This document shows positions 1 to 64,000 of a stretch of 64,000 nucleotides of DNA, in pieces. Each line of letters begins with the position of its first letter. Position 1 is the first letter of the stretch. The notes beneath the pieces were generated by a model. The model was given only the letters and a program-made list of their open reading frames with translations. It was not told the DNA's origin and made no database searches. Source of the stretch: a virus; IMG/VR virus record IMGVR_UViG_3300050821_004371, positions 27,483 to 91,482 of that record, one strand, 5' to 3'. Both the position numbers and the translations under genes were made by a program.

Positions 1-126
1 CGATGACACTTTCGGGCAACCTGTCCGTTTTCCGTATTGTTGCCCGATGAAAACAAAAGACTTAGGTTTGGAGAGACAGTTGCAAGATAACAAGTGTAAG
101 TCAAATCACACAAAGAGGCCGAAACA

Positions 127-465
127 ATGCAAGCATACAGCGATCCAAAACGAGCGAGCGATCCTTACAGCCTGCCCGATGTGGAAGTATTCGAGCTAAC
201 GGCAGAAGAGGCCGTCCAGCAGGATGAGGATTTGATGTGGGATGCGGGCAAGCGATTCCCGCTAATGCACATGAATTCCCGCGATAGGGACAAGGCTATT
301 GAGTGGGCAATCGAAGAATCAGGCACGACTGGCGGGTGGTTCTGGTGGACGTGTCTGCCTGGATGTATGCCCGATAGTTGTGCGTTTGGCCCGTTCAAAA
401 CCCGCAAGGAAGCTTTAGCAGATGCGCAAGAGAATGCCGACGTAGACGAGGATTCGGGCGAGTAA
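127..465 (+). CDS. hypothetical phage protein
   Basis: 112-aa ORF with GAGG RBS; no recognised family. Confidence 0.6.
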   Translation: MQAYSDPKRASDPYSLPDVEVFELTAEEAVQQDEDLMWDAGKRFPLMHMNSRDRDKAIEWAIEESGTTGGWFWWTCLPGCMPDSCAFGPFKTRKEALADAQENADVDEDSGE

Positions 466-540
466 GCAAACCCAGTACAGAAAACGGATTACGGGCGATA
501 GCCCGAAACGATCGGACCAGACCTTTAAACGGAGGAAAAT

Positions 541-864
541 ATGTCACAGAGAGACCGAAACGAATTCGTACACTTTTTCATGAAGTATGCACCGTTATCG
601 TTGGAAGAGAAGTACGGCAGTCTTCGGAATGCCGCTCTAAAACTCATGCGATACGCTGCCACTCACGTTCGGATTGAGGCCGAGCTAACCAACGGCTACA
701 AGGATCATGCGGGCAATTGGGACTTCGCCCGAACACAAAAGGCTATTGCCAAGCGTAATCGGATTGATGCCAAGATGGAAGCAATTGCGCCTATCGTTTA
801 CGGTGCATTAACCGTCAGTGTTCGGATGGGCAATCGGGAATTCTACATTCCTGCGCGAGGATAA
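541..864 (+). CDS. hypothetical phage protein
   Basis: GGAGG RBS, 107-aa ORF. Confidence 0.6.
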   Translation: MSQRDRNEFVHFFMKYAPLSLEEKYGSLRNAALKLMRYAATHVRIEAELTNGYKDHAGNWDFARTQKAIAKRNRIDAKMEAIAPIVYGALTVSVRMGNREFYIPARG

Positions 865-1016
865 CATGCGTAAAACGATCCTGCTCCTTCTCACGCTAGT
901 CATGCTGGTTAACTTCGGGTTTGCTTCGGGCGTCCGCCGTCATTCGGGTGCCCGAAGATCAATCCGGAAAACGTACACGATCCATAAACCTGCCCGTAGA
1001 CATCAGAGGAGATAAC

Positions 1017-1664
1017 ATGAAGTTTGAAATCAAAAATCGTTGGACAGCAGAAGTAATTTTCAGTTCGGATTCCGTAGATTTGCGGGCGTCCGTAACTGCG
1101 GCAGTCAAAACTGGGGCGGACTTGCGGTCGGCGAACTTGCGGTCGGCGGACTTGCGGTCGGCGGACTTGCGGTCGGCGGACTTGCGGTCGGCGGACTTGC
1201 GGTCGGCGAACTTGCGGTCGGCGAACTTGCGGTCGGCGGACTTGTGGTCGGCGGACTTGTGGTCGGCGAACTTGTGGTCGGCGAACTTGCAGTCGGCGGA
1301 CTTGCGGTCGGCGAACTTGCGGTCGGCGAACTTGCAGTCGGCGGACTTGCGGTCGGCGAACTTGCGGTCGGCGAACTTGACCAAAGCACAACTACCCGCG
1401 CCTACAATGGTTCTTATGGCTTCGTGGGGAAGCGTATCAGCGGAGCTGTGCGCCGATCTAATGATGTACGACGCCTCTTGCCACCCGAATCAAAATGCCT
1501 TTGACAAGTGGGCAGCAGGCGGACCTTGCCCGTATGAAGGAGTCAATGTTCAGCGAGCTTGCAATTTCAAAGAACAGAAAGAACTGTGGGGAAAAGGAAA
1601 GTTCCGCAAACCGATCAATTTAATGCTTCGCTTGTTCAAGGAAAAGGGTATCAAATTTGAGTAA
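1017..1664 (+). CDS. pentapeptide repeat protein
   Basis: MKFEIKNRW N-terminus followed by A(D/N)L(R/W/Q)S repeats; GAGGAG RBS before ATG 1017. Confidence 0.9.
   Translation: MKFEIKNRWTAEVIFSSDSVDLRASVTAAVKTGADLRSANLRSADLRSADLRSADLRSADLRSANLRSANLRSADLWSADLWSANLWSANLQSADLRSANLRSANLQSADLRSANLRSANLTKAQLPAPTMVLMASWGSVSAELCADLMMYDASCHPNQNAFDKWAAGGPCPYEGVNVQRACNFKEQKELWGKGKFRKPINLMLRLFKEKGIKFE
1116..1379 (+). repeat. 15-bp tandem repeat GCG(G/A)ACTTG(C/T)(G/A)GTCG, ~17 units, encoding the pentapeptide repeat
   Basis: directly visible tandem array. Confidence 0.95.
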
Positions 1665-2431
1665 CCCGTAGACACGGGCGATAGGAGCCGTATGGAATTC
1701 CCCGAGCAAATCGGCTTTTCGATGGGCCCGTTTGGATACACGTTCACGTTGCCTCGTTATCTTGACGGTGCTTACGGTTGTTGTGGCAGAGATGGGTGCA
1801 ATGCAAAACATTGGCCCAACTGGATCGGCTTGTTCTGGGATTCGAGCAAGAAACGGTTGTACTTCTTCCCCGTGCCGATGTTCGGGCTACGGATTGACTT
1901 TGATTAGCGTTTATCGGGCTTCGGGCAATCGCTCATAGCGCAGAGCCGCCCGAAGAACAAAGCGAAGACAACGGACGCCAGGAACCAGACGCCCGCAAGT
2001 TTGAGAATGAAAGTAACCATAAGTAATTCCCCTTTCGTGTAGCATCGTGGCACTAACGGGCGATGTTGTCAAGAAAATACGGAAAACGGAGGAGAAATGT
2101 CCAAACCTTGTTCTTGCCTAGAGCCTCATGCCGCACATACCTATAACGGGCGACCGATGCTCTTGTGTCCAGGCGTCGGGCGTCAAGACTTGCACGGTAC
2201 GGAAAACGTATGGAAAGGGAGCATACAACGGACGCTAGATGATTGGGAAGAGTCAGACACCCGCAAGGCTCTAGACATTATAGCGCGGGAAGGAAGGGTA
2301 TCGCCCGAATCCACTTTCTGTATTGACTGCGGGCAGCCTACTACGCCCGGTAAAGGCTCTGCTCGTTGCCCGTCATGCTGGGAAGATAGGTTAGATTACG
2401 AATTCCAGCAGCAAGCGGGGGAGGATTACTA

Positions 2432-2851
2432 ATGATACGCCCGCTAGCAGACATAGAACGGGAAGCAATCCTAGCGGCATGCCTGGAAACTCGGGATTGT
2501 CAACGGGCATCCCGTGAGCTAGGTATCGGGCGAACGACGCTGTACCGCAAGCTTAGGGAGTATGGCGAGCCTTTGAGTAGATTTCGGGCGTCGAAGCCCG
2601 TGAAGATTCGGGAGAGCGTTTCTGGCCCGCCAATGTGCCCGATTTGTCATTTCACGGGAAAGAATACCTTCGCGCATCTGGTCAAGGCTCACGGTTGGAC
2701 GCCCGAAGATGCTGGAAGGTACGCGGGCAATCCCGAGCGATACTTGCCAGAAGGCCCGGTAAATCATTGCGGGATTCACGGGCGATACAACGGGCGTTTG
2801 CTTCGGTGCCTGCTTTGTATGGAAAACGGTCGCCCGATTGAAAACTTGTAA
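2432..2851 (+). CDS. Fis-type (HTH_8) DNA-binding protein with C-terminal Zn-finger-like motifs
   Basis: PLADIEREAILAA...RASRELGIGRTTLYRKLREYG; CPICH...HLVKAH. Confidence 0.8.
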   Translation: MIRPLADIEREAILAACLETRDCQRASRELGIGRTTLYRKLREYGEPLSRFRASKPVKIRESVSGPPMCPICHFTGKNTFAHLVKAHGWTPEDAGRYAGNPERYLPEGPVNHCGIHGRYNGRLLRCLLCMENGRPIENL

Positions 2852-2916
2852 CACGATGAAAATACACGATTTGGTTTTCGGGAAGTAAAACTTTAGGTGG
2901 TTTATACCGAGCGAAA

Positions 2917-3498
2917 ATGGAAACGATTCTGGCAGCGATTCTCGGGGTGTTAGCCTTCGGGCTTCTGTTGGTGGGACTCTTACGGGCGAAAAAGCAAGTC
3001 GCTGCGAAAGCCCAGGAGTTGAAGGCGTTTCAGGAATCTCTTGAAAAATTTCGGGCTACCGCGCAGAAGCAGGCGATGGATTCGTTGGAATCGCAATTGT
3101 CCGTTTTCCGTACAACGGAGTTGCGGGCGACGGTTGAGATCGCCCGCAAGGAAGTCAAGCTCGAATACGATTCTAAACTTGCCCGTGAGATTGAGAAGCA
3201 ACGGGCCGAAGCTATCAAGCAATCCAAGGCCGTGAATCGCGGGCTTGTGGCCGAGCAGCTAGCGCCGCACATGGTTGGGTTTCCGTATAGCCCGAAGGAC
3301 TGTCATTTTTTAGGCCAACCTTGCGATTATCTTGTATTTGACGGTTTGGATGCGGGCGACCTGAAGCGGATCGTCTTGCTTGAAGTTAAGACGGGCAAGT
3401 CTCAACCGAATGCCCGTGAGAAACAAGTTCGGGCAGCCGTTGAAGAAGCCCGAGTTCAATACGATATTTTTCGTCTTGATACGTCCGATTTCACTTGA
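2917..3498 (+). CDS. Holliday junction resolvase-like endonuclease (Endonuc_Holl type) with N-terminal TM helix
   Basis: GLVAEQLAP..FPYSPKDCHFLGQPCDYLVFDG...EVKTG. Confidence 0.8.
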   Translation: METILAAILGVLAFGLLLVGLLRAKKQVAAKAQELKAFQESLEKFRATAQKQAMDSLESQLSVFRTTELRATVEIARKEVKLEYDSKLAREIEKQRAEAIKQSKAVNRGLVAEQLAPHMVGFPYSPKDCHFLGQPCDYLVFDGLDAGDLKRIVLLEVKTGKSQPNAREKQVRAAVEEARVQYDIFRLDTSDFT

Positions 3499-3524
3499 CA
3501 TCAGCAGTCCGTTTTCCGTATATT
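3495..3524 (+). promoter_or_regulatory. sigma70-type promoter whose spacer contains the 13-bp motif
   Basis: TTGACA-18nt-TATATT; TCCGTTTTCCGTA at 3508-3520. Confidence 0.6.
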
Positions 3525-3655
3525 TGGATCAGGAGGCCCGAAATGGAAGTAATAGCTCAAACTCTAGTTCTAGGAATAGGCGCTCTCGTAGTTTTCGGGC
3601 TAGTAGTCTTAGCGGGCGTCTGGGTGATTAATGAAGTCTTGGAAGGGTTGTTCTG

Positions 3656-4138
3656 ATGAAGCTGATTCCTCTGACTCGCGGTTATGTGGCCCTCGTTGAT
3701 GACGAGGACTACGAGCGGACGATTGGTGCGGGAAAGTGGACCGCGTTGGTGTGCAAGAATGCTGTATACGCTCATCGAAAAACTCCAATTGAGAGAAAGA
3801 CCATTCTTCTGCATCGCTTTCTTCTCGGGGTAACCGACGCTCGGACTGACGTGGATCACAAAAACGGGAACGGATTGGATTGCCAGCGGTCTAATCTTCG
3901 CAAGGCTACGCGGGGTCAGAATAACGCTAACCGCAGGAGATTTCGTGGGGCGAGCCCGTACAAGGGCGTATTTAAAAACCACTTGCGCTGGTCTGCCCGA
4001 ATATATGTAGATTACCGAAAAGTGCCCTTGGGAAATTTCATGACGCAGGAAGAAGCGGCGCGAGCTTACGATGCGGCAGCTACGGAACATTTTGGAGAAT
4101 TTGCTTGTCTCAATTTTCCTGCCGAGGTTACCCAATGA
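3656..4138 (+). CDS. HNH homing endonuclease with AP2 domain
   Basis: VDHKNGNGLDCQRSNLR; YKGV...W.ARI...LGNF...EEAARAYD. Confidence 0.9.
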   Translation: MKLIPLTRGYVALVDDEDYERTIGAGKWTALVCKNAVYAHRKTPIERKTILLHRFLLGVTDARTDVDHKNGNGLDCQRSNLRKATRGQNNANRRRFRGASPYKGVFKNHLRWSARIYVDYRKVPLGNFMTQEEAARAYDAAATEHFGEFACLNFPAEVTQ

Positions 4139-5187
4139 AACGCGGAGTTCTGACCTTTGGCGGTAATACGGTTAACGTATGGATCAAGATGGTTGAGGGC
4201 GAAATCCGAGCGACTTCGGCGCGTCCGAAGGAAAGCGTCTCCTTTCAGAAGTTCTCGGACAAATACATCGCGGAGACAATCCCCAACTTCAAGCCCGCTA
4301 GCCAATCAAGCTTGAAGTCCAACATCGTCGCCTTGAATTCGTTTTTCGGCCCTGTATCCTTGGCGTCTATCGACGCGGAAAAGATTCAAGCTTACGTTGC
4401 GTCGTGTGCGGGTATCGCCCCTAAGACAATCAAGAACAGGCTCGGCACGATGAAGATGGTTTGGCGACGGGCGAGGGCCTGGGGATATGCTGATGGGAAT
4501 CCCTTCGAGTTCGTTTCGCTGCCTCGGGCTGAATTGAAAGAGGCAAAGTCGTTGTCCGTCGATGAAGTACGTTCAATAATCCGCGCAACGAGTGGAGAAT
4601 TCAACATGATGCTGAGAATTCTCGCAGAGACAGGCTGTCGCGGCGGCGAGCTAGTGGCTTTGGCGAAAACTGATATCGACTTGGACGCCCGTGTAATCCG
4701 AATCAGACGCTCAGCATTCCAAGGAAAACTTCAGACGCCGAAGACGGGAAACGCGGTCAGGACGATTCATATTAGCGGGCAACTTGCCCGAGAGTTATCA
4801 AGTTTCGCTGGTGCCTTCGGCACAGACCGTGATGGCGGGAAGGATCATCTTATGATGCCTGCCAAGCATAATCCTATTGCGGGTGCTAGCGAATTATTCT
4901 TCCCCTACAAAGGAAACCCGTGGAATAACGGGGAGATTGTCCGCCGTCTTAAACCTGTTTTGGGTACGGGCGCTGGGCTGCACGCGTTCCGTCACGCGAA
5001 TATCTCGCTGATGGCATCGCTCGGAGTTCCTTTGCATATCCAGAAGGAGAGAATCGGGCATGCTTCAGGCGATATCACTGCCCGATATACTCATTCGTCG
5101 CCCGAAGATCACAAGAAGTACGCTGAGATTATCGGGCAAGCTTTGTGTACGGAAAATGTATTGCGGGCGACCGCAGGGGGAGATTGA
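4135..5187 (+). CDS. int: tyrosine recombinase/integrase
   Basis: AETGCRGGE (R), TPKT (K), LHAFRH (HxxR), IGH...TARYTH (H,Y). Confidence 0.9.
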   Translation: MKRGVLTFGGNTVNVWIKMVEGEIRATSARPKESVSFQKFSDKYIAETIPNFKPASQSSLKSNIVALNSFFGPVSLASIDAEKIQAYVASCAGIAPKTIKNRLGTMKMVWRRARAWGYADGNPFEFVSLPRAELKEAKSLSVDEVRSIIRATSGEFNMMLRILAETGCRGGELVALAKTDIDLDARVIRIRRSAFQGKLQTPKTGNAVRTIHISGQLARELSSFAGAFGTDRDGGKDHLMMPAKHNPIAGASELFFPYKGNPWNNGEIVRRLKPVLGTGAGLHAFRHANISLMASLGVPLHIQKERIGHASGDITARYTHSSPEDHKKYAEIIGQALCTENVLRATAGGD

Positions 5188-6507
5188 TGATTTCACCAGA
5201 AACTAGCGAAGACATTCTCGCGGAGATTGCCCGAAATCTCGGGCGAATCGCCGATGCTCTTGAATACGCTCACAACTGCCACACGCCAACGCCAGACGAG
5301 TTGGACCCGTTTCACGACCAAGGAAATGCAACCAACCACCGTGTAAGCCAGTGCAGCGTGGACTATTGCGGCGAAGAAGCAATCCCGAAGAAATCCTTAT
5401 TCTCAATTAATATCAATGCGTAACCCCTGTCAAGCCTTCGTGAAAAACCGCAAACTGCGCTGTCGGGTTGCCTGCGGGCGTTCTGGTCGCCGTTGCTACG
5501 TTTCAGGTATGAGTTACGGAGTCAACATCGTCCTATGTTCGCGGCACAGAGAGCGGGAAAAGAAGCAATGTTTGTACGAAGTTGAAATTCTACCGTCGCC
5601 CGAAAGAGCGGCGGATTTCTTGGAGGGAATCTAAAATGATTATCAAGTGTGTTGCGGGCGAAAAACTGGAATTAAGCGATACTAGGCTAACCGAACTCGG
5701 AGATGTAAATCCGAGCGGTTGCCTGCCTCGTTACCTTAAATTAAAAGATTTGCGGGCAGCTTGGAAAAAGGGGTACGTGAAAGTAATTCGCGTTATGCCC
5801 ACGTTCGGCGGGGGTATCCTAACCACCGATGTACCTTTTGAGCCCGAAATATTCAAAATCGGCTGCCGGACCTTCTCGCCCGCCGCGTTCGCCAAGATTC
5901 TGAAAGCGGCGGGTGTCAAGCCTGTACGGAAAACGAAGCCCGCGAAGAAGAGGAAAAAATGATTTACTCATTCGTCTCTGGAATCGTATTCGGGCTAGTA
6001 TTATCGGCCACGGACAACGGCAGTATGGGTTGGCGGTATTGGGTTCTGCTCACAGTTTTCGCTCTTAACGGGGCTATACAATACTGCCTCGGAAGAGCAA
6101 GTAAATAGCGCCATGCCCGGTAAACCCATCACGCACGAAAACATCGGGGAGACCGTGTTCTACTACGACCCTAAGAACCAGGGGAAGCGTACGGGCGTCC
6201 TCGTCAGCCTGACGGCGGAGATCGCCCAACCGATCAAGGGCAAGAGGAAGAAAGTTTTGCCCGCAAGTGAGTGCGAATTATATACGAAAGAGGAAAGTCA
6301 ATGAGCGATACTGTGGAAGTAACACCCGAACCCATGGTCGTGGTTATCTCGGCGGCGGTTTGCCCATCCCACTCCTTCAACTACGTGTCAATGCCCAGAG
6401 ACGCGGGCGGCGATGCACGAGGGTTCTTATTTAAGTGCCCGATACGAGATTGCGGAAAGGGCGTTACGGCCTTGACGGGCACCAACTTCTAGTGTCACAC
6501 TATAGAG

Positions 6508-7173
6508 ATGTTCAAAAATCTAACTAATCGGAGATTTGGTCGTCTCTTAGTTGTGGACCGTTATGGCACGGATTCTCGTCGGAACGTCCTGTGGGATTGC
6601 CTTTGCGATTGCGGGAGATGGAAAATCTTACCGTCCAATATTTTGACTAGGGGGCAGCAAAGTTGCGGGTGTCTCCAAATAGAGGCCGCTGTCCGCACTT
6701 GCAAGAATCGTATTAAACATGGCCACTCGCGTGGCCGAGGAAGACTATCGCCAGAGTACATATCCTATAGTTCCGCCAAGCAGCGGTGTAACAATCCCAA
6801 CAACATCGGGTACAAAAATTACGGGGGTCGGGGAATTCGGTTCCTGTTCACTGGCTTCGAGCAATTCTTTGCCGAAATTGGAATTCGCCCGTCTGCTGCG
6901 CATACCCTTGACCGATACCCCGATAAGAACGGGAATTATGAGCCGGGAAATGTACGGTGGGCAACAAAGAAAGAGCAGGCTAACAATCGTCGCACATCAA
7001 ATAGTCCTAACATAAACTCTTCTACGGGGCTTCGAGGCGTAACATTTGACAAGAGTCGGAATAAATTCGTTGCGCGTATTACGCTCCGGGGGCGAGAGCA
7101 CCATATTGGTCGATTTTCAACTGCCAAAGAAGCTTCCGAGGCGTATTTGGAAAAGAAACAGGCGCAAGAATGA
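6508..7173 (+). CDS. HNH-family homing endonuclease with AP2 domain
   Basis: FGRLLV..W.CLCDCG; YKNYGGRGI; TLDR...NGNYEPGNVRWAT; GLRGVTFDK..KFVARI. Confidence 0.85.
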   Translation: MFKNLTNRRFGRLLVVDRYGTDSRRNVLWDCLCDCGRWKILPSNILTRGQQSCGCLQIEAAVRTCKNRIKHGHSRGRGRLSPEYISYSSAKQRCNNPNNIGYKNYGGRGIRFLFTGFEQFFAEIGIRPSAAHTLDRYPDKNGNYEPGNVRWATKKEQANNRRTSNSPNINSSTGLRGVTFDKSRNKFVARITLRGREHHIGRFSTAKEASEAYLEKKQAQE

Positions 7174-9215
7174 CTGTTTGTTTCCTTGATTTCGAGACGC
7201 GGGGGACCGTTGATCTGCGCGAATACGGGCTGGCAAACTATCTTGACAGCCCTGACACGCAGTCCCTGATGCTCGGGTGGAGTCTGAACGAAAACCCCGT
7301 AAATCTATTTCAGAACCACGTTGATGGAAAGTTTTGCTCCGAACTTCGAGATGCAATCACGGACCCGCACGTAACCAAAATAGCTTATAATGCCCCCTTT
7401 GAACACGGCGTTCTAAAGAAGCTGTACGGGATCGATACGCCTCTCTCTTCGTGGGCCGATGTTCTAATCTGGGCCCGGCATTTGTCAGTTACGGGCAGCC
7501 TTGGGGATGTCGGCAAGGTCTTTGGATTGCCCGTAGATGAAATGAAAGACGCCGAGGGCGAGCGACTTATTAAGTTATTCTGCGAACCGGGCGTCGCCGC
7601 CCATGAAACCCCGCTGTTCGGAAAGATGCCTGCGTGGTTCCACGACGCCGATTCAGACCCCGAGGATTGGAATAAGTTTTGCGAATACTGCAAGCAGGAC
7701 ATAATTGCCGAGCGGTCGTTGTGGAAACGAATGCAGGCGTTTCCGTTGCCCGAAATGGAGCAGCGAGGCTGGGAGCTGGATCAAAGAATAAACGCCCGTG
7801 GACTTCCGATGGACATGGATTTGGTTGCGGGCAGCAAGGATGTCGCCGAACTCGTCAAGGCCGACCTCTGGGCGGAACTCAAGCAAATTACGGGCGTTGA
7901 GAATCCTAACAGTGGCCCACAAATGCTGGCGTGGCTCGAAACCCAAGGCTATACTTTCTCGGGCATTGGAAAGCCCTTCGTCAACCGCGCTCTTGCGGGC
8001 GAATGCGAATTAACTAATGCGGCGATTAAAGCCCTTAATCTCCGCAAACAATCGTCCAAGACCTCCGACGCCAAACTCCAGAAGATCGTGAATTCTGTTT
8101 CGGGCGACGGTCGGCTGAGACACCAATTCCTGTATATGGGTGCTCCGAGAACGGGACGCTGGTCGGGCGGCGGTGGCGAAGTCAAGAACGTTCAAATGCA
8201 AAACCTGCCCCGCCCGACAAGAGAAGTTTCAAAGAATCTCGATCTCGCGATCAATTTGCTCAAGAATCGAGATTACACGGGCATCGCAATGGAATTCTCT
8301 AGCCCGATGGACGTTGTTACAAGCACTTTGCGCTCGACAATCAAAGCGAGTCCGGGCAAGAAGCTTCTCGTCTGCGATCTGAACGCCGTGGAATTCCGGG
8401 CGCTCGGCTGGATTACCCGCTGCGAAAGCATCCAATCCGTTTTCCGTACAGGCCGCGATCCATACAAAGACTTTGGGGCCGATCTATTCCAGAAACCATA
8501 CGAGGAAATAACAAAAGAAGAACGGCAGAATGCCAAGCCTGGAGTTCTCGGCGGCGGGTATCAGCTTTCGGGCGGCGAAGAATTCATCAACGACGCCGGG
8601 GATAAAGTCTTCTCGGGGCTGATGGGGTACGCCCGAAGCCTGCAAATCGAAATCGATCACGATCTGGCCCACGATTCAATCGCCGCATTCCGGGCGAAAT
8701 ACTGGGAGGTGCCCGAAGCTTGGAAGGAAATCGAAGCCGCTGCTCTTGAAGCCGTCCGTCATCCGGGAAAAATCGTGGAGTACAACGCCTTCGCTTTCGA
8801 GTGCTTCGGAACCAAACTCCTGCGGTTGATGCTGCCTTCGGGTCGCGGACTACATTACATTCGCCCGAAGATCGAGAAAGACGAAAAGTTCAACAAAGAC
8901 GGGATCACCTACGAGGGTCGCCTGCAATCCAAGAAAGCCATTGGCCGGATTAAGATTTATGGAGGGAAATTTGTTGAGAACATGTGCCAAGCCTTTTCTC
9001 GGGATTTGCTTCTTCACGGGATGTTTGAAGCAGAGAAAGCTAATTTGACTATCGTAGCCCATACCCATGACGAATTAGTATGTGAAGTGGATGTAGATTC
9101 AAGGTTATCCCTTGATGACCTTCGGGCGGCCATGATAAAATGCCCAGAATGGTCCCCTGGATTGGTACTAGATGCTGAAGGATATGAAACTACAAAATGC
9201 TACCGAAAAGACTGA
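7170..9215 (+). CDS. family A DNA polymerase with 3'-5' exonuclease domain
   Basis: LDFET exo I, AYNAPFE exo II, YCKQD exo III; TGRWSG; CDLNAVEFR motif A; RQNAKP motif B; HTHDE motif C. Confidence 0.92.
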   Translation: MTVCFLDFETRGTVDLREYGLANYLDSPDTQSLMLGWSLNENPVNLFQNHVDGKFCSELRDAITDPHVTKIAYNAPFEHGVLKKLYGIDTPLSSWADVLIWARHLSVTGSLGDVGKVFGLPVDEMKDAEGERLIKLFCEPGVAAHETPLFGKMPAWFHDADSDPEDWNKFCEYCKQDIIAERSLWKRMQAFPLPEMEQRGWELDQRINARGLPMDMDLVAGSKDVAELVKADLWAELKQITGVENPNSGPQMLAWLETQGYTFSGIGKPFVNRALAGECELTNAAIKALNLRKQSSKTSDAKLQKIVNSVSGDGRLRHQFLYMGAPRTGRWSGGGGEVKNVQMQNLPRPTREVSKNLDLAINLLKNRDYTGIAMEFSSPMDVVTSTLRSTIKASPGKKLLVCDLNAVEFRALGWITRCESIQSVFRTGRDPYKDFGADLFQKPYEEITKEERQNAKPGVLGGGYQLSGGEEFINDAGDKVFSGLMGYARSLQIEIDHDLAHDSIAAFRAKYWEVPEAWKEIEAAALEAVRHPGKIVEYNAFAFECFGTKLLRLMLPSGRGLHYIRPKIEKDEKFNKDGITYEGRLQSKKAIGRIKIYGGKFVENMCQAFSRDLLLHGMFEAEKANLTIVAHTHDELVCEVDVDSRLSLDDLRAAMIKCPEWSPGLVLDAEGYETTKCYRKD

Positions 9216-9801
9216 CCCCCGCTGGACTCTCGCTTACAGCAACGGAGCCCAACGTAGAAAACTAGGGCGGTGCGCCGTCGTAGACGCCCGGTTCGGATCG
9301 TGCCGCGTAATAAAATCATTTCCAGGTAAAGGCGGAAGAACCTACCTTCAGTGCGATTGTGGGACGGAATTCGATGTAACTACCCGACAAGTTTGGCGTG
9401 GGCAAGTGACTAGATGCGCTAGTTGCGGACATGCCGAAAGCAACCGAAAGACTGCACAAAACCAAGGCATAGATGTAATCCCTGATCCGAAGCTTCGCAG
9501 TCTGTGGTTGCATCGCCGGACAGGTATGATCTCCCGCTGCTACAATCCCGAGTCAAAAGCCTACAAGAATTACGGTGGGCGCGGGATAACGGTCTACGGC
9601 TCTTGGATCGAAAACCGCATAGAATGGCTCAAGTACGTTGTGACGCTGCCTAATTGGGATGATCTCAGTCTTGAAATTGATCGCGAGAATAACGACGGGA
9701 ACTACGAACCGGGAAATCTCCGCATGGTTACCCGAAAGGTGAATTGCAACAATCGACGGGTTGCCCGAAAAAACCAGTTGACTTCCGGGCTTCGCCCGTG
9801 A
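9172..9801 (+). CDS. HNH-family homing endonuclease
   Basis: MISRCYNP..KAYKNYGGRGITV...EIDRENNDGNYEPGNLR. Confidence 0.85.
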   Translation: MLKDMKLQNATEKTDPRWTLAYSNGAQRRKLGRCAVVDARFGSCRVIKSFPGKGGRTYLQCDCGTEFDVTTRQVWRGQVTRCASCGHAESNRKTAQNQGIDVIPDPKLRSLWLHRRTGMISRCYNPESKAYKNYGGRGITVYGSWIENRIEWLKYVVTLPNWDDLSLEIDRENNDGNYEPGNLRMVTRKVNCNNRRVARKNQLTSGLRP

Positions 9802-9877
9802 TACGGTTAATGAACGTCTGGAACACGGGCGGCCTGATTGACGGCCTCTTTCGGGTCGCCCGCAATAAGGAGAAAAC

Positions 9878-10297
9878 ATGGATTACGATCAGTATAGCGA
9901 CAAGAATTTCGTCAATCGAAAACTCAAGCCCTTCAATTTGCAGGAAGCTTTAGCGGGCAAGCCCGTGGTCGATGGCCTAGGAAATCCCGTGGTCAATTTC
10001 CACTATTTCAAGGGATCGCAGAGCACGCAAAAGTTATATGGTTTGGATAATACGGGCGAGATCAATTCCTGCGGGGACGATGGGCAGTTCTTTGAGGGTG
10101 ACAAAAGCCCGTCAAAATACGACCTCTTCATGGCCTCTGAGAAGAAAGAAGGCTGGATCGCTATCGGGCGAATGACGCAGCCCTCTGCAACCGTGGCTTT
10201 TTGCACTCACGTGTGGGCAACCAAGGAGCAGGCCGAGGCTGCATATATGCCCGAAGGTTTTCCGTTTTCCGTACAGAAAATCACTTGGGAAGAATAG
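9878..10297 (+). CDS. hypothetical phage protein
   Basis: AGGAG RBS; KPFNLQEALAGKPVV...YDLFM pattern seen in phage hypotheticals. Confidence 0.6.
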   Translation: MDYDQYSDKNFVNRKLKPFNLQEALAGKPVVDGLGNPVVNFHYFKGSQSTQKLYGLDNTGEINSCGDDGQFFEGDKSPSKYDLFMASEKKEGWIAIGRMTQPSATVAFCTHVWATKEQAEAAYMPEGFPFSVQKITWEE

Positions 10298-10298
10298 C

Positions 10299-10328
10299 TT
10301 GACAGCTCGCCCGAGAGTTTGGTAGACT
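10299..10328 (+). promoter_or_regulatory. sigma70-type promoter
   Basis: TTGACA-18nt-TAGACT, intergenic. Confidence 0.5.
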
Positions 10329-10622
10329 GTTTTCGGGCGTCGGGCTTGCTAGCCGTTGATCGTCCGTTCGTCCATTTATAGGAGTTTCGATGTTCATCGT
10401 CTACGATCAGACTTGGAAGCGCCATTTGGTTTACGGGCGACTTGCGGGCGATAAATCCGGCCCGAAGGTTTTGCTTTTGACAGGGGCGCAAGAGGCTGTG
10501 TCCGTTTTCCGTACTCGGAAATCCGCCGAACAAGCTATAGAAAACACCCGAAAACACGGGTGTTATGCTTGGTCCAACAACATCTACGTTCTTCTGCCCG
10601 TGAAACTCGAAAGGAAAAAGTA

Positions 10623-11582
10623 ATGCCCGAAAATGAAAACATCCCGCCCGTCTCTGCGGGCCTCAAGACTTCCGAAGAAATTGGCGAGCTTGCTAAGGCT
10701 CTCGCCGACGCCCGCAAAGATTATAAACCCGTCCTCAAAGACGCCAACAATCCCTTCTTCAAATCCAAGTATGCCGATCTTGCGGGCGTTATTGAGGCCA
10801 CGAGCGACGCCTTGTCCAAGAACGGGCTTGCCGTAATCCAATCTCCGAGGCTCGGGTTGAACCGAATCGCGGTCACAACCTTGCTTGCGCATTCTTCTGG
10901 GCAATGGTTGCGCGATGATCTCGAACTTCCGATGTCCAAGTTCGATGCCCAAGGTGCGGGCAGCGCGATCACCTACGCTCGGCGCTACGCTTATCAGGCA
11001 ATTGTCGGGGTGGCCGCTGAAGATGATGACGGGAATTCTGCTTCGGGCAAGTTTGAGAAGCAGGGCGATAACTTTGTCCGCAAAACGGATTCGCCCGTTA
11101 CTGCTGGACAGGGTGTCAACGTCCCTAATCTGCCAGTAGCGCCCGTAACCGTTGGCAAGTTGCCCGAGCTTCAGAAGCCCGTCGCCCGTAAGAAGAAAGA
11201 ATCTGTTACTGATGCGGGCAAGCCTTGGGGCGGAGAGTTTTCAATCAAGACGGATGAAAGTGCCAAGATTCCTGCATTCAACGCCATAACGCCCGAGAAT
11301 CCGATTACTGACGCCGACGTTATCTTTCCGGGCGACCCCGAACCGACGCCCGAAGTCCAGAAAACGGACAGGCTCGCTACTGACGACGAGCGTAAGGCTT
11401 TCATGGCCCGGTTAATCAAGCTGAAGGACAAAGGATTTACGGGCATCCGTGAGTATTTGCTGAAGGAATCGGGCGTTCAGATAACGAACGACATTCCAGT
11501 TCAGAAAATGAACGAGTTGGTCGCCCGATTAGAAGTTGCGGAATCAGAAGGCAAGCTGAAGGAGTTGCTCGGAGGAAAATAA
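10623..11582 (+). CDS. erf: ERF-family ssDNA annealing protein
   Basis: KDANNPFFKSKYADL...TLLAHSSGQW...QGAGSAITYARRY...EDDDGN. Confidence 0.9.
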   Translation: MPENENIPPVSAGLKTSEEIGELAKALADARKDYKPVLKDANNPFFKSKYADLAGVIEATSDALSKNGLAVIQSPRLGLNRIAVTTLLAHSSGQWLRDDLELPMSKFDAQGAGSAITYARRYAYQAIVGVAAEDDDGNSASGKFEKQGDNFVRKTDSPVTAGQGVNVPNLPVAPVTVGKLPELQKPVARKKKESVTDAGKPWGGEFSIKTDESAKIPAFNAITPENPITDADVIFPGDPEPTPEVQKTDRLATDDERKAFMARLIKLKDKGFTGIREYLLKESGVQITNDIPVQKMNELVARLEVAESEGKLKELLGGK

Positions 11583-11878
11583 TGGTCGTCCTCGCAAATG
11601 GCGGGCTACTCGGGCATCCGGATTCGTTCTGCTTCTATTGCGGGCGAGCGGTTCGGGTTTGGAAGTATCAAATTCATACACAAAAACCGCCCGATTCCCA
11701 TACTTGGGACCATGTAATCCCTAAGAGCAAGGGCGGGACCAAGAAAGTTACCGCCTGCCACGGATGCAACGACGAGAAACGGGACATGACGCTCGATGAA
11801 TACCGCTTGATTCGGGCGTTCAGGGCTGGTATAGTTCAGTTGCCCGAATACAAGTTCGCGGCAGAACAGAGAATCTAG
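11582..11878 (+). CDS. small HNH endonuclease
   Basis: CFYCG...TWDHVIPKSKGG...ACHGCNDEK. Confidence 0.85.
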   Translation: MVVLANGGLLGHPDSFCFYCGRAVRVWKYQIHTQKPPDSHTWDHVIPKSKGGTKKVTACHGCNDEKRDMTLDEYRLIRAFRAGIVQLPEYKFAAEQRI

Positions 11879-12321
11879 TACGGAAAACGGAGGAGAGATG
11901 AAGATCAAAGTTGAAGTTACGGAAAGAAACATTCGGCTCGGGAAAAATCATGCAAGCAACGTTTTCAATTGCCCATTAGCCCGCGCCTTAAAAAGGACGC
12001 TGAGGAAACGTTTCTATAGCACAGGCTGGGCCGGATTCACGACTACAGACGGGTATAGAGTAGAATTTCCCTTGAAAGCAAAACTGTTTCAAGATCGTCT
12101 GTTTGATGGCAAGCCCGTAAAACCGTTCTCGTTCACAATCTCGTTGCCCGCAAAAACCCGATGATCTACTACAAATTACTCTGGCTAGCAGCGTGTCTTG
12201 TCGGGCTAGCGCACTTGCTGCTGTTCGCGTTTACCGCCAGTCTTCCGAGCTTGCTCGCAATGATTGTCTGCGGGCTAGCTTGCGCGATAACTTATAATCA
12301 GGCTTGGAAATAGGAGAGAAT

Positions 12322-12756
12322 ATGTCAAAATCAGTGAACAAAGTAACTCTGCTCGGAAATCTCGGGAAAGACCCAGAAGTTAAGTTTACGCCTTCGGGCA
12401 CCGCCGTTGCTAAACTGACGCTCGCGACCGAAGACCGATCGAAAGACAAGGACGGAAACTGGACTGAGAAGACCGAATGGCACAACGTCGTTCTTTGGGC
12501 CAAGCTCGCGGAGATCGCGGGCGAATATCTCAAGAAGGGCGGAAAGGTTTATATCGAGGGTCGCCTGCAAACCCGATCCTGGGATGACAAGACTTCGGGC
12601 CAGAAGAAGTACATGACGGAAGTTATCGGGCAAGAATTGGTGCTGCTTGGGTCTGTACAGAAAACGGATAATCGGGCTTCGAGAGGTACGGGCCAAGGTT
12701 TGGTTCAAGGTCGCCCGCAAACCAACCAAGTCGCAGACGAAGATATTCCATTCTAG
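12322..12756 (+). CDS. ssb: single-stranded DNA-binding protein
   Basis: SVNKVTLLGNLGKDPEV...TEWHNVV...VYIEGRLQTRSW...DEDIPF tail. Confidence 0.95.
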   Translation: MSKSVNKVTLLGNLGKDPEVKFTPSGTAVAKLTLATEDRSKDKDGNWTEKTEWHNVVLWAKLAEIAGEYLKKGGKVYIEGRLQTRSWDDKTSGQKKYMTEVIGQELVLLGSVQKTDNRASRGTGQGLVQGRPQTNQVADEDIPF

Positions 12757-13163
12757 GAGGAAATGTGCTCCAGCAATTACCGGGCGGTTTGTGCTTTGCC
12801 CACGGGCCTTACGAAGACGGGTTTTCTTGCCCGCGATGGCCGAAGTGTGTGACCGATCCGTCGAAAGACGAATACTTTGCGTTGGCCGCCCGTAGGAAGA
12901 AAAACAATGCTTGTCTTCGGGCGGCGGAAATCCTTGAAGAAGCGGACATGCTGGATACGACCGTTCAGATGCTTCGTTCAGTCGCCGAAGCTTACAAGTA
13001 GTCTCAAAACGTCGTTGATTAGGAGGAAGTAATGGCGGGCGACCCGATCTTTGATCGCAGTCTACACGAAAAGTCAATAACACCCACATGGAAATTCCTT
13101 CTGCTATTCTGCATGTTCTGGAAATACAGGCTAATTGCTCCGGGCGTGCTGGTGAGACGGTAG

Positions 13164-13985
13164 ATGCTCGATAAACAGGAGTTCTCACTCTACAACGGGG
13201 AAGTCGTTCTCTCGGTCAATGAAAAGGCGCATACGAGTCAAGTTTCCGAGCTAGGATGCAAGCCTTTCAAAATTCCGCACGTCACAACGGTTCTCAATAG
13301 TCTCGCCAAGCCTGCAATCGCACCCTGGTCAATCGGGGTCTGTTGTGATTACATTTACGATAACGTCAAGCTGTTGATGGCGGGCGACAGCTTCTCGGTT
13401 GAAGCGATTTTCAAGATTATTGAGCAAGCCCGCCAAGCCCCCGAGTACGAGCGTCAGAAGGCCGCTGATATCGGAACCGCCGCGCACGACTGGTTGGAAT
13501 CTTATTGGCTTTCGGTTGTACAGAAAACGGATTCTCCGCAATTGCCCGAAGAAGGGCCCGTTAGAAACTGCGTAGACGCCGCTATGACCTGGATCAAAGA
13601 TCACGACATGAGGCCAATCCTGTTCGAGCGCCCGTTTTATTCTCGCTTGCATAAATTTACGGGCAAGGAGGATTTTGTCGGTCTTGTGGACGGCGAACTC
13701 GCGATCATAGACTACAAAAGTTCGAAGTCGATTTACCCAGAGACGGCTCTCCAGACCGCCGCCTACGCCAAGATGTACGAGGAAGAATTCGGGGTTAGGA
13801 TCGCCCGTAGGTGGGCCTTGAAACTCGGGAAGTTTGACGGCAAGGTCGATCCCAAGCCCTACCCCCCGAACTCGCTCGAAACCGATTACGATTCGTTTCT
13901 TGCGGTCTTCAAAATCTATGATAGACTCAAGCATCTCAGGCGGAAGCCGAAGCCCGAGAAGCAAGATTTCTTGGAGGGATTGTGA
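13164..13985 (+). CDS. PD-(D/E)XK exonuclease (Cas4/RecB-like phage nuclease)
   Basis: PHVTTVL, ADIGTAAHDWLE, GKED...IIDYKSS, QTAAYA. Confidence 0.8.
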   Translation: MLDKQEFSLYNGEVVLSVNEKAHTSQVSELGCKPFKIPHVTTVLNSLAKPAIAPWSIGVCCDYIYDNVKLLMAGDSFSVEAIFKIIEQARQAPEYERQKAADIGTAAHDWLESYWLSVVQKTDSPQLPEEGPVRNCVDAAMTWIKDHDMRPILFERPFYSRLHKFTGKEDFVGLVDGELAIIDYKSSKSIYPETALQTAAYAKMYEEEFGVRIARRWALKLGKFDGKVDPKPYPPNSLETDYDSFLAVFKIYDRLKHLRRKPKPEKQDFLEGL

Positions 13986-14297
13986 AGCGAGCTTATTGCG
14001 GGCGACGCGGCCCCGCTAAGAAACAAGCCGAGCATATTTGCATATCCAAGGTTGGACATTCGGGCCGTTGTCTTTGCAGTTGTGGGGTACGGTTCAAATC
14101 CACAAGAAGGTATAAAGCCCGCATCTTTGAATTGCTCTTGTTGCCCGCAGACTATCAAGTTCGGAAAACGGAGTAGGAATGCTCGAACAAATGACAGATA
14201 TCGCCCGAACCTTACACGCCATTGATTTCACCTTGGGGTTGATCTGTATCGTGCTGATGGTGCTAACTGTTGTTTTCATGCTCAAAAGGACGCACTG

Positions 14298-14786
14298 ATG
14301 CTTAACGGGCAAGACAAAGCTTTTTACCAACCCTGGAACGAGGAAGAATTCCAGTCCGATCTGTTTGTACGGAAAATGAATCAGTCCGAGAAATTCCTAT
14401 ACCGTACTCTTTTGCAAGCCGCGTTTTTTCACAGCACTCGCCCGTATCTGCCCAAGGACGACGATATTCTCTGGATGCTCGCAGACTGTGATACCAAAGA
14501 ATTCTGGATGTCTAACAAAGATAAGGTAGTTGCTCGATTCTACACGGAAATTGTGGACGGGCAAGAAATGCTGGCCCACGGACGGGTGATGAGGGATTGG
14601 CAGCGTATACTAGACAAACGCGAAGCATTAGCTGAGCGGGGGCGTAGCGGCGGCTTAGCAAAAGCTAAGCGCCAGCTTACCAAGGAAGTAAAGCAAGTAA
14701 GTAAAGTAAGTGAAGTAGAGGTAAGGGAAGAAAACCCTTTTTCCTGCCTCGGAGAACTGAATGTCAATCAAGAAGAAAATTCATAA
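14298..14786 (+). CDS. DUF1376/YdaU-like replication-associated protein
   Basis: FQSD...MNQSEKFLYRTLL...LPKDDDIL..LA...HGRV...RGRSGG. Confidence 0.5.
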   Translation: MLNGQDKAFYQPWNEEEFQSDLFVRKMNQSEKFLYRTLLQAAFFHSTRPYLPKDDDILWMLADCDTKEFWMSNKDKVVARFYTEIVDGQEMLAHGRVMRDWQRILDKREALAERGRSGGLAKAKRQLTKEVKQVSKVSEVEVREENPFSCLGELNVNQEENS

Positions 14787-15405
14787 GACTTGCCTGCTGG
14801 TTCTTGGCACCAATCCAGAGCCCGAACAATGGGATGTCTGGAAGCAGGTTATGCAACTATCCGAGGTCTTTGGCGAGCGGAAGCTCCAAGAGGCTTTTGA
14901 CGAATGGGCGGATACCCGTAAAGGCGATCTGTTCAAGAAAGGTCCGTTAACCGAATTCCTGAAGATTGCCCCAGGGTTGTGTACGGGCATTATCCAACTC
15001 AAGCCCAAAGGCGATCTGTTTTCTTTGCTTAACGACTTAGCCGCTATATCAGACAACCAAGTTCTGTTCAATCGAGATCAGCAAGCAGCTATCGGGCGAC
15101 TTATGGCTACCCACTCGCCCGCAGACATCAAATCCGCCTTCTCCGAGTTCTGGGGGAACATTTCGGGCGACGATTTCCTTGTCCGTCAGGCGGCCAAGAC
15201 GTTTACCGAGGCTGCCGAGCAACTTTTGTTTGTTCGGGCGAAACGAGCCGAGGACGCCCGAAAGACCGAGGAGCTTATTCGGGTCAGTACGGAAAAAGAA
15301 CGAGCTAAGGCGGTTCAGGAAGCAGTAAATTTCCTTGCGGAAGTGGAAAAAGAAGCCGATCTTGTCGAAGATACGCTGCCAGATGAAACAGGAACCTTAC
15401 AATAA
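14761..15405 (+). CDS. hypothetical protein in replication module
   Basis: 214-aa ORF, GGAG RBS. Confidence 0.55.
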   Translation: MSIKKKIHKTCLLVLGTNPEPEQWDVWKQVMQLSEVFGERKLQEAFDEWADTRKGDLFKKGPLTEFLKIAPGLCTGIIQLKPKGDLFSLLNDLAAISDNQVLFNRDQQAAIGRLMATHSPADIKSAFSEFWGNISGDDFLVRQAAKTFTEAAEQLLFVRAKRAEDARKTEELIRVSTEKERAKAVQEAVNFLAEVEKEADLVEDTLPDETGTLQ

Positions 15406-16414
15406 CGATTTTCTAAGACGAGGCTAAAGGCTTCTCGGGCGAGGGTAAGGGTTAGGGTGGTTTCGGGCCTCGAAGCCCGCAAATCGAACGCTAGGATAGA
15501 ACTTTAGTAACATCGGAGGTAGTACAGAAAATGGATAACCAGCTCCCGCCTTGCAGACTATTCGGGAATTGCCCGCTATGCAACGCTGAATACGAAGCCC
15601 GTAAGTCCGCCCCATTGCCTGCGGGCCTAACCGTGGGCATATACCCCAAAGTATTTAAATTCAAGATACCTTGGTATCATCGGGCGTGGGCTTGGTTTCG
15701 GGCGGGCTGGAAAGAATACCAGCAATATCTGCAAGGCGGTCGCCCGTGATCTACCACGGTCACTTTACCCATCCGGACCTTTGGCTCATGTGGGCGGTCG
15801 TGGTATTGACGCCCGTAAACACTTTGGGTATTCTGTATCTGCTTTGGAGGCGCGGGCGATGATTAAGCGAGAGCCGTACGGAGTTTCGAGCAACGAAGTC
15901 GCGGAATTTGTACGCGAGCGTCGTCTGTACCTGAACGCTTTGCGTGAAGCTATCACGTGGACAGAAGAGGCGGATAACGATTTCAGGAGTGGTGAGGAGT
16001 TGGACAAGGCTGTTTATTACAAGAACCTGATGAATGCCAGCTATAATCGGGCTAATAATGCGGGTTACCGAACTCACGCACTTGTTGCGGAAGTTAAAGC
16101 TCTCCGTTCTGGGCAAGGTGTAACGTACGGGCGTGAGGAGGATGACCCCACCCGAGACGATTTTGCTGTTCGTATCTGTACGGAAAACGGATAATGCCCG
16201 AAACTAGCCTACAGGAACTCAAGCAAGCCGAGGATTTGGGGCGGAAACTGAACCCGCATCCCGAAGGCTCGTACGCTTGGTACGGGTGGTCGATGGAATT
16301 CACGATAGATAACGGGCGAGTGCTTGCTAAACCAGATTCGGTTAGTGAGCAAAACAGCTTTAGTGATTTTGATTGGGATGCCTTCGGGCAACTCAGGAAA
16401 GACCCCAAATACTG

Positions 16415-18313
16415 ATGCCCGAAGAATCTCTTCAATCTCTGAAGCAGCACCCGAAGATATTAGACTTGTATCGGGCGAAGCTGTCTTTGAAGCAGGACGG
16501 CAAGAGATGGCGCGGGCTTTGTATTTGGCATGCCGATTCGCACGCAGGAAATTTCGACGTGTTTCAGCACCAAGGAACGTGGATTCATAAATGTCTTTCG
16601 TGTGGTATCTCGGGCAGCATCTTGGATTTAATCCAGAAAACGGACAACTGTGACTTGCGGGCGGCGGTCAAGATTGTCCGCGAATATTGTTCTGATTTTG
16701 CGAACGCCCGTACCCAAGTTGAGAACGTATTTCGCCCGCTAGGAGTTCCAGATGCCCCAAAGAAAACATACCCCGCAGACGGTTACAAAGCCTACGAGCA
16801 AGCCTTCCAAAATTCGCAAGCCGCGCAGCAATTCATTCTCGGCAGAGGAATTACGGTGGAAACAGCTAAACGATTACGAGTTGGTTTTCGCCAAGATATT
16901 GGTAGGCAAGCGGGGGACGGAAGCCCGCTAGCAGACAAAGGCTGGATTTCTTTTCCGTATTTCCGAGACGGCCAAGTTGCGCTAATTAAGTATCGTTCTA
17001 TAATCGCCAAGAAAACAGAAGTCAATGGCAAGAAATTCTCAGGTATTATTCGACAAGCGGGCATGGATACGCTCATGTTCAACACCCAAACGGTGGATAT
17101 GATGGAGCCTGTTTTCCTAGTAGAAGGGGAGCCCGATACTTGTATTTTCGAACAAGCTGGATTTAAGGCAGTCGGAATTCCGATGGCGGAATATCAATGC
17201 ACGCCCGAAGACAAGGATTTATTGTTGTCCGCCGAATCCGTCATCCTTGCGGGCGATAACGACGATGCGGGCAAGAAGGCTATGCAGAAGCTTTGGGCCG
17301 AGATGAAAGAGCGAACGTACTTGCTCCGATGGCCCGAGGGTGTGAAAGACGCGAATCAATTCTTTCTGGAAACTTGCGGGCGATCAGAATCCGTTTTCCG
17401 TACAAAGATCGAAGCCCTTGTCCAAGAAGCCAAAGTTCGCCCGATGGCGGGGATTTACAGCTTGCAAGAATCCCTGATGAACAGCACGGAAGAAAACGTT
17501 AAGGACGATCCAAACCGCTTTCGCTTCTCGATCCCGAGCGTTGACCGAATGGCGATCTTGTCGCCCGGATCAGTAATCGGCGTGGTCGCGACTTCTACCG
17601 GGCAAGGAAAAACAACTTTCGTCCTGCAAGAAACTTTGGAGGCCGCCCGCAAGCACGGCGAAGTCATACTCAACTACCAAGCCGAACTAACCATCGAGCA
17701 AATTTCCCGAATTGTTACCGCCCACGTTCTGCGAAAGCATCGTCTTGAACTCACTCCCGATGACATGAAATCAGCGGCTCACGCCCTCGCTGGGGCGAAA
17801 TACTACGTCGGGCGAAACGCAGCATTGACTACGATCACGCCCGTACTCGATTTGATGGAAGCCGCTATTCGCCGCTTGTCTCCAACGGTCGCGGTGCTCG
17901 ATAATATCCACTACCTTGTCCGTAACGAGCAAGATCAAGTCAAGGCGATGGAAAACGCGATGCAGCGCGTTAAATCTATGGCCGTTCTTTACGGGCTAAA
18001 ATTCTTTGTCCTCGGGGCCCCCAAGAAAGCCGAATCCACGGCCAAAGGCAAGCAGTTGCATGTTACGGACGTTCGTGGTAGCGTAGCATTTGGAGACGAT
18101 TCGGACGCCGTATTTACGATCCATCGGGATATGCTGACGAACTCCGATGACCGGAAGAACGACTATAGCCCGCAGACAAAGCTGAGGCTCGTAAAGGTCA
18201 GAGACAAGGGTCCGGGCGACGCCGAAGTTGATTTACTCTTTTTGGGCGAGATTGCTTCCTTCGTGGAGATCGCCCGATTAAACGAACCAGAGTTATTTGG
18301 AGATCACCGATGA
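16415..18313 (+). CDS. primase-helicase (CHC2 Zn finger + TOPRIM + SF4/DnaB-like helicase)
   Basis: CIWH..KCLSCG; VEGEPD, GDNDDAG, PEGVKDAN; STGQGKTT Walker A; VLDNIH; DVRGS..FGDDSD. Confidence 0.9.
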   Translation: MPEESLQSLKQHPKILDLYRAKLSLKQDGKRWRGLCIWHADSHAGNFDVFQHQGTWIHKCLSCGISGSILDLIQKTDNCDLRAAVKIVREYCSDFANARTQVENVFRPLGVPDAPKKTYPADGYKAYEQAFQNSQAAQQFILGRGITVETAKRLRVGFRQDIGRQAGDGSPLADKGWISFPYFRDGQVALIKYRSIIAKKTEVNGKKFSGIIRQAGMDTLMFNTQTVDMMEPVFLVEGEPDTCIFEQAGFKAVGIPMAEYQCTPEDKDLLLSAESVILAGDNDDAGKKAMQKLWAEMKERTYLLRWPEGVKDANQFFLETCGRSESVFRTKIEALVQEAKVRPMAGIYSLQESLMNSTEENVKDDPNRFRFSIPSVDRMAILSPGSVIGVVATSTGQGKTTFVLQETLEAARKHGEVILNYQAELTIEQISRIVTAHVLRKHRLELTPDDMKSAAHALAGAKYYVGRNAALTTITPVLDLMEAAIRRLSPTVAVLDNIHYLVRNEQDQVKAMENAMQRVKSMAVLYGLKFFVLGAPKKAESTAKGKQLHVTDVRGSVAFGDDSDAVFTIHRDMLTNSDDRKNDYSPQTKLRLVKVRDKGPGDAEVDLLFLGEIASFVEIARLNEPELFGDHR

Positions 18314-18490
18314 GCGAACCGACCGTCTATTACTCGCCCGAAACTCTTGAAGCTTTGCGGGCGAACACTCAAATGTCTGAGGGAACTTGGCACAAAATTA
18401 TGAATCCGCTTTGTGGGGCGTGCGCCTACGAGCGCGGGCTGGAATTTGTACGGAAAATGAACAACTCGTCGCCCGAAGAGAAGCAAGGTC

Positions 18491-18520
18491 TTGACAAAGA
18501 ATCTTAAAGCATGGTAGGAT
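18491..18520 (+). promoter_or_regulatory. sigma70-type promoter
   Basis: TTGACA-18nt-TAGGAT upstream of ORF 18539 with AGGAGG RBS. Confidence 0.45.
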
Positions 18521-18901
18521 GTAGGAGGATTACGGGCGATGAAAAATTGGATTGATAAATGGTTCTGGTCTTCTTTGTTGGGCGGATTGTTCATTTGCGT
18601 AGTAGCCTTGAGCAATTTGATACTTTCGGGCGATACGGGAATTTTGGATCATTTCCTTGAAATTCTCATTCTCCCGTTTCTGTTTAGCACGCTGTTCGCG
18701 CTGATTGCTATTATTTGTACGGAAAAAGGATAATGCCCGAAGAAATCAAAGCCGTTATCGGGCAGTACAGCGACTACTTCTCTAGTTGGTGGGGATACGA
18801 GGACGGAACCATGCTTGACTTGGGCGACCCTCGCGGGTATATGTGGATCAAGGTTGACGGTAAGACGGTTCCAGATCACGAAACGGTACGGAGGATGGCA
18901 G

Positions 18902-19546
18902 ATGCAAGAAATTGAACCCGTATCGCCCGAAGCCCGCAAGAAGCAGGAGCTACTCCTAGAAAAAGTAGACGCCTTGCTTGATGAAACTCGTCTCGGGCAA
19001 GAAAAACTTCATCGGAACTTCATCCAGATTGGGATCGCTTTGCTCGAAGTTGACCGCTCAAAAGCTTGGACGCTCCGAAGTCATTCAAGCGACGGCTACA
19101 TCAAGTCCTGCGAGGCCCGATTCGGAAAAGGAAGAACTGCGCTTTACGGCTTCAAGTCGGTTGCCGAGAACCTTCTCCCGCACTTGCCCGAACAGAAATT
19201 GCTGGAAATGGGGATTTCAAAAGCGCAGCCTTTAGCCCAATATACGAAGAGGTCGGGGGGTAAAATCCCGGAAGACCTTGTATCTAAGGCGATTGATCCG
19301 AAGGTCGGAGTCGAAGAATTTAGGGCAAGCATCGCCGAGACGTTGCATGAGAAGCCGGAATCTGGAAAGTGGTTCGAGTTCTTGTCGGGCTTCTATGTCA
19401 CGCCCGAAGAGAAGGCGGAATTAGAACGGGCGATCCAGTCAGCCAAGGCCCAGATAGAGTTGCCCGAAAACTGTTCGGAATGGTTGGAACGGAAATTGGT
19501 CGCGCAAGCAATGGCCGCTGAGTGTTTGTCAAGTTGGGGAGCGTAA
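18902..19546 (+). CDS. hypothetical protein
   Basis: long ORF with GGAGG RBS upstream; no family recognised. Confidence 0.55.
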   Translation: MQEIEPVSPEARKKQELLLEKVDALLDETRLGQEKLHRNFIQIGIALLEVDRSKAWTLRSHSSDGYIKSCEARFGKGRTALYGFKSVAENLLPHLPEQKLLEMGISKAQPLAQYTKRSGGKIPEDLVSKAIDPKVGVEEFRASIAETLHEKPESGKWFEFLSGFYVTPEEKAELERAIQSAKAQIELPENCSEWLERKLVAQAMAAECLSSWGA

Positions 19547-19558
19547 AAGGAGGGGAAT

Positions 19559-19762
19559 ATGGCAGAAAGTTCGTCTAGTTCAAGCGGCATTGGCTTTTCC
19601 GGGCTACTTGGGATCGCGTTCATCGTGCTCAAGCTGACCCACGTAATCAATTGGTCTTGGTGGTACGTCACTCTGCCGCTGTGGGGCGGGTTAGCGTTAC
19701 TCTTGGGTTTCCTTTTGGTATTGGGGTTGTTTGCGCTAATCGCGGCCTTGTTCGGAATATGA
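19559..19762 (+). CDS. small membrane protein
   Basis: GIGFSGLLGIAFIVLKLTHVINWSWWYVTLPLW, a common phage TM protein pattern. Confidence 0.75.
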   Translation: MAESSSSSSGIGFSGLLGIAFIVLKLTHVINWSWWYVTLPLWGGLALLLGFLLVLGLFALIAALFGI

Positions 19763-20133
19763 ACGCCCGAAACACTGTTTGGGTTGAGCGAGTCAATGGG
19801 TCCATAATCCGGATTTTCAGATCGACTCACGGGCAGGATTGGTCTCGGGCGATGGAAGCCCGAACTCTAGAAACTTGCCCGAAAAAAGATGCCGTGAGTG
19901 CGATTCGCTCGCAAATCTGGAAGCGGTGCTCGGGCAAGTGCGAGTGGTGCGGAAAACGGATTAAGGAATCCGGCCCGTTATTTGCCCGAATGAATATGCA
20001 CGAAGTAATCCCGAAAGGCAACGGCGGCGAAGTCAGCTTGACAAACTCTGTGGGTATTTGCTATGATTGCCACTTCAATAGCCCGAAAGCCCACGGGGAT
20101 CGAAAACCTCAATGGACAAAGGAGTTGGAATAA
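19759..20133 (+). CDS. HNH endonuclease
   Basis: CEWCG...MHEVIPKGNGG..SLTN...ICYDCH. Confidence 0.75.
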   Translation: MNARNTVWVERVNGSIIRIFRSTHGQDWSRAMEARTLETCPKKDAVSAIRSQIWKRCSGKCEWCGKRIKESGPLFARMNMHEVIPKGNGGEVSLTNSVGICYDCHFNSPKAHGDRKPQWTKELE

Positions 20134-20835
20134 TGGTTTATCCAAGATTTCAAATTTGAAATTGCGGGCCATTCGGATCAAGATATGATGTGGTTTGAAC
20201 CCGGCCCGAGCGAATGCGGGTATATTACTGATGGGGTTTGTTTCGGGCACGATGATTCAGCGGGGTACGTAATGGACTTTTCCGATCTTCAAAAATGCTA
20301 TTTCGCCGCCTTGGAAACCCGTCGTCGTATTGAAGATGGCGACGATACGGAAAACGAATCGCCCGAAGGAGAGTAAACTTGCCAAGAGTCGAAGTTTTAG
20401 TAAAGCTAAAAGACGGCCAAAACATCTTGCTAACCGAAGGCGACCTGATCCAAAAGACGGTTGTCATCGAGTGTTGCAGCCAACGCTGTGCTTCTAGACA
20501 CGGGCAAGAATTGCCGCAGGAAGTTTCTCTGATTGACGGGCGGCCGATGCCCGCAGAAGGCCGTCAATGGCTGTCTTTGATCTTGCCCGAAACCAGCCCG
20601 CAGTATACACCAATGCCGCCGAATTTCTGTAGCCCGAGTTGCGTTCGGGACTTTCTTTCGTATCAGTACATCGCTCCTAGTTCTGCGGGCGTCGAGGAAG
20701 TACAGAAAACGGATTTTCCGAAGCCCGACTATCAAGACCCAAAGCCCGATTATTTAGGAGTGAAAGTTGAATCGTTCTCGCACCCCGTAATAGAACCAAC
20801 AGTTATCGGGCAAGCAGACGGAGCAGGAGAATAGC

Positions 20836-21021
20836 TTGCCGATCTTCACATTATTTTGCCCGAACTGTAACAAGGAAGTCGATAGGCTGATCTTGAAGAT
20901 CACTACGACTCGGACTCCGCAGTTTTGTGATTGCGGGCATCAAATGGATCGAGTGCCCGAAGTTCCAGGAAGATTTGTTCGCGGGCAAGGTTCGTGGAGT
21001 TCGCCCGCATCGAAAGGATAG
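20836..21021 (+). CDS. FmdB-like zinc ribbon protein
   Basis: MPIF...CPNC...C.CG..M.RV. Confidence 0.65.
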   Translation: MPIFTLFCPNCNKEVDRLILKITTTRTPQFCDCGHQMDRVPEVPGRFVRGQGSWSSPASKG

Positions 21022-21515
21022 TGCGTGGAAAAAGCGACCGAACTCGAATATCTGCAATATTTCTATTCGGCTGCGGGCGATTGTTTCGGGCCTGCCGACG
21101 ACGATATTTACGACGCCATCAAAAGAAATTTCAAGAAGTGGAAGGGCAAGGCGTTGCCTGAAGGATACAGCGATCCAGATTTTCCCGAGGAAGAATAAAT
21201 GCCCGTAATCTTGCTAGTTGCTGGACTCGCTGTCGGCTGGGTTCTTACGGGCGTCTTGTACGTTTTCCGTACTCGCGGGCTTCGGGAAACCATCGGGTAT
21301 CTCGAAGTTGCCCGAGAAGAACTTATGCAATCGGCCTTGGACGCCGAAAAACGAGCGGGCGTCGCCGAGACCGAAAGCCAGTACATGAAGCTGACGCTCG
21401 CAAACGTATTACAGAGGCCCGCAGTAGCAGTAATGACCGACGAAAATATCCAGCAGTTAGGGGCGATCATAGAATCCGTTATGAAAGCCCCAGATAAGTT
21501 GAATTAGGAGGAAAG

Positions 21516-21833
21516 ATGTTTTATCAGAAAACCATCCGGGATTTACGGGCGGCCAACCTTAGTCTGGCTAACTCCCGAGACCGAGCATTGTCCGAACTAT
21601 CAATCCTCCAAGACGCCTTCCGCCGGGGAGTTCAGATAACAGACGAACTCAAGGAGCAGATTGCGAGCCTAGAAGCCCGAAATGAAAAACTGAATTCTTC
21701 GCTGTTATCCGCCGAGGACAAGTACGACAGGCTTGCGGGCAAGTACGACAATCTGTCGAATCGGCACGACATGCTGGACTCGGTTCTTCGGCAACTGCGG
21801 ATTTCTATTAAATTGCCTGCGGGGAAGAAATAA
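21516..21833 (+). CDS. coiled-coil hypothetical protein (paralog of next ORF)
   Basis: ends LDSVLRQLRISIKLP. Confidence 0.6.
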   Translation: MFYQKTIRDLRAANLSLANSRDRALSELSILQDAFRRGVQITDELKEQIASLEARNEKLNSSLLSAEDKYDRLAGKYDNLSNRHDMLDSVLRQLRISIKLPAGKK

Positions 21834-22123
21834 TGTTTTGGTGGAATGAAATTAAAGCTTTGCGAGGTGACTTAGCTCGGGCACGCGAGCGTCGAGACAC
21901 GTATTACGGATATTGGCAACAAGTCGCTGCTCAACTAAAACAAGCAGAATCCGACCTCGAAGTTGCCCGAAAGAAGAACGACGATCTCGACCAGAGAGGG
22001 CGGAACTTCGCCCGACAAGCGGATGATCTAGAGTTTCAGAAGCGAACGCTGGAAAGTGTCTTGGAGCAGTTGCAAATTCCCGTCAAATTACCTAGGCCCG
22101 GAAGAGTTAAGTTGACAAAGTAA
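21833..22123 (+). CDS. coiled-coil hypothetical protein (paralog of previous ORF)
   Basis: ends LESVLEQLQIPVKLP. Confidence 0.6.
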   Translation: MFWWNEIKALRGDLARARERRDTYYGYWQQVAAQLKQAESDLEVARKKNDDLDQRGRNFARQADDLEFQKRTLESVLEQLQIPVKLPRPGRVKLTK

Positions 22124-22138
22124 CTGAGAACTGCTAAT

Positions 22139-22564
22139 ATGCCCAAGACTGAAGATCAAAAGCGAGATGCTTACTACCATAAGAAGTACGGTGTCGGGCT
22201 GGATTGGTACAATGCGAGGTTTGCCGAGCAAGGCGGGTGTTGCGGAATCTGTCGTCGCCCGCAAGAACATTTTACGAAGCGGTTCGCTGTAGATCACGAT
22301 CACGGATGGAAGAAAGTTAAAGTAATCGCGACTTTGATCGCTGATATTTGGTTTGCTTATGCGGATTATCTCGGGCAGAAGTGGGAGCAAGAAACTTACA
22401 AGAAGGCGGAGTCGGTACGGAAAGTGAAGCTGGCACTCAAGAAAATGTCCTGCCGAGGATTGCTTTGCCCGGGGTGCAATCGCGGACTTCGGTATTACGC
22501 CGACGACCCGACGAGGCTCGCAAACGCCGCTGAGTACCTGAAGAGACATCAAAATGCTCGATAA
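22139..22564 (+). CDS. recombination endonuclease VII family protein
   Basis: KYGV...EQGGCCGIC...FAVDHDH...CRGLLCPGCNRGL...A.EYL. Confidence 0.85.
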   Translation: MPKTEDQKRDAYYHKKYGVGLDWYNARFAEQGGCCGICRRPQEHFTKRFAVDHDHGWKKVKVIATLIADIWFAYADYLGQKWEQETYKKAESVRKVKLALKKMSCRGLLCPGCNRGLRYYADDPTRLANAAEYLKRHQNAR

Positions 22565-23249
22565 CTATCTCAAGTGGTTCAAAGCTCACGAATTTCTTGC
22601 AATCGCTTTGATTATAGTTGTTCCCGTCGCCCTGCTCGGTAACAAGGCCCTGAACAAAGATTACGACGCGGCGGTCGCCCGAGAGAAATCCGCCGAACAA
22701 ACTTTACAGACCCAGAAAGAACAGAACGACAAGCTAGCGATCCAGAACCAGCAGGCACAGCAGCAGTACCAGGTTCTTCTCGGGCAAGTCTCTGCGGATA
22801 ACAAGAAGCTGACCGCCGAAATGCTTCAGCTTTCACAAACGCTCGCCGCCCGACAAAAACAGGACGCCGCGCTCCCGTTGCCCGAATTGGCGTCCCGCTG
22901 GGAATTCTTAATTGGAACTTCAGGAATCTCAAGTACGGAAAACGGACTTCAAGCTTCCCCCGATGCGGCGCGGGCGACGGTTTCAAACCTGGAATCGTTG
23001 CCCGTACTCAAACAGCAACTTGCGGATGAAACTACTTTAGCGGGCGACAAAGACAAGCAAATTACGAGCCTCGGGCAAGTCGTTGGTGGGCAGAATACTG
23101 AAATTGCGGGCCTGAATATTCAATTATCGGACGCGAGCAAAGCGTGTCAGGCGCAAGTCGCGGTCGCCCGAAAGTCAAAGTGGCGCTGGTTTAAGTTCGG
23201 ATTTGTAACAGGATTCGTGACGGGCGTTGCGACCGGACATTATTTATGA
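22554..23249 (+). CDS. membrane-anchored coiled-coil protein (possible spanin-like)
   Basis: N- and C-terminal hydrophobic segments, Q-rich coiled coil. Confidence 0.35.
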   Translation: MLDNYLKWFKAHEFLAIALIIVVPVALLGNKALNKDYDAAVAREKSAEQTLQTQKEQNDKLAIQNQQAQQQYQVLLGQVSADNKKLTAEMLQLSQTLAARQKQDAALPLPELASRWEFLIGTSGISSTENGLQASPDAARATVSNLESLPVLKQQLADETTLAGDKDKQITSLGQVVGGQNTEIAGLNIQLSDASKACQAQVAVARKSKWRWFKFGFVTGFVTGVATGHYL

Positions 23250-24840
23250 TTTACAAAATACCAGTCATCGGTTACGTGGTCTCTTTTGTCGAATATCAGC
23301 GGGCAAATCGCGCCTATTGGAAAGTGGCGGATAAAGGCCCTGAATTTCCAGAGTACAACAAAGCGTACGCCGCAACCTGGGTCGCTTTCGATCATACTTT
23401 TGAAGCCTTCTGTTGGACGAGCGGATTTTTAATACTCGCCGCGATAGTTGGCGGAATGGTGTTTCTCCCGTGCATCTAGAAAGAGGAGTCTTTCCGCAAG
23501 ATTTGGTCAGAGGGAAGAACACCCCGAAAGCAGAAGACGAGGTTGAAAAGGAACTGATGCGGATTTATCGGATCGCCCCAGTAGCGTTCTCTGGGGCCGA
23601 TATGACGGGCTTTACAATCGGGGTAAAGCAGGAAGAGATTCTCTGCATTATACAGAAAACAGATTACGAGAAATTGCCCGAGGAATCAAGGCCAACACTG
23701 ATAATGCGGTACATTTTCAAAACTCCCGAGGAACAAGAAGCATTCAGCCTCGGGTCTCGTATTGAGGTCGTCACGGGCTTCGAGCCTTTTGCTACGATGG
23801 TTTATGGAAGCCCGCAATCTTTTGGGGCATACGATGAAAAGACCGGGCAGTACGTTTCGGAGGTTGGTAATTAATGATCCTAGAAATCGGGTATCTGACG
23901 CCGCAGCGGTATACAGATGAAATCAATATACTCAAACGCATCCAGGGCGGGTGTACGCAAATAATTGCGGAAATTTCTCCCGCCGACAGGTCGTTCTTCG
24001 AAAACGAGGGATTTTTCGTCGGCGGGACAGTTTCTCCCAAAACCGGGCCCATCCGTCTCATCGTCAAGAAGAATCTTCGAATAGACATCAGCGAGCCGTT
24101 GTGTACGGAAAATGAATTAACTATCGCGGAATCTGAGTTCCTGAAGATGCTAGCGGCCCGCTATCCTACACCGTATGCGCCTTGCATTGGTTTGTCGCCC
24201 GACTGGAGGACGATAGCCCGAGAATGGTATGAGGGACCTTATAAGCGGGCAATGCAAGAAGTCGGAGATCGAATTGCCCGCAGCGGTGGAGAAAGCCAAC
24301 TAACAATGGTCGGCAATTTCGAGGGGTCCCCAGACGGAACGGACACGTGGAAAATATGAAAGTCTACGTCGTAATGTCGGGTTTCTATGACCAATACGGT
24401 CTCAGTCAAGTCTTCGGGACCCGAGAATCGGCTGAGAAATACATCCAGCGGCACGTTAAAGGCGCATCTTCTTGGGCGGACGAGGTGCAGCCCGGATTCT
24501 ATCACACGATAGAGGCTGTAGTCGGAACCGAATCCCAAGAATCAGAGTTGGTTTATTTATGACATTTATAACAAACGCTAGCATCAAATATCCCTCGGGC
24601 GATGTCCGAGTTGCCTTCGACAGGGAATTGGAAGTGACGGTTGATACCCTATTGGAGAAGCAAGACATCATTCGGATGGCTGCACAAATTCTGGCGGGAG
24701 TTGCGAAATCCGATCAAATCCAGATTCGGGTATCGGCTGGCGATTTGCTGGCTGTTTTGGACCCTCATGCGGAAAAGGAGCAAGAAGCCTGAGATGCCCG
24801 AGATATATTGGTATACGAAAGAAGACATTGATCGTCTCGG

Positions 24841-24870
24841 TAGACGTATATGTCCGAAGTGTGGTAAAAT
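24841..24870 (+). promoter_or_regulatory. candidate promoter upstream of the pentamer arrays
   Basis: TAGACG-18nt-TAAAAT with extended -10 TG. Confidence 0.4.
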
Positions 24871-24921
24871 ATACCGTGAGTGCAAATGTTCCGATGAAGA
24901 AACCTGAGATCAAAATTCCGT

Positions 24922-24980
24922 GACGGGGCGTGTCTAGACGAGACTACACTAGACAGGACGTGACAAGACATGACAAGAAC
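24922..24980 (+). repeat. GAY-NN pentamer array A (11 units; putative guide RNA)
   Basis: GACGG GGCGT GTCTA GACGA GACTA CACTA GACAG GACGT GACAA GACAT GACAA GAAC. Confidence 0.9.
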
Positions 24981-24994
24981 TTTGATTTTTGCTA

Positions 24995-25034
24995 GACTAG
25001 ACATGATTCGACCCGACGAGACCGGACAAGACGA
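24995..25034 (+). repeat. GAY-NN pentamer array B (8 units)
   Basis: GACTA GACAT GATTC GACCC GACGA GACCG GACAA GACGA. Confidence 0.9.
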
Positions 25035-25046
25035 GAAAGGCCAAAA

Positions 25047-25898
25047 GTGAACAGCGAAGCGACGACCTTAAATCATCTGACCGAAATTGAAACCATGCTC
25101 CAAGACTACGAACCTATAGTCAAGCAGAGCATGTTGATTGACGGACAGGCTCGGTATGTAACTTGGGATTTCCGCAAAACCGCGCACGAAACTATTGAGC
25201 TTCTTCAGATCACCGATATTCAGTTCGGGCACAAACAGTGCGACGAACAGAAATTGCACGAATACTTGTCGTGGGTCTTGGCCGCCGATAATCGCTACAT
25301 TCTGCTTGTTGGCGATTTGATTGACGCGGGGCACCAATTGTCCAAGGGAAGTTGCTTCGAGCAGATTGGCGATCCGCAGACCGAAGTTTGGCGGCTTGTA
25401 GAAATTCTCGCCCCGCTTCGGCACCGCATTCTTGGGTATGTCGGCGGCAATCATGAGCGGCGTACGATCCCGACCTTCGGAGATGCTGGGAAGAACATCG
25501 CATCCATTTTGCGGATTCCGTACAGCCCTGGCAAGCAGCACATCGACATCTTGTTCGGGGATCATAAACCGTTCAAGATCACTCTCTGGCATGGTGGGGG
25601 AAGCGGCGGGACAAAAGGCGCTATCGCTAACACGGTATACCGCCTGATGATGCAGGCGGACTCTCAACTGTACCTTCTTGGACACCTTCACCAAGCCGTT
25701 GTGTTGCCCGATGCTCGCGAAACCAGAGACGGGAAAGGCGGGATTAAAATCACTAAGATCATGGGCGCGATGGGCACATCGTTCTTAAAGCATTATGGGA
25801 CGTACGCCGAAGTAATCATGGGAACCCGCCCGCAGACAATTATGATGGCTCGTGCTATAATCGAAAAGAACGGACATTGGGAGTTGACTTTACGCTAG
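25047..25898 (+). CDS. calcineurin-like metallophosphoesterase
   Basis: TDIQFG, VGDLID, GGNHE, WHG, GHLH motifs. Confidence 0.85.
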   Translation: MNSEATTLNHLTEIETMLQDYEPIVKQSMLIDGQARYVTWDFRKTAHETIELLQITDIQFGHKQCDEQKLHEYLSWVLAADNRYILLVGDLIDAGHQLSKGSCFEQIGDPQTEVWRLVEILAPLRHRILGYVGGNHERRTIPTFGDAGKNIASILRIPYSPGKQHIDILFGDHKPFKITLWHGGGSGGTKGAIANTVYRLMMQADSQLYLLGHLHQAVVLPDARETRDGKGGIKITKIMGAMGTSFLKHYGTYAEVIMGTRPQTIMMARAIIEKNGHWELTLR

Positions 25899-25952
25899 AC
25901 TCGTCACGACGCGACGCGACGTGACATGACTGGACAAGACATGACAAGAACC
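25898..25952 (+). repeat. GAY-NN pentamer array C (10 units)
   Basis: GACTC GTCAC GACGC GACGC GACGT GACAT GACTG GACAA GACAT GACAA GAACC. Confidence 0.9.
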
Positions 25953-26142
25953 AATCATAGCGGATTCTTAAAGGGGCTGGAAGCTCAAGCCCAAAAGTTG
26001 ATTCGGGAAGTGAAGCGGGAATCGGGGGTCAAAAAGCCCGGAGATAAGCCTTTGCTTATTGTACCGCCCGATCTCTCATTGCCCGAACGACAAACAATTT
26101 CTGGCGGGGCGAGATTAGTTCGCCCGCCAAACGATGTTTCGT

Positions 26143-26207
26143 GACCGGACTGGACACGACGCGATTAGACAGGACAGGATTTGACTAGACCGGACATGAC
26201 AAGAACC
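26143..26207 (+). repeat. GAY-NN pentamer array D (12 units)
   Basis: GACCG GACTG GACAC GACGC GATTA GACAG GACAG GATTT GACTA GACCG GACAT GACAA GAACC. Confidence 0.9.
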
Positions 26208-26249
26208 AGATTGTACAAAAGCTAAATTCAACCGCTCAAGGAGAGCAAA

Positions 26250-26828
26250 ATGAAAACAGCAAAAGTACGCCTGAAGTCAGCATCCCCGTATGCCCAAGGA
26301 CGGCATTACGCAAACGAAGTTCCTAAGCTTAACAAGGAAGGCGCGGACGCCTACGAGCAGCGCACTTGGGTCAACCGCTTGCACACCACGACCGAAGGCA
26401 AGGTTTTGATTCCGCCCTTCGCGTTCAAGAACGCTTTAGATGATGCCGCCAAGTTCCTCGGCGAGCAGATTCCGGGCAAGGGAAAGTCAACGTACACAAA
26501 ACATTTTCAGGCAGGCGTCATGGTGCTGGACCCGATGGTTCTCAAGACGCATAAGGACGATGTTCGCAAGGAAGCCCGATTCGTGCCCGCAGATGGCAAG
26601 CCCGGAAGCGGCAAGCGGGTTATGAAGTATTTCCCTGTGATCGACTCGTGGGAAGGTGAGGTCGAATTTCTCGTGCTAGACGATACAATCACGTTGCCCG
26701 TGTTGGAGCACCATTTGAAGCAAGCGGGGCAGTTCATCGGCCTCGGCGTATCTCGCCCGCGTAATCGTGGCGTATATGGGCGGTTCATCGTGGAAAAGGT
26801 GGAATGGAAGGATTCTGCAACAGTTTAA
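26250..26828 (+). CDS. stand-alone RAMP/Cas7-like RNA-binding protein associated with pentamer arrays (Vipr-like)
   Basis: N-terminal strand VRLKSASPY; IPPFAFKNAL (IPxxxxK of Cas7-group RAMPs); C-terminal G-rich loop AGQFIGLGVSRPRNRGVYGRF; AAGGAG RBS. Confidence 0.75.
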   Translation: MKTAKVRLKSASPYAQGRHYANEVPKLNKEGADAYEQRTWVNRLHTTTEGKVLIPPFAFKNALDDAAKFLGEQIPGKGKSTYTKHFQAGVMVLDPMVLKTHKDDVRKEARFVPADGKPGSGKRVMKYFPVIDSWEGEVEFLVLDDTITLPVLEHHLKQAGQFIGLGVSRPRNRGVYGRFIVEKVEWKDSATV

Positions 26829-26832
26829 GCGA

Positions 26833-26897
26833 GACGGATCGGGACGCGGCATGGCTTGACTTGATTTGACACGATACGACTTGACGAGACTTGACAC
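26833..26897 (+). repeat. GAY/GGC-NN pentamer array E (13 units)
   Basis: GACGG ATCGG GACGC GGCAT GGCTT GACTT GATTT GACAC GATAC GACTT GACGA GACTT GACAC, then GAGG RBS of recA. Confidence 0.9.
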
Positions 26898-26906
26898 GAG
26901 GTTTTA

Positions 26907-27881
26907 ATGGCTCTCAAAGAAGCTCTCACCCGTTTAGATAAATTGTTTGGGAAAGGCGTTGTCCTTCGCCTTGGAGACCACAAACCCGTTTCCGTTGAAA
27001 GTATAAGCACGGGCATCATGGGACTTGACAACGCCATCGGCATTGGCGGGCTTCCCAAAGGCCGAGTGGTAGAAATCATCGGGGCTGAATCGGGAGGCAA
27101 AACCACCCTCACTTTGTCCGTGATTGCAGAATGCCAAAAAGCAGGGGGTATCGCAGCTTTTATCGATGCCGAGCATAGTTTTGATCCAGTTTGGGCCAAG
27201 AAGCTGGGCGTGGATGTGGACAACCTGCTGGTTTCGCAGCCGGACTATGGCGAGCAGGCTCTCGAAATCGCGGAGAGTTTGATTCGGTCGGGCGATATAG
27301 GAATCGTTGTTGTTGATTCCGTAGCGGCTTTGACGCCAAAAAGCGAGATTGAAGGAGAATTCGGCGACTCGCAGATGGGTTTACAAGCCCGAATGATGTC
27401 GCAGGCAATGCGTAAGCTGACCTCCGCCACTCATAAATCCAACGCAATTCTGGTGATGATAAACCAAATTCGCGAGAAGATTGGCGTTTTTTACGGGTCT
27501 AATGAAACAACTCCTGGTGGGCGGGCCCTACGTTTTTATTCAAGTGTCCGCCTAGACGTACGTCGAGCGTCCACGCTGAAAGATGGGGAAGAACCAAGGG
27601 GCATTCGCGTCAAGGTTAAGGTAATCAAGAATAAGTGTTCGGCTCCGTTTAAGACGGCAGAATTCGATCTGATTTTCGGGCGCGGAATTGACAAAGAAGG
27701 CGATCTCGTTGATCTCTGTACGGAAAACGGAGTGATTTCTAAGAGCGGGGCGTGGTTCGTCACCGAGGGCGGTAGGAAGTTTCAGGGTAGGGATGCCGTG
27801 GTTCAGGCGTTTCGCGATGATTCGGATTATGCGGGCGGGTTCAAAACCAAGTTGCTCGAAAAGCTATGCTCAAAAGGATGA
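26907..27881 (+). CDS. recA: RecA recombinase
   Basis: [21 protein letters not shown]; FIDAEH; [12 protein letters not shown]; DSVAAL; [14 protein letters not shown]; [10 protein letters not shown]; KVIKNK. Confidence 0.97.
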
Positions 27882-27978
27882 AAAATCGCTATCGAGAAGT
27901 AAAAATGCTTCATATCGGGCTAGGCTCGGGCGTCTGGCATTTGATCGATATCGTTTACGTGCTTACGGGCAGGATATT

Positions 27979-28920
27979 ATGAACCTTCACAGCTATCCAA
28001 AAGTTTTTGCTATCGGGCACCGAGCGGTTGCCGACCTGTTTCAGGGCCCCGTGCTCGTTGAGGAAAAGATTGACGGCAGCCAGTTTTCCTTCGGTACGGT
28101 TAACGGACAACTTGAGCTCCGATCCAAAGGCGCGGAACTCTACCCCGACAACCCCGAGAAGATGTTCTCGCTCGGAATCTCTGCCGCCAAAGAACTAATC
28201 CCCGTCCTTCACGATGGCTGGACGTATCGGGCGGAGTTCCTCCAGAAGCCGAAGCATAATTGCATGAAGTACGGGCGGGTGCCTGCCCGCAACGTGATCT
28301 TGTTCGATGTCAATACGGGCGACGAAGTTTATTTAACTCGGGAAGAAAAGGAAGAAGAAGCTGCCCGTATCGGGCTGGAAATAACGCCCGTACTTTATCA
28401 GGGCTTGGTAGACTCGCCCGAAACTCTTTACGGGCTTCTGAAACGAGATAGCATCCTTGGCGGAGGGAAGATCGAAGGAATCGTAGTCAAGAACTACAAT
28501 CAGTTTGGCGCGGACAAGAAAGTCCTGATGGGGAAGTTCGTGACGGAGGAATTCAAGGAAACGCATTCCAAAGAATGGAAAGCCGATAACCCGAGCGTAG
28601 GAGACGTAATAGATCGAATCGTAGCAACTCTGCGGTCAGAAGTCCGCTGGAATAAATCCATTGCCCGGATGAAAGAAGCGGGGGCGCTCGAAAATTCCCC
28701 CAAAGATATCGGAATCTTGCTCAAAGAAATCCAAACAGATATCCGAGCGGAAGAACTTGACTTCATTCAAGGTAAACTGCTAGAGTACGCTCTGCCTCGC
28801 GTCCTGCGGGCGTCCACGGGAGGATTCCCCGAATACTACAAGAAACTGCTGCTTGAATCAGCATTCGAGGAGAAAGAAAGTGCACCATCGTTGGGAGGGT
28901 CGTCACGAGAAGTCAATTGA
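27979..28920 (+). CDS. ATP-dependent RNA ligase (Rnl2-like)
   Basis: SYPK; EEKIDGSQFSF (KxDG); YRAEF; LFDV; IEGIVVK; GKFV. Confidence 0.75.
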   Translation: MNLHSYPKVFAIGHRAVADLFQGPVLVEEKIDGSQFSFGTVNGQLELRSKGAELYPDNPEKMFSLGISAAKELIPVLHDGWTYRAEFLQKPKHNCMKYGRVPARNVILFDVNTGDEVYLTREEKEEEAARIGLEITPVLYQGLVDSPETLYGLLKRDSILGGGKIEGIVVKNYNQFGADKKVLMGKFVTEEFKETHSKEWKADNPSVGDVIDRIVATLRSEVRWNKSIARMKEAGALENSPKDIGILLKEIQTDIRAEELDFIQGKLLEYALPRVLRASTGGFPEYYKKLLLESAFEEKESAPSLGGSSREVN

Positions 28921-29085
28921 GGAAATAGCGAGCGAAATCGGTTGCTCGAAGCGGGCGGTCAAACAGGCGTTAGATCGAGGAATGAAGAAGCTTAGGGACG
29001 GGCGGGCTGTACGAATAAAGGATTTGGCAATCGCCCGAGAAAAGGAAGTTCGTTACGGGCTTCCGAGGATAGTCAAGGAGGGTTT

Positions 29086-29388
29086 GTGAGCACTATAACT
29101 GATCCGCTGGATTTAGTCTTAACCGTCAACAATTTACCAGAGAATAGTTTGGCTCTAGAAGTCGCGACGGAGATCGGGCGAGCAAGATCGATGTTTCCTG
29201 CTATCCATAATCCGCACGAAGGGCTGGCAGTCATCCGCGAAGAGTATTTGGAGTTCGAAGCCGAGGTCTGGAAATACAACCCTTTTAAGAATCGCGACAC
29301 TCGACCACAAATGAGAACCGAGCTTATTCAGTTGGCAGCGATGGCCCTGCGGACAATCCTAGACACTATTGATAAGGACCCAGCATGA
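29086..29388 (+). CDS. MazG-like NTP pyrophosphohydrolase
   Basis: HEGLAVIREEYLEFEAEV...RTELIQLAAMALR. Confidence 0.55.
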   Translation: MSTITDPLDLVLTVNNLPENSLALEVATEIGRARSMFPAIHNPHEGLAVIREEYLEFEAEVWKYNPFKNRDTRPQMRTELIQLAAMALRTILDTIDKDPA

Positions 29389-29789
29389 AAGTCTACTTAG
29401 CAGCAGGTTTCTCCCGTAAAAACGAAATTGCCGAGAAATCTCAAGAGCTTGAGAATCTCGGCATAGTTGTAACATCGACTTGGCCTTACGAGGATATTTC
29501 GGGCAACGCTAAACTTCACGAGGTTTCGGACGAATACCTCCGCACCCACGCCCGAAAAGACTTGAATGAAATCCTTTCAGCGGACGCGATCATATTGTTC
29601 ACCCAAGACCCTCTGGTTCCGTTTCATCGTGGCGGGCGAATGCACGAGACGGGTTTTGCTCACGCGCTCGGAAAGTCCCTGCTGATCTGCGGGCCTCGGG
29701 AGAACCTATTTCATTGGCTGCCCGAGTTCAACCAGTTCAACACTTGGGAAGAACTCAAGGCAACTTTAACCAAAGCTATTCTTGTCTAG
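29385..29789 (+). CDS. nucleoside 2-deoxyribosyltransferase-like protein
   Basis: MKVYLAAGF...DLNEILSADAII...GGRMHETGFAHALGK. Confidence 0.75.
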   Translation: MKVYLAAGFSRKNEIAEKSQELENLGIVVTSTWPYEDISGNAKLHEVSDEYLRTHARKDLNEILSADAIILFTQDPLVPFHRGGRMHETGFAHALGKSLLICGPRENLFHWLPEFNQFNTWEELKATLTKAILV

Positions 29790-29796
29790 GAGAAAT

Positions 29797-30258
29797 ATGT
29801 CGTACGAGGAACACAGAGATGTTATTCTCGGGCCAATTCCGCCCGTTGATCCTAAATTGAAAGAGTTGCTGAAGAAAGAGCCCGTAGCTTACGTTGAGGA
29901 TAAGCCTACGCAGTTTTTGGTTGCGGGCGAAAAGAAATCAATCCTGCCCGAATCTGCTGCTGAAAGAAAAAAGATTCCGATTGGTACGGGCGTCCTCGAC
30001 TACTTCCCCGCCGCTTTGGCTGCCGTCGCCGCTGTGTCGTTTGCGGGCAACGAGCAGCATAATCCTGGTCAAGAACTTCACTGGTCGCGAGGGAAGTCTG
30101 GCGATCAGGCGGATACTTTGATTCGACACTTTCTGGAGCGCGGGACTTTGGATGTTGACGGGCACCGCCACTCGGCAAAACTTGCGTGGAGGGCGCTCGC
30201 CATACTCCAACTTGAACTTGAAGCCGAAGGCGCTCCAATTGCCCGAGGAGCTAAATAG
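29797..30258 (+). CDS. DUF5664-type dATP/dGTP diphosphohydrolase
   Basis: YFPAALAAVAAVSFAGNEQHN...W.RGKS..ADTLIRH...DVDGHRHSAKLAWRAL. Confidence 0.7.
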   Translation: MSYEEHRDVILGPIPPVDPKLKELLKKEPVAYVEDKPTQFLVAGEKKSILPESAAERKKIPIGTGVLDYFPAALAAVAAVSFAGNEQHNPGQELHWSRGKSGDQADTLIRHFLERGTLDVDGHRHSAKLAWRALAILQLELEAEGAPIARGAK

Positions 30259-30514
30259 GAGGAAATATGTGCGTAGTTAGTGCTATGATTGACAGTTCCC
30301 GGCAATGGGGCCCGATTCAAAAATGGCCGTATCCCGTAGTACAAGATATGTCAGACATTATCCGAAGGCTCGCGGAGATCGACAAGAAACTCGGGGCCAA
30401 GGACTGCTTTGATCCCAAGAAAGATTTTTTCATTCAGGAATTGTCCGAACGATTGGCGGCTTTAGAAGCGGTAGCGAAGACGAAGAAAGCTCGTAAGAAA
30501 ATACAGAAAACGAA

Positions 30515-30736
30515 CTAAAGCCCGATCTTCTTGGCGACAACATGGAACGCCCCGACTAGGGGGACGATCACGGCGCTCTGAATCCAGAATCGGGTGTCGG
30601 CGGTCTTCTGGGCGTCTTCGAGCATTGTGACGCGCCCGTGCTCGCCCGCAAGACTTTCAAGCATACCCTTAATCTGCCCGATATCTGACGCCATCTGTAA
30701 ATTGTATTCCCGTCTCTCGTGATGCTCGATTTCCAT
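30515..30736 (-). CDS. small membrane protein (holin-like candidate)
   Basis: coiled coil plus C-terminal hydrophobic segment at end of late operon. Confidence 0.35.
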   Translation of the reverse strand: MEIEHHERREYNLQMASDIGQIKGMLESLAGEHGRVTMLEDAQKTADTRFWIQSAVIVPLVGAFHVVAKKIGL

Positions 30737-30770
30737 ATTTTCCTTTCGGGCGATTTATACTTTTTCCGTA

Positions 30771-31769
30771 CTACGCGGGTCCGATGGCAAGCCAAGTAAA
30801 CGGCGACCCGTCAGAACTTACCGTAGTAAAACTTGAAGCCGACGTTGTGTTCAACTGAGTCGTGCCCGTGCCGGGGCCCGTGCTCAACAAGACGTTCGGG
30901 GTTCCGCTGAAGGCGGGACTGAAATTTACGGTCGTGCTGCCCGTGGCCGTCCCGTATTCGATTCTGAGCCCGTTTGCGGGCGGGATTATCAAGCCCGTTT
31001 GCCAATCGGCAGCGCTTGAGGAAGTCGCGGTCAAAACCTGTCCGGCAGTCGGCGTCCCGCTGACGGTTACGCCCGAAATCTGAGTTGTGTTTGTCGATCC
31101 TTGCGGGCCTTGGAATCCTCTCGGGCCTTGGGTCCCCTGAGCGCCCTGGAATCCCTGTGGGCCAGCTCCGGGCGGACCCCACTGGACACCGACGCCCGTA
31201 GATGTCAGAACTTCCCCAGACGTTCCCTGAAACCCGATATTATCGGTAAGCTTCCCGTAGATTCCAACGTTGAGCAGCGCCGCGTCCCATTCCGCGCCCT
31301 GAAAACCGAGGCTCTGGGTCGTGTTGTTTGTCGCAGGCAATAGACTGAAATCCTGAATCGTCTGGTCGCCCGAAGGAATCAGAAGAACCGCTCCCGGATA
31401 GCTGACGCTCGAACTTGCGGGCGTCAACGTCGCGAGATTGATCGGGCCGGGGCCCATGATTACGACGTTGGTAGGCCCGAAAACCAAAGCGCCCGTCCCG
31501 TCGTAAACGGTCATGTAGTAGAACGTGCCCGAGGGGACAAGGGCGGTATTCGGCCAAAGTTGGGCGTTCGCGGATTGCGGAATGCTGCCTAAATTATTGA
31601 GAGCGAAAGAAACAGTGGGCGGGCAAATCTGATTGGTGTTGAGAACTGTGGCGTCTTGAGAAAGACGGAAAGTTATAGTCCCGTACGGATTCGGGACACC
31701 AGAGGAAAATGCAATCGGTTGCCCGTCTGCGAGTGTGAAGCCACCGCCATATATCTGAACTGTCGCCAT
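30771..31769 (-). CDS. tail fibre protein with short collagen-like repeat
   Basis: GPQGFQGAQGTQGPRGFQGPQG; fibre-tip-like C-terminus. Confidence 0.7.
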   Translation of the reverse strand: MATVQIYGGGFTLADGQPIAFSSGVPNPYGTITFRLSQDATVLNTNQICPPTVSFALNNLGSIPQSANAQLWPNTALVPSGTFYYMTVYDGTGALVFGPTNVVIMGPGPINLATLTPASSSVSYPGAVLLIPSGDQTIQDFSLLPATNNTTQSLGFQGAEWDAALLNVGIYGKLTDNIGFQGTSGEVLTSTGVGVQWGPPGAGPQGFQGAQGTQGPRGFQGPQGSTNTTQISGVTVSGTPTAGQVLTATSSSAADWQTGLIIPPANGLRIEYGTATGSTTVNFSPAFSGTPNVLLSTGPGTGTTQLNTTSASSFTTVSSDGSPFTWLAIGPA

Positions 31770-31777
31770 TTAGTCCT

Positions 31778-32155
31778 CTAGACGTAATTGATACTGACCG
31801 CGCAACTAGTTGCCGGAGACGTCGTAGAGCCGACAGCCGAGCCCGTTACGCACCAAGCGACCACGCCCGTGCCGAAAGTCAATCCGGGAGTCGATGCCCC
31901 TGAATTCACGAAGTAAAAGGTCTGCTCACTGCTCCCCGGAACCATCAGGCAAACGTCGGGGTTAGTGGTTCCGACCGTCGCCGAGGTTGCGTTCGCCAGC
32001 TTCACGTATATGGCCGAAACCGTGGAATTCGTTACTTGAACCCAATAAACAAGGGCGCTGGATGCTTTGATGTCGTCGGCGGTGTTGCCCATCGCCGTAT
32101 CGGTAAAGATATACGAGCTAGCGGGCGTGGAAATAGGAACTGTTGAAACGCTCAT
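31778..32155 (-). CDS. virion structural protein (beta-rich)
   Basis: S/T/G/A-rich, in structural operon. Confidence 0.5.
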   Translation of the reverse strand: MSVSTVPISTPASSYIFTDTAMGNTADDIKASSALVYWVQVTNSTVSAIYVKLANATSATVGTTNPDVCLMVPGSSEQTFYFVNSGASTPGLTFGTGVVAWCVTGSAVGSTTSPATSCAVSINYV

Positions 32156-32165
32156 CGGTTTATCC

Positions 32166-32576
32166 TTATTTAAAAAATGTCAAACTTCCCATGTCGGAGC
32201 ATCTTACCCGCTCGGGATTTCGGGCGACGTGGGTTAACCACCACTCAGACTGCACGTCAGCTAGATCGCCCCAATACAAAGCACCGTTGCTTGAATCTTT
32301 TCGGGTGTCGTCGCAAATCCCGTCAATATCGTTGTACAGTGAAAGGAAGCGTCGATCCCAGGCGTCGGGGTGTTGCGTCGTCTTCGGCGGAGCCGCGTGC
32401 CACTTGTCAACCGTGTCAAGAACGTGAAGATAAGTTCCGAAGCCCGCCTTCTCTCGGTTCTTTAACGTGTGTAGAATGTTCAACATAGCGGGCGTTCCGC
32501 CGTAATGTTGCCCGTATTTCCAGGCACATTCTATAAGTTGGGCCTTGATATAGAGTTCGGAGTTCGTGCTTGCCAT
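32166..32576 (-). CDS. cell wall hydrolase (Hydrolase_2/SleB-like) candidate
   Basis: MLNILHTLKNR...DSSNGALYW...W...GSLTFFK. Confidence 0.5.
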   Translation of the reverse strand: MASTNSELYIKAQLIECAWKYGQHYGGTPAMLNILHTLKNREKAGFGTYLHVLDTVDKWHAAPPKTTQHPDAWDRRFLSLYNDIDGICDDTRKDSSNGALYWGDLADVQSEWWLTHVARNPERVRCSDMGSLTFFK

Positions 32577-33263
32577 AGAATCCTTTTTCCGTACTAGTGT
32601 TGTTTCGGGTCTACGGGCGATGACCCGAGCCTGCGAACTGGAGCGCCTTTTTTCGCAGCGTACAGATGCAAAGGATGCGGGCTAATCCCGTTCGCCTTGT
32701 CCTGATCTGCGGGCGCGTTTTGGACACTGAACTTTGCCCCTACGGGCGTGTCGGACTTACGGTTGTCCACGTCTGAATCTGCGGGCTTGATGCCCGTTGG
32801 GTTGGGGAGTACTCGCCCGCTAAAATCTGCGGGTGCGCCTTGTCCTTCGTCAGCCATTACTCTTCCTCATCCGTATGAAGTTCTGGCTCCGGGCGTCCTG
32901 GTTCTTCGAGCTTCCCGAAATGCACGAAGTAGGCTCCGCCGTCTAATCTTGACCGAAGATGCTGGTCGGTTTCAAATTGGCTGCGGGCAATGGCTACGTG
33001 CGAGCCGCAGGACAGGCATTTGCCGCCCGAGAACGATCCGCCGCAGTTCTTGCATTGCAGGGGAGTAGGAATAGTTTGGGGATTCATTGACATTACTTTT
33101 TACCTGATTTCTTTGGGGATTTCTTTTCGGGCAGCCGGGAAAAGTCAGTCTTGCTCGACCATTCGGCTAACGCCTTCTTCCCGATTCTGTCGGGATGGCT
33201 GTAAAGGAATTTCTGTTGGGATTTGCTCGCAAATGGCATGATTTGTATACCTACGGTTAGCAA

Positions 33264-35255
33264 TTATTGGTTTGTGTAAACTACTTGGTCCTGATCTTCG
33301 GGCTGCGATAGCGGTTCGGTCGCCCCTTGAAGTACGTTTCCAAGAGCGCCTTTAGCCGCTGTCCCAACTCTACGGGCTGCGGGCGATGCTTCTAGAGTCG
33401 CCCCAATCTTTCCCGCTGTACGGAAAGCGGACCACATTTTCGGGCTGTTAGCAACTTTGTCAAGCAACTCCGTGGCTTTCCCGAAGTCACCCGAACCCGC
33501 CAATCCTAAAGCGATTCCTAATCCGCCGAGCGCGGGATGAATTGCTCCGCCGCCTGCACCCGCCCCGCTAAGAACGCCCGCACGGACAAGCTTCTGATAA
33601 TTGGCCGCTGATTTCAGGTCGCCCGCAAGTTTATCCAAACCCGCTTGAGCCGTCCCCATATCAAACAATTTCTCTTTGACTTCGGGCGGCAGGTTATCAA
33701 TTTGCTTGAAGTTCTTCACGAACTTCGCGGGATTGATTTGTCCAGTTTCCGAACTAGCATCCGCCAATTGCCTCTGGATAATTCCTTTGCCAAGGTCTTT
33801 TACGGCGGGTTCACCGATTGTCTCGGACAACGTGTTAATCTTATTCAGCTTATCGCCGCCCTGAAGCAAGTATTTCGCGGCGTTGTCAAGCTTGGTAGTC
33901 GAGTCAATGCCCGGATCGGACAATCTCTGAATGGCGGGCGTCTGAAACAACTTTACTTTGTCTTTGTACGCCGAGCGCAAAGCATCGTAATCCTGCGCGG
34001 CTTCAGGCTTTCCCGATTGCTTCGCAAGATTCGCGATTGTATCGTCGATTCCGTCTCGGAGTTTCTGGTAGACTTGAACGTCAGCGCGATCCGCCGAGCT
34101 AGTTCCGCCTTTCGTCAGCACTCCAATCTTTTCCCCGAGTTGCTGGCGGTACTGAATAAGTTCGTCGATATTCATATTGCCCGCACTCTTGGGATCGTTC
34201 AACGAGTTCAGGAATTTCTTTGATTCGTCCGATCCTCCGGCAAGCCCCTGAAACGCGCTTCCGAGAACGCCTTTTCCCTCTGTTTTTCCTTGCAAGGCTT
34301 CTTGTGCGGCTTTCTGTAGCGGGCTATCTTGATACGGGACTTTTTGGTCACCCAAATCTCCCTTGAGCTTCTGGATTCCAGATTCAAAATCCCCGTGCAT
34401 CTTGGTTTCGGCGTCGTTAATTTGAGTCGCGAGATTTTTTCCGATATCCGAAGCACTCGGAGCATTCTTCCCCGCTTCTGACGCTTCCTGAACCGCTTTC
34501 CCCGCTTCGCCTGCTTTTTCCGCTACTCTCCCGAGCGTCCCGAAGGCTGCTCCAAGCACACCCGAAGTCGCGCCCTGCTCAACCCCCGCCTTCAATCCTT
34601 TTTCCGGACTTCCGGTTTTCGCTGTCTCTTGAGCGCCCGCAACAGCCCCTTGGCGGAGTGCGTCCATTCCCGCCCCGACTAATCGGGCAAGTAACGGATT
34701 CTTCTGAATCAGGGCTTTGGCTTCCTCGCCAAGTTCGCCCGTAGCTTTTCCTACGTCAGCGCCCATCTGAATCGCCCGCATCAACCTCGGGCTTTTCTGA
34801 AGAAGGCCCATCGCGCCCGAAATCTGTTTGAACTTGTCAGCCATCGACAAGCCTTTCAGGGCTTCGTCGCCGAGCATGAATTCCGCCAGATTCTCGCCGC
34901 CGTATCCTACCCATTGGGCGGTTCCTTCCGGGCTTTGTATGCCTTTTTTCTCGGCGGCCAATCCTTCCGTAGGGGCGAGCGTTTCCCCGACACCCGGAAC
35001 CTTGTTGAGCAGAGTTCCGATTCCGTGAACCGTGTCCATCAGGGCATTTCCGAAGCCCGAAGATACGTCGCCCGCAACATCGCCGATCTTGCCGAGCGTA
35101 GACTCTTCGGGCTGTCCGCTTTCCGTACTAGCGGGCTGCGCCATAACGATATCGCCCGAAGGAGGAGGCGGAATGTGCCCGCCCGCAGGTTGAGCCTGTG
35201 GCTGCGCTTGGACTGTAGTTCCGCTAGGCGGTGCTGGAATCTGATCGTCTGCCAT
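33264..35255 (-). CDS. internal virion/DNA ejection protein
   Basis: 663-aa helical A/G/K-rich protein downstream of tail genes, as in podoviruses. Confidence 0.55.
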   Translation of the reverse strand: MADDQIPAPPSGTTVQAQPQAQPAGGHIPPPPSGDIVMAQPASTESGQPEESTLGKIGDVAGDVSSGFGNALMDTVHGIGTLLNKVPGVGETLAPTEGLAAEKKGIQSPEGTAQWVGYGGENLAEFMLGDEALKGLSMADKFKQISGAMGLLQKSPRLMRAIQMGADVGKATGELGEEAKALIQKNPLLARLVGAGMDALRQGAVAGAQETAKTGSPEKGLKAGVEQGATSGVLGAAFGTLGRVAEKAGEAGKAVQEASEAGKNAPSASDIGKNLATQINDAETKMHGDFESGIQKLKGDLGDQKVPYQDSPLQKAAQEALQGKTEGKGVLGSAFQGLAGGSDESKKFLNSLNDPKSAGNMNIDELIQYRQQLGEKIGVLTKGGTSSADRADVQVYQKLRDGIDDTIANLAKQSGKPEAAQDYDALRSAYKDKVKLFQTPAIQRLSDPGIDSTTKLDNAAKYLLQGGDKLNKINTLSETIGEPAVKDLGKGIIQRQLADASSETGQINPAKFVKNFKQIDNLPPEVKEKLFDMGTAQAGLDKLAGDLKSAANYQKLVRAGVLSGAGAGGGAIHPALGGLGIALGLAGSGDFGKATELLDKVANSPKMWSAFRTAGKIGATLEASPAARRVGTAAKGALGNVLQGATEPLSQPEDQDQVVYTNQ

Positions 35256-35258
35256 ATT

Positions 35259-37451
35259 TTATTTGCCCGTCGCTACCCATTGCTTGCCGTCGTAACCCCA
35301 TTTTCCATCCGAGCTAGTTGCCGCGAAGTTTTGTGCGGGCTTCGGGGGCGTAACGGGCTTGTCCTTCGTGCTCGTAACAGTTCTGCTCTGAACGCCCATC
35401 CTCTGCAAAGCTTGTTTGCTTTCGGGAGCCAGAAGACTTGGATATTCGTCTCCCATCGTGTTTGAATATTTTCGGCCAAGCTCGGCAAGGCGGATATCGC
35501 CGCTTTCTCCGAGTTTCTTTAAAGCCGATTCGATCTGGGCGGGCGTGGAATCGTCGTTCAGCACGGTTTCCATTACCTTGATATCGCCTTCGTGCTCCGC
35601 CCGATTGTTGTTCAGGAAACTCATGTACTCTTTCCGTACAGGAACGAGAGCGGTTTGGAACGCTTGGAAGTTCGTGTCGTTGGCGGCGTTCTTTCTGATC
35701 CAATTCAGAGGACGGTTGATAAGCGGGCTGCCCGTCTGCCCGCGCATCGCGCCCGTAGCAGACAAAGCATCGTTCGCGTGCCCGAGGAACGTGTTGAACG
35801 ACACGATACTGTCAGCGGCTTTCCCGTCGCTGAAGTCGTTAAGAACTTTAGTTTTAGCTTCAAGCTTTGCGGGCGAATAATCCTTCGGGTCTTTCCCTTG
35901 GGCTTTTGCTTCGTCGGCAATCATGTTATAGACACGGGTTTTCTGATCCCCCCGGAAGGAGACTAAATCGCGGATTTGCGCGAGGTTGCCCGAAACAATG
36001 TTTTTAGCCGCCGTGGATAAATCTTTGTCCTCAATCGCCCGTTGAGCGTTGATTTCCTGTTCTTTATCCGTAAACTTGGTATTGGCCTTGATTTTCAGGA
36101 AATCCTGCGCCCGCTGCTTATCTTGAGGCGTAGATTTGGGGTCGGACAAGATGCTGGCGGCTTTGTTGTCATCCATCTTGTCACCTTCAGCTTCAAGGCG
36201 GCCTTCCGTTACCCCTTTTTCCTTCGCTTTCGCGAGATCAGCAGCTTTTTGATTCGACAATTTCTCAAGATTCTCTTGCCCGAACAACTCCGACATGATG
36301 CCCGCAGCCTGCGGGTGATTCTTCTGGATTGACTTAATCTGATCGTTCGGATCGGCGCTCGCAGCATCATTATGGAACTTCTCAATCGCGGACAATACCT
36401 GCGGGTTCTTTTTGATCTGCTCCGCGAGATCGACTTTATCCCCGCCTACCTGCTCGTGAACGTCATCAAGTTCCCGCTGCGTCTGCTGGATCAGGTCCAA
36501 TTTATGGTTCATCAAGGCGAGCGATGCCGAGGTAATCGTGGCACCTTCGGGCAAATTAAATCCCTGCTTCGCCGACATCAGCCCGTATTTCGCCAACTGG
36601 TTATACTTCGCTTGCGTTAGGGGCGTCTGCGTCGTGCCGTCCACAACCGAATACGTAAGCTGAGACAGCGGAACGCCGTTATTGTCGGTCGCCCGTTGGC
36701 CATCGGGTCCGAATACTGGAACTTTTCCGTCGGGGATTGCAACGTACTTAGTCTTGTCAAACCCCTTCTGCATCAATTCGTTTGACGGAATATTCGAGGC
36801 TTCAACTGCGCCCGAATTCTTCCAATTCTCCAGATCATCCGAGTGATTCGAGACAATCGAGTCTTTGGCTTCGTCATCTTCTTTGCCCGCAGCGTAGGCC
36901 GAGCGCATGGCTTCCATGTTCGCCTGAAGGACTTTTGCCTTCTGGATTTTGGTCTGCTGCTCCTGTTCGAAATCAGCCTGCGACTGCTGGGCCTGTTTCT
37001 GTTGCGCGACTTGAGTCGGTAAAGGCTGGATGGGCGCGGGCGACCGCCCCGCCTGACGGGCCGAAGCGTTGCTCGCAACTTGCCCGAAACCACCGAGGAT
37101 GTTAGCCAAAGCGCCGACAAGAATGTCCTTTGTGTCGAGCGGCTGTTTTTCACGGGTGACTACGCCCGTATTCGGATCAATCGTCGTTTTGATTCTCGGG
37201 CCGCCCGCAATCGTTTCTCCGATGCGCCGCATGATCCCCGCCTGCTGAACGGCAGGATGAGAATCTCGAGGGTCGGCGGGTTGCGGAGCCTGAACAGGCG
37301 TTTGCCCGCTAGCAGGTAAGTTGCTGGTATCGGGCGGCGCTTGTCCGTTTTGCGGACTAGGCTGGTCGCCCGCAGAAGACTGAACTTCCGCAGGAGTAAC
37401 CTGAGTTTCCGTGCTATCCGAAGTTGTCGGTTGAACTTGATCGTCTGCCAT
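35259..37451 (-). CDS. internal virion/DNA ejection protein
   Basis: 730-aa Q/A/K-rich helical protein; shares MADDQ start with neighbour. Confidence 0.55.
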   Translation of the reverse strand: MADDQVQPTTSDSTETQVTPAEVQSSAGDQPSPQNGQAPPDTSNLPASGQTPVQAPQPADPRDSHPAVQQAGIMRRIGETIAGGPRIKTTIDPNTGVVTREKQPLDTKDILVGALANILGGFGQVASNASARQAGRSPAPIQPLPTQVAQQKQAQQSQADFEQEQQTKIQKAKVLQANMEAMRSAYAAGKEDDEAKDSIVSNHSDDLENWKNSGAVEASNIPSNELMQKGFDKTKYVAIPDGKVPVFGPDGQRATDNNGVPLSQLTYSVVDGTTQTPLTQAKYNQLAKYGLMSAKQGFNLPEGATITSASLALMNHKLDLIQQTQRELDDVHEQVGGDKVDLAEQIKKNPQVLSAIEKFHNDAASADPNDQIKSIQKNHPQAAGIMSELFGQENLEKLSNQKAADLAKAKEKGVTEGRLEAEGDKMDDNKAASILSDPKSTPQDKQRAQDFLKIKANTKFTDKEQEINAQRAIEDKDLSTAAKNIVSGNLAQIRDLVSFRGDQKTRVYNMIADEAKAQGKDPKDYSPAKLEAKTKVLNDFSDGKAADSIVSFNTFLGHANDALSATGAMRGQTGSPLINRPLNWIRKNAANDTNFQAFQTALVPVRKEYMSFLNNNRAEHEGDIKVMETVLNDDSTPAQIESALKKLGESGDIRLAELGRKYSNTMGDEYPSLLAPESKQALQRMGVQSRTVTSTKDKPVTPPKPAQNFAATSSDGKWGYDGKQWVATGK

Positions 37452-37582
37452 AAATTCCTTAGCCTAAAACACTCGCAACAGAAGGTGGAACCATAGTTGC
37501 ACCGCCTCCGGGCATGTACTGCGGGCTCCCTAGCGCGGGGTCGGAAATTCCGCCTACGCTTCCCCCGCTCCAGCTTGGCCCG

Positions 37583-38203
37583 CTAAAGTGCACCGCCCGC
37601 TAGAGCGCCCGCGCCTAGCTGAGTGGCATCGCCAAGAATTCCCATCAGTTGCCCCTGCCAAGCATTGTTTTGCTGGTTAATAGCGTTCGCGCTACCGAAA
37701 GCCGCTTGCCCTGAACCTGTGGCACCAGAGTTAAACGAGTTGGCTTCACCGAATACGCTCGGAGCGCCCGCAAGCACGCCAGCAGCCTGAGTCCAATTCT
37801 GCCTGCCTAAAGCCGCGTTGTTAAGATTAATCTGCGCCAGGTTGTTAGCGGTATTTGATGCCCCGGCTGCCGCGATATTGGCGTCCATACCCATTGTAGC
37901 ACCGCTCGGAAGAACTGCCGTGCCCCCGCCCGCCGCAGCGGATCGCTCGCCCGCGGCTTGTTCAGCGTTTCGAGTTGCGATTCCGCCTTGCGTGACCGCC
38001 TGCGACTGAAGATTAGAAAGTTCTGCGGGCGTGTAACCCGGCTGCCCCGGGCCTGCGGCCAGAATCGGAGAAAAAGCCGAATTCAACTGATTGAAAATCT
38101 GCGAGCTTTGCCCGAAAACCTGCCCCGCCTCGTTTTGCAAGGTCTGGAAGTTCTGGGTCTGCTCGCTTGCTAAATTTTTCTCGCTGCTCGACGCACCACA
38201 CAT
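37583..38203 (-). CDS. small DNA transfer/pilot protein
   Basis: A/G/N/Q-rich, MCG start, hydrophobic glycine-rich C-terminus; position typical of P22 gp7-like proteins. Confidence 0.5.
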   Translation of the reverse strand: MCGASSSEKNLASEQTQNFQTLQNEAGQVFGQSSQIFNQLNSAFSPILAAGPGQPGYTPAELSNLQSQAVTQGGIATRNAEQAAGERSAAAGGGTAVLPSGATMGMDANIAAAGASNTANNLAQINLNNAALGRQNWTQAAGVLAGAPSVFGEANSFNSGATGSGQAAFGSANAINQQNNAWQGQLMGILGDATQLGAGALAGGAL

Positions 38204-38206
38204 AAT

Positions 38207-38578
38207 CTATAGGACCTTTCGAAGTTCGGGCGACGGTATAAACCCGAGCCTTTCGCAGAACGCCCGCAACTTGCCCGAGACAGAATCGAACGAAAACTGT
38301 TTGAACCCTTGCTGCTTGGCTTGTTTTTCCATCTCGCTAAGTCCTTCTGATAAAGCTCGGGCCACCCGCTTGGGTTCCGCTTCTGGCAAGAAATCAATAT
38401 CGATTTTTAAACATGGCGTAAATTTCGCCACTAAAACCGCGCCTTCGGCGTCTTCAAAAATAACGGATTTTGCTCCCGCCTCAGAATACCAATCGAATGT
38501 GTTGTTTACGTGGGTTGGTTCGGTGGCGATCCAAGCCTCGATTTGCGGGCGATCATTGTCGTTTATCGGGCGAATCAT
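38207..38578 (-). CDS. GNAT-fold protein (podovirus virion-associated acetyltransferase-like)
   Basis: MIRPINDND...AKQQGFKQF...FCERLGF. Confidence 0.5.
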   Translation of the reverse strand: MIRPINDNDRPQIEAWIATEPTHVNNTFDWYSEAGAKSVIFEDAEGAVLVAKFTPCLKIDIDFLPEAEPKRVARALSEGLSEMEKQAKQQGFKQFSFDSVSGKLRAFCERLGFIPSPELRKVL

Positions 38579-38778
38579 CTTGACATCCTTGTTCTTTTTC
38601 TGTACTATCGGGCTTGGAGGGGAATATGAGAATAACAGTTCAGGTAACCCAGCGAGATATCCGAATTGTCCCATGGCCCGCGCCATCAAAAGAGTGGTTT
38701 TTGTTTCTGATTTTGAGAGCAAAGCGGAAGTCTATCCGTTTTCCTTTGTACTCAACGTGCCCGTAAAATACTTGCTGT

Positions 38779-39468
38779 CTAACTCTGTAGCGGCACGTAC
38801 ACGATAGAAACATTAACCGCCATGCTCGAAGCCGTAAGATTATCCACGGTCAAATACGCGGCTGTTGATTGCGGGCTATCTCCGTTCGTGCCCGTCATAT
38901 TCTCCGTGTACCAAACTGCCGGGGCGCTCGTAAGAACAACGTCGCCAATAATTCCCTGCTCGGTGCCGAATCCCGGACCTTGAGTTTGCGGGCGACTTTT
39001 GTCCACATTCTGAGCCGATGCCGTTGAGTACAACCGGACTCGGGCGGCGGAATTGACCGAAATCGACAGGACGATAAACGCTTTCGCCATCGAAATTACG
39101 CCCGTAAACTGTCCCGCAGGAGACAGAGCCGAAGTTGTAACCGAGGCGGTCTGGGCCTTCGGCGGGTTATTCGTGCTCGTGCTGCTGGAAGAAATAACGG
39201 TCGTTGCCGCCGCTGTCGAGCCACTAGTCGTTCCCGTCTGTGTCGGGACCGTGGGAATCCGCCACTGCGGGATTTTCCCGCCCATATGGTAGCCCGTAAG
39301 AGTGTCAAACGAAGGAAACGATCCTGGAATATTTGGAGCCGAGAATCTAAGTAACGGGCTTCGGGTCGGGATCAACGGCTGTTCTTGCAACTGGGTTGCG
39401 GGTGGTGAGGCTACGGGCGTGTAACCGCTCGTGTTTATATTGAGATGACTTGCGATATTATCGGGCAT
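38779..39468 (-). CDS. virion structural protein
   Basis: S/T-rich 229-aa ORF after nozzle gene. Confidence 0.5.
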   Translation of the reverse strand: MPDNIASHLNINTSGYTPVASPPATQLQEQPLIPTRSPLLRFSAPNIPGSFPSFDTLTGYHMGGKIPQWRIPTVPTQTGTTSGSTAAATTVISSSSTSTNNPPKAQTASVTTSALSPAGQFTGVISMAKAFIVLSISVNSAARVRLYSTASAQNVDKSRPQTQGPGFGTEQGIIGDVVLTSAPAVWYTENMTGTNGDSPQSTAAYLTVDNLTASSMAVNVSIVYVPLQS

Positions 39469-39480
39469 CCGTTTTCCGTA

Positions 39481-42400
39481 TTAGCTCTCGGCCAGAATAG
39501 CCCCGTACACCGTGAAGCCCCATAATTCATTTTTCTCATTTTCAGCAGGCAGATCGACCCGAATCTGCATATGCCTGCAAACAGCGGGGTCTTGCGTCAG
39601 AGACAGATACCAACGCTGCGCGTAAATTGATGTAGACGGGGGCAGCGTCGGAGGGTCTTCCACCCACTCGGGGATGTTTTCAAACGGACCTGTATAGGTC
39701 GGAAACGCTTCATCCAAGATTACGCTTACGCTCGGGCGAGACCCGATAGCGTTTGCTTCCGTGGTGATGAACGCGACTTCAGCGAGTTGTCCGGGATTTA
39801 CCAAGACTATGCTTCCAACCGTCGCGTACCACGGATAACTGTTTCCGCCGTCCTGAAACTCTGTTAAATTTCGGGCAAGAATTGGACCCGAAGTTGCGGG
39901 GCCTACGAGCAACTGATGGACGCCTGGAGAAGTCTCGATTGACTGCACGGCCTGCGCCCCGTTAACGATAGTTGCGAACGGAGAAACTGTCACGCCCTGC
40001 TCGGGCGACGGAGTAACTCCGATTCTGTACCAACCCGTTGTCCCGTCAGACAAGAACCATGCTTTGTCTTCGCCCGAAGAATGCCACGTAACGTACGCGG
40101 TATTCGGGTCCCACGGGGCAACCTGCAATAGATTTCCGATATTGAATCCTGTTTCCGAGGGACCCGAGGAAATGTCCAAAGTATTGAACGTCGAGTCGGA
40201 AGCAAAGAACCCGACGCTCGACCCGAAAACATCCAAGGCGTTGTAATTCAGAAGCCCCAGACCTTGGGCGTACGTAACCGCCGGAGGAATTGTTCCGCCC
40301 GTATTCGCGATCAGATAAATATCCGAGACCGTGAATATAAATAGCCCGACGATTGTCGGGACTAGCCGGGTTACTTTGGACGGAAGTTCTTGGAAATTAT
40401 CGGGCGCGGTCCCCTCAAATCCGTTGCCCACGGGAGCGTCGGGCCCCGACGTGTAAAACACGGTGTTCCCGATGCTGTAGAATATTCGCTGGAGGTACAG
40501 CGTCAGGTTGATGGCTCCCAAAGCTGGCGGAGTGTTTTCGCCTTCAATCGGGCCTTCAATCAGGTTGTTCAAGCCCGTATCAGGAGTGTCGTCAAAATAC
40601 CCATTGACGAGGTAATCGGGCAGCGGAACCGTCCAGATAGCGTTCGTAGTGCCCGGAATCAGGAACGGAACGGCAAGACCGTCCGTTGTACGGAAAATGG
40701 CTACGTAATCCGACTGTGGATCAATATTCGCGAGGGGCGGAAGCCCGCCAGTTACTTGAACGCCCGCAGCACCAATAAAGTTTCCCGTAACCGTGCTCGC
40801 CGGAGATGCGTTTGAAACCGTATCGGTTGCGGAGTTAACCAAGGCAACGTAGTATATAAACCCGCCATTAAACGCTGAAATAGTTCCGGGCGCGGGAGCC
40901 GAAGCTGGGCCAAGGTTGATCCAGATCAGATTCGGGTTGTCGAGCGTAAGCTGATTGATGCCCGTGGCGAAAGTCGGAGTCGTGGTTCCCGAGACACCCG
41001 CCCGAAACGGGCCTTCAGTGTTGTTATTCGGGTCAGTAATTGTCGTGTCGGGCAACGTGTAATTCACCGAAGCCGTCCACACGGAGTCCGTGATCGGGCC
41101 GAGGTTCGCCCAACTCAGAGGTCCGGGCCCACTGCCGCCCGAAAACGATCCGGGCCCGAGGACGCCGATTCCGGCGCTGTTCATCTCCGAAACGGTTGCG
41201 TAATTAGGGGCGAAAGCGGTTGAAAACGCGGGCCAAATCGGTTGCGTAGTCCCCGTTTCGGGCGTGCCCGGAATCGGAGTTTGCCCGTTACAATACAGAT
41301 CAAGAAACTGGCCCGTGCTCGATGATTTCGCGAAATCGATTTCGAACGGGTAATCTCCAGCTGCCGGGAAATTAATAACGAAAACATCCTGAAATTGCCC
41401 AGAGACGTTATTCGCGCCCATAACTGGGTAGCTTTGGAGCGCGGTCAATGTCGCGTTAGGCGCGGGGCAGTTCGTCGGCCCCGAGATTCTTGTTGGCTGG
41501 TTCGTGCCCGAGGGCCCAATGCCCCAGAACATTCCATCATCGTGAAAGATCGTAAACGAATACTGTCCGGCAGTTGGGATCGTTAGGGTCCCGAACGTTG
41601 AAAGAGTGTAATTTCCAGGCGTAGCCCCGGCATACGGCGTCGTAAAGCCCGTGATATCCCCGGCAGCGTCCAAAGTCGCCCACTGCAACGGCGACGTATG
41701 TCCAGCGTTATTCTGTTGCGGGGGGTTGAATAAAACGCTGCTCCCGTTGGCGGTCGCTTGAAGAGTGTATGGAGCAACGCCGGGATTGTTCGTCCCGTCC
41801 ACGGGGTTTCGGAGTTCACATTGTCCGGAAAACGCACCGTTATGCGGGTAGAAATTTGCGGTTACGTACACGCCCGCAACCAGTTTGTAAACCGGAAAAG
41901 GATTGGGCTGAAGTTGAAATAAACTCGGGGTGCCCGAAGCGTTCGCTACGATAAGATGGTCGGCGGCGAAGGTCGTGCTCGCGGACCAGGAAGAGTCGCC
42001 CGAAAAAGTGCTGGCGACGCATTTCCAAGTCACCCCACCGTCAATAACCGTAATCGTGCCTGAAACCGGGTTGCTCGTAAACGGATTGGAGAATCCTGAT
42101 TTCCCGGCGACCGTAACTTGCCAGATATTTGTCTGCCCAGCAAACTGCGTATCAACAACCGCGCCCGACAATGAGAAGAAAGTCGTGGCCTTCCACGCGG
42201 AAGTCGAGGTTCCGACAACTACATTCGGGGAAGTCGTGCCCGCCGCAATTCCCCAATTTTCAATAGGAAGCCCGCGATTACTCCAAACCGCCGTGCCGTC
42301 AATTGTAATCCCGCCTTGGAAGTCATTTGCTGAACTCGGGACTTGAGTATTCCATGAAGGGACGCTCCCACCCGTAACCGGAACACCGCCTTGGGCATCC

Positions 42401-43251
42401 GTAACATTGCCCGTATCCGACGCCGAAGCGTAATCTACGTGCAGGGTATTCAAGAGCTTCGCGGTTACGGTTGAGCCGCCCGCAGTCAAGACTTCCCAAG
42501 TAACGCCGTTCAACCAAGTCGCGTTCGTGAAGTTCCAAACAACGTAATTGTCGCCAACTGTAATGCCCGCAGTCGATCCAACGGTCAAAGTCAGCGTATT
42601 CGTGGATTCCACGTACGCAACGTTTGAAACCGTGGTAACGGCGGTCGCCAGCAATTCCTCGATATTCCCGTTCGTGTCGATCAGGTACGTTGAGATAAAC
42701 GGAGTTGATGCGGCGGACAACGTTACGTTATCTCCGATATTCGGCAGGCCCGCAGAACTATTAGTGCGGGTAAATAGACTTTGAACGTACTTCTTCTGGT
42801 CTATGCCATCGCCGAAAAACAGCGTGTTGCCGACCGACTGAAAGAAAGTCTGCCCGCTGCCCGGAGATTTCGTAAAAATTGAAATCTTCTGGTTGTTCGA
42901 GACATCGTAGACATTTGTAGCCGTGTCCGCGAGGACCTGGATATCTTCATTCGTAGGCCCGAACATCCGGAAGGCGTAGAAGGCGTCAATCGCGGAAAAA
43001 ATATTCGAGTTGTAAACTGAGTTTCCGGGCCTTCGGGCAAGCGTCAGCTTCGGCGTGATCTCACAATTGGACCCGTCAATCAGAGCGTCGGATTGCCCGC
43101 CAATATATCGCTCTACATAGGCGCTGGCCGAGCTTCGCAGAGGCGACCGCTGAGAAACCAAGCCCACTACCCAGCGGCCTTGGAACAGCGGGGAGTAGCG
43201 CGGTTGCTTGTTACTCGGAGACCCGCCCGATAATTGTAGGCTTCCTGCCAT
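39481..43251 (-). CDS. tail tubular protein B/nozzle-like protein with inserted PA14-like domain
   Basis: NCEITPKLTLARRPG N-terminus; GTLTIPTAGQYSFTIFHDDG...AGDYPFEIDF PA14-like core. Confidence 0.6.
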   Translation of the reverse strand: MAGSLQLSGGSPSNKQPRYSPLFQGRWVVGLVSQRSPLRSSASAYVERYIGGQSDALIDGSNCEITPKLTLARRPGNSVYNSNIFSAIDAFYAFRMFGPTNEDIQVLADTATNVYDVSNNQKISIFTKSPGSGQTFFQSVGNTLFFGDGIDQKKYVQSLFTRTNSSAGLPNIGDNVTLSAASTPFISTYLIDTNGNIEELLATAVTTVSNVAYVESTNTLTLTVGSTAGITVGDNYVVWNFTNATWLNGVTWEVLTAGGSTVTAKLLNTLHVDYASASDTGNVTDAQGGVPVTGGSVPSWNTQVPSSANDFQGGITIDGTAVWSNRGLPIENWGIAAGTTSPNVVVGTSTSAWKATTFFSLSGAVVDTQFAGQTNIWQVTVAGKSGFSNPFTSNPVSGTITVIDGGVTWKCVASTFSGDSSWSASTTFAADHLIVANASGTPSLFQLQPNPFPVYKLVAGVYVTANFYPHNGAFSGQCELRNPVDGTNNPGVAPYTLQATANGSSVLFNPPQQNNAGHTSPLQWATLDAAGDITGFTTPYAGATPGNYTLSTFGTLTIPTAGQYSFTIFHDDGMFWGIGPSGTNQPTRISGPTNCPAPNATLTALQSYPVMGANNVSGQFQDVFVINFPAAGDYPFEIDFAKSSSTGQFLDLYCNGQTPIPGTPETGTTQPIWPAFSTAFAPNYATVSEMNSAGIGVLGPGSFSGGSGPGPLSWANLGPITDSVWTASVNYTLPDTTITDPNNNTEGPFRAGVSGTTTPTFATGINQLTLDNPNLIWINLGPASAPAPGTISAFNGGFIYYVALVNSATDTVSNASPASTVTGNFIGAAGVQVTGGLPPLANIDPQSDYVAIFRTTDGLAVPFLIPGTTNAIWTVPLPDYLVNGYFDDTPDTGLNNLIEGPIEGENTPPALGAINLTLYLQRIFYSIGNTVFYTSGPDAPVGNGFEGTAPDNFQELPSKVTRLVPTIVGLFIFTVSDIYLIANTGGTIPPAVTYAQGLGLLNYNALDVFGSSVGFFASDSTFNTLDISSGPSETGFNIGNLLQVAPWDPNTAYVTWHSSGEDKAWFLSDGTTGWYRIGVTPSPEQGVTVSPFATIVNGAQAVQSIETSPGVHQLLVGPATSGPILARNLTEFQDGGNSYPWYATVGSIVLVNPGQLAEVAFITTEANAIGSRPSVSVILDEAFPTYTGPFENIPEWVEDPPTLPPSTSIYAQRWYLSLTQDPAVCRHMQIRVDLPAENEKNELWGFTVYGAILAES

Positions 43252-43254
43252 CTA

Positions 43255-43283
43255 TTGACAATCCTGTCCGTTTTCCGTATAAT
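43255..43283 (+). promoter_or_regulatory. perfect sigma70 promoter overlapped by the 13-bp motif
   Basis: TTGACA-17nt-TATAAT; TCCGTTTTCCGTA 43267-43279. Confidence 0.85.
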
Positions 43284-43289
43284 TTGGGA

Positions 43290-43493
43290 ATGAAACGATA
43301 TCTGCAATTGCGCGGCACGGTTGACATGCTAGATCGGGCGATAGCGCACGTAATCTTCAATCCGTGGTTTCCCGATTGGTATTATCCACTGATTGATAAG
43401 GGCGGGCACCACACCGCCGTACAAGATGCCCTAGATATTCTCAACGAATCTTGGCGGGCTGTTCGTGCGGAGCGGGATGAACTCACTCGTTAA
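43290..43493 (+). CDS. small moron-like hypothetical protein, probably leaderless
   Basis: ATG at the 7th nt after TATAAT; opposite strand to the structural operon. Confidence 0.6.
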   Translation: MKRYLQLRGTVDMLDRAIAHVIFNPWFPDWYYPLIDKGGHHTAVQDALDILNESWRAVRAERDELTR

Positions 43494-44389
43494 ATCTGCC
43501 GATGCTGGATGCCCTGCTGAAGAGTCATCTGACGCCCGATAGGATCAAGCGAAATCGCGTTGAAGTTGGTTAAGAAAATGTCGATCTCCGTGGCAGACAA
43601 ACCTTCTGCCGCGCCGAGCAAACCCGCAATAAATCTCTGGCGGGTTGGGGCCCATCTTGAATCGTCGCTAAATTCGTAAGCGAAGCTCAAAAACCCGAGT
43701 TGATAGACGTATCCAAAACTATCGGGCAACGGTGCCCACGTCTGGGCCAAACTAGAAACTGTTGGCGCTTCCTGTTGTAGCGTAATCGCTACGGGGTACG
43801 CCTTGTCAGGTACGGGCATGAGCCTGAACAAAACGCCGAGGCTGCCCGGAAGTTCAGCGGCAATATTCTGCGGGCGGCTCGTAGCGGCATCCAGCGCGAG
43901 ATCGACTTTGTTTGAAATCTGAATCCATTTACTGGATACCGGGTCTTGGACGCTCGCATTCTCAATCCAGCCAAAACTGAAGCTCGAAACCGCATTCGGA
44001 ATCGGGCCTTGGTTCGTCCAAGTCACTCCGTTATCCGTAGTTGTTCCGCCCTTGGTGATATTCCATCCGGGGATCGTGGCGTTCGTAGTGCCCGCAACTG
44101 TGACGACTTGCGAGTTTCCGTTGCTGTCGATAAGCTGGACGCCCGCAGACAATGTTTGACTCGCGGGCCACGAGTAGAGCAGAAGGTAGTCTTGGGTTCC
44201 GGGCGTGGCGAAAAAGCCCGTAATCGCCCGATTAAATTGCCAGCGGAAGGGCTTTCCCAAGATTGTTTGCATGACGGTATTAGCGTTCGTGATCGCGGGT
44301 TCTTTAGGACTGCCGATAGAAAGCTGTCGATTGAAGCAAAATCTTTTGCTCCACTCGACACTAGACAAAATTGTTTTCGTAGACGCCAT
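43490..44389 (-). CDS. head-tail adaptor/tail tubular protein A-like
   Basis: ANTVMQTIL..PFRWQFNR; FRLMPVPDKAY; LPDSF. Confidence 0.55.
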   Translation of the reverse strand: MASTKTILSSVEWSKRFCFNRQLSIGSPKEPAITNANTVMQTILGKPFRWQFNRAITGFFATPGTQDYLLLYSWPASQTLSAGVQLIDSNGNSQVVTVAGTTNATIPGWNITKGGTTTDNGVTWTNQGPIPNAVSSFSFGWIENASVQDPVSSKWIQISNKVDLALDAATSRPQNIAAELPGSLGVLFRLMPVPDKAYPVAITLQQEAPTVSSLAQTWAPLPDSFGYVYQLGFLSFAYEFSDDSRWAPTRQRFIAGLLGAAEGLSATEIDIFLTNFNAISLDPIGRQMTLQQGIQHRQI

Positions 44390-44392
44390 ATT

Positions 44393-45697
44393 TTAGTAGT
44401 AAAAAGGCCAACCCGGATAAGGTGCCGCAGGCCCGAGCCAGATCGATCCTACACCCGACTCCATTATGGGCTCGGAGGGCACGAAGCCGAAGTCATCTTG
44501 CTCGCGATTTGCGAACTTGAAAGAGTCTTCGAGCGCCTTCAACCAGAGATTCCACTCCTGCGAAAATCTGGCCCGAATTTTTGCATCTGGGTTTCTGCGG
44601 TATGCTTGCGCTATGCAGCCGTCAACAAACGTCTGGTAGTAATCATCGGGAATAATTCCGAGACTCTGGGTCAGTGTTGTGAATTGCGTAATCCGCTGTT
44701 GCCCCACGCAGTTTATCGTCCAGACTTGGCCCTGCTGTGGAGGAATCGGGTTAAGGCGAATTGCCTGCCCGTTAGGATTGATTGCCGTCCAGACAACGGT
44801 TCCGTCGATGACGGTCGTAGCCACGGTATTCGGGCTAGTCAACGTCGGATAAGTCTGGTTTATAAATACGGTTCCAGTGTCGGCGGGGTTGCTGTAATTT
44901 GCATTTACAAATGCGGCGGTAAATCCGGTTTGATTCGGGCTAGTTCCGACAACGGAGGCCACCGTTACAGACTGCCCGTTTAGGAATGACTCGGCAGTTC
45001 CCTGGAGCAACACGCTCTGCCCAATTTGAACTGAATTCGGGCAAGTAACAGTCAGAACATTTCCGGTAATCGAAGTCGCTGTGATACTCAACGCGAACGG
45101 GTTGAACGTTCCGCAGGTTCCGTAAGCTGTAAGTGCCCAAAGCCCGCCGTTCGGGTCCTCAATCGCGGTCGAGGCGTTTGAAGGTTGGGTCAGTACGGTT
45201 AACGGATTAATATAAACTACGCCGGGACCCGGATTATTTTGCCCGGTCGCTGTTTGAAGTTCGGTATCTCCCCAAGTTCCAGTTTGCGCCGTGCTGTTGG
45301 GTATCCAGCACACTTTGCCCGGATATCCGCATTGCTGGTACGTTACGAGCAAGTCCTTATGGCATTCCAGCGGAATCTTTGGCTTCGGTTGAGAAGTATT
45401 TGTGAAGCAGATTCCCCACGCGCTTTCGAGCCACGCGAGTTGTACGAGGCTCGGAATAAAATAATCCTGTTGCCACGAAATCGTCGGAAACGGGGTAATG
45501 TTAAACCGATTCCATTTCCAGTTCATTGGCTGCCCGTTAGCTCCGCCCAAAAGCATCGCAGACAGTACTTGGTTGGCTAGCTGGATCATGGGCTGCTGCG
45601 AGAATCCGCCCGTAGCTAGCGCAGGCGCAGTATCGCCGTTCGCCGAGATAATATCCGCGACCGACTGTAGGTCGTACGAGCTATTGTTAACGGGCAT
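44393..45697 (-). CDS. head-tail adaptor-like protein (paralog of neighbour)
   Basis: ANQVLSAML...NWKWNR; IRLNPIP; IPDDY. Confidence 0.55.
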   Translation of the reverse strand: MPVNNSSYDLQSVADIISANGDTAPALATGGFSQQPMIQLANQVLSAMLLGGANGQPMNWKWNRFNITPFPTISWQQDYFIPSLVQLAWLESAWGICFTNTSQPKPKIPLECHKDLLVTYQQCGYPGKVCWIPNSTAQTGTWGDTELQTATGQNNPGPGVVYINPLTVLTQPSNASTAIEDPNGGLWALTAYGTCGTFNPFALSITATSITGNVLTVTCPNSVQIGQSVLLQGTAESFLNGQSVTVASVVGTSPNQTGFTAAFVNANYSNPADTGTVFINQTYPTLTSPNTVATTVIDGTVVWTAINPNGQAIRLNPIPPQQGQVWTINCVGQQRITQFTTLTQSLGIIPDDYYQTFVDGCIAQAYRRNPDAKIRARFSQEWNLWLKALEDSFKFANREQDDFGFVPSEPIMESGVGSIWLGPAAPYPGWPFYY

Positions 45698-46018
45698 CTA
45701 TTTCCCACCCAGAAGTTTCTTCCAAGCTAATCCGCCCTGAATGTGTTTAATCCCATAGAGTACGGGCGAAATGCACGCACCATAAGCCAGCGGTACGTTA
45801 TGGAAAACGGTCGCGCACAATATTGCGGGCAACGAGCAGAGCCCGAGTAGAAGATTGTCTCGGAGATACAGGGCGACCGCGCTAGGTTTCTTGCCTACGA
45901 GCCAATCAAAACCTTCAACGGCCACGCCCGCCTTCAGACCCTTTTCGGTCATGGTAGCGTCGTAGATTCCGCAGGCTTCGCAGAAGGCAACCGAGATTAG
46001 GATTACGATGAAGATCAT
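45698..46018 (-). CDS. membrane protein
   Basis: hydrophobic segments. Confidence 0.5.
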   Translation of the reverse strand: MIFIVILISVAFCEACGIYDATMTEKGLKAGVAVEGFDWLVGKKPSAVALYLRDNLLLGLCSLPAILCATVFHNVPLAYGACISPVLYGIKHIQGGLAWKKLLGGK

Positions 46019-46053
46019 ATTTGTCCGTTTTCCGTATCGGGCGAAGCCCGTGA

Positions 46054-46230
46054 CTACTTATTTCCCTTGAACACCGCGAGCCCCGCACCGATCACAAGCT
46101 GACCTTCGTCTTTGTTTCCATGCAGACACATCAACGCCCCCAAACCAACCATCAGGATCGCGTGGATATCGGCCCGGATCGCGAGGTCAACAAACTTCTG
46201 TATCTTATCGAGTTTTTCATCCCAGCTCAT
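46054..46230 (-). CDS. 58-aa membrane protein not in ORF track (holin candidate)
   Basis: MSWDEKLDKIQKFVDLAIRADIHAILMVGLGALMCLHGNKDEGQLVIGAGLAVFKGNK. Confidence 0.35.
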   Translation of the reverse strand: MSWDEKLDKIQKFVDLAIRADIHAILMVGLGALMCLHGNKDEGQLVIGAGLAVFKGNK

Positions 46231-46260
46231 AAGTCTCTTGTTTCCAGTAAAATTTAGGGC

Positions 46261-46289
46261 TTGACACGGGCGTCCGTTTTTCGTATTAT
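46261..46289 (+). promoter_or_regulatory. sigma70 promoter with motif variant in spacer
   Basis: TTGACA-17nt-TATTAT; TCCGTTTTTCGTA in spacer. Confidence 0.75.
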
Positions 46290-46305
46290 GTAGCTAGGAG
46301 GAACT

Positions 46306-46785
46306 ATGAAAAAACTTTTCGGTGTTGTGTGTATTCTACTCTTGTCGGCCATCGCGATGGCGCAGACCGACGCAACGGGCGCGGGCGGGTCCTTGGCTTC
46401 GGGCTTCAGTAACAAAGCTTTGTCTGGAACGTCTGTTATCGCCTTTTACAATAACGGAGACGTATCCCCGGCGATGGGAACCGTAAACATTCAGACACCC
46501 GCGCTGGCTAGCGGAACTCTATCGGCGGGCGGCACTTTTGCTGCGGGTGGCTCTTTCATCGTGCAAATTACGAGTGTTCCGCAAACGTTCAATGGGACAT
46601 TCAATTCCGCTACTTGGTCAAAAATAACGCTCGCAAACGGGACGCACAGTTATACTTTAACGGGCACCCTGACGGACGTTGTAACGGGGGAAACCGGGGC
46701 CTTTGTGCTCCTTACCAACAACATAGGATCAGGCAATTTCAACGCCGTGATTTCTATTTCTTCTTTCTCCGTTTCGATGAACTAG
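46306..46785 (+). CDS. secreted beta-rich protein (moron)
   Basis: signal peptide MKKLFGVVCILLLSAIAMA; AGGAGG RBS; own promoter. Confidence 0.7.
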   Translation: MKKLFGVVCILLLSAIAMAQTDATGAGGSLASGFSNKALSGTSVIAFYNNGDVSPAMGTVNIQTPALASGTLSAGGTFAAGGSFIVQITSVPQTFNGTFNSATWSKITLANGTHSYTLTGTLTDVVTGETGAFVLLTNNIGSGNFNAVISISSFSVSMN

Positions 46786-47594
46786 GAAATCTTAGATTCA
46801 AGCTCGGCGACCTTGGCGGATAATTGTTTAACTGCGTTTATGAGGGCGGAAATAACTGGGCGGTCGTTGACCGTAAGCCACTTTCCGTCCTCTATCCCTA
46901 CAGCCTCGGGGATTGCTTCTTGAAGATTTTGAGCAATAAGACCCACTTGCTCATCTTCTGGGGAAAACCCCGTTTTCTTTTGTCCTTCTTCGTTCCACCT
47001 GTATAACTTGGGATTTAGTTTCTCAATTGCTTCTAGCCCGCGCTCAAAGGGCTTGATATCGGTTTTCAGACGCTCGTCCGACGTTCCAGTGAACGTGACC
47101 GCAACGCCACCCGTAATTTTCAGGGCGGTGATTTGCGCTCCAGTGAACGGCCCCGCAGACGGCGGAGTCCCCCCATTGTAGCTGGATAATACGCCGTCGA
47201 TTTGTACACCCGCTCCGCCGTCGTTCAATACAATTCCGGGGGAGTCGAATCCCGTAGCGTTTATATGAATATTGCCGGAGTCTCCGCCGATTACTATAGA
47301 AGGATTGCTTCCTCCGCCATCGGTAGCGCCTTGAAGAGTCCACTGAGACGGGTCGGTCGCCCCCGTCGCCCAAATCATGTTGGCTCCCGAAGCGGGAGTA
47401 AACGTAATCGTTCCTGCGGGCAAATTTACCGCGTTCGGGAGAGTGACCGTACCCGTGAAAGTCGGGGACGAAGCAAAACCGGGATTAGGATAGGTTCCCG
47501 AGAGAACGCCGCCAGCGGGCCCGCTCGGAGCACCACCCCCGCCGCCGCTCCCGGAAGAAGAAATTACAGGAAGAAGATATTTTTTGTTAGCCAT
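46782..47594 (-). CDS. tail fibre/spike with C-terminal intramolecular chaperone (Peptidase S74)
   Basis: SDERLKTDI...LEAIEKLNPKLYRW...GLIAQ...PEAV...LINAVKQL. Confidence 0.85.
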   Translation of the reverse strand: MANKKYLLPVISSSGSGGGGGAPSGPAGGVLSGTYPNPGFASSPTFTGTVTLPNAVNLPAGTITFTPASGANMIWATGATDPSQWTLQGATDGGGSNPSIVIGGDSGNIHINATGFDSPGIVLNDGGAGVQIDGVLSSYNGGTPPSAGPFTGAQITALKITGGVAVTFTGTSDERLKTDIKPFERGLEAIEKLNPKLYRWNEEGQKKTGFSPEDEQVGLIAQNLQEAIPEAVGIEDGKWLTVNDRPVISALINAVKQLSAKVAELESKIS

Positions 47595-47860
47595 TAGTTT
47601 GTGCTCAACCAACCCACTACATCGGACCCGCCACTTGTGATCCCGTACAGTGCTCCCGTAGTTGCTAGACTGAGACTGCTCCCCGCTGCTATCGGAATTC
47701 CTGTAGATATGGTAACGGTGTTGTTTTCCCCGATGTAAACAGTGTTAGCCCCCGAGTTTACTAGGACGATCCCGGAACGGGACGGATACGCGGGCACGAT
47801 TTGGGAGGCGGCCCCCGTAAGAATGGCCTGTCCCGTTGTTATGGAAGAATATTGAAACAT
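47594..47860 (-). CDS. small virion protein
   Basis: 88 aa; paralog at 52701-52432. Confidence 0.6.
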   Translation of the reverse strand: MFQYSSITTGQAILTGAASQIVPAYPSRSGIVLVNSGANTVYIGENNTVTISTGIPIAAGSSLSLATTGALYGITSGGSDVVGWLSTN

Positions 47861-47884
47861 GAAATCTCCTGTACGGAAAACGGA

Positions 47885-48298
47885 TTAAAGCTGGGTCCAA
47901 GGTACGACCGAACCGGGGAGAAGGCCGCCGCTCACCGCGACAAAACCTTCTGCTGAGTTCCTATCGGCCAAAAGACTTGTCACGAACGGGGCCAGAGTGC
48001 CTGAAGGAATGATCGTCGCCTGAAGAACGCCATTCAAAAGCCATTGCCCGAAAGTCTGCGTTCCGGTAGTCGGGCCTACGTATACGCTGACAACAATGTT
48101 TTGACTAGGCGGATTCTGGGAGTACGGGCCGACGTTTAGGTTTGACGGGCTCCCCGTGAGCGTGCCGATTTTGAAAGTATACGTAAGCATGCGGGCAAGA
48201 TAGTCCATTGAAGAACTTGTGCACGCCCCGATAGTATCGTCTTCCACGACCGACCCGTTCACATTTACTACGTACGGCGTTGTCAAAGTGATACTCAT
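47885..48298 (-). CDS. virion-associated hypothetical protein
   Basis: 137-aa ORF in tail module. Confidence 0.5.
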   Translation of the reverse strand: MSITLTTPYVVNVNGSVVEDDTIGACTSSSMDYLARMLTYTFKIGTLTGSPSNLNVGPYSQNPPSQNIVVSVYVGPTTGTQTFGQWLLNGVLQATIIPSGTLAPFVTSLLADRNSAEGFVAVSGGLLPGSVVPWTQL

Positions 48299-50001
48299 AT
48301 TTCAATTAATCCCGGCGGGCGGTAGCCCGATTTAAGCGAAACGAGATGAGCGATTGTCCAGCAGATTTGCCGTTCGTCTTTTTCGGTCGTGTATAATCTT
48401 GTTGCCTGAAATCTTACGGGCGTCTCGATAAATTTACTCCAGCCCTTATTCGTGTAATAAAGAAACGAATTTTCGTTCCAGAATGACCTATGCCTCGGGT
48501 CCTGGAAAGCGCCTCGCCCGTCGCTCGAAGGAACAGTCAGGAACGCCATTCCCCCAGGGGCCAGAACTCGGGATATTTCTTTCATCACCCGAATCGGATC
48601 AGCAGCCATACAAAGCGAAGTTGAACGAATAACTCCCGCAGAACTTTCGGGCAACATCGGGAGGATATTTAGATCGTCAACTACCGCCAGCCCGTTAAGG
48701 TTTGCCCAGCGGGCCGCCAGTCTTTCAATGTACTGGTCGTAAACCTTGTAAACCCCGTCCTGAATGTCCTTATTAAACCGCAGCCAAGAATTATTCCCGT
48801 GGACGCGGTAGACGTAAAGTGGCTTGTCGATGTGCTTGAACTTCGTAGCCAAATACGCCCGACAAATAATATCCGAGTCGTCCAGAATCTTCATGGACTT
48901 GTCATAGCCGCCGATCTGGTGATACACGCTTCTACGAAATGCCCGAAGGTGATCCGGCGCGTACCAGATTCTTGATACGGCTTCGGGCGTCGGCGGGAAG
49001 CTCACGCACTCGTCCAAAGTCTTGCCCGCGTATTCTACTTCCCGGAATTTCCAGCCGTAGATTTCGTCGTAGCGCGGAAACTTCTCAAGGTCGCCCGTAG
49101 TATGAATCGCGTTCGAATATACAAATCCAATTTCCGGATCGGCGAACGCTTTCTGGACTTCTGAGATCGCATCGGGCAACAGGAGGTCGTCGCAATCAAG
49201 TTCCAGCAGGATATCGCCCGTAGCTTGCTCGCAGGCGTACGCTTTTAGCGTACCTACCTTTTCAGGCGCTTTGTACAAGACTCGGGATTTTACCCGAGGA
49301 TCGTTGAACTCCAGCGGAACAGCCCCGTTGTTCCATACGATTATCCATTCCCAAAAATCCTGATTCTTGATCGACTCGTACACTTGCGGTAAGTAAGACG
49401 AATCGTGTACTGGCGTGTAGATCGACACCCGATTGCCCGTTGTGACTTCAACGTTCTCTGCCGAATGTGGTGCGATGATTAACGGGCGGCTATCGGACAA
49501 TGCTTGGTACGGATGCTGCTTTAGAAGTTGCTCAACGAACACCCCGTCTGCGTCGTACTGATTCAAATCGGGCCACGGGCCGAGGTCGCGGCGGACCAAG
49601 ATGCTGCCAGAATCCGTTTTCCGTATTCCGGGCGGGTCGTTGAAGAATCGCCCGCCAAAACGCGTCATCGGGAAAATCGCCCAAGGCTCGGTAACTACCT
49701 TCAGGTCTTCGAGAACGTTTGGATCGGCGAGAAAATTGTCGTCGTCCAAGCGGAGCACGTAATCGCCCTTGGCGAGTGCCCAAGCCTGATGGGTACAAGT
49801 ATGCCCCCAATTATTGTGAGGCTTTTCGCATCGGACAACCGTTCTCTGCGGGTGCGCGATCTTCGCGATTGTGTCGTCGGAGATTTCGCTATCGACTACG
49901 ACGATATGCTCGAAATCTTTGCAGGTTTGGCTGTCAACCGAAGCGCACGCCCGAAGCAAGCACGGACGCAATATTGTTGGCGTCAGAATCGTAAACTTCA
50001 T
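48295..50001 (-). CDS. tandem GT2 glycosyltransferase with C-terminal methyltransferase-like region
   Basis: FTILTPT...RLDDD; VSIYTPVH...ELDCDD...IGGYD; EISRVLAPGG. Confidence 0.8.
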   Translation of the reverse strand: MKFTILTPTILRPCLLRACASVDSQTCKDFEHIVVVDSEISDDTIAKIAHPQRTVVRCEKPHNNWGHTCTHQAWALAKGDYVLRLDDDNFLADPNVLEDLKVVTEPWAIFPMTRFGGRFFNDPPGIRKTDSGSILVRRDLGPWPDLNQYDADGVFVEQLLKQHPYQALSDSRPLIIAPHSAENVEVTTGNRVSIYTPVHDSSYLPQVYESIKNQDFWEWIIVWNNGAVPLEFNDPRVKSRVLYKAPEKVGTLKAYACEQATGDILLELDCDDLLLPDAISEVQKAFADPEIGFVYSNAIHTTGDLEKFPRYDEIYGWKFREVEYAGKTLDECVSFPPTPEAVSRIWYAPDHLRAFRRSVYHQIGGYDKSMKILDDSDIICRAYLATKFKHIDKPLYVYRVHGNNSWLRFNKDIQDGVYKVYDQYIERLAARWANLNGLAVVDDLNILPMLPESSAGVIRSTSLCMAADPIRVMKEISRVLAPGGMAFLTVPSSDGRGAFQDPRHRSFWNENSFLYYTNKGWSKFIETPVRFQATRLYTTEKDERQICWTIAHLVSLKSGYRPPGLIEI

Positions 50002-50023
50002 GTCTTTTTCGTTCCTAGTGTCT

Positions 50024-50848
50024 TTAAGAAAGTCGTTCTAATCTGAGATACGAATTCGCAAGCACAGCAGGCGTTATCGTTGCCTGCGTGCCTTTTACCT
50101 GAACCCCGAATACGCTGCCCGCAACGGCGTTCGTGGTAAATATTCCTTCGGCGGTCATCCACGAGCTACCGACTACGCCGCACATTTGCGGGCCTTGGAT
50201 GCCGAAGCCCGTAGCAACATAACTTTGATGGCCCGAGCCTACTGCAACCGTTCCTTGCGGGCCGCCAGCAACTTTGGCGAGAATTGCTGCGCCTTGCGAC
50301 GCTCCGCTTTGCGTACACTGAAGCCCGAACTGATAGCCTTGGATTCCTACGCCCTGAACTCCGAGAAGAATCTCGAATTTATATGTCGCATTGGCGGCCA
50401 AGCCCGTAACTTGGCAACCTTGAACTGAAGTCGGAGTTTGAGCCGTGCAGCTAAACTGTGTTCCTTGAATTGCGTATACGGGCGGCCCTTGAACTCCGGA
50501 AAACGGACTGGAACCTTGAGTTCCTTGGGGACCTTGACTGCCATTACTACCAGAACTACCTTGTGGGCCTTGGCTTCCCGTATTACCAGAATTTCCCGTG
50601 GTTCCGGTCGCGCCCTGCGGACCTTGCACGCCCGTTGATCCGTTACTACCCGTCGGCCCTTGCGGGCCCTGCGAACCGGAGGCTGTGGAAACCCACTGCG
50701 TTCCGCCCGCAATCGAACTCAAAACTTGGCCGGGAGTTCCCAGATTTCCGTGACTATCTTGAACGCCCGAAGTAGGAGGCCCGAGATCGGACGGCATCGT
50801 AGGAACCGTCATCGAACAATAATCGCCAAGTTGATACGTTTTTGTCAT
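50024..50848 (-). CDS. collagen-like repeat virion protein
   Basis: G-X-Y (GPQ/GSQ/GTQ) run. Confidence 0.75.
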   Translation of the reverse strand: MTKTYQLGDYCSMTVPTMPSDLGPPTSGVQDSHGNLGTPGQVLSSIAGGTQWVSTASGSQGPQGPTGSNGSTGVQGPQGATGTTGNSGNTGSQGPQGSSGSNGSQGPQGTQGSSPFSGVQGPPVYAIQGTQFSCTAQTPTSVQGCQVTGLAANATYKFEILLGVQGVGIQGYQFGLQCTQSGASQGAAILAKVAGGPQGTVAVGSGHQSYVATGFGIQGPQMCGVVGSSWMTAEGIFTTNAVAGSVFGVQVKGTQATITPAVLANSYLRLERLS

Positions 50849-50856
50849 TCGTTATT

Positions 50857-52431
50857 TTAGAGGGCTTCGAGCGAGACGTGAAGTTCGAAAACCATGGCGG
50901 TCGTTGTCTGTACGCTCGTGTAGCCGTATTGGAATTGTATATTGGTCGCACTTTTTGCGTATATAACGATATCGTCGCCGACAGCAGTTCCCGTAGTGTT
51001 AGCCGCACTAGTAACGCTATTGCCCGAAACCGTGGTCTTGACAACACTGTCTGTAGGAGACGTGTATATAACTTGAAAACCGCCCGATCCCCCGAGCACG
51101 GAGGAAGTATCTGAAGCAGTAGTAATTGTGGCGGACCACGCGACTCGGTACGCTCCAGTAGCGGGCGCGGATAACAAAGTGGTTGCGGCGATAGCAGCAG
51201 TCTGAGCCGTCAGGTCCGTGGAAGCAATACTCGACGGGACTCCGCGCCGAACCGTGGCGGTAGAATTATATGTGGTTACGGTGCCCGTGTTGCTGACATC
51301 CAACTCCACCGTGCCGCCCGTGGTGCCCGCCTGCAAACTAAGCAGCTTGTTGGCCGATCCTTTTAGGGACGTTTCTACGGCGTTGACTTGGAGCGCAATG
51401 TAGTTACCAGTTCCGCCGCCTTGGTTTATACCGGGGTTAATATTGCAAGCTATGAAGTTCCCGGAACCGGACGCAGGCGCCCAACGCAAACTGCCAACAG
51501 CACCCGTATTTGACCCTTGACCGAACTGGACTCCAGTTACTCCGGTGGTGGTCGTTAAATCATTAAAACCACCGATAACAACGCCGGGGCCAGCGGCGGA
51601 CGTCACATTGGAATTTATAACTATTGTTCCGTTGGTCGCCGTCGCCCCTAAATTTAATTGCGTAGTAGACTGAGAAGTTAATCTCCCTACTACAGAACCG
51701 CTGCTAAAACAATTGTATGTACCCGCATCGAGCGATCCAGAGAAATTTCCGGCAGTCCCGTTTCCAAACCCTACAACGCCTGCACCCTGACGATATATCC
51801 CGGTGTCAGTGCCCCACTGGACAACCGCAGTACTCGGGAGTTGGACGTTTAATGCGCCCGTGCTTCCCGAGTGGGCAAACGTCAGAGTACTAGCTCCGTT
51901 TGTGCCCGCAGCCAGGGATGATTCAAGGGTCCAAGTATCAGCAGCCGAAGCCGATCCAGTCCAGTAATTCGCAGCCACTCCGAGCAACGGGCTGAGATTA
52001 GTAGACACGGCGGTTGCTACGGTAGTATTAGCCCAAAGCCAGCCTACTGCGGCAGTTTGATTGAACGTCGTGGCATTGGCCGCGTTTGCGAGCGTTAAGT
52101 TCGCAACAGCGTTCGTAAGAGACGACCACGGAACCGAGCTTGATGCTGGCCCCTGAAACCCTTGGAAACCTTGCGGGCCTTGCACTCCTTGGGTGCCCTG
52201 ATTTCCTTGTGGGCCTTGAGCACCCGCGCTACCTTGGGGCCCTTGAAAACCCTGTGATCCAGACGTTCCCTGCGGCCCCTGACTTCCAGTTGCACCTTGG
52301 CTTCCAGCGGAACCTTGTGGACCCTGAAATCCTTGAGTGCCCGCAGGCCCTTGGGGACCTTGAGGTCCGGGAGAGCCTCCGCCACTCTTAGAAGAGAACT
52401 CAAATGGAACGGGATATTGTTTGTTGCTCAT
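50857..52431 (-). CDS. collagen-like tail fibre protein
   Basis: N-terminal GPQ/GFQ triple-helix repeat, S/T/G/A-rich body. Confidence 0.75.
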   Translation of the reverse strand: MSNKQYPVPFEFSSKSGGGSPGPQGPQGPAGTQGFQGPQGSAGSQGATGSQGPQGTSGSQGFQGPQGSAGAQGPQGNQGTQGVQGPQGFQGFQGPASSSVPWSSLTNAVANLTLANAANATTFNQTAAVGWLWANTTVATAVSTNLSPLLGVAANYWTGSASAADTWTLESSLAAGTNGASTLTFAHSGSTGALNVQLPSTAVVQWGTDTGIYRQGAGVVGFGNGTAGNFSGSLDAGTYNCFSSGSVVGRLTSQSTTQLNLGATATNGTIVINSNVTSAAGPGVVIGGFNDLTTTTGVTGVQFGQGSNTGAVGSLRWAPASGSGNFIACNINPGINQGGGTGNYIALQVNAVETSLKGSANKLLSLQAGTTGGTVELDVSNTGTVTTYNSTATVRRGVPSSIASTDLTAQTAAIAATTLLSAPATGAYRVAWSATITTASDTSSVLGGSGGFQVIYTSPTDSVVKTTVSGNSVTSAANTTGTAVGDDIVIYAKSATNIQFQYGYTSVQTTTAMVFELHVSLEAL

Positions 52432-52701
52432 CTATTGGGTTTGGAGCCAAGTGCAGACCACGGAAGGCCCGTTAGTGATCCCGTAAATAGCGAGCGTGGT
52501 CGAGAATCCAATGCTGGCTCCTGCGGGCAAGTAATGGCCCGTAGAAGTCGTGCCCGAGGTATTCTCAATTAAAAAGACCGTGTTCGTGGCGTCGGTATTG
52601 CTGATGACGATACCCGAACGAGCGGCATTCGCGGCAACAATCGGGCTGGCAACGCCCGTGACCGTAGCTTGGCCTGTCGAAAATGGGAAATTTTGGAACA
52701 G
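52432..52701 (-). CDS. 89-aa virion protein with CTG start (absent from ORF track), paralog of 47594-47860
   Basis: GGAGAGG RBS then CTG TTC CAA; (M)FQNFPFSTGQATVTGVASPIVAANAARSGIVISN...AIYGITNG..WLQTQ; stop abuts next ATG. Confidence 0.8.
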   Translation of the reverse strand: MFQNFPFSTGQATVTGVASPIVAANAARSGIVISNTDATNTVFLIENTSGTTSTGHYLPAGASIGFSTTLAIYGITNGPSVVCTWLQTQ

Positions 52702-52720
52702 TTGGAGTTACCTCTCCGTC

Positions 52721-52749
52721 TTGACAGTCGAAAAGTTATGTGATAGAAT
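52721..52749 (+). promoter_or_regulatory. sigma70 promoter for leaderless HNH gene
   Basis: TTGACA-17nt-TAGAAT, ATG 7 nt downstream. Confidence 0.65.
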
Positions 52750-52756
52750 TTCCCAC

Positions 52757-53248
52757 ATGAAAATAGTTCCTCTAAATCGTGGCTACGAAGCTTTAGTGGA
52801 TGACGAGGACTACGAACGGGTTGTGGAATTCAACTGGTTTGTGTGCATCAAACCCCACAGCAGAGTTATTTACGCCCAGAGGCACGGGCCGCGAAACAAG
52901 GGAACTCGGGCTACGATTGGGCTGCATCGGTTCATTCTTAAAGTTTCAGACTCGAACACCCACGTAGACCATATAAACCATAACGGATTGGATTGTCGTA
53001 AAAGTAACCTGCGCAAATGCACGCGGTCGGAAAATTGTCGAAACAGAAGAAAAACCACCCGCAAAACAACTTCAAGATTTAAAGGCGTGTCTTTTGATGC
53101 GGAGTCCGGTAGATGGCTGGCACAAATATGGGTGGGAAAGCGCAATAGAAAACTTGGGAGATTCAAAACGGAAATCGAGGCTGCCAAATCTTATAATGAT
53201 GCTGCCTCGGAACTGCACGGCCCTTTCGCTTTGCTAAACCAAATCTAA
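52757..53248 (+). CDS. HNH homing endonuclease with AP2 domain (paralog of 3656-4138)
   Basis: MKIVPLNRGYEALVDDEDYE...VDHINHNGLDCRKSNLR...FKGV...EAAKSYN. Confidence 0.9.
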   Translation: MKIVPLNRGYEALVDDEDYERVVEFNWFVCIKPHSRVIYAQRHGPRNKGTRATIGLHRFILKVSDSNTHVDHINHNGLDCRKSNLRKCTRSENCRNRRKTTRKTTSRFKGVSFDAESGRWLAQIWVGKRNRKLGRFKTEIEAAKSYNDAASELHGPFALLNQI

Positions 53249-53372
53249 CGCTTTACTTTCGGGACTCGAATGTCGATCATTTGCGGGCTATCCGTTTTCT
53301 GTACAATCACGATCTGCGGAAGCCCGCCGTCAAGCGCCCAGAGAATCAGCCGTTTTAGAAGTCTTTTAAGCA

Positions 53373-54158
53373 TTATTCCCACATCGGGCAGCAAGGACCG
53401 TCGCCGTTTGAACTGTTGGGCGTGAAGCCCGAAAGTGCCCCCAAAGTTGCGGGCAAGATTCCGGCGCTCAGTGTATTAGCGGCAGTGGCCGCCCGTACAG
53501 AATTCGCAACATATTCCGGAACGGTCGATGCCGAAGCCAGAATTCCGAGGATCGTAGCGCCCGTCCCATTGCTGACGCTCGCTTGCGCCTGCCAGTAGAT
53601 TCCGGGCAATAGCGTAACGGGCGAGATAGCATTTGTCTGAACTGTCGGGCTAGTCGCGGCGTTGAACGACCCGCCGTCTACCAGCTTGGTTCCCGTATAA
53701 CTATAAATCCCGAACGTCATCTGCTCGCCAAGCGAGTTATTCGTCGCCTGCACGCTGACTTTCGAAATCGTCATTGAAACGTCAAGCTGGAACAAGTAAA
53801 CAACGACTTGATTCGCGGTTCGGACGCCGTTAACGTTATTCGCGTTGATGCTGCTGAACGAATCATTCAGGAACAGCGCAGTTCGGATGCCGGGGCCGAC
53901 CATGAAAGCGCCGCTGCCCGAGAAGCTAGCGCTGCCACCCGCGGGGCCCTGCGGGCCTTGAAATCCCTGGAAACCTTGGGGCGCTTCGGGCGTCCACTCG
54001 CCTTGGACAAAGGTTAATATTTGTCCGCTTTGCGGGGCGAAGTTCGAAACTGGGTACGTTTGAAGCCCGGTTACTGTGGTCGCGGGCGAACCTGGGGTAG
54101 TCAAGAGATCGCCAAACCCTGGATACGACGAACTTGGATAGATTTGGCTGTTGGGCAT
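53373..54158 (-). CDS. virion/tail protein with short collagen-like linker
   Basis: PQGFQGFQGPQGPAG. Confidence 0.55.
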   Translation of the reverse strand: MPNSQIYPSSSYPGFGDLLTTPGSPATTVTGLQTYPVSNFAPQSGQILTFVQGEWTPEAPQGFQGFQGPQGPAGGSASFSGSGAFMVGPGIRTALFLNDSFSSINANNVNGVRTANQVVVYLFQLDVSMTISKVSVQATNNSLGEQMTFGIYSYTGTKLVDGGSFNAATSPTVQTNAISPVTLLPGIYWQAQASVSNGTGATILGILASASTVPEYVANSVRAATAANTLSAGILPATLGALSGFTPNSSNGDGPCCPMWE

Positions 54159-54210
54159 AGAAAGTTGCTCCGGCTATAACGGAGCGGGCCGTGAATTTCA
54201 CACGTCTTGG

Positions 54211-54828
54211 CTATCGGAGTGTTACGTTCTTCATTACGTCGTGAACAAATTTCTGAGCAGTTACGTTGTTATCGTCGCTCGTGTGCTGGAAAGTTATGCT
54301 CGACGATTCGATGTTGTCGGTATTGAAATCAATTGCCTTCTGGTACTCGACCTTTGCTGCTTCGTAGGCCGATTTTCCCTCGGCGGACTTCATGTCGTAA
54401 TCAAATTGACTTACGGGCTTCCAGGTCTTGCCGCAGCGGGTGCAGCGAATATACATCTGGTTAGTCGGTAGGGTGTGTTTGATGACCGAATAATTTACAT
54501 CGTTCCCGCGCAAGAAGCCGCCCGGAATGTTCCCTCTGCCGCCCTTTTTATGCTGGCAAGCGTTCTGAACCGCTGCCTGATCTCGGCCAGTTTTGACTAG
54601 CTCGCGCCCGCGAGATTCGTACTCTTGGGACTTGGTGTTGCGCTTGTTACGTCTATCGGCGAGACGCTCAATAACATCCTCTCGCTCGGCTTCTTGAGAC
54701 AAAATATCGGTCAGCAACTTCCGACGAGTTAACTCCGTGATATTTAGTTCGCTCAACGGGGACGCCAATATCACATCATCGGATTTGATTAATCCAGATT
54801 CATTTACGAGCTTCGGATCGTTAGACAT
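54211..54828 (-). CDS. hypothetical protein
   Basis: 205 aa; CQHKKG and CTRCG possible Zn ligands. Confidence 0.55.
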   Translation of the reverse strand: MSNDPKLVNESGLIKSDDVILASPLSELNITELTRRKLLTDILSQEAEREDVIERLADRRNKRNTKSQEYESRGRELVKTGRDQAAVQNACQHKKGGRGNIPGGFLRGNDVNYSVIKHTLPTNQMYIRCTRCGKTWKPVSQFDYDMKSAEGKSAYEAAKVEYQKAIDFNTDNIESSSITFQHTSDDNNVTAQKFVHDVMKNVTLR

Positions 54829-54888
54829 AGTTCCTCTTTAGATTGGGTGTTAGGGTCTTGACGGGCAGAGTCTTGTACGGAAAACGGA

Positions 54889-55152
54889 TTAACGCAGGGA
54901 TTCTCGGGAGAGTTCGCGGGCTTCGCGGATCGCGTGCATCGTGGATTTCATTACATTTGCGAATTCCAGAGCAGGAACTTGCCCGCCCTCGAAGAACTCG
55001 CGTTTGAGGCCCGTAATTCTATCTTCGTCTACTTCGAACAAAAGATGGACGCGATCTTCGTCGCCTTGGTATCGAGTGTCCGTACCCTGCAAGGTTACGC
55101 CCCGAATCTGGAGGAAGCTCGCGAGGCGGGAATCTGACGTGCTGTAAATCAT
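54889..55152 (-). CDS. DUF5659-like small protein
   Basis: YSTSDSRLASFL...F..G..VPALEF. Confidence 0.45.
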   Translation of the reverse strand: MIYSTSDSRLASFLQIRGVTLQGTDTRYQGDEDRVHLLFEVDEDRITGLKREFFEGGQVPALEFANVMKSTMHAIREARELSRESLR

Positions 55153-55158
55153 GAGAAC

Positions 55159-55761
55159 CTACTCATAGTTTTGTCTAAGCGATTGCATGAATTTCAAATA
55201 TGTGCGGGCGGCGGGACCTATCGGTTCCCCAAAGGTCTTCTTGATCTGCGCTTCTGTCAGGAATCCTTTTCTGCGGGCGTCCATCAAGCAAGTTCTCCAC
55301 CCCCGATATCGGAATCCCGAAGGAACGCCCTTGTCATCGAAGCGGGGTACTTCTAGCTCGATCATGGCAGGCCGCTGGCACCACGATACTACTTCAGCTT
55401 CTTGACCTTCTTTTCTCACGCCCCAAAGTGCGATCATCTGCGGATGCCCCATCTCGCGATAGAAGCATTTCATCTTGCAGCCATCCCGGAGCTTTCCGAT
55501 GAACTGCTCGTAAGTCAGAACTTGTCCGACGCGGGCATCGATGTCTTCGTAGTCGGCGGGATCAAGGAAGCGGTATTGGGCCGCGAGCGCGTAGTTGATT
55601 TCCTTCTGCCGAGCCAACTCTTCTTGATTCTGGGCGCTAGAGGTTACGTAGCGGTTCTCGGCATACTTTCGTATGAGGGCGTCCATCTCTTTCGAGTCAT
55701 GGCCCATCAGATTCTCTCCGTAATCCTCCCACGGAGCTTTGGCGCGTCCTGCTGTTCCCAT
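55159..55761 (-). CDS. hypothetical protein
   Basis: 200-aa ORF; YRGWRTCL motif. Confidence 0.55.
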   Translation of the reverse strand: MGTAGRAKAPWEDYGENLMGHDSKEMDALIRKYAENRYVTSSAQNQEELARQKEINYALAAQYRFLDPADYEDIDARVGQVLTYEQFIGKLRDGCKMKCFYREMGHPQMIALWGVRKEGQEAEVVSWCQRPAMIELEVPRFDDKGVPSGFRYRGWRTCLMDARRKGFLTEAQIKKTFGEPIGPAARTYLKFMQSLRQNYE

Positions 55762-57064
55762 ATTTATCCTAGTTTCTTAGAAAGTTACCTCCGTCCGGAC
55801 GGCGCTATAGACGCAATACGGAAAATGAACTCGGGCAAGTTCGCGGAGGTCGCCACTATGTTTCCTGCCGGATCAAGCGACAATGGCACGGGCACCCGCT
55901 AAGATGCCTGCTTACCCGTCATTATACCCACGGGCTGCGGGGAGAGCCTGTAGCGAACAGGCATTAGCTCAGGCATCCGGTGGTAATCCAACCATGCGCT
56001 CCGGTCGCCCGAACTAAACTTATGATTTTCGAAGTATCTGCCCGCATCGTAGGCAATAGCCGAGAATCGCATTACTGATTATTCGGCGAATTGTTTTGTG
56101 CGGGCAGGTCATGTAAGGTCTAAAGGAGAATCAGTATCTTGGATTTCAGCTAAAGAAAGGAATCGCTCGTGAGTCTTGTATTCTCGGGCAAGCTCGTCAA
56201 AGTTCTGGTACAGCCATCGCCCGAAATCACGTCTATACTTCGGGTCGTTCGTAAACATTACCTGGGCCATCGTCGGCGCGGGTGCTGTGGCGGCTTTCGT
56301 GAAGAAATTTGGTTTGACTTCGAACATTATTTTACGGACTTAATTTTTCTGATACGCACGCCCGACCATTTCTCCCGAGCCAACTTACGCAAAGACTCCA
56401 AAGAGTAGGCCCGTACCCAGCACCCGCGAGCAATCTTGTTTGTGTTCCTTTTCCGCATTACGTTGAGAGATAGTTGCCGCCGTTGGTTAATTTCCTATAA
56501 GATTTGCTGCGTTCTGCGAGCAAGGTCGTCCAGTAACTTCGGTCTTTCAGGACGCTGTATAATGTCCAGCAGATGTCGCAGACTCGCGGGTATTCTTCGG
56601 ACAAGAAATAGCCTGTCGGAACGCCTTCGGGCGATGGGTAGTTCCAGTTATGATCGCGAGCTTGCCCGTACATCAACTGATTGCAAGGGCCGTCACAGCG
56701 CCACGGGTCTTTGATTCCTGCGGGCGGAAATTGCTCGAAGGCCCCCGCCCTAAGATCAAGCCGATCTGCCCATTCTTCGAAAGTCATACGTTTTCCGTAC
56801 TAGGTGGTAAGAATACGGCGTTCGCGTCGGTCTTCGTAAACAGTCTTCCAGTATAGCGGGCGGCCAAGAGTGTCGCACCAGCCCCATTTGATTAGTTTCT
56901 GTTGAACTTCTTCGGTCTGCGGATATTTGGATTGATAGGCCATAAGGTTTAGCCTCCGAGCCTCGGTAATTATTGCGGGCAAGAACCTAACGCTTCCCGT
57001 CCGCTGTGGACTTCGGTTCTCTAAGCGTATCGTCCCAATTTGGACGCCCGCAAACTCAAACTTT

Positions 57065-57560
57065 ACGGGCTATTCTGTTGCTAGGAAGCCCGAACAACCC
57101 CAGCAGCTTTTTAGGCCGCAGCAGCCATAGCAAGAGGCTTGGCGTTTAGCATTTCTGTGTCCGTAACGTGGCCACAGCATCCGTGCCCATCCATGCTATC
57201 TCGTCCGCGCAATCGAATCCATTTCAGGCCCGTCACGTCGCCCGTTACCAATTTGCAAATATTGGCAGCCAAACCCGAAGTCAAGTTTTCCGACCGACTT
57301 AACGGGCGATCTGGTGGACCTGCGGGCTTCGAAGCCCGGTCTTGCACGTCTTAACAGCACTTCAACTGAGCAAACTTTAATTGGGAGTAGGCGTGTGCCG
57401 ACGCCTCGTTCTTAAGTCCCCACTCCTGCGTCGTTTCGCGACCTTGGCTTTCTTCAGTCGCTTCCGAAGAAGCGGGTTTTCCCCAGCGGCAACCTGTGGA
57501 GACCTCCCAAACTTTAGGGCAGCAGGTTTGCCGCCTCCACCAGTTCGTTTTCCCCGAACA
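57065..57560 (-). ncRNA. ssrA: circularly permuted (two-piece) tmRNA; acceptor piece ends CCA at 57312, coding piece starts at 57231
   Basis: GACCGGGCTTCGAAGCCCGCAGGTCCACCA precedes GGGCCTGAAATGGATTCGA; acceptor stem with G3.U70; tag ORF (A)AKPLAMAAAA* stop 57113-57111; outer ends approximate. Confidence 0.85.
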
Positions 57561-57565
57561 AACCC

Positions 57566-57594
57566 ATCTTACCAAATCGCCCGAAAGTTGTCAA
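57566..57594 (-). promoter_or_regulatory. sigma70 promoter for tmRNA
   Basis: TTGACA-17nt-TAAGAT. Confidence 0.7.
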
Positions 57595-57753
57595 GCTAAT
57601 CTTCGTCAAAGCAGGCCGGAGGTTTCTCGACGCCCGCAGACGGCTTGAGTTCCTGGTGCAGTTGATCTATGTCACGCTCGTATTCGATGATGATCGCCCG
57701 TTGCCCGATACAAAACAGGGCGAGCAAAATCAGGGCGGCGGTTAGGAGACGTT

Positions 57754-58392
57754 TCATGCAAGGGACGAAAAGATCGTTATTTCTTTGGCCGTATTCTCGA
57801 TGTCCTGAGCGCGATCTTCAATCTCCTCGGGCGTTGCGGGTCGTCCGAAAGCTCGGGCAATTGTAATGGCTAGCCAACTTCGAAGCGGATACTTAGACTT
57901 GCTGGCTTGGCAGGACATTTGGCTGCCGTCTCCGCAGCAAGGCACCAAATTGTACGGGATATGTCCGAGCGCCGAATCAACTCGATCCAGACCCCAAACT
58001 TTGCCTTTGGGCGGTTTGGCTCCGCAGTAAACGCATGGCCGAGGCTCGCCTTTATCCAAGAAATACGGAACAGCTTCTACTGGACTCTTGAATCCGAATT
58101 CGCGATTATTGATCTTGTCGGTCCAAATCATGCTATTGTACCGCTTCCGAAGGCATTTGTAATAGCCGTTGGAAGCTAGTCGGGCGGCATGAATATCGCC
58201 CATAGCAATTCTTTTGGGTTTGGGCAAGAGTCCGGATTCCCGCCAGTCCTTGGCCCACAATTCTATGGTTTCCGGGGTCTGCCCGGTACGAACCGATATT
58301 TCATTGCGGCTACGATTTGCCCGCAAGAACTCTAGAACTTTATCTTGGCACTCTCGCTCGGAACTGAACGATAACTGTTTGAATTTTCCCAC
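57754..58392 (-). CDS. HTH plus HNH-like endonuclease
   Basis: N-terminal HTH-like; PCVYCG...GLDRVDSALGHIPYNLVPCC..CQASK. Confidence 0.7.
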   Translation of the reverse strand: MGKFKQLSFSSERECQDKVLEFLRANRSRNEISVRTGQTPETIELWAKDWRESGLLPKPKRIAMGDIHAARLASNGYYKCLRKRYNSMIWTDKINNREFGFKSPVEAVPYFLDKGEPRPCVYCGAKPPKGKVWGLDRVDSALGHIPYNLVPCCGDGSQMSCQASKSKYPLRSWLAITIARAFGRPATPEEIEDRAQDIENTAKEITIFSSLA

Positions 58393-58532
58393 ATTCCCTC
58401 CTCATAAGGGTGAGTCGGAGCGGAGTGTATGAGGCACCCCGCCCCTTCTCGAAGCAAAGCCTGTATTCCGCATTCGCGGTCATAGCCCCACATTTACTAC
58501 TTTACCACAAACCACCCACTCTTGTCAAGTGG

Positions 58533-60923
58533 TTAGCTGATGGCGCTGGCAGCATCGATTTCCCGGATACGAATGGTCGTATCGGGGCCGAGGCTGGTGG
58601 TGAAATGGACCCTATCAATGTGTTAACTGTACGTTCGTTTTCCGTACAGATCGGACTGTCGCATCGCCCGTAGGCGTTTCCTCGCTCAGTCTCTACTGCT
58701 GCCCGCTTTCGCTGCTTGCAGTCTGTTGGCTTCTCAGCTTCCAGCTTAATCAGAGGAAATTCGCATCATACTCTTTGTACGATGCCCCTAGTTTGTTAAG
58801 GAGGTCCATCCCGGAATCAGCATTATTGTTACTACCCTTTTGGGCGGGCAAGTCGTTTCCGCTTGCCTCTGCAAATTCATTTCCTTGCAGATCGGACTGT
58901 CGCATACACTCGAAAGTGTTCTTCTCGCTCAGTCTCTACTGGTGCTTTCGCTTCCAGTCTGTTCCCATCGCAGGGTTCAGCTTAATCAGAGAAGATTTAA
59001 CGAGGGCCTAAAACCGACCGCTCGGGTCTGCCACGCTAGGCTCCAAATTTCTGGGAGCAGACCAAAGAACGCCGAGCCTTATCGGTAGCGTTCTGGACGA
59101 TATTGCAGCGAATATTCCGCCACTCGCCATCGCCGTACCCAGTGTCACCCTGCGCTCCGAGGTTGATGGAGAAAATTCCATCGCGCCCGAAGATATACGT
59201 ACGCAGAGCAGTCAAGCCCGTAACCGCGCCAGTTCCCGGATTGTAATTCGGGCTGGTAGTTACCAAGTTAGACTGGAAGAAGCTTACGCCGGAAGTCGGG
59301 ATTTCAATGACTTCGGTCAAGTCCGTCGAGATGATTTCATCCAGGCGGCTGTAACCCTGCGGAGTACGCTTCAGGATATCGATTGGCGAATCGTTCGAGT
59401 TGTCTGCAAGCACGTCACCCAACGCAAAAGGATGGATAACGCCCGCAAAGTTCTTCGAAGCTTCGTCAAACGGGCGAACCGAACGTCCGGCAAGTGACTG
59501 CACGGCGTTTCGGATGTAGGTCAGGGAGAGAGTCGTGAAGCTCGTGGTCGAGGTCGCGGCCAGTTTGGTCAGGACCGAAGAATCCACGGAGTTCGCGCCG
59601 TCCGCAGTTGCACGAACCAAAGCGGACAGAGACTCGCCGAGACGGTAGGCCATCTCTCGGGCGACGTTTTCGACAGTGTTGTCGATTGCGGTCGCGAGGG
59701 ACAGCGAGGAGAAGTTAGCGTAATCAGCGTCAACTGTGTTTTGGGAATGCTGTTTTTAGGCAGTCATTACGGGCGTCGCCGTCTCCTGTGTCACCACAGG
59801 GCCACTCTTACTGTCACCAGTAAGTTCGGACTCTATCTTCAGTTCGTTTTCCGAACTGCTTGACGTATTAGTCTCTACGTCTACTCCCCGTTTATTCAAG
59901 ATCGACAACTGTTTCCACAACTCTTCCCGACGTTCGGGATTCATTGTCGGCGGAAGCCGTAGAAATTCTAGGAAGACAATTGCACGCTCTTTTTTGATTA
60001 TCAGATAAGGCATGATTGCCAAAATAAGAAGTTCCATGTCCTTCTTTTTCGACAACCGCCAAATAGACGGAATTTTGCATCTCGGGTTATTCGGGCGTTG
60101 CGTAAAAGTTACGCCCCCGAAGTTTTCCTTCAGCCACGCAGTCAATCTATGGTCCGTATTGCCAACCAATATCTGCGGATTGTAGTTGATGACGCCCCAC
60201 TTCTGGCGTCGTCCAGCTCCGATGCAAAAACAGCCCTCGCCATCAATAATTCCAGCGAGGTACGAATATTTTGATTTGTCTGACATTCTAGCCATCCTTT
60301 TGGATTATTTAATAGGCTTGTAAAACGGTTAGTCTTGGCTCGGTATTGTCTGCCATTATAGCAGATGTCCACCGATATAGTCAAGTTTATGGTGAGCCGC
60401 AAATCAACTCACCGATTGTCGCCGAGGTATTCAGTACAGATACGCTCACGCCCGCGCCAACAGTTCCTTCAGTCGTCTGACTGGTGTTGGCCGCGAGGGG
60501 AACATACATCCATTTTGTTGCGGCGGGCAAGTATAACTGCCAACCTCTTACGGTCGCCCGTAAGTGCGGACTATATCATCACCCGTTTCCGGGGCGCGGC
60601 GTGTAGTCTCTACGGGGTCACTTAGACTTCCCTCGGGATTGACTCAATGAGTTATCCCCCGATATAGCCACGTTATTCAACATCGCTTACGCGATGAGGG
60701 TACCTGTTTGATACAAGTTGTACTGGTTACCAGATTTCATCGGGAGGTCCAAACGTTCGGAACACGCGACGAACGGCGTCTGTGCCTTCAGGTTCTCCTG
60801 TTTCTTGGCACACGAGCTTCGACCCTATTCCGCAAGAACCATTTAACGGAACTTTTTGTCGTAGTACCGAACCGTGGACTGAGGCAGGTTTGACTGGTTA
60901 TTAGAACTCGGGCTATAGCCCAT
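58533..60923 (-). CDS. major capsid protein (N4-gp56-like family), 7 exons: 60923-60846, 60797-60711, 60509-60407, 59730-59087, 59043-59017, 58820-58799, 58615-58533; 347 aa
   Basis: Joined exons (1044 nt) read without stops: MGYSPSSN...YYDKKFR|ENLKAQ...PMKSGNQYNLY|MYVPL...TIGEY|ADYANFSS..TAIDN...IHPF..D...NIVQNA|EPSVADPSG|LIPGWTSY|RVHF...IREIDAASAIS; downstream of a scaffold-like gene. Confidence 0.85.
58616..58798 (-). ncRNA. MCP intron 6: group I intron (183 nt)
   Basis: same core blocks as intron 5; P1 UCCU|UA..UAGGGG; terminal G. Confidence 0.85.
58821..59016 (-). ncRNA. MCP intron 5: group I intron (196 nt)
   Basis: core CAGTAGAGACTGAGCGAG ... ATGCGACAGTCCGATCTG; P1 CGAGCGGU/GCCCUCG; terminal G. 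Confidence 0.85.
59044..59086 (-). other. MCP intron 4: 43-nt core-less group I-like mini-intron
   Basis: exon AGAACGCU pairs intron GGCGUUCU (8 bp, U.G); AGGCUC pairs 3' exon GAGCCU; ends in G; frameshifts if retained. Confidence 0.8.
59756..60295 (-). CDS. LAGLIDADG homing endonuclease (intron-encoded)
   Basis: YSYLAGIIDGEGCF...WLKENFGG...PYLIIKKERA. Confidence 0.9.
   Translation of the reverse strand: MARMSDKSKYSYLAGIIDGEGCFCIGAGRRQKWGVINYNPQILVGNTDHRLTAWLKENFGGVTFTQRPNNPRCKIPSIWRLSKKKDMELLILAIMPYLIIKKERAIVFLEFLRLPPTMNPERREELWKQLSILNKRGVDVETNTSSSSENELKIESELTGDSKSGPVVTQETATPVMTA
60355..60384 (-). promoter_or_regulatory. intron-internal sigma70 promoter for the LAGLIDADG ORF
   Basis: TTGACT-18nt-TATAAT. 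Confidence 0.55.
60510..60710 (-). ncRNA. MCP intron 2: group I intron (201 nt; 5' boundary uncertain by a few nt)
   Basis: core CCGTAGAGACTACACG ... GATGATATAGTCCG; U-ending exon, terminal G. Confidence 0.85.
60798..60845 (-). other. MCP intron 1: 48-nt core-less group I-like mini-intron
   Basis: exon UUCCGU pairs intron GCGGAA (U.G at junction); GGUUCUU pairs 3' exon GAGAACC; ends in G; in-frame TAA and TAG. Confidence 0.75.
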
Positions 60924-61718
60924 AGTTTCACCTGTTTAGGTCAAGTTCAGCCGAAGCTGCTCTACTTACACTCGCGGGCAAGTTATCAATCCGGATAACG
61001 TCGCGGGCTTGGAGTCAGAGAACTCCAGGTGAATCCCTCATGTAATTGGGGAGGTTCGGGCAATCCGGCCTTTACCTCAAAATTGTAGGGCGGGTGCATT
61101 TTACGGGTTTGCAATATTCTCCCGACCCGCCCGTTATGTTTACTGCACGCCCAACTTTACAGTTACGGGCTTCCGATTCTTGCGAGGACGTTTAGTTCCT
61201 TTTTTGAACTTCGACTTCGCATAACGAACCGATGGCGGATGTTTCTTGAAAACTCTCTCGCGATGTCTTGCCCGCTCCTCCGCCTTACGGAGCTTGGTCG
61301 CGAACTTCTGTTCTTCTGTGCGCATGAATTACCTCCTAAAGGGTAATTGTCATGTCGCCTCCTTCTGTTTGTACGGAAAACGGATTAGTTCCAAACTTGA
61401 GTCGAGCCGCCGTATGCTCTACCGATGCTGCTCGTGCCGACAAGGGCCCCCCAAGTCGGGCCGTATTGCATCCAACCGGGGAGATCGCCAACATAGGGCT
61501 GCGGGTATCCGGGCCACGGCTGGAACTGATACCCGCCTCGCCCGCAACACGGGCAATGGCCGCAGTTCGGACAAACGTGCTGCGGTTGCGGGACTCGATA
61601 CGTGCCCGCGTAATTCTGTTCGTTCGTATTCGGAACTGGTACTTGCATTGTCAACTCCATCGGGGCGTCAAAATCTTCCGCCACGTATAAAATCTGATCT
61701 TTGCCAAAACCCGGAATT

Positions 61719-62117
61719 CTATTCTCCACTGATGACTTCCCAATCTTTATCGGGCGACGAATTGATCGCCTCGCGATACGGGCGTGCCTGCTGAATGCAC
61801 CCGTCAGACGACGGATTGTACGGATCGTTCGGGTCTGTCCCGATTTGCCAGCCATGAATTTTGAAACCGTCGCGATTGTACATCTGGTTACTCGGATCGG
61901 GAGTCAACGGGATTGTTACAGGCCCCGTCTTCTGGCTATCGTATGCCGCGCCCGCCGTGTACTTTCCTACGGGCAATGATCCGATGTCCTTAACGGCCTG
62001 AGTCGCGGGATTGTTGCGCCCTTGAACTCCGCCCCGAACATTATGCCCGGACCAACCCGTAGAAAAGAATTCTCCGTTATGGAATACTTTCCCGGCTTTG
62101 ATGTTAAACGTCCACAT
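61719..62117 (-). CDS. Tlde1/DUF2778 L,D-transpeptidase-fold peptidoglycan enzyme
   Basis: GWSG...NNP..Q.VKDIGSLPVGKY...LTPDP....RDGFKIHG......SDGCI. Confidence 0.75.
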   Translation of the reverse strand: MWTFNIKAGKVFHNGEFFSTGWSGHNVRGGVQGRNNPATQAVKDIGSLPVGKYTAGAAYDSQKTGPVTIPLTPDPSNQMYNRDGFKIHGWQIGTDPNDPYNPSSDGCIQQARPYREAINSSPDKDWEVISGE

Positions 62118-62538
62118 TTCTTTTCACCATCAGAACAGCATCGGCTCCGGGCCCGTAGTAGTCGAACTCCGTTTTGGCGGGCATCCAGCCGATCTTCGTA
62201 TATAATCGCTCGCCATCGGAGAAAGGCTCGGTATGTAGCCAGAGTTCGGGAAACGTCTTACTGGCTTCGTTGAGAAGCGCGGTTCCGATTCCCCGCCTTT
62301 GCCAATTACGGGCGACTGTTACGCTCCAGACGAACGCAAATCCGGGGCGGTAAGGATCGATTGACAATCTATTTTCAGTAATCAAAGCTCCGATAACTAT
62401 CGGGCTATCTTCGAACACCCAGCATTTGCCCGAACCAATCTTCGCCCGTAATTCGTTTTCCGTACAAGGCGAAACGTAGCTTGTGGAATTCAGCCACGCA
62501 ACATCCGCGAAATCCCGAGATTCATACGGGCGAATCAT
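62104..62538 (-). CDS. GNAT (RimI-like) acetyltransferase
   Basis: VTVARNWQRRGIGTALL...LYTKIGW....YYGPGADAVLM. Confidence 0.85.
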   Translation of the reverse strand: MIRPYESRDFADVAWLNSTSYVSPCTENELRAKIGSGKCWVFEDSPIVIGALITENRLSIDPYRPGFAFVWSVTVARNWQRRGIGTALLNEASKTFPELWLHTEPFSDGERLYTKIGWMPAKTEFDYYGPGADAVLMVKRNVDV

Positions 62539-62716
62539 TACTTTTGAATGCCCAAGGACCACTCGTACTTGCCGCGTTCGTTTGTGACATCGCTGTGGAA
62601 GCCCGCAATATCAAGTACGTCAATGTTGTTATCGTTCTTGTAGGTGAGACCTTTTCTAAAGGCCATCTTTTCGGCGAAGGTGTCGAATTCTTCCGTGACA
62701 ATACCAATATCGGCCA

Positions 62717-63583
62717 TTACGCCCTCGCCTGCCGACGCTGCGCTTCCGCTTGGTCAAGAGCCTCAACTTTTTCCTTGAAACCTCGTTCATGCTTCAGGCG
62801 TTTCCCGTACTCGTCGCCCGACATCTTATCGATCTCGGCGCGGGTAATTCCAATACTCGGTGCTGGGCCGCTGTCGGACCCGTTCGAGCGGGTCAAGCCG
62901 GAACTTACGGGCCTCGGTGCAGGCTGTGGCGCGGGCTGAGGGGTCGGTTCTGGCTCCGTTTTCTGTACAACGGGCTCGGGCTTCGGAGTCATGTATTCTT
63001 TCAGTTGCTCGAAAGCAAACTGGAAGTTTTCCTTAACTGGGTCAAGGTTGTTCTTCTGCATCCACGCGGCTAGTGTCTGGAGATTTCCCGCACACGGGTA
63101 ATATTCGGGCGTCGCGTTCTTAAACGCAATCGCTTCTTCTTGGACCGTTGCTCGGTCAAGGCGCTGTTCAACGCGGGACAATCTTGTCCGCAGGACCTCC
63201 GGATCGCCGATCTGCGCCCGCACAATCCGCTGGGCGGCTTTATCAAACTTTTCGGGATCGTTGATATCGCTCGCCAACTGAATCCGTTCTTCAGCGGTCA
63301 AAGGTTCGGGCTTCAGGTCATACTTCGATTCATCGAAGCGCGAGATATTGTCTGGAATCTGGTCAACCGTGGAACTCGATAGCCGAAGGTCTTTGTTGAG
63401 TCGGCGGTTGAGCTTAATAAGCTCGGAATTCTGTGCGGCCATCTTCGCCCCTAAATCTTCGGGCGTGCCGTCATAAATGATTACTTGCTTTCCGCCGAGT
63501 GCGACCCCGTTTTCGGTCGGCTGGTACTCGTATCGAACTTCTTTGGGGGCAACAGGTTCTTGGGTGGCAATCGTTTCAGTCAT
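62717..63583 (-). CDS. capsid scaffolding protein (putative)
   Basis: helical acidic protein with Pro-rich linker and EIDKMSGDEY tail, upstream of MCP. Confidence 0.55.
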   Translation of the reverse strand: MTETIATQEPVAPKEVRYEYQPTENGVALGGKQVIIYDGTPEDLGAKMAAQNSELIKLNRRLNKDLRLSSSTVDQIPDNISRFDESKYDLKPEPLTAEERIQLASDINDPEKFDKAAQRIVRAQIGDPEVLRTRLSRVEQRLDRATVQEEAIAFKNATPEYYPCAGNLQTLAAWMQKNNLDPVKENFQFAFEQLKEYMTPKPEPVVQKTEPEPTPQPAPQPAPRPVSSGLTRSNGSDSGPAPSIGITRAEIDKMSGDEYGKRLKHERGFKEKVEALDQAEAQRRQARA

Positions 63584-64000
63584 AAATCCTCTTTAGAGTT
63601 ATCTTTTAGGGTCGTTGTGATCTTAGATTTGTATCGGGCTTGTTTCGGGTGTTTAGTCATGCACGGCTTGCAGAAAGGCATCGGGTTGGCACACGTTGTA
63701 TCCGTAAGTCGCCCGCAAATTCCGTTGTGAGACTTATGATCGCAACCACACGGGCTTTGTTGAATTCCAGGTTCGTAGCTCATGTTAATAATTCAGAAGT
63801 TCCTGGGTCGGATCGGGCAATACATTGGGCTGGTCCCGTTTAGTCGTGAAGTCTTGAATGTAGCCCGCTACCTTGTTGGTCACCCGCTGATAGAACATGC
63901 CTGCGGCCAAGGCCAAGTTGTGCTTCGCCCGAACCTGGGATTCGTAATCCTTGTCTGTCGGGTCCACTTGCATCAAGTCCAATTGGAACTGGTCGATCTC

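Follow-up and report, generated by a model that had tools for sequence, protein, structure and literature searches.

VIPR, a CRISPR-like RNA-guided DNA silencer, was first published in 2026 (bioRxiv 10.64898/2026.04.26.720920; structures in bioRxiv 10.64898/2026.04.26.720927), with the type II system of Escherichia phage SUSP1 (PDB 36pp) as its reference (bioRxiv 10.64898/2026.04.26.720920). In that system, a small stand-alone phage RAMP is combined with 9 to 16 tandem pentamers, each joining a constant triplet to a variable dinucleotide (NN); the arrays are intergenic and on the vipr strand, the guide reads its target with a 1-nt skip aligned to wobble positions, and neither a self target nor cas genes are present. 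The locus described here is alike in all of these respects and differs in its triplet, which is GAC instead of GGY. The difference matters because perturbations of the GGY motif, GGY to GAY among them, are reported to abolish silencing by SUSP1 VIPR (bioRxiv 10.64898/2026.04.26.720920); the Vipr protein of the present locus must therefore read the triplet differently.

As natural targets of VIPR, the literature gives satellites, prophages, rival vipr genes, and decoy repeats. Solo vrRNAs and the wobble-aligned targeting of the active site of a satellite recombinase have been described (bioRxiv 10.64898/2026.10.15.759431), and an October 2026 survey based on entropy periodicity reports noncanonical VIPR arrays of the types GAC/NN, CAC/NN, WGT/NN, and TGH/NN (bioRxiv 10.64898/2026.10.21.760802). 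Also close are the backbone proteins of Class 1 CRISPR systems (type VII Cas7 and type III Csm3), which share the fold of RRM, thumb, and glycine-rich loop and which, as would be expected of the present Vipr, polymerize along a guide whose bases are flipped out at regular intervals.

We analyzed a window of 64,000 nt (positions 27,483 to 91,482 of the IMG/VR virus record IMGVR_UViG_3300050821_004371; coordinates below are those of the window), together with the whole genome of the phage, which is 91 kb with direct terminal repeats. We are highly confident that the locus is a VIPR system, consisting of Vipr and five noncanonical GAC/NN vrRNA guides in a 4.5-kb block of this 91-kb phage. The system as such is already known and is no new kind.

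THE VIPR PROTEIN

The vipr gene (26250..26828, + strand), preceded by the ribosome-binding sequence AAGGAG, encodes a predicted minimal RAMP of 192 amino acids with an RRM core, a thumb, and the glycine-rich loop IGLGVSRPRNRGVYGRF. The RAMP hallmarks for which a sequence-only reading had singled out this ORF are confirmed, namely, the motif IPPFAFKNAL and a C-terminal loop that carries IGLGVSRPRNRGVYGRF. An AlphaFold2 model (mean pLDDT, 93.2) has the Cas7 fold that this reading had expected; its best solved look-alikes in Foldseek are type VII Cas7 (E 2.5e-9; TM ~0.6) and then Csm3. A profile of 40 family members matches PDB 36pp ("SUSP1 Vipr protein") with an E value of 1e-9 across the thumb and the glycine-rich loop; the similarity to SUSP1 Vipr is limited to the C-terminal half, and the loop of the present protein has a 4-residue insertion. 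More than 1,000 homologues were found, the nearest being 98% (P0001) and 94% (P0002) identical at the protein level. Modeled fold and sequence homology alike identify the product of the 192-aa ORF as Vipr.

The shared fold notwithstanding, we rejected membership in Class 1 CRISPR-Cas. Neither Cas1 nor Pfam RAMP matches were found in the genome, and Tandem Repeats Finder detected no CRISPR-like repeat array, in agreement with the earlier statement that cas1 and CRISPR arrays are absent. Unlike the Class 1 complexes, which have a period of 6 nt, the present locus has one of 5 nt, and its guide is a repeat tract that holds information in only two of five bases.

In a search for one residue that would account for GAC versus GGC, the alignment column of SUSP1 D177 showed a partial association and no more: all 38 GGC-type loci have R there, against R, R, F, F, F, and V in the six GAC-type loci. 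The GAC-type loci are scattered on the tree and their placement is poorly resolved, so that the GAC type may have a single origin.

FIVE PENTAMER ARRAYS NEXT TO VIPR

A motif-blind scan for eight pentamers with any three adjacent conserved columns, run on the window and on the whole 91,482-bp genome, found exactly five period-5 arrays, all on the + strand and all near vipr; fifty random Markov-1 genomes yielded two such places in total. Lying no more than 1.3 kb from vipr, the arrays have the layout known for VIPR, and their sizes (9 to 14 units) fall inside the published range of 9 to 16. The five arrays of the sequence-only reading are all present, with starts off by at most one unit, and its dinucleotide strings are the same as in our recount except for the first unit of each array.

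Array A (24920..24979, + strand) starts 13 nt past the stop codon of the ORF at 24641-24907 and has 12 units, with NN = GT GG GT TA GA TA TA AG GT AA AT AA and the 3' end AAGAC ATGAC AAGAA. Array B (24993..25037, + strand; 9 units, NN = TA TA AT TC CC GA CG AA GA) lies 13 nt downstream of array A and finishes 9 nt before the GTG start of a phosphoesterase gene, whose TAG stop is overlapped by the first unit of array C (25896..25950, + strand; 11 units, NN = TA TC AC GC GC GT AT TG AA AT AA; 3' end AAGAC ATGAC AAGAA). Array D (26141..26205, + strand; 13 units, NN = GT CG TG AC GC TA AG AG TT TA CG AT AA) has the 3' end CGGAC ATGAC AAGAA, 44 nt upstream of the vipr start, and array E (26831..26900, + strand; 14 units, NN = GA GG GG GC AT TT TT TT AC AC TT GA TT AC) follows vipr. 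As the arrays occupy gaps between codirectional genes, they would probably be transcribed as part of the operon mRNA.

Among the 59 units, we counted 42 GAC, 5 GAT, 3 GGC, 2 GTC, 1 CAC, and 1 ATC triplets; the constant triplet is not the canonical GGY. The proposal that the locus is a GAY-NN variant of VIPR holds as a description, with GAC or GAT in 47 of 59 units, and loses in novelty, since the survey already reports GAC/NN arrays (bioRxiv 10.64898/2026.10.21.760802). Because GAC/NN is a published noncanonical form, the triplet concerns the subtype and not membership in VIPR.

All five arrays finish with a GAR unit, the final unit having a purine at the third triplet position (GAA in four arrays, GAG in one), and arrays A, C, and D have the common 3' sequence GACATGACAAGAAC. 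The pocket of SUSP1 Vipr for the third triplet base excludes purines, and for this reason the filament may stop at the last unit with its GAA or GAG. The space 3' of the arrays is only 6 to 44 nt, and no structured tail was found on any of the five (folding z-scores of -1.6 to +1.6, none significant), which distinguishes these guides from the type II vrRNAs of SUSP1 with their long structured 3' tail or pseudoknot. A search of 23,500-28,500 for Rfam ribozymes and other RNA families found none.

HOMOLOGUE LOCI

Same-strand period-5 arrays adjoin vipr in 72 of 85 viral homologue loci, as the sequence-only reading requires of homologues of this gene. Together, the fold and homology of Vipr and the arrays at most homologue loci support the likeness to VIPR (a phage RAMP with GGY-NN repeats) drawn in the sequence-only reading, whose description of VIPR was correct (bioRxiv 10.64898/2026.04.26.720920). 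The commonest triplet is GGC (111 of 208 array stretches); GAC, CGC, CAC, CTC, AGT, GTT, and GTC also occur across the 85 loci, and GAC prevails in L009, L010, L047, L058, and L062. Turnover of the dinucleotides is seen in one GAC-type pair, L009 and L010, in which vipr and its flanks are ~99% identical, GAC is constant, and most NN positions and the number of units differ.

In 64 of 73 homologue loci, vipr has a neighbor gene of ~170 aa; a vap gene of this accessory kind is typical of VIPR systems, though some do without it. The accessory (vap) gene is absent from the present genome (profile search; best E, 0.12), a further difference from SUSP1, as is the interleaving of the arrays with the phosphoesterase gene and recA. 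The former (25047..25898, + strand, between arrays B and C) encodes a predicted calcineurin-like metallophosphoesterase of the SbcD/Mre11 type (Pfam PF00149, E 1.9e-5; PHROG 7339 "DNA repair exonuclease," E 3e-25); a homologue was found in only 1 of 85 homologue loci, and the gene is no conserved partner of vipr. A doubtful ORF of 72 aa (25926..26144, + strand; 67 aa from the ATG at 25941) lies between arrays C and D. Both of its candidate start codons are inside array C, and we rejected it as an accessory protein, having found no family, no relative, and no look-alike for it.

GUIDE E MATCHES RECA

Under the published rule of a 1-nt skip, the antisense reading of array E is V-K/N-S-K/N-V-V-K/N-K/N-K/N-I/M-A-P-P-S and corresponds to the RecA motif KVVKNK(I/M)APP. 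With nine units exact (18 fixed bases), it has 97 matches in IMG/VR, every one of which falls in a recA gene, in antisense orientation and with the skip at the codon wobble position; patterns of equal size from arrays A, B, C, and D have 0, 2, 3 (one sequence), and 1 match, respectively. With twelve units exact (24 fixed bases), there are at least 120 matches in bacterial recA, against ~0.004 expected by our own estimate. The best match among those listed covers 26 of 28 bases, and the JGI metagenome collection contains no perfect target of 14 units (28/28) or 13 units (26/26). The canonical recA site for this guide is the VKAKVVKNKIAPPF coding sequence, as in L199 and L202.

In 80 phage recA loci picked by protein similarity to the RecA of the window, independently of the DNA pattern of the guide, the per-locus best score at skip 1 was 17 to 24 of 28, and 28 of the loci scored at least 22; at skips of 0, 2, and 3, the same loci gave 15 to 19 of 28, and guides with shuffled unit order reached 22 in 1 of 3,200 trials. 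The guides of other loci, searched in the same recA-rich set, reached 19/20 in 0 of 1,356 ten-unit windows. Computation shows that guide E is programmed against the KVVKNK(I/M)APP segment of non-self recA genes, with the skip on the wobble position. The recA match of a GAC/NN guide is the one result that is new here; recA is unmentioned as a target in the published VIPR descriptions that we examined for it. Compared with the October survey, whose available part is alike in describing GAC/NN arrays of ~10 repeats beside a Vipr-like fold and gives arrays and fold with no target or decoding rule (bioRxiv 10.64898/2026.10.21.760802), the present guide decodes to a defined gene.

As in the targeting of the satellite recombinase (bioRxiv 10.64898/2026.10.15.759431), the footprint covers the first two positions of each codon in a near-invariant, functionally critical stretch, which leaves no synonymous escape. 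The two cases differ in that the target there is a satellite gene and here a recombinase gene universal to cells and phages, and in that the present carrier phage has, adjoining the guide, a divergent version of the target gene of its own.

Arrays A to D did not yield a comparable result. Exact nine-unit matches in IMG/VR showed no common gene family and extended poorly (the three for array C are one sequence, with no consistent gene); a search of all loci collected gave nothing above background; and no signal was obtained in 257 recA genes or, within the phage itself, in the genes for the phosphoesterase, Vipr, RecA, and the ligase. Array D had 2 matches in 251 genomes from the phylum of one best recA match, against 8 for the reversed control. 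The earlier idea that the NN pairs spell a gapped code, to be looked up in phage and host genomes, is borne out by array E, which leads to bacterial and viral recA by a 1-nt skip; for arrays A to D, no target was found. Guides A to D are probably aimed at other mobile elements or host genes.

A reading at the RNA level, in which guide E, as a + strand transcript with gapped complementarity to recA mRNA, forms a filament that blocks translation of this mRNA or recruits decay, has in its favor that the NN code of array E corresponds to the antisense strand of recA in every match and that the closest CRISPR look-alikes, Csm3 and type VII Cas7, are subunits of complexes that target RNA. We nevertheless consider it unlikely: the characterized VIPR binds dsDNA, on either strand, as an R-loop triplex seen by cryo-EM, and under DNA targeting the strand of the match is uninformative.

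THE PHAGE'S OWN RECA AND THE REPLACEMENT BLOCK

The phage's own recA (26907..27881, + strand; Pfam RecA, E 4.5e-125) starts 6 nt downstream of array E. Its site cognate to guide E (27609-27649, 14 residues) matches 20 of 28 guide bases, and this is the best skip-1 match of the guide across its own genome; guide E thus combines a 1-nt skip aligned to wobble positions with at most 20/28 against self, as expected of a VIPR guide. The 8 mismatches are spread over 6 of the 14 units, and the phage's own recA should escape guide E. In phages that lack VIPR, too, related RecAs frequently differ at this motif, so that the mismatch of this allele need not be an evolved escape; no vipr was found in five phages related by RecA. 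For arrays A to D, a scan of the phage's own genome at skips of 0 to 3 gave no self target, the guides scoring no better than shuffled ones. The absence of a self target has also been reported for other VIPR systems (bioRxiv 10.64898/2026.04.26.720920).

The closest relative compared, L310, is a complete phage of 92,960 bp without vipr or arrays. A replacement block (23177..27690) has no nucleotide similarity to it; besides small ORFs, these 4.5 kb comprise all five arrays, vipr, and the phosphoesterase gene, and they take in recA over its first two-thirds, the right breakpoint being inside this gene ~40 nt beyond the guide-E site on its 3' side. The 13-mer TACGGAAAACGGA occurs genome-wide and is missing from the block; we did not count this as evidence, since gaps of similar size occur elsewhere in the genome. 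As regards the host, ARAGORN found no tRNA or tmRNA from which it might be inferred, and the only match to an isolate phage was Pseudomonas phage LESphi2, at 28% identity.

DISCUSSION

By analogy with SUSP1, the arrays would be transcribed on the + strand, one Vipr protomer would bind each pentamer and sequester its GAC triplet, the exposed NN pairs would read dsDNA as NNxNNx, skipping every third base, and binding would silence transcription of the target. On our reading, the phage would in this way silence recA in its host or in rival phages and supply its own guide-immune RecA.

One might suppose instead that the locus is a decaying or inactive remnant in which GAC is a product of drift from GGC, the accessory gene has disappeared, and the arrays have fallen out of use; the missing accessory gene usual in its clade, the GAY triplets of a kind reported to abolish SUSP1 silencing, and four guides without a target would all fit. 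Such decay is very improbable, however, given that the vipr ORF is intact with all 30 invariant family positions kept, that GAY in 47 of 59 units is too uniform for drift from GGC, that GAC arrays with hypervariable NN are found at other loci, and GAC arrays also in the published survey, and that guide E retains a match of 24 to 26 of 28 bases to a real gene family. That the arrays act as DNA, serving between genes as promoter elements or as repeated binding sites for a protein and not as guide RNAs, would suit their position exactly at gene junctions, the TTGAC (the start of a -35-like hexamer) that arises where NN is TT, and several promoter-like matches overlapping the arrays, but is hardly credible, because binding sites would conserve their sequence and the NN of L009 and L010 vary between identical flanks, because array orientation is fixed relative to vipr in homologue loci, and because the recA code of array E would be left without explanation.

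Within the VIPR interpretation, the position of a recA guide directly before a mismatched recA invites the view of a weapon-and-antidote cassette, in which the guide would silence host or rival recA at the invariant KNK segment, the adjoining guide-immune RecA would replace it, and both would have traveled together as one recombination block. We judge the chances of this proposal to be even. If it is true, this is a natural VIPR guide against a universal cellular housekeeping gene, and the 1-nt-skip code of GGY/NN guides holds for noncanonical GAC/NN guides too. The locus is also a natural test bed for the respecification of the triplet by Vipr and for the 1-nt-skip code across noncanonical VIPR types. 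In bacteria and many phages, recA is the gene at the center of recombination and the SOS response, and beside the guide the carrier has a recA of its own that is mismatched to it; if confirmed, the targeting of recA would extend RNA-guided silencing from phage-phage conflict to the takeover of a core DNA repair function.

Results

A scan blind to GAC, requiring eight consecutive pentamers with any three adjacent columns conserved at 7, 7, and 6 of 8, returned arrays A to E only, both in the 64-kb window and in the whole genome; 50 Markov-1 random genomes yielded two such places in total. The region reads as the sequence-only reading, which had noted five pentamer arrays, described it. With the constant triplet setting the phase, array A spans 24920-24979 (12 units), B spans 24993-25037 (9 units), C spans 25896-25950 (11 units), D spans 26141-26205 (13 units), and E spans 26831-26900 (14 units). 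Among the 59 units, the triplet is GAC in 42, GAT in 5, GGC in 3, GTC in 2, and CAC and ATC in 1 each; the remaining 5 are the final units of each array, all purine-ended (GAA four times, GAG once). Gaps between codirectional genes are filled almost exactly by arrays: C begins on the phosphoesterase gene's TAG stop, D begins on the TGA of the ORF before it, the next start codon lies 9 nt past the end of B, and that of the phage's own recA lies 6 nt past the end of E. Arrays A, C, and D share the ending AAGAC ATGAC AAGAAC, which fits a pattern of relatives' arrays, 45 of 145 of which (a crude count) end in AA-triplet units and then a short T-rich stretch, compared with 13% AA among all units. 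Folding of the sequence 3' of arrays A to E gave no long tail or significant RNA fold, and no Rfam family matched in the region of the locus. At 24970-24998 and 25931-25958, sigma-70-like promoter matches (9/12) overlap arrays A and C at their 3' ends, owing to the likeness of ATGACA and TGGACA to the -35 hexamer; the overlap may have arisen by chance, or promoter function may be a second role of these array ends.

The 192-aa ORF between arrays D and E (26250-26828) matched no Pfam family, the RAMP model included, and had one PHROG match, of unknown function. Homologs numbered 1,178 proteins at E ≤0.001 in a word-indexed search and 1,068 cluster representatives in an exhaustive one, typically 185 to 190 aa long and ~60% identical to the window's protein. 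An AlphaFold2 model based on an alignment of 40 family members (mean pLDDT, 93.2) retrieved type VII CRISPR Cas7 first from the PDB with Foldseek (E 2.5e-9, TM ~0.6), followed by many Csm3 chains, bearing out the earlier assignment to a RAMP/Cas7-like protein. The family profile had exactly one meaningful match of known structure, 36pp, "SUSP1 Vipr protein" (E 1e-9), spanning the thumb and the glycine-rich loop.

Of 85 IMG/VR loci encoding Vipr homologs (L001 to L085), 72 carry period-5 arrays beside vipr, all read on the vipr strand except for a GAG array in L071, whose orientation seems inverted when compared with the CTC arrays of that locus. The constant triplet is GGC in most loci, GAC in L009, L010, L047, L058, and L062, and CGC, CAC, CTC, AGT, GTT, or GTC in others. 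It is nearly uniform per locus (for example, L068 3675-4673, L067 5079-5279, L076 2579-2885, and L060 2753-3665), and its variety falls within one Vipr clade (proteins 50 to 65% identical to the window's), which points to a triplet pocket repeatedly respecified within the clade. In a quick tree, GAC-type loci were scattered among GGC-type ones; with a weakly supported backbone, the tree is nonetheless compatible with a single origin. Vipr and its flanks are ~99% identical between the GAC-type loci L009 and L010, whereas most NN positions of their arrays differ, as do unit numbers (35 versus 27 and 15 versus 14), with every GAC kept; in these sequences, such turnover is the hallmark of a programmable guide. 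In 64 of 73 homolog loci, vipr has a conserved companion gene of ~170 aa, 59 times downstream and 5 times upstream (L001:4637-5137, L008:4628-5173, L010:4651-5187, and 61 further loci), which often has arrays on either side. This gene belongs to no clear family, showing weak matches to a winged-helix DNA-binding domain (E ~0.05), and probably represents the clade's vap gene. The neighbors of the window's vipr, encoding phosphoesterase, RecA, and RNA ligase, were not shared by the homolog loci compared.

Nine units of array E read as NNxNNx (18 fixed bases) matched 97 IMG/VR stretches exactly, all 97 in recA, antisense, and with the wobble position as the base skipped; equal-sized patterns from arrays A, B, C, and D matched 0, 2, 3 (one sequence), and 1. 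The gapped NN code proposed earlier is thus decoded for this array. Guide E spells V-K/N-S-K/N-V-V-K/N-K/N-K/N-I/M-A-P-P-S, corresponding to the RecA stretch KVVKNK(I/M)APPF. The KNK lysines (K248 and K250 in Escherichia coli RecA) presumably reach across the subunit interface to ATP in RecA filaments, an arrangement that would account for this segment being invariant. Fixing 12 of the 14 units (24 bases) gave matches in at least 120 recA genes of a bacterial genome collection, against ~0.004 expected by chance on our own estimate; the best bacterial recA among the matches listed reached 26 of 28 bases (Planctomycetota, Chlamydiae, and Dehalococcoidia MAGs, among others). Across 80 phage recA loci picked for the resemblance of their proteins to the window's RecA, independently of the guide's DNA pattern, the per-locus best with a 1-nt skip was 17 to 24 of 28 (≥22 at 28 loci), versus 15 to 19 with skips of 0, 2, or 3; shuffling the unit order reached 22 once in 3,200 trials. 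Guides of other loci, tested as 1,356 ten-unit windows, never reached 19/20 against a recA-rich set, arrays A to D gave no signal against 257 recA genes, and JGI metagenomes held no fully perfect guide E target. These results are evidence that a noncanonical GAC/NN guide uses the same skip rule as GGY guides.

The source genome (91,482 bp, direct terminal repeats, rated complete; the window is its bases 27,483-91,482) has a close relative in L310, a complete 92,960-bp phage that is 90 to 98% identical on either side of the locus and carries neither vipr nor arrays. Similarity ends at window position 23,176 and returns sharply inside recA at ~27,690, where nucleotide identity rises from ~55-60% to ~98%, ~40 nt past the guide E cognate site. 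Because of these breakpoints, we regard the arrays, phosphoesterase gene, vipr, and guide-mismatched part of recA as one 4.5-kb replacement. L310 lacks the body of an RNA ligase gene (27983-28901, within ORF 27793-28920; Pfam RNA_ligase, E 1.6e-12), the flanks being joined directly there (6086-6260); this gene body is a second insertion, separate from the block, that lies just downstream of recA. The 13-mer TACGGAAAACGGA has 41 copies in the window at ≤1 mismatch (0.24 expected by chance); the nearest copies, exact ones at 22934-22946 and 27719-27731, flank the 4.5-kb block. It has none inside, an absence that is not significant because comparable gaps are found at other places. A tandem repeat with a 15-nt unit, GGCGAACTTGCGGTC, occupies 1115-1379 (17.7 copies, 94% matches).

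Discussion

Systems named VIPR, for Viral Interference Programmable Repeat, consist of a phage-encoded ancestral RAMP, Vipr, that binds vrRNAs of 9 to 16 GGY/NN pentamers, whose NN pairs read out double-stranded DNA by skipping a single base from one pair to the next, usually at the wobble position of a codon, and binding silences transcription (bioRxiv 10.64898/2026.04.26.720920). The sequence-only reading had named this system correctly, and its view of the locus as a VIPR variant held. The GAC/NN arrays are not new: a later preprint describes 21 clusters of period-5 arrays with noncanonical triplets and names "GAC/NN or CAC/NN" adjoining Vipr-like folds (bioRxiv 10.64898/2026.10.21.760802), so that this triplet type is already in print. 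Judged from sequence, the locus is a genuine VIPR system of that reported kind and of a known family. It differs from the reference system of Escherichia phage SUSP1, which is GGY/NN, in its triplet, and the phage lacks both the ~170-aa accessory gene, which was not found in its genome, and a long vrRNA tail.

In the companion structure paper (10.64898/2026.04.26.720927), one Vipr protomer binds each repeat, H17 and D177 recognize G1, R138 and W178 hold G2, and the pyrimidine sits in the neighboring protomer's pocket, which excludes purines. In SUSP1, perturbing the GGY motif, GGY-to-GAY being among the changes tested, abolished silencing (10.64898/2026.04.26.720920). V167 and S168 of the window's protein align with D177 and W178, where the family consensus is R and F. 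Position 167 is R in 38/38 GGC-type loci versus 2/6 GAC-type loci, a lead rather than a rule. The purine-ended last unit of the arrays is worth following up.

The phage's own recA carries the best skip-1 match to guide E within its genome (27609-27649), with 20 of 28 bases matching and mismatches in 6 of 14 units, below the 80% target limit of the VIPR paper (10.64898/2026.04.26.720920). Bacterial relatives of the window's RecA have VKVKVVKNKVAPPF at this site in 89 of 120 cases, and its closest phage relatives have VIKNKC(A/S)(A/P)PF. From these comparisons we claim that guide E would discriminate self from nonself recA, but not that the mismatches are an evolved escape, because related phage RecAs without VIPR nearby are likewise variable in this stretch. 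In L310, the recA site, TKIKVVKNKIAAPA, agrees with guide E in 22 of 28 bases, including eight consecutive perfect units, so a sibling phage's recA would be as plausible a target as host recA. A recA-directed guide adjoining a mismatched recA allele of the phage's own is a point worth following up.

What the first reader, a model, noticed from the sequence alone, without database searches (positions are those of the whole stretch)
24962..26207. Conserved 3' handle GACATGACAAGAAC closes three separate pentamer arrays
Arrays A, C and D have unrelated NN content but all end in GACAT GACAA GAAC, and A and C share GACAA before it. Arrays B and E instead run into RBS-like GAAAGG and GAGG. A fixed terminus after a variable body is what a processed guide RNA would need. 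It argues against simple microsatellite slippage, which would homogenise the units. A TAGACG-18-TAAAAT promoter candidate lies at 24841-24870.
Basis: partly seen in the sequence, partly recalled or inferred. Interest (0 to 1): 0.7.

Follow-up and report, generated by a model that had tools for sequence, protein, structure and literature searches.

The report
Phage VIPR guide-RNA arrays, GAC type
The shared 14-base ending is the fixed 3' tail of guide RNAs of a VIPR system, a CRISPR-like phage system first described in 2026. This copy builds its guides on GAC instead of the published GGY letters.

Summary
Five same-strand arrays of 9-13 five-base units (GAC + 2 variable bases) lie between window 24922 and 26900. 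They are the only such arrays in the 91-kb phage genome. Three of them end in an identical GACATGACAAGAAC.

The guide-RNA reading is supported. The 192-aa gene between arrays D and E (26250-26828) is a Vipr protein. Its family profile hits the solved SUSP1 Vipr (E 2.4e-10), and its model (pLDDT 94) has a Cas7/Csm3-like fold.

All 85 viral loci fetched carry a homologue of this gene, and about 75 of them hold clear five-base arrays beside it. Most are GGC-NN; others are GAC, CGC, CTC, GTT, CTT or AGT. Many arrays end in the same kind of tail ([core]AT [core]AA [core]AA G). In two loci whose vipr genes are 99.3% identical, the array differs almost only at the NN positions.

So this is a VIPR locus (bioRxiv 2026.04.26.720920), a known kind. 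Four things differ from the published type. Its repeat has A where every consensus in the text I could read has G. Its tail is unstructured and repeat-like. The family's usual accessory gene is absent. The arrays sit between repair genes.

No target was found above chance. RNA ends and function are untested. This scan has noted VIPR loci in at least 254 other genomes.

The parts
24841..24870 (+). sigma-70-like promoter candidate upstream of array A (weak)
   Evidence: TAGACG-18-TAAAAT, 9/12; a consensus match only
24922..24981 (+). vrRNA array A: 12 units (8 exact GAC); fixed tail GACAAGACATGACAAGAAC at 24962-24980
24995..25039 (+). vrRNA array B: 9 units, ending GAC-aa GAC-ga GAA-AGG, which doubles as the ribosome-binding site of the phosphoesterase gene
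25047..25898 (+). metallophosphoesterase / DNA-repair exonuclease-like gene flanked by arrays B and C; a neighbour, not shown to belong to the system
   Evidence: PF00149, phrog_7339; no homologue in 85 related vipr loci
25833..25861 (+). sigma-70-like promoter candidate (extended -10) about 37 nt upstream of array C
   Evidence: 10/12; a consensus match only
25898..25952 (+). vrRNA array C: 11 units (9 exact GAC); tail 25933-25951; the first unit overlaps the TAG stop of the phosphoesterase gene
25941..26144 (+). conserved 67-aa gene whose start codon (ATG ACA AGA AC = MTRT) lies inside the tail of array C; function unknown
   Evidence: three homologues, 81-84% identical, all starting MTRT, with one in-frame indel; no Pfam or PHROG match
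26143..26207 (+). vrRNA array D: 13 units (10 exact GAC); tail 26193-26206; the first unit overlaps the TGA stop of the 67-aa gene
26250..26828 (+). vipr gene: 192-aa single-RRM RAMP with a thumb (about 113-123) and a glycine-rich loop (G164-F179)
   Evidence: SUSP1 Vipr, E 2.4e-10; pLDDT 94; type VII Cas7 / Csm3 fold
26833..26900 (+). vrRNA array E: 13 units (8 GAC, 2 GGC, 2 GAT, 1 ATC), ending GAC-ac GAGG, the ribosome-binding site of recA
26907..27881 (+). recA gene downstream of array E; a neighbour, not shown to belong to the system
   Evidence: PF00154, 417 bits; absent from related vipr loci

Best explanation
This is a phage VIPR locus (Viral Interference Programmable Repeat). The 192-aa Vipr protein is inferred to bind one protomer per pentamer along each of five array transcripts. 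It would hold the constant GAC triplet and expose the two variable bases. Together the exposed bases would read a double-stranded DNA target in a gapped NN-x-NN-x code and silence its transcription, probably in a competing phage or other mobile element. The shared GAC-aa GAC-at GAC-aa GAA-C ending is the invariable 3' tail of the guide. [quoted passage not shown] In arrays B and E it has drifted into the ribosome-binding sites of the next genes. Shown here: the arrays, the identity and fold of the protein, family-wide linkage of protein and arrays, and NN hypervariability with a fixed core and tail. Inferred from the published SUSP1 and P. fulva work: RNA processing, RNP assembly, DNA targeting and silencing.
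For: Five phased arrays occur only here in the genome. The Vipr family profile hits PDB 36pp 'SUSP1 Vipr protein' at E 2.4e-10. The AF2 model has pLDDT 94, and its best fold matches are type VII Cas7 and Csm3. The family has more than 1178 members and no Pfam name. All 85 IMG/VR loci carry a vipr homologue, and about 75 of them hold clear period-5 arrays around it, mostly canonical GGC-NN. GAC-NN is clear in L009, L010, L049, L064 and L068. Many of the arrays inspected end in the tail [core]AT [core]AA [core]AA G, often followed by T-rich sequence. L009 and L010 have vipr genes 99.3% identical, yet the downstream array differs almost only at NN, with GAC cores and tail identical. L016 versus L018 and L019 have vipr 100% identical and arrays that differ. 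There is no self-target in the phage's own genome, as published for other VIPRs. The published mechanism is in 10.64898/2026.04.26.720920.720927 and 10.64898/2026.10.15.759431.
Against: There are no RNA data for this locus. No natural target was found above chance. The core is GAC, not GGY. The ~170-aa gene that follows vipr in 75 of 85 related loci is absent from this genome. The tail has no predicted structure, unlike the SUSP1 pseudoknot. The arrays lie inside an operon and overlap stop codons, ribosome-binding sites and one start codon, so a cis role on translation cannot be excluded.
Confidence: 0.88

Rival explanations
1. The arrays are cis-acting translational operators on the polycistronic mRNA. 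A ring or filament protein binds the GAC triplets spaced by two bases, as TRAP binds (G/U)AG-NN repeats, and blocks ribosome entry at the overlapping start sites of the phosphoesterase, 67-aa, vipr and recA genes. Vipr itself could be that protein, so this could be a second function and need not exclude guide RNAs.
For: Every array abuts or overlaps a translation start. B and E run into GAAAGG and GAGG ribosome-binding sites. The tail of C contains the ATG of a conserved 67-aa gene. The ATG in the tail of A opens a 26-codon frame that runs across array B and stops at TGA 25048-25050, overlapping the GTG start at 25047 (read).
Against: No TRAP-like family was found in the ten neighbouring proteins. 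Operators for fixed genes have no need for hypervariable NN positions, yet NN changes between near-identical phages. In relatives, arrays stand in long tandem runs far from any start codon, for example six units in L001 3500-3985. The neighbouring genes differ completely between loci.
Confidence: 0.07
2. The arrays are double-stranded DNA sites (iterons, origin or partition-like repeats) bound by a DNA-binding protein every half helical turn.
For: The arrays lie in the replication and recombination gene arm. All genes here share one strand, so the strand bias of the arrays alone does not prove an RNA role.
Against: The linked conserved protein is a RAMP RNA-binding fold, not a DNA-binding fold. 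Homologous systems have been shown to make RNAs from such tracts. Iterons do not keep three bases and randomise two.
Confidence: 0.03
3. The arrays are neutral microsatellite-like slippage products with no function.
For: None beyond the short period.
Against: Slippage homogenises units, but here NN differs between most neighbouring units while GAC is kept. The arrays are confined to one locus. They are linked to vipr in loci that share no other gene.
Confidence: 0.01

Closest known systems
VIPR systems (Vipr + vrRNA): type II of Escherichia phage SUSP1 and a Pseudomonas fulva prophage (bioRxiv 10.64898/2026.04.26.720920, .720927; 10.64898/2026.10.15.759431)
   Same: Both are phage-encoded. Both have a lone ~20-kDa single-RRM RAMP with a thumb and a G-loop. 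Intergenic tracts of 9-16 pentamers, with three fixed and two hypervariable bases, flank the gene. The tracts end in an invariable 3' tail, and there is no self-targeting.
   Different: The core is G-A-C, not G-G-Y. The repeat forms named in the text I could read (YNNGG, NNNGG, YNNNG, NNNNG) all keep the second G, which is A here; the figure logos were not readable. The tail is a short, unstructured, repeat-like run, not a hairpin or pseudoknot. Sequence similarity to SUSP1 Vipr covers only the C-terminal half. The SUSP1 residues that hold G2 (R138, W178) align to F128 and S168 here. No vap-like gene was recognised. The arrays are interleaved with phosphoesterase and recA genes. I could not assign which of the seven published types this family belongs to.
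Class 1 CRISPR Cas7 backbone (type VII Cas7, type III Csm3/Cmr4)
   Same: The RAMP fold is shared (Foldseek E 1e-9 to 1e-6). Both follow the logic of a protein filament on a guide RNA with periodically sequestered bases and a fixed handle.
   Different: There are no CRISPR repeats or spacers, no other cas genes and no adaptation genes. The period is 5 nt, not 6. The guide information is spread over dinucleotides.
TRAP (trp RNA-binding attenuation protein) sites, (G/U)AG-NN x 9-11
   Same: Both have triplets spaced by two bases on mRNA that overlap ribosome-binding sites.
   Different: No TRAP homologue was found. The spacer bases are hypervariable between strains, and the linked protein is a RAMP.

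Membership tests
VIPR | A Vipr protein: a minimal single-RRM RAMP with a thumb and a glycine-rich loop, homologous to characterised Vipr | tested here: met
   Profile versus PDB 36pp SUSP1 Vipr, E 2.4e-10. AF2 pLDDT 94 with a Cas7/Csm3 fold. G-loop GLGVSRPRNRGVYGRF.
VIPR | Tandem pentanucleotide repeats with a conserved trinucleotide alternating with variable NN, about 9-16 units, in intergenic DNA flanking vipr | tested here: met
   Five arrays of 9-13 units on both sides of vipr. They are unique in the genome.
VIPR | Repeat consensus GGY/NN (YNNGG) or the listed relaxed forms NNNGG, YNNNG, NNNNG | tested here: not met
   The core is GAC, written CNNGA in the published register. 42 of 59 units are exact GAC and only 3 are GGC. 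The same protein family mostly uses GGC, so this is a scaffold variant within the family.
VIPR | Invariable 3' tail after the variable tract | tested here: met
   An identical 14-19 nt terminus closes A, C and D, with degenerate forms in B and E. A homologous tail occurs in the related loci inspected. No fold is predicted for it (z -1.4 to +0.5).
VIPR | NN positions hypervariable between close relatives while core and tail are kept | tested here: met
   Shown within the family: L009 versus L010 (GAC type), and L016 versus L018 and L019. It was not testable for this phage's own nearest relatives because their DNA could not be fetched.
VIPR | Accessory vap gene next to vipr (typical, not universal) | tested here: not met
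   The ~170-aa gene that follows vipr in 75 of 85 related loci has no tblastn match in the 91-kb genome. The 67-aa gene is an untested substitute.
VIPR | Natural DNA targets that obey the 1-nt skip rule | tested here: inconclusive
   There is no self-target. Exact scans gave 0-1 hits per database, at chance level. Only one hit (L089) is wobble-phased.
VIPR | Arrays expressed as discrete small RNAs that co-purify with Vipr | not testable with these tools
   Needs small-RNA sequencing and a pull-down.
CRISPR-Cas | A repeat-spacer array and a cas gene set | tested here: not met
   No repeat array with a CRISPR-like period appears in the window. The neighbouring genes are a phosphoesterase, recA and an RNA ligase.
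TRAP-type attenuation | A TRAP protein (PF02081) | tested here: not met
   No match in the ten neighbouring proteins. The rest of the genome was not scanned.

The most novel reading that the evidence does not exclude
Within one Vipr family the scaffold triplet has switched repeatedly: GGC to GAC, CGC, CTC, GTT, CTT and AGT. Matching changes occur at RNA-contacting residues. This would create mutually orthogonal VIPR 'channels', so a phage's Vipr cannot be loaded with a rival's or a satellite's guides, which is the hijacking shown for SUSP1. This phage would be a natural GAC-specific channel, set by V167/S168 in the G-loop and A15 in strand 1. In all 40 GGC-type proteins the residues at the first and last of these positions are R and S.
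Probability: 0.3. Interest if true: 0.7.

Novelty: new variant of a known kind. Interest (0 to 1): 0.5.

Why it matters
VIPR was described only in 2026, and its published code is GGY/NN. Here A replaces the G that every published consensus I could read keeps. Close relatives use at least six other triplets, so the scaffold itself seems to evolve. The matching G-loop changes point to residues that may set scaffold specificity. This could be useful for building orthogonal programmable DNA binders. It also bears on how phages might avoid having their Vipr hijacked by foreign guides. The short repeat-like tail suggests that a structured cap is not essential.

Tried and rejected
- **TRAP-like operator:** this was my first working idea. 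I dropped it as the main reading once the RAMP identity and the family-wide data came in.
- **Rfam:** a scan of 23500-28500 at E<=10 gave only noise and no hammerhead.
- **Nucleotide search:** the phage collection matched only recA.
- **Self-targeting:** scans with skip lengths 0-2 gave nothing above shuffled-guide nulls.
- **Guide D:** exact NN-x scans gave 0 hits in viral contigs, 1 in genomes (L086) and 1 in metagenomes (L087). Neither hit is wobble-phased and neither extends into the tail.
- **Guides A, B, C, E:** viral contigs gave 1, 0, 1 and 0 hits, as expected by chance for 18 specified bases. L089 5823-5848 is wobble-phased in a 1553-aa frame, 19 of 22 bases, and is only a weak lead.
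- **Related vipr loci:** none is targeted by these guides.
- **Tree of Vipr proteins:** too poorly resolved to count independent scaffold switches.

Full report
**Observation.** The + strand between window 24922 and 26900 holds five arrays of five-base units, each a GAC triplet plus two variable bases.
- A: 24922-24981
- B: 24995-25039
- C: 25898-25952
- D: 26143-26207
- E: 26833-26900

They hold 9-13 units each, and 42 of 59 units are exact GAC. Shuffles of the window give about 0.02 such arrays. A scan of all 64 triplets at periods 4-7 on both strands of the whole 91,482-bp phage genome finds only these five.

GACATGACAAGAAC occurs exactly three times, closing A, C and D. In A and C it is preceded by GACAA. 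B and E end GAC-ga GAA-AGG and GAC-ac GAGG. So all five end in a GAR unit, and B and E carry degenerate forms of the same terminus that also serve as ribosome-binding sites. The arrays fill the intergenic gaps closely. The first units of C and D overlap the stop codons of the upstream genes.

**The genes.** The neighbours are:
- a metallophosphoesterase / repair-exonuclease-like gene, 25047-25898
- a 67-aa gene, 25941-26144
- a 192-aa gene, 26250-26828 (phrog_4652, no Pfam)
- recA, 26907-27881
- an RNA ligase

The 192-aa protein belongs to a family of more than 1178 proteins of about 185 aa at roughly 60% identity. A profile of 34 members hits one solved structure, 36pp 'SUSP1 Vipr protein', at E 2.4e-10 over the C-terminal half, including the glycine-rich loop. 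An AlphaFold model (pLDDT 94, pTM 0.87) matches type VII Cas7 and Csm3/Cmr4 best.

**The literature.** Three 2026 preprints define VIPR. Vipr is a minimal RAMP. vrRNAs are 9-16 GGY/NN pentamers followed by an invariable 3' tail. One protomer binds per repeat. The NN dinucleotides read double-stranded DNA while skipping every third base. The result is transcriptional silencing of rival phages and satellites. The methods name YNNGG, NNNGG, YNNNG and NNNNG as repeat forms. The figure logos are not held, so I cannot exclude that a GAC form is drawn there.

**Comparative test.** I fetched 85 IMG/VR loci encoding homologues 51-63% identical to the window protein. About 75 of them hold clear period-5 arrays around vipr.
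- Most have the core GGC.
- GAC is clear in L009, L010, L049, L064 and L068.
- CGC or CAC occurs in about ten loci.
- CTC, GTT, CTT and AGT occur in a few.
- The third base is always a pyrimidine.

Many of the arrays inspected end in [core]AT [core]AA [core]AA G, often followed by T-rich sequence, or in CACAACACAACGCAACG in the CGC loci. Examples are GGCAT GACAA GACAA GACAA GACAA GAG in L007 and GACAT GACAA GACAA GAC in L009. The window's handle GACAA GACAT GACAA GAAC is this tail.

L009 and L010 have vipr genes 99.3% identical. Their downstream arrays differ almost only at NN positions, while the GAC cores, the tail and the flank are identical. L016 versus L018 and L019 have identical vipr genes and different arrays. 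This is the pattern expected of programmable guides.

**What differs here.**
1. The scaffold is GAC, with A at the position that all the named published forms keep as G.
2. The tail is short and repeat-like, with no predicted structure (z -1.4 to +0.5). SUSP1 has a capping pseudoknot.
3. A ~170-aa gene follows vipr in 75 of 85 related loci. It has no match in this genome.
4. The phosphoesterase, 67-aa and recA genes occur in none of the related loci.
5. The ATG inside the tail of array C is the start of the 67-aa gene. That gene is real: three homologues at 81-84% identity all begin MTRT, and one has an in-frame indel. The guide's 3' end and a translation start therefore share the same bases. 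A side effect of Vipr binding on translation is possible but untested.

**Specificity residues (inference).** SUSP1 D177, W178 and R179 in the G-loop align to V167, S168 and R169 here. The thumb residue R138 aligns to F128.
- All 40 GGC-type proteins have Arg at the position of V167 and Ser at the position of A15.
- Five of six strong GAC loci have F, M or V at the first position.
- Four of six have G or A at the second position.
- Five of six CGC loci change the thumb-base Pro to Asn.

Exceptions exist. L049 is GAC with both canonical residues, and the GTT loci keep Arg. The tree is too poorly resolved to count independent events. This is therefore a lead, not a code.

**Targets.** No self-target exists under skip lengths 0-2. 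Exact NN-x scans of the three public collections gave 0-1 hits each, which is the chance level. None is convincing. The host is unknown. What the guides silence therefore remains open.

**Verdict.** The system belongs to an already described kind (VIPR). This scan has noted VIPR loci in at least 254 other genomes, some with other scaffolds. Within that kind this is a scaffold and tail variant with an unusual gene context.

Noticed in passing
window 921-1664 (+), tandem repeat 1115-1379: A 15-nt unit repeated 17.7 times encodes a run of A(D/N)LRS pentapeptide repeats in a 247-aa frame. It looks like a pentapeptide-repeat protein, which could be a DNA mimic.
   Followed up: partly
window 24969-25050 (+): The ATG in the tail of array A opens a 26-codon frame that runs across array B. 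It stops at a TGA overlapping the GTG start of the phosphoesterase gene (GTGA). This could be translational coupling or chance.
   Followed up: no
L001 3500-3985: About six tandem vrRNA-like units lie upstream of vipr. Each has a variable NNC(G/A)C body, the fixed end CACAACACAACGCAACG and a T-containing spacer. This is a much larger array than in the window.
   Followed up: partly
L001-L085, about 90 nt downstream of vipr: A conserved ~170-aa protein with no Pfam or PHROG name follows vipr in 75 of 85 loci. It is often itself followed by another array. It is a likely accessory (vap-like) gene of this Vipr family.
   Followed up: partly
L089 5823-5848 (-): Guide A matches 19 of 22 informative bases, wobble-phased, inside a 1553-aa viral frame. 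The database-wide expectation is about one such hit, so this is only a weak target lead.
   Followed up: partly
window 24795-24907 (+): A 37-aa frame with CxxC...CxC spacing (zinc-ribbon-like) lies directly upstream of array A. It has no family match.
   Followed up: no

What the first reader, a model, noticed from the sequence alone, without database searches (positions are those of the whole stretch)
59044..60845. Two 43-48 nt core-less group I mini-introns in the capsid gene
Seen: intron 1 (60845-60798, TAAATGGTTCTTGCGGAATAGGGTCGAAGCTCGTGTGCCAAGAAACAG) and intron 4 (59086-59044, ACCGATAAGGCTCGGCGTTCTTTGGTCTGCTCCCAGAAATTTG). Each follows an exon ending in U and ends in G. Each has an internal guide that forms P1 with the U.G pair (6 and 8 bp) and an adjacent P10 with the 3' exon (7 and 6 bp). 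Neither has room for the P3-P9 core. Retention gives in-frame stops (intron 1) or a frameshift (intron 4). Exact removal restores YYDKKFR|ENLK and QNA|EPSVADP. Established: group I catalysis needs the P3-P7 core, which can act on P1 substrates supplied in trans in vitro. Inference: these are non-autonomous satellite introns spliced by the core of a neighbouring full intron (87 and 27 nt downstream) or by excised ribozymes in trans. I know of no described natural equivalent in phage.
Basis: partly seen in the sequence, partly recalled or inferred. Interest (0 to 1): 0.92.

Follow-up and report, generated by a model that had tools for sequence, protein, structure and literature searches.

The report
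Core-less mini-introns in phage capsid gene
Two 43- and 48-base inserts that break this soil phage's only capsid gene carry the splice-site pairings of a self-splicing group I intron but no catalytic part, and comparison with related phages suggests they are spliced out by borrowing the ribozyme of a full intron just downstream, which I found in no paper I searched.

Summary
The single major capsid gene (N4-gp56 family) of a complete 91-kb Acidobacteria-type phage is cut by six inserts. Four are full group I introns of 201, 676, 196 and 183 nt. Two are minis of 48 and 43 nt. Removing all six exactly gives an intact 347-aa protein, 97-99% identical to uninterrupted homologs.

Each mini follows a U and ends in G. 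Each has one continuous guide that pairs with the 5' exon end (P1, with a U.G pair at the splice site) and, directly next to it, with the 3' exon start (P10). Neither has a core.

The minis are not relics. Six other phage contigs carry different minis (39-52 nt) at the same two sites and at a third. Their guides are conserved, their tails are unrelated, and P10 shows compensatory changes. Every mini has a full intron 15-101 nt downstream.

The tail of mini 4 forms an 8-bp helix with exon 5 that abuts the P1 of the next intron. The matching helix co-varies in relatives. No such link was found for mini 1.

Splicing itself is not shown, because no RNA data could be reached. The closest natural precedent is the 56-81-nt degenerate group I introns of fungal rDNA. 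This scan has already noted the same class in at least 8 other phage genomes.

The parts
60846..60923 (-). Capsid exon 1 (26 codons). Its last 7 nt form the 5' strand of mini 1's P1.
60798..60845 (-). Mini-intron 1, 48 nt: lead 60845-60841 (starts with an in-frame UAA), P10 guide 60840-60834, P1 guide 60833-60827, unstructured tail 60826-60799, terminal G 60798.
   Evidence: identical copy in L086
60711..60797 (-). Exon 2 (87 nt). Its first 7 nt pair with mini 1's P10 guide.
60510..60710 (-). Intron 2, a full group I intron of 201 nt and the candidate helper for mini 1.
   Evidence: Rfam RF00028 51.4 bits, above the gathering score; model R1 35 bits
60407..60509 (-). Exon 3
59731..60406 (-). 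Intron 3, a 676-nt group I intron carrying a LAGLIDADG endonuclease ORF (60295-59756).
   Evidence: Rfam 33.6 bits; Pfam PF00961; phrog_5046
59087..59730 (-). Exon 4 (644 nt). Its last 8 nt form the 5' strand of mini 4's P1.
59044..59086 (-). Mini-intron 4, 43 nt: lead 59086-59080, P10 guide 59079-59074, P1 guide 59073-59066, 2-nt linker, tether strand 59063-59056, remaining tail, terminal G 59044.
59017..59043 (-). Exon 5, a 27-nt micro-exon: P10 strand 59043-59038, tether strand 59032-59025, 5' strand of intron 5's P1 59024-59017.
58821..59016 (-). Intron 5, a full 196-nt group I intron with no P2, and the candidate helper for mini 4. Its guide lies at intron nt 9-16.
   Evidence: fold and covarying alignment; model R1 108 bits; missed by Rfam
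58799..58820 (-). Exon 6 (22 nt)
58616..58798 (-). Intron 6, a full 183-nt group I intron of the same type as intron 5.
58533..58615 (-). Exon 7 with the stop codon

Best explanation
The two inserts are non-autonomous derivatives of group I introns. Each keeps only the substrate side of a group I intron. That means a guide that forms P1 with the end of the upstream exon (U.G at the cleavage site), a directly adjoining guide segment that forms P10 with the start of the downstream exon, and a terminal G. Neither has any of the P3-P9 core.

Inferred: the two transesterifications are carried out by the core of a complete group I intron in the same transcript. The most likely helper is the next one downstream: intron 5 for mini 4 and intron 2 for mini 1. 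Excised intron RNAs acting in trans are the alternative.

For mini 4 the anatomy suggests how this works. Two nt after its P1 guide, the tail pairs over 8 bp with exon 5. That helix ends exactly where intron 5's own P1 begins. The mini's P1 and the helper's P1 therefore hang from the same junction, and either could dock into the one core.

Shown: the anatomy, conservation of the guide, covariation of P10 and of the tether in relatives, the constant presence of a downstream full intron, and an intact capsid frame only after exact removal. Not shown: that splicing happens, and which RNA catalyses it.
For: (1) Exact removal restores a 347-aa capsid protein that matches uninterrupted homologs. This is the only capsid gene in a complete genome with terminal repeats.
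(2) P1+P10 is a continuous 12-19-bp guide in the eight minis tested from seven records. Shuffles reach it 0-47 times in 20,000. A ninth mini (L098) has P1 and P10 in the same register.
(3) All nine follow U, place a G opposite it, and end in G.
(4) P10 shows compensatory changes: at site 4, position 2 A-U to C-G and position 3 G-C to A-U; at site 1, position 7 C-G to U-A. The G.U pairs work only on the mRNA strand.
(5) Guides are 67-93% identical between variants. Tails are 41-65% identical, close to what I would expect of unrelated sequence; no control was run.
(6) No core is present: tails are nearly unstructured and neither Rfam nor model R1 matches the minis.
(7) All nine minis have a full intron 15-101 nt downstream, in six different mini/helper combinations. 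Most have none upstream.
(8) A tether helix lies next to the helper's P1 in window mini 4 (8 bp, no gap; it is also the minimum-energy fold), in L090 (9 bp, 1 of 5000 shuffles), L096 (10 bp, 11 of 5000), L097 (6 bp) and L088 (8 bp). Read from the sequences, it changes on both strands together among L090, L096 and L097.
(9) The helpers are real ribozyme-type RNAs: 27 of 36 pairs co-vary across 10 introns.
(10) The only four cores in the genome are in this gene.
Against: There is no RNA or protein evidence of splicing.

Mini 1 has no significant pairing with intron 2 or with the exon next to intron 2's P1.

Intron 2's own canonical P1 is only 4 bp.

Full introns are very common in this gene family, so some nearness to one is expected by chance. 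My rough estimate is about 0.3 per case.

Several tether helices are individually weak: 199 of 5000 shuffles match the window's, and 467 and 581 of 5000 match those of L088 and L097.

The same-site variants probably share ancestry, so the number of independent cases is small.

As far as I know, no natural case has been demonstrated of a full group I intron splicing a second P1 that is not its own.
Confidence: 0.58

Rival explanations
1. Autonomous minimal ribozymes. The minis splice themselves with help from folded flanking exon RNA, as claimed for the 67-nt PaSSU intron of Phialophora rDNA, without using another intron's core.
For: PMC3160393 reports 56-81-nt fungal introns with P1, P7, P10 and a helix between the intron middle and the 3' exon. 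PaSSU splices in vitro only when long exon context is present. The phage minis also have P1, P10 and, for mini 4, an intron/3'-exon helix.
Against: The phage minis are shorter (39-52 nt). Their tails have no conserved helix that could serve as a P7-like G site. A complete intron always lies just downstream, which an autonomous element would not need.
Confidence: 0.1
2. Protein-dependent excision. The guide acts only as a splint that lines up the two exon ends, while a nuclease and an RNA ligase (from phage or host) cut and reseal.
For: P1 and P10 abut without a gap, so the exon ends would sit as in a nicked duplex.
Against: The invariant U.G at the 5' site and the invariant terminal G are the hallmarks of group I chemistry, and a splint has no need for them. 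I found no RNA ligase or splicing nuclease next to the gene, but only a few ORFs there were scanned against family libraries. The tether to the helper's P1 would go unexplained.
Confidence: 0.07
3. Dead relics. The minis are deletion remnants of full introns that inactivate the capsid gene in defective or misassembled genomes.
For: Weak 9-10-nt matches of some site-1 tails to the P4/P5 region of full introns hint at an origin by internal deletion.
Against: This is the only capsid gene in a complete genome. Minis occur in eight records from different samples. Their exons stay intact, their guides are conserved and P10 changes are compensated. Mini 1 is identical in two assemblies. No full-length intron with the same guide was found at sites 1 or 4.
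Confidence: 0.05
4. Translational bypassing, as in T4 gene 60. Ribosomes hop over the 43-48-nt gaps.
For: The gap size is similar to the 50 nt of gene 60. Seven of the eight minis inspected have an in-frame stop within the first three codons (read from the sequences). A hairpin sits at the take-off site.
Against: No landing codon matches the take-off codon at any of the three sites. At the third site a hop would delete a conserved Tyr. Bypassing does not explain the covarying P10, the U.G pair or the terminal G. Early in-frame stops are also found in the full introns here.
Confidence: 0.03

Closest known systems
Small 'degenerate' group I introns of fungal nuclear SSU rDNA (Phialophora PaSSU 67 nt; Arthonia, Porpidia; 56-81 nt), PMC3160393
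   Same: Tiny introns that keep P1 and P10 and lack most of the core. [quoted passage not shown] They also depend on RNA outside the intron.
   Different: The fungal ones sit in rRNA, are longer, are said to keep a P7, and PaSSU ends in U. The phage minis are 39-52 nt with no P7. They sit in an essential protein-coding gene, end in G, and always have a complete group I intron 15-101 nt downstream.
Canonical phage group I introns (Rfam RF00028; T4 td/nrdB/sunY and Twort orf142 with three introns, both recalled from memory; introns 2, 3, 5 and 6 of this gene)
   Same: U.G pair at the 5' splice site, an internal guide that forms P1 and P10, a terminal G, an early in-frame stop, and a location in a conserved phage gene.
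   Different: No P3-P9 core, so no G-binding site. About a quarter of the size of the smallest full introns in this gene (183-201 nt).
Engineered trans reactions of group I ribozymes: trans excision-splicing (PMC2532722) and 'spliceozymes' (PMC4094466)
   Same: A ribozyme core removes an internal segment from another RNA and joins the flanks. The segment ends in G and is defined by P1 and P10.
   Different: Those are laboratory constructs in which the ribozyme supplies the guide. Here the excised segment carries its own guide, and the arrangement is natural and conserved.
T4 gene 60 translational bypass (from memory)
   Same: A gap of about 50 nt containing stops in an essential phage gene, with a hairpin at its start.
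   Different: No matched take-off and landing codons. Pairing with both exons co-varies, which indicates removal at the RNA level.

Membership tests
Group I intron (canonical, self-splicing) | 5' exon ends in U, paired with G of an internal guide (P1) | tested here: met
   P1 of 7 and 8 bp with U.G in both window minis. The same holds in seven further minis.
Group I intron (canonical, self-splicing) | P10 between the guide and the 3' exon; terminal G | tested here: met
   P10 of 7 and 6 bp abuts P1. All nine minis end in G. P10 shows compensatory changes.
Group I intron (canonical, self-splicing) | Catalytic core P3-P9 with the P3/P7 pseudoknot and a G-binding site | tested here: not met
   The inserts are 43 and 48 nt. 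Tails fold at only -0.1 to -3.4 kcal/mol. Rfam and model R1 give no match on the minis, while the four full introns of the gene do match R1.
Fungal degenerate small group I introns (PaSSU type) | P1, P10 and a helix between the intron middle and the 3' exon (PM) | tested here: met
   Met for mini 4: an 8-bp tail/exon 5 helix, which is also the minimum-energy fold. For mini 1 there are only 6 bp with exon 2 nt 12-17, which I did not test against chance on their own; tail/exon 2 pairing as a whole was not significant.
Fungal degenerate small group I introns (PaSSU type) | Residual P7 | tested here: not met
   The tails have no conserved internal helix.
Fungal degenerate small group I introns (PaSSU type) | Shared descent / location in rDNA | tested here: not met
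   These sit in a phage capsid gene. The sequences are unrelated apart from the guides, which are specific to each site.
Programmed translational bypass (T4 gene 60 type) | Matched take-off and landing codons flanking the gap | tested here: not met
   The take-off codons are CGU, GCU and UAU. No matching codon lies before the resumed frame (sequences).
Programmed translational bypass (T4 gene 60 type) | Nascent-peptide signal and ribosome hop | not testable with these tools
   This needs translation assays.
Helper-dependent ('satellite') intron, proposed here | A complete ribozyme is available in the same transcript | tested here: met
   All nine minis have a full intron 15-101 nt downstream. 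The four cores in the genome are all in this gene.
Helper-dependent ('satellite') intron, proposed here | Excision requires the helper core | not testable with these tools
   This needs in vitro splicing with and without the helper, or RNA-seq.

The most novel reading that the evidence does not exclude
A natural division of labour among group I introns. Core-less 'satellite' introns of about 40-50 nt persist and diversify in phage capsid genes. They present their own P1/P10 substrate helices to the catalytic core of a neighbouring full intron. A tether helix anchors the satellite's P1 at the base of the helper's P1, so one ribozyme splices two introns. This would be a group I counterpart of substrate introns served by a separate catalytic RNA.
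Probability: 0.5. Interest if true: 0.92.

Novelty: new variant of a known kind. Interest (0 to 1): 0.85.

Why it matters
Group I introns are textbook self-splicing RNAs: each carries its own catalyst. An intron that keeps only the substrate helices, yet survives in an essential gene, would show that ribozyme cores can serve other introns in nature. Until now that has been seen only in engineered systems.

It would give a living model of how introns might come to depend on a separate catalytic RNA. It would also push the lower size limit of group I-type introns to about 40 nt.

There is a practical side too. Gene callers miss these inserts, so capsid genes of many soil phages are annotated as fragments.

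The claim is directly testable with a transcript of a few hundred nucleotides.

Tried and rejected
- Full-length introns with the same guide at sites 1 or 4: gapped pattern scans of viral contigs found only minis plus three chance hits, L091-L093.
- Metagenome scan: it only re-found the contigs of L086 and L089.
- Genome-contig scan: 35 hits, none encoding the capsid protein.
- Tail pairing searched across the whole gene: helices of 8-10 bp are expected by chance, so mini 1's 10-bp match inside exon 4 was dropped.
- Tail against the first 35 nt of the helper: not significant, including the 5 bp between mini 1 and intron 2.
- Origin by deletion: only 9-10-nt matches of tails to full introns, E about 0.5.
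- A home-made mini-intron finder run over the whole genome: 60 hits against about 10 in the null sequences, too noisy to use. The strongest extra hit (57556-57504, minus strand) lies in non-coding sequence beside the tmRNA gene.
- Rfam on introns 5 and 6: nothing, even at E up to 10.
- Translational bypass, relics and protein-dependent splicing were considered and ranked low; see the rival explanations.
After that I worked from coordinates only.

Full report
**What the locus is**

The window is part of a 91,482-bp virus record with direct terminal repeats, rated 100% complete. Its closest isolate is Tunturiibacter (Acidobacteriota) phage Tunturi_3, whose major head protein is 82% identical.

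On the minus strand between 60923 and 58533 lies the genome's only major capsid gene, of the N4-gp56 family. Hundreds of uninterrupted homologs of 343-348 aa exist. The large exon is up to 99% identical to them.

tblastn and a junction search place seven exons and six inserts of 48, 201, 676, 43, 196 and 183 nt. Every insert follows a T and ends in G. The joined exons give 1044 nt, a 347-aa protein and a stop.

**The observation**

Mini 1 starts with an in-frame UAA. Mini 4 shifts the frame.

In each, one uninterrupted guide pairs with the last 7 or 8 nt of the upstream exon, with a G opposite the final U. Immediately 5' of that, the same guide pairs with the first 7 or 6 nt of the downstream exon. 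Only 2 and 3 of 20,000 shuffles of the insert reach this pairing.

Several of these pairs are G.U, which work only in the mRNA sense. This argues against a DNA-level inverted duplication.

Mini 1 is base-for-base identical in an independent assembly, L086.

**The full introns are real ribozyme-type RNAs**

- Intron 2 passes Rfam's gathering score for group I introns.
- Intron 3 matches more weakly and carries a LAGLIDADG endonuclease gene.
- Rfam misses introns 5 and 6. Their folds nevertheless show P4-P6, P7, P8 and P9, with the P3/P7 pseudoknot topology readable from the sequence.
- In an alignment with eight related introns from other phages, 27 of 36 pairs have compensatory changes.
- A covariance model built from that family finds four cores in the whole genome, all in this gene.
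- The model finds nothing in the minis. Their tails are essentially unstructured.

**Relatives**

Gapped DNA patterns that require the flanking codons found further minis in IMG/VR contigs.

- Site 1 (KKFR/ENLK): L086 (identical 48 nt), L087 and L089 (46 nt), L088 (43 nt), L098 (51 nt).
- Site 4 (QNA/EPS): L090 (39 nt), L096 (51 nt), L097 (52 nt).
- A third site (VKY/YDK): a 42-nt mini in L097.

All follow U, put a G opposite it, have P10 abutting P1, and end in G.

Between variants at one site, the guides are 67-93% identical. The tails are 41-65% identical after global alignment, close to what I would expect of unrelated sequence, though I ran no control.

P10 changes together with silent changes in the exon:
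- Site 4, position 2: A-U becomes C-G.
- Site 4, position 3: G-C becomes A-U.
- Site 1, position 7: C-G becomes U-A.

No full-length intron with these guides was found at sites 1 or 4. The minis are therefore a stable, selected form and not sporadic wrecks. An essential single-copy gene could not carry them in eight records from different samples unless they are removed.

**Link to a helper**

Every mini has a full intron 15, 27, 81, 81, 81, 83, 87, 87 or 101 nt downstream. There are six different mini/helper combinations. Most minis have no intron upstream at all. With three to five full introns per 1-kb gene, I estimate the chance of this at about 0.3 per case. This is a rough calculation of mine, not a tool result.

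- In window mini 4, the tail begins an 8-bp helix with exon 5 nt 12-19, two nt after the P1 guide. Intron 5's P1 uses exon 5 nt 20-27.
- The minimum-energy fold of 58996-59100 is exactly this: mini P1, a 2-nt linker, the tether, then the helper's P1 with no gap.
- In L090, L096 and L097 there is no intron at that position, and the helper sits 81 nt downstream. There the tails pair with exon nt 63-72, again directly before the helper's P1. The helices are 9, 10 and 6 bp, matched by 1, 11 and 581 of 5000 shuffles.
- Between these three, the exon and the tail change together at three positions (sequences).
- L088's site-1 mini does the same, with 8 bp and no gap.

So the same guide family has tails adapted to wherever the helper lies. 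This is hard to explain unless mini and helper work together. Geometrically, the mini's P1 and the helper's P1 hang from one junction at the base of the helper's P1, so either could dock into the single core. That last step is inference.

For mini 1 I found no comparable link. The candidates were:
- 5 bp with intron 2 nt 10-14;
- 6 bp with exon 2 nt 12-17;
- a 10-bp match inside exon 4.

The first and third are within chance. The second I did not test on its own, and tail/exon 2 pairing as a whole was not significant. Mini 1 may be served without a tether or in trans.

**Alternatives**

- Ribosome hopping fails for lack of matched codons, and it cannot explain the covarying P10.
- Relics fail on conservation and on the gene being essential.
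- A nuclease/ligase route cannot be excluded, but it has no use for the U.G pair or the terminal G.
- Autonomous catalysis is the most serious rival, because Harris and Rogers report that a 67-nt fungal intron with P1, P7, P10 and an intron/3'-exon helix splices in vitro when long exon context is present (PMC3160393). The phage minis are shorter, lack any P7-like helix, and always have a full intron at hand.

**Known and new**

Engineered ribozymes can excise a segment from another RNA (PMC2532722, PMC4094466). My full-text searches found no natural phage case.

Other agents of this scan have described the same class in at least eight other phage genomes. I treat those notes as leads, not as evidence.

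I rate the finding a new variant of a known kind. The chemistry is most likely that of group I introns, but an intron without a core, living off a neighbour's ribozyme, has not been described.

**Limits**

- There are no RNA or protein data.
- Few cases are independent.
- Some tether helices are individually weak.
- Mini 1 lacks a demonstrated link to any helper.

Noticed in passing
window 57111-57372 (-), perhaps extending to about 57560: A phage-encoded permuted tmRNA (Rfam RF04321, 68.5 bits). My mini-intron scan also flagged 57556-57504 for an 18-bp three-strand complementarity in non-coding sequence just upstream of it on that strand.
   Followed up: partly
window 57754-58392 (-): A free-standing 212-aa ORF just downstream of the capsid gene, with a weak HTH match and an endonuclease VII-like match (phrog_1035, E 8e-6). 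It may be a free-standing homing endonuclease beside an intron-rich gene.
   Followed up: no
window 58616-59016 (-): Introns 5 and 6 (196 and 183 nt) are very small complete group I introns. Rfam RF00028 misses them even at E up to 10, yet they belong to a family with strong covariation. Standard annotation will overlook this family.
   Followed up: partly
window 61719-62117 (-): A 132-aa protein with a Tlde1 domain (PF10908, E 1e-8), encoded upstream of the capsid gene.
   Followed up: no
L097:3205-3246 (-): A third mini-intron site (VKY/YDK): a 42-nt insert with a 5-bp P10 and a 7-bp P1 right at its 5' end. The same gene also carries a site-4 mini and three full introns.
   Followed up: partly
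L087:4726-5784 (+): A 46-nt mini, then a 15-nt micro-exon, then a 998-nt intron. This is the shortest mini-to-helper spacing seen.
   Followed up: partly
   Followed up: no
window 60407-60923 compared with L086:4797-5313: Exons 1-3 are 100% identical between this genome and L086, while exon 4 is only 94% identical; mini 1 is also identical. L086 also has a different set of downstream introns. This is a mosaic that suggests recent exchange of the 5' intron block.
   Followed up: partly

What the first reader, a model, noticed from the sequence alone, without database searches (positions are those of the whole stretch)
58533..60923. Major capsid gene split into seven exons by six introns
The ORF track shows only a 205-aa fragment. 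Joining seven exons (78, 87, 103, 644, 27, 22 and 83 nt; 1044 nt total) at U|...G| boundaries gives an uninterrupted 347-aa protein resembling N4-gp56-family capsids. More than half of the locus is intron, in what is normally the most highly expressed late gene, and two exons are under 30 nt. Phage group I introns are most often reported singly and in DNA-metabolism genes. Splicing could act as a timer or checkpoint for capsid production.
Basis: partly seen in the sequence, partly recalled or inferred. Interest (0 to 1): 0.8.

Follow-up and report, generated by a model that had tools for sequence, protein, structure and literature searches.

The report
Six-intron capsid gene with mini-introns
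The single capsid gene of a soil phage is broken by six introns that are all cut out of its RNA, and two of them are tiny (43 and 48 bases) with splice-site signals but no ribozyme of their own, so they probably use the ribozyme of the next intron downstream.

Summary
Confirmed. Joined, they give a 347-aa protein that is gap-free and 96% identical to the uninterrupted gene of a related phage. That relative's protein models as an HK97/N4-like capsid fold.

Contigs from three soil metatranscriptomes skip precisely the six predicted intervals; the DNA run does not. This is RNA splicing, not ribosome hopping.

Four interruptions (201 nt, 676 nt with a LAGLIDADG gene, 196 nt, 183 nt) are complete group I introns. 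The other two (48 and 43 nt) have a P1 helix with U.G, an adjacent P10 guide and a terminal G, but no catalytic core.

In related phages, all 17 distinct mini-introns lie 27-114 nt upstream of a full intron. Several are deletion derivatives of full introns at the same site. They most likely borrow the downstream ribozyme (inferred, about 0.6). The 48-nt one is retained in two of three RNA samples.

Multi-intron capsid genes are published. I found no publication on core-less phage mini-introns, though this scan has already noted them in at least eight other phage genomes.

The parts
58533..60923 (-). Major capsid protein gene, seven exons and six introns. AGGTG Shine-Dalgarno sequence 6 nt before the ATG at 60923; stop codon at 58535-58533.
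60846..60923 (-). Exon 1 (78 nt, MGYSP...KKFR)
60798..60845 (-). Mini-intron I1 (48 nt, phase 0), no catalytic core. Its first codon is an in-frame TAA. The P10 guide GGTTCTT (60840-60834) pairs with the 3' exon start GAGAACC. The P1 guide GCGGAAT (60833-60827) pairs with the exon end (G)TTCCGT, with U.G at the splice site. It ends in G. A full 582-nt intron with the same guide sits at this site in L156.
   Evidence: spliced in an X5 contig, retained in X4 and X6 contigs
60711..60797 (-). Exon 2 (87 nt)
60510..60710 (-). Intron I2 (201 nt, phase 0), complete group I intron without an ORF
   Evidence: Rfam RF00028 51.4 bits against gathering score 50; family core HMM E 1.2e-5; spliced in X4 and X5
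60407..60509 (-). Exon 3 (103 nt)
59731..60406 (-). Intron I3 (676 nt, phase 1), group I intron carrying a homing-endonuclease gene. P1 is 7+2 bp (guide GCTCACC).
   Evidence: Rfam RF00028 33.6 bits, E 9e-6; spliced in X4 and in a variant strain in X6
59756..60295 (-). LAGLIDADG homing endonuclease ORF (179 aa) inside I3; its 3' half overlaps the ribozyme core
   Evidence: Pfam PF00961 23.8 bits against cut-off 23.1; phrog_5046 E 3.9e-17
59087..59730 (-). Exon 4 (644 nt), which contains the 205-aa ORF
59044..59086 (-). Mini-intron I4 (43 nt, phase 0, shifts the frame), no catalytic core. The P10 guide AGGCTC (59079-59074) pairs with the 3' exon GAGCCT. The P1 guide GGCGTTCT (59073-59066) pairs with the exon end AGAACGCT, with U.G at the splice site. 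It ends in G.
   Evidence: spliced in X4 and X5 contigs
59017..59043 (-). Exon 5 (27 nt, EPSVADPSG)
58821..59016 (-). Intron I5 (196 nt, phase 0), compact group I intron of a family that Rfam does not detect
   Evidence: core HMM E 4e-35; P3-P9 and P7 covariation; spliced in X4 and X5
58799..58820 (-). Exon 6 (22 nt, LIPGWTS plus 1 nt)
58616..58798 (-). Intron I6 (183 nt, phase 1), paralogue of I5
   Evidence: (E 2e-29); spliced in X4 and X5
58533..58615 (-). Exon 7 (83 nt including the stop)

Best explanation
This is the major capsid (HK97-fold, distantly N4-gp56-like) gene of a complete 91-kb soil phage. It has been colonised by at least six group I introns. All six are removed from the RNA, at U|...G| junctions, to give one 347-aa reading frame. 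I put that at about 0.93.

Four of them are complete ribozymes (about 0.9): I2 (201 nt), I3 (676 nt, with a LAGLIDADG homing endonuclease), and I5 and I6 (196 and 183 nt, paralogues of a compact family).

I1 (48 nt) and I4 (43 nt) are deletion derivatives of such introns. They keep only the substrate side of the reaction. This consists of a contiguous internal guide that forms P10 with the 3' exon and P1 with the 5' exon (U.G at the cleavage site), a short tail, and the terminal G. They have no P3-P9 core.

The inferred mechanism (about 0.6) runs as follows. The mini-intron is transcribed first. Its P1 hairpin and terminal G then dock into the catalytic core of the next full intron, 27 nt (I4 to I5) or 87 nt (I1 to I2) downstream on the same transcript. 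That core performs both transesterifications on the mini-intron before, or in competition with, its own excision. If the helper leaves first, the mini-intron is stranded. This would explain transcripts that keep I1 after I2 is gone; those transcripts stop at the in-frame UAA.

Shown: the anatomy, the RNA junctions, the covariation and the association with a downstream intron. Inferred: which core does the chemistry. The confidence given (0.6) is for the whole statement, including the inferred borrowing step.
For: - **Exon join.** The join is open, gap-free against homologues, and 96% identical to the intron-less relative L007.
- **Fold.** The AF2 model of that relative has pLDDT 85. Foldseek top hits are phage capsids, including N4 9e99 (E about 1e-11 to 1e-12).
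- **RNA.** Contigs of metatranscriptome runs X4, X5 and X6 (three studies) join across all six predicted intervals, with no differences from the window listed in X4's pieces. DNA run X1 carries the unspliced form and no joints.
- **Full introns.** I2 scores 51.4 bits on Rfam and I3 33.6 bits. For the I5/I6 family, 43 pairs are 97.8% paired and 34 have compensatory changes. These include a P7 pseudoknot with a bulged nucleotide. Slid controls are at most 42.5% paired.
- **Mini-introns.** All 16 distinct minis tested at 8 sites have an adjacent P10 and P1 guide with U.G. The summed pairing is 215 bp against 68 +/- 7.5 in shuffles. A 17th mini (L160) was checked by eye. The guides covary with synonymous exon changes: exon GGTT/GGCT/GGAT pairs with guide GACC/GGCC/GTCC, and TGAGCC/CGAGCC with GGCTCA/GGCTCG.
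- **Same sites carry either form.** Site 26 has the 582-nt L156 intron with the same guide as I1. Site 54 has 652 nt against 45-48 nt, site 331 has 229 against 45, and site 20 has 237 against 41-42.
- **Polarity.** All 17 distinct minis have a full intron 27-114 nt downstream. L062 looked like an exception but proved to have a missed intron 48 nt downstream. No orphan mini was found in 160 related loci.
- **Only cores in the genome.** A family core HMM over the whole 91-kb genome, and an Rfam scan of the window, detect no group I core outside this gene; the first 27.5 kb of the genome were not scanned with Rfam.
Against: - No experiment or read-level data show which ribozyme acts on the minis.
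- Co-occurrence with full introns is partly expected from common origin and from clustering of insertion sites.
- The relatives are not phylogenetically independent: roughly nine independent site/lineage cases.
- The RNA evidence is from assembled contigs (depth 2-11), which cannot give the order of splicing or isoform ratios. The I1 joint rests on one 206-nt contig with 28 nt on its shorter side.
An intron-poor DNA allele in the same soils is therefore not formally excluded.
- The phage encodes an RNA ligase, so a protein-assisted route is conceivable.
Confidence: 0.6

Rival explanations
1. The minis are spliced in trans by free, already excised group I introns (or any group I core in the infected cell). 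No cis relationship to the neighbouring intron is needed.
For: Group I ribozymes can act on separate substrates in vitro (for example the Azoarcus trans-splicing work, PMC3895272). Capsid mRNA and its excised introns should be abundant late in infection. I1 is spliced in X5 although it lies 87 nt from I2.
Against: The strict polarity and proximity (17 of 17 minis lie 27-114 nt upstream of a full intron) are not predicted by a trans model. A contig with I2 removed but I1 retained (X4) suggests that free ribozyme does not efficiently rescue a stranded mini.
Confidence: 0.15
2. The minis are removed by proteins: an endonuclease plus the phage RNA ligase. The P1/P10 pairing acts only as a splint that aligns the exons.
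For: The genome encodes an RNA ligase (PF09414, 50.6 bits, window about 28048-28515). The cultured relative Tunturi_3 is annotated with RNA ligases and an RNA 2'-phosphotransferase.
Against: All 17 minis keep the U.G wobble exactly at the 5' splice site and a terminal G. These are requirements of group I chemistry, not of any known endonuclease/ligase pathway. No RtcB or Tpt1 was found in this genome. No bulge-helix-bulge motif was noticed by eye.
Confidence: 0.07
3. The minis are autonomous minimal ribozymes, as was claimed for the 56-81-nt 'degenerate' group I introns of fungal rDNA. They would use P1, P10, a P7 remnant and exon sequence.
For: PMC3160393 reports 63-75-nt introns with P1, P7 and P10 and cites in vitro splicing of a 67-nt one. 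Many mini tails keep an RGUC block like the 3' strand of P7. The site-54 minis retain the CAGTCGAG block of the full intron.
Against: 34-62 nt leaves no 5' strand of P7, no P3-P8 and no P4-P6. If the minis were autonomous, orphans should exist, yet none was found in 160 loci. I1 is retained in two RNA samples in which the full introns covered by those contigs are removed.
Confidence: 0.06
4. The 'spliced' contigs derive from intron-poor DNA alleles of the same phage population that contaminate the RNA libraries, not from splicing.
For: Intron presence/absence polymorphism is common in phage populations. Relatives with empty sites exist (L007).
Against: No differences from the window are listed in any piece of the X4 contig, whereas the nearest intron-less relative differs at many silent sites. 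The joints appear in three RNA libraries of different studies and not in DNA run X1. An allele that lacks five introns yet keeps I1 would be needed.
Confidence: 0.05
5. The 43-48-nt gaps are coding gaps crossed by ribosome hopping (T4 gene 60 or mitochondrial 'byp' type).
For: The size matches (the T4 gap is 50 nt). A stop codon lies right at the start of I1. Possible take-off/landing pairs exist (AAG/AAG for I1, AAC/AAU for I4), read.
Against: RNA contigs lack the 43-nt gap (X4, X5) and the 48-nt gap (X5) at the exact group I junctions. The P1/P10 covariation has no role in hopping.
Confidence: 0.01

Closest known systems
Phage genes with several group I introns: Staphylococcus phage Twort orf142 (three introns, exon skipping; Landthaler & Shub 1999, cited in PMC11878797) and the crAss-like Zeta-group capsid gene in five fragments (PMC7886860)
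   Same: Several group I introns, some with homing endonucleases, packed into one late or structural phage gene with short exons between them.
   Different: Here there are six interruptions, each with an RNA-level junction in environmental transcriptomes. Two of them lack a ribozyme core. The published cases describe only full-size introns.
Capsid-gene introns of mycobacteriophage LittleE and lactococcal phage Tuc2009 (PMC3706429)
   Same: A group I-type intron (U at the exon end, G at the intron end, LAGLIDADG ORF) in a highly expressed capsid gene, spliced efficiently.
   Different: Those are single introns of several hundred nt; there are no mini-introns.
Small 'degenerate' group I introns (56-81 nt) of fungal nuclear SSU rDNA, such as Phialophora, Porpidia and Arthonia (PMC3160393)
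   Same: Very short introns that keep P1 and P10 (and a P7 remnant), lose the rest of the core, and appear to derive from full introns by deletion.
   Different: Those are in eukaryotic rRNA genes, are reported as self-splicing, and have no stated dependence on a neighbouring intron. The phage minis are shorter (34-62 nt), sit in a protein-coding gene, and always lie just upstream of a full intron.
Euglena chloroplast group III introns and other degenerate group II introns, and by extension spliceosomal introns (own knowledge)
   Same: Introns that lost most of their catalytic RNA and are thought to depend on catalytic parts supplied by another molecule.
   Different: Different intron class and chemistry (lariat rather than exogenous G). 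No group I counterpart was found in my searches of the held paper library.
Engineered trans-acting group I ribozymes (Tetrahymena, Azoarcus; PMC3895272)
   Same: A group I core acts on a P1 substrate that is not its own 5' splice site.
   Different: Those are laboratory constructs in which the guide belongs to the ribozyme. Here the guide belongs to the substrate intron, and the arrangement is natural and in cis.
Programmed translational bypassing (T4 gene 60, 50-nt gap; own knowledge)
   Same: A gap of about 45-50 nt containing a stop codon inside an essential phage gene.
   Different: Here the gap is absent from the RNA.

Membership tests
Group I intron (Rfam RF00028): I2 | Covariance-model score at or above the gathering score | tested here: met
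   51.4 bits against 50
Group I intron: I3 | Covariance-model score at or above the gathering score | tested here: inconclusive
   33.6 bits, below 50, but E 9e-6. It also has a 7+2-bp P1 with U.G, a terminal G and a LAGLIDADG ORF.
Group I intron: I5 and I6 | Covariance-model match to RF00028 | tested here: not met
   No hit at E up to 10. Homologues in relatives are also missed.
Group I intron: I5 and I6 | Conserved core helices P3-P8, P4-P6, P9 and the P7 pseudoknot with a bulged nucleotide, supported by covariation | tested here: met
   13 homologues: 97.8% of cells paired, 34 of 43 pairs with compensatory changes, slid controls at most 42.5%. Sequence link to I2 at E 1.2e-5.
Group I intron: all six | 5' exon ends in U paired with G of an internal guide (P1); the intron ends in G | tested here: met
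Group I intron: all six | Removed from RNA at the predicted junctions | tested here: met
   Joints in X4, X5 and X6 contigs. The I1 joint is in one run only.
Group I intron: minis I1 and I4 | Own catalytic core (P3-P9, G-binding P7) | tested here: not met
   48 and 43 nt, of which 14 are guide. No Rfam or family-HMM match. By eye, only an RGUC block like the 3' strand of P7 remains in their tails (listing; the site-54 comparison shows the same in relatives).
Group I intron: minis I1 and I4 | Self-splicing with exogenous G in vitro | not testable with these tools
   Needs transcription and splicing assays.
N4-gp56 family major capsid protein (TIGR04387) | Score above the curated cut-off (60 bits) | tested here: not met
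   Homologues P0003 and P0013 score 32.4 and 40.6 bits (E 6e-8 and 2e-10); exon 4 alone gives no hit.
HK97-fold major capsid protein | Predicted structure matches solved HK97-fold capsid proteins | tested here: met
   Model of the 96%-identical intron-less relative, pLDDT 85. Top matches: GP4, Moo19 and N4 capsids, E about 1e-11 to 1e-12, TM 0.60-0.66.
LAGLIDADG homing endonuclease | Pfam PF00961 above the gathering score | tested here: met
   23.8 bits against 23.1, residues 13-99
Programmed translational bypass | The coding gap is present in the mature mRNA | tested here: not met
   The gap is absent from RNA contigs.
Fungal small degenerate group I introns | P1, P10 and a two-stranded P7 within 56-81 nt | tested here: inconclusive
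   P1 and P10 are met. No 5' strand of P7 was found by eye in the minis; only a 3'-strand-like block.

The most novel reading that the evidence does not exclude
I1 and I4 are natural 'one ribozyme, two introns' units. They are core-less group I introns whose P1/P10/terminal-G substrate is processed in cis by the ribozyme of the next intron downstream, in a co-transcriptional race with that intron's own excision. This would be a group I counterpart of degenerate group II or spliceosomal dependence on catalytic RNA supplied from elsewhere. Because stranded I1 transcripts end at an in-frame UAA, the race would also set how much capsid mRNA is productive.
Probability: 0.55. Interest if true: 0.9.

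Novelty: new variant of a known kind. Interest (0 to 1): 0.8.

Why it matters
Group I introns are textbook self-contained ribozymes. An intron that keeps only the substrate helices and is still removed in vivo would show that a group I core can serve a second intron in nature. That is the kind of division of labour proposed for the origin of trans-acting splicing machinery.

This locus adds RNA-level junctions for both mini-introns and for the 27- and 22-nt exons. It also shows that public protein databases hold mis-called capsid proteins that read into these introns (for example P0001). It offers simple constructs, E4-I4-E5-I5-E6 and E1-I1-E2-I2-E3, for a direct biochemical test.

Practically, phage annotation pipelines will break such genes into fragments, and stop-containing 40-50-nt gaps can be mistaken for frameshifts, pseudogenes or bypass sites.

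Tried and rejected
- **Family searches on the 205-aa ORF.** Pfam and PHROGs gave nothing useful. Pfam on intact homologues gave nothing. A profile search of PDB sequences gave only chance hits, so the fold had to be shown by modelling.
- **Translational bypass.** It was my first idea for the 48- and 43-nt gaps, because codon pairs AAG/AAG and AAC/AAU could serve. I dropped it.
- **Rfam on I5/I6 and their homologues.** No hit.
- **Nucleotide alignment of the locus with intron-less relatives.** Too diverged at silent sites to give clean empty sites; I used protein-guided spliced alignment instead.
- **L052/L147.** Spurious 'introns' there come from a contig that ends inside an intron.
- **L062.** The apparent exception (a mini with no downstream helper) was an artefact of my aligner. 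A full intron at codon 343 begins 48 nt downstream.
- **Search for other split genes.** Using Tunturi_3 ORFs gave only 51 matches. The one candidate (window 44393-45697) is an in-frame 75-aa insertion with no Rfam hit, not an intron. This test covers few genes.
- **P7 strand swap.** I looked for covariation between mini tails and the neighbour's P7, but P7 hardly varies, so there is no test.
- **Papers.** Foley 2000 and Landthaler & Shub 1999 are not held. Literature searches for core-less or miniature group I introns in phages found none.
- **Depth.** Depth over introns in the RNA runs was not used as evidence; only the joints were.
Full report
**What is there**

The window is the last 64 kb of a complete 91,482-bp virus record with direct terminal repeats. 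On the minus strand between 60923 and 58533 the ORF list shows only a 205-aa frame (59036-59653) and a 179-aa frame (59756-60295).

The 205-aa fragment finds about 60 full-length relatives of 360-425 aa. Two of them are named N4-gp56 family major capsid protein by their source. It also finds the 'major head protein' of the cultured Acidobacteria phage Tunturiibacter phage Tunturi_3 (77% identity).

tblastn with these relatives located the missing pieces of the gene on the same strand.
- E1 60923-60846
- E2 60797-60711
- E3 60509-60407
- E4 59730-59087
- E5 59043-59017
- E6 58820-58799
- E7 58615-58533

Joined, they give 1044 nt and a 347-aa protein that aligns to intact homologues without a gap at any junction. 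It is 334/347 identical to the uninterrupted capsid gene of a related 96-kb phage (L007).

**Is it a capsid protein?**

The window's spliced protein cannot be submitted as such, so I modelled the 96%-identical intron-less relative with an alignment of 63 homologues. The model has mean pLDDT 85.2 and pTM 0.82. Foldseek against the PDB returns only tailed-phage HK97-fold capsid proteins at the top: Ralstonia GP4, Shigella Moo19 and Escherichia N4 9e99, with E about 1e-11 to 1e-12 and TM 0.60-0.66.

NCBIfam TIGR04387 (N4-gp56 family) hits two homologues at 32-41 bits, below its 60-bit cut-off. The protein is a distant relative of that family rather than a member by the curated threshold.

**Are the transcripts spliced?**

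Three soil metatranscriptome runs from three studies hold 21-39% of the sampled words of the 2.5-kb stretch. Laid on the locus, their contigs join across exactly the predicted intervals:

| Interval skipped | Length | Intron | Runs with the joint |
|---|---|---|---|
| 58616-58798 | 183 nt | I6 | X4, X5 |
| 58821-59016 | 196 nt | I5 | X4, X5 |
| 59044-59086 | 43 nt | I4 | X4, X5 |
| 59731-60406 | 676 nt | I3 | X4, and a variant strain in X6 |
| 60510-60710 | 201 nt | I2 | X4, X5 |
| 60798-60845 | 48 nt | I1 | X5 |

The 1537-nt X4 contig shows no differences from the window in any listed piece. DNA run X1, probably the source of this genome, carries the continuous genomic form and no joint.

This rules out translational bypass, which had been my first idea for the two short, stop-containing or frame-shifting gaps.

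One asymmetry is worth recording. The X4 contig has five introns removed but runs straight through I1, and an X6 contig also keeps I1. I1 is therefore spliced incompletely, or late. An I1-retaining mRNA stops at the UAA that is I1's first codon.

**The four full introns**

- **I2** reaches the Rfam gathering score for Intron_gpI (51.4 against 50).
- **I3** scores 33.6 bits (E 9e-6). It carries a LAGLIDADG endonuclease ORF (Pfam 23.8 against 23.1 bits).
- **I5 and I6** are paralogues that Rfam does not detect.

I collected 13 homologous introns of about 180-240 nt from eight insertion sites in related capsid genes. The consensus structure has P3, P4, P5, P6, P8, P9 and a further hairpin. I added the P7 pseudoknot (GACUA/UAGUC, with a bulged nucleotide and a flanking G-C or A-U pair). 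Of 43 pairs, 97.8% of cells are paired and 34 pairs show compensatory changes. With partners slid by 1-3 columns, at most 42.5% are paired.

A sequence profile of this core finds I5 (4e-35), I6 (2e-29) and I2 (1e-5), and nothing else in the 91-kb genome.

**The two mini-introns**

I1 (48 nt) and I4 (43 nt) are far too short for a group I core. They are nonetheless built like the 5' and 3' ends of one.
- In **I4** the guide reads AGGCTC-GGCGTTCT. The first block pairs with the first six bases of exon 5 (P10). The second pairs with the last eight bases of exon 4 (P1), with the U.G wobble at the cleavage site.
- In **I1** the guide reads GGTTCTT-GCGGAAT. It pairs with GAGAACC and (G)TTCCGT in the same way.

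Both end in G.

**The same thing in relatives**

A protein-guided spliced alignment of 160 related loci (80 viral and 80 metagenomic contigs) shows that most capsid genes of this family are uninterrupted. About 30 loci carry introns, at some 15 different codon positions.

Seventeen distinct interruptions of 34-62 nt occur at nine sites. The 16 tested all have the contiguous P10 and P1 guide, with P1 of 6-8 bp (U.G) and P10 of 4-8 bp. The summed pairing is 215 bp against 68 +/- 7.5 in shuffled controls. The 17th (L160) shows the same by eye.

The guides covary with synonymous changes in the exons. At the 'IPGW' site the exon ends GGTT, GGCT or GGAT pair with guides GACC, GGCC or GTCC. At site 307 TGAGCC and CGAGCC pair with GGCTCA and GGCTCG.

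The minis are deletion derivatives of full introns:
- At I1's own site, contig L156 has a 582-nt intron with the same guide.
- At site 54, a 652-nt intron and 45-48-nt minis share the first 28 nt, a CAGTCGAG block (the region of the 3' strand of P7) and the last 7-13 nt.
- Sites 20 and 331 show the same pairing of long and short forms.

**Why I think they borrow a neighbour's core**

Every one of the 17 minis is followed 27-114 nt downstream by a full-size group I intron. The single apparent exception, L062, turned out to have a full intron 48 nt downstream that my aligner had read through. No capsid gene has a mini as its last intron, and none has a mini without a full intron.

Polarity makes sense if the helper must still be attached when the mini is available. 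An upstream ribozyme would fold and leave before the mini is transcribed.

Apart from the four introns of this gene, no group I core was detected in this genome; the family HMM covered all of it and Rfam covered the window only.

The isoform with I2 removed and I1 retained is what a lost race would leave behind.

This is inference. Co-occurrence is partly expected from shared origin and from clustering of insertion sites. The relatives give perhaps nine independent cases, and contigs cannot give the order of splicing. I put cis-borrowing at about 0.6. The rivals are trans action of free introns (0.15), a protein-assisted route using the phage RNA ligase found (0.07), autonomy as claimed for fungal mini-introns (0.06), and DNA-allele contamination (0.05).

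**Comparison with what is known**

Introns in phage capsid genes are published: Tuc2009 and LittleE (PMC3706429), and a crAss-like capsid gene in five fragments (PMC7886860). So are several introns in one phage gene (Twort orf142, cited in PMC11878797). The multi-intron gene as such is a new member of a known kind, although I know of no published phage gene with six interruptions.

Very short 'degenerate' group I introns with P1, P7 and P10 are described in fungal rDNA (56-81 nt; PMC3160393). They are reported as self-splicing, with no stated dependence on a neighbour.

I found no paper on core-less group I introns in phages or bacteria, or on dependence on a neighbouring intron.

I reached my reading before seeing those notes, and they agree with it.

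What this locus adds:
- RNA junctions for both minis and for all four full introns.
- Partial retention of I1.
- A full-length intron at I1's own site in a relative.
- Resolution of the one apparent exception to the downstream-helper rule.

**Verdict**

The timer idea remains untested.

Noticed in passing
window 57111-57372 (-): Circularly permuted (two-piece) tmRNA gene about 1.2 kb downstream of the capsid gene. Rfam RF04321 scores 68.5 bits against gathering score 47.
   Followed up: partly
window 57754-58392 (-): A 212-aa ORF about 140 nt downstream of the capsid gene, with an N-terminal HTH and a cysteine-rich endonuclease VII/HNH-like part (phrog_1035 E 8e-6). It is a candidate free-standing homing endonuclease beside the intron-rich gene.
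   Followed up: partly
window 58646 and 59855 (-): Near-copies of the genome-wide motif TACGGAAAACGGA lie in hairpins of introns I6 (P9, 1 mismatch) and I3 (P8, 2 mismatches). The window holds 19 exact copies and 66 within 2 mismatches.
   Followed up: partly
L073:5495-5735: After the stop of a relative's capsid gene there is a duplicated 3' gene fragment (..IREIDAA), then a full group I intron, then the last codons (..AIS, stop). This is an intron with pseudo-exon flanks sitting outside the gene.
   Followed up: no
L062:5274-5459: A further intron site at codon 343, seven codons before the stop, with P1 CTGCGT/GCGCAG. Together with the other sites, this gives about 15 distinct intron sites in one 347-codon gene family.
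   Followed up: partly
protein P0001 (contig of L052/L147): The closest database protein (380 aa) has a C-terminal stretch of about 60 aa that is a read-through into an intron at the I6 site. Public gene calls for this family are corrupted by introns.
   Followed up: partly
window 28048-28515 (+): RNA ligase domain (PF09414, 50.6 bits) in a 394-aa frame. No RtcB or Tpt1 in the genome.
   Followed up: partly
window 44393-45697 (-): A structural gene homologous to Tunturi_3 gp12 carries an in-frame insertion of about 75 aa relative to that phage. It is an open frame with no Rfam hit, so it is not an intron.
   Followed up: yes
window 61719-62117 (-): A 132-aa ORF with a Tlde1 (L,D-transpeptidase-like effector) domain about 0.8 kb upstream of the capsid gene (Pfam 35.8 bits; phrog_24118).
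   Followed up: no
window 58480-58532 (-): Directly after the capsid stop there is a TTGACA ... TGGTAAAGT stretch that is also present after the gene in L062 and L073. It looks like a conserved promoter for the next gene.
   Followed up: no
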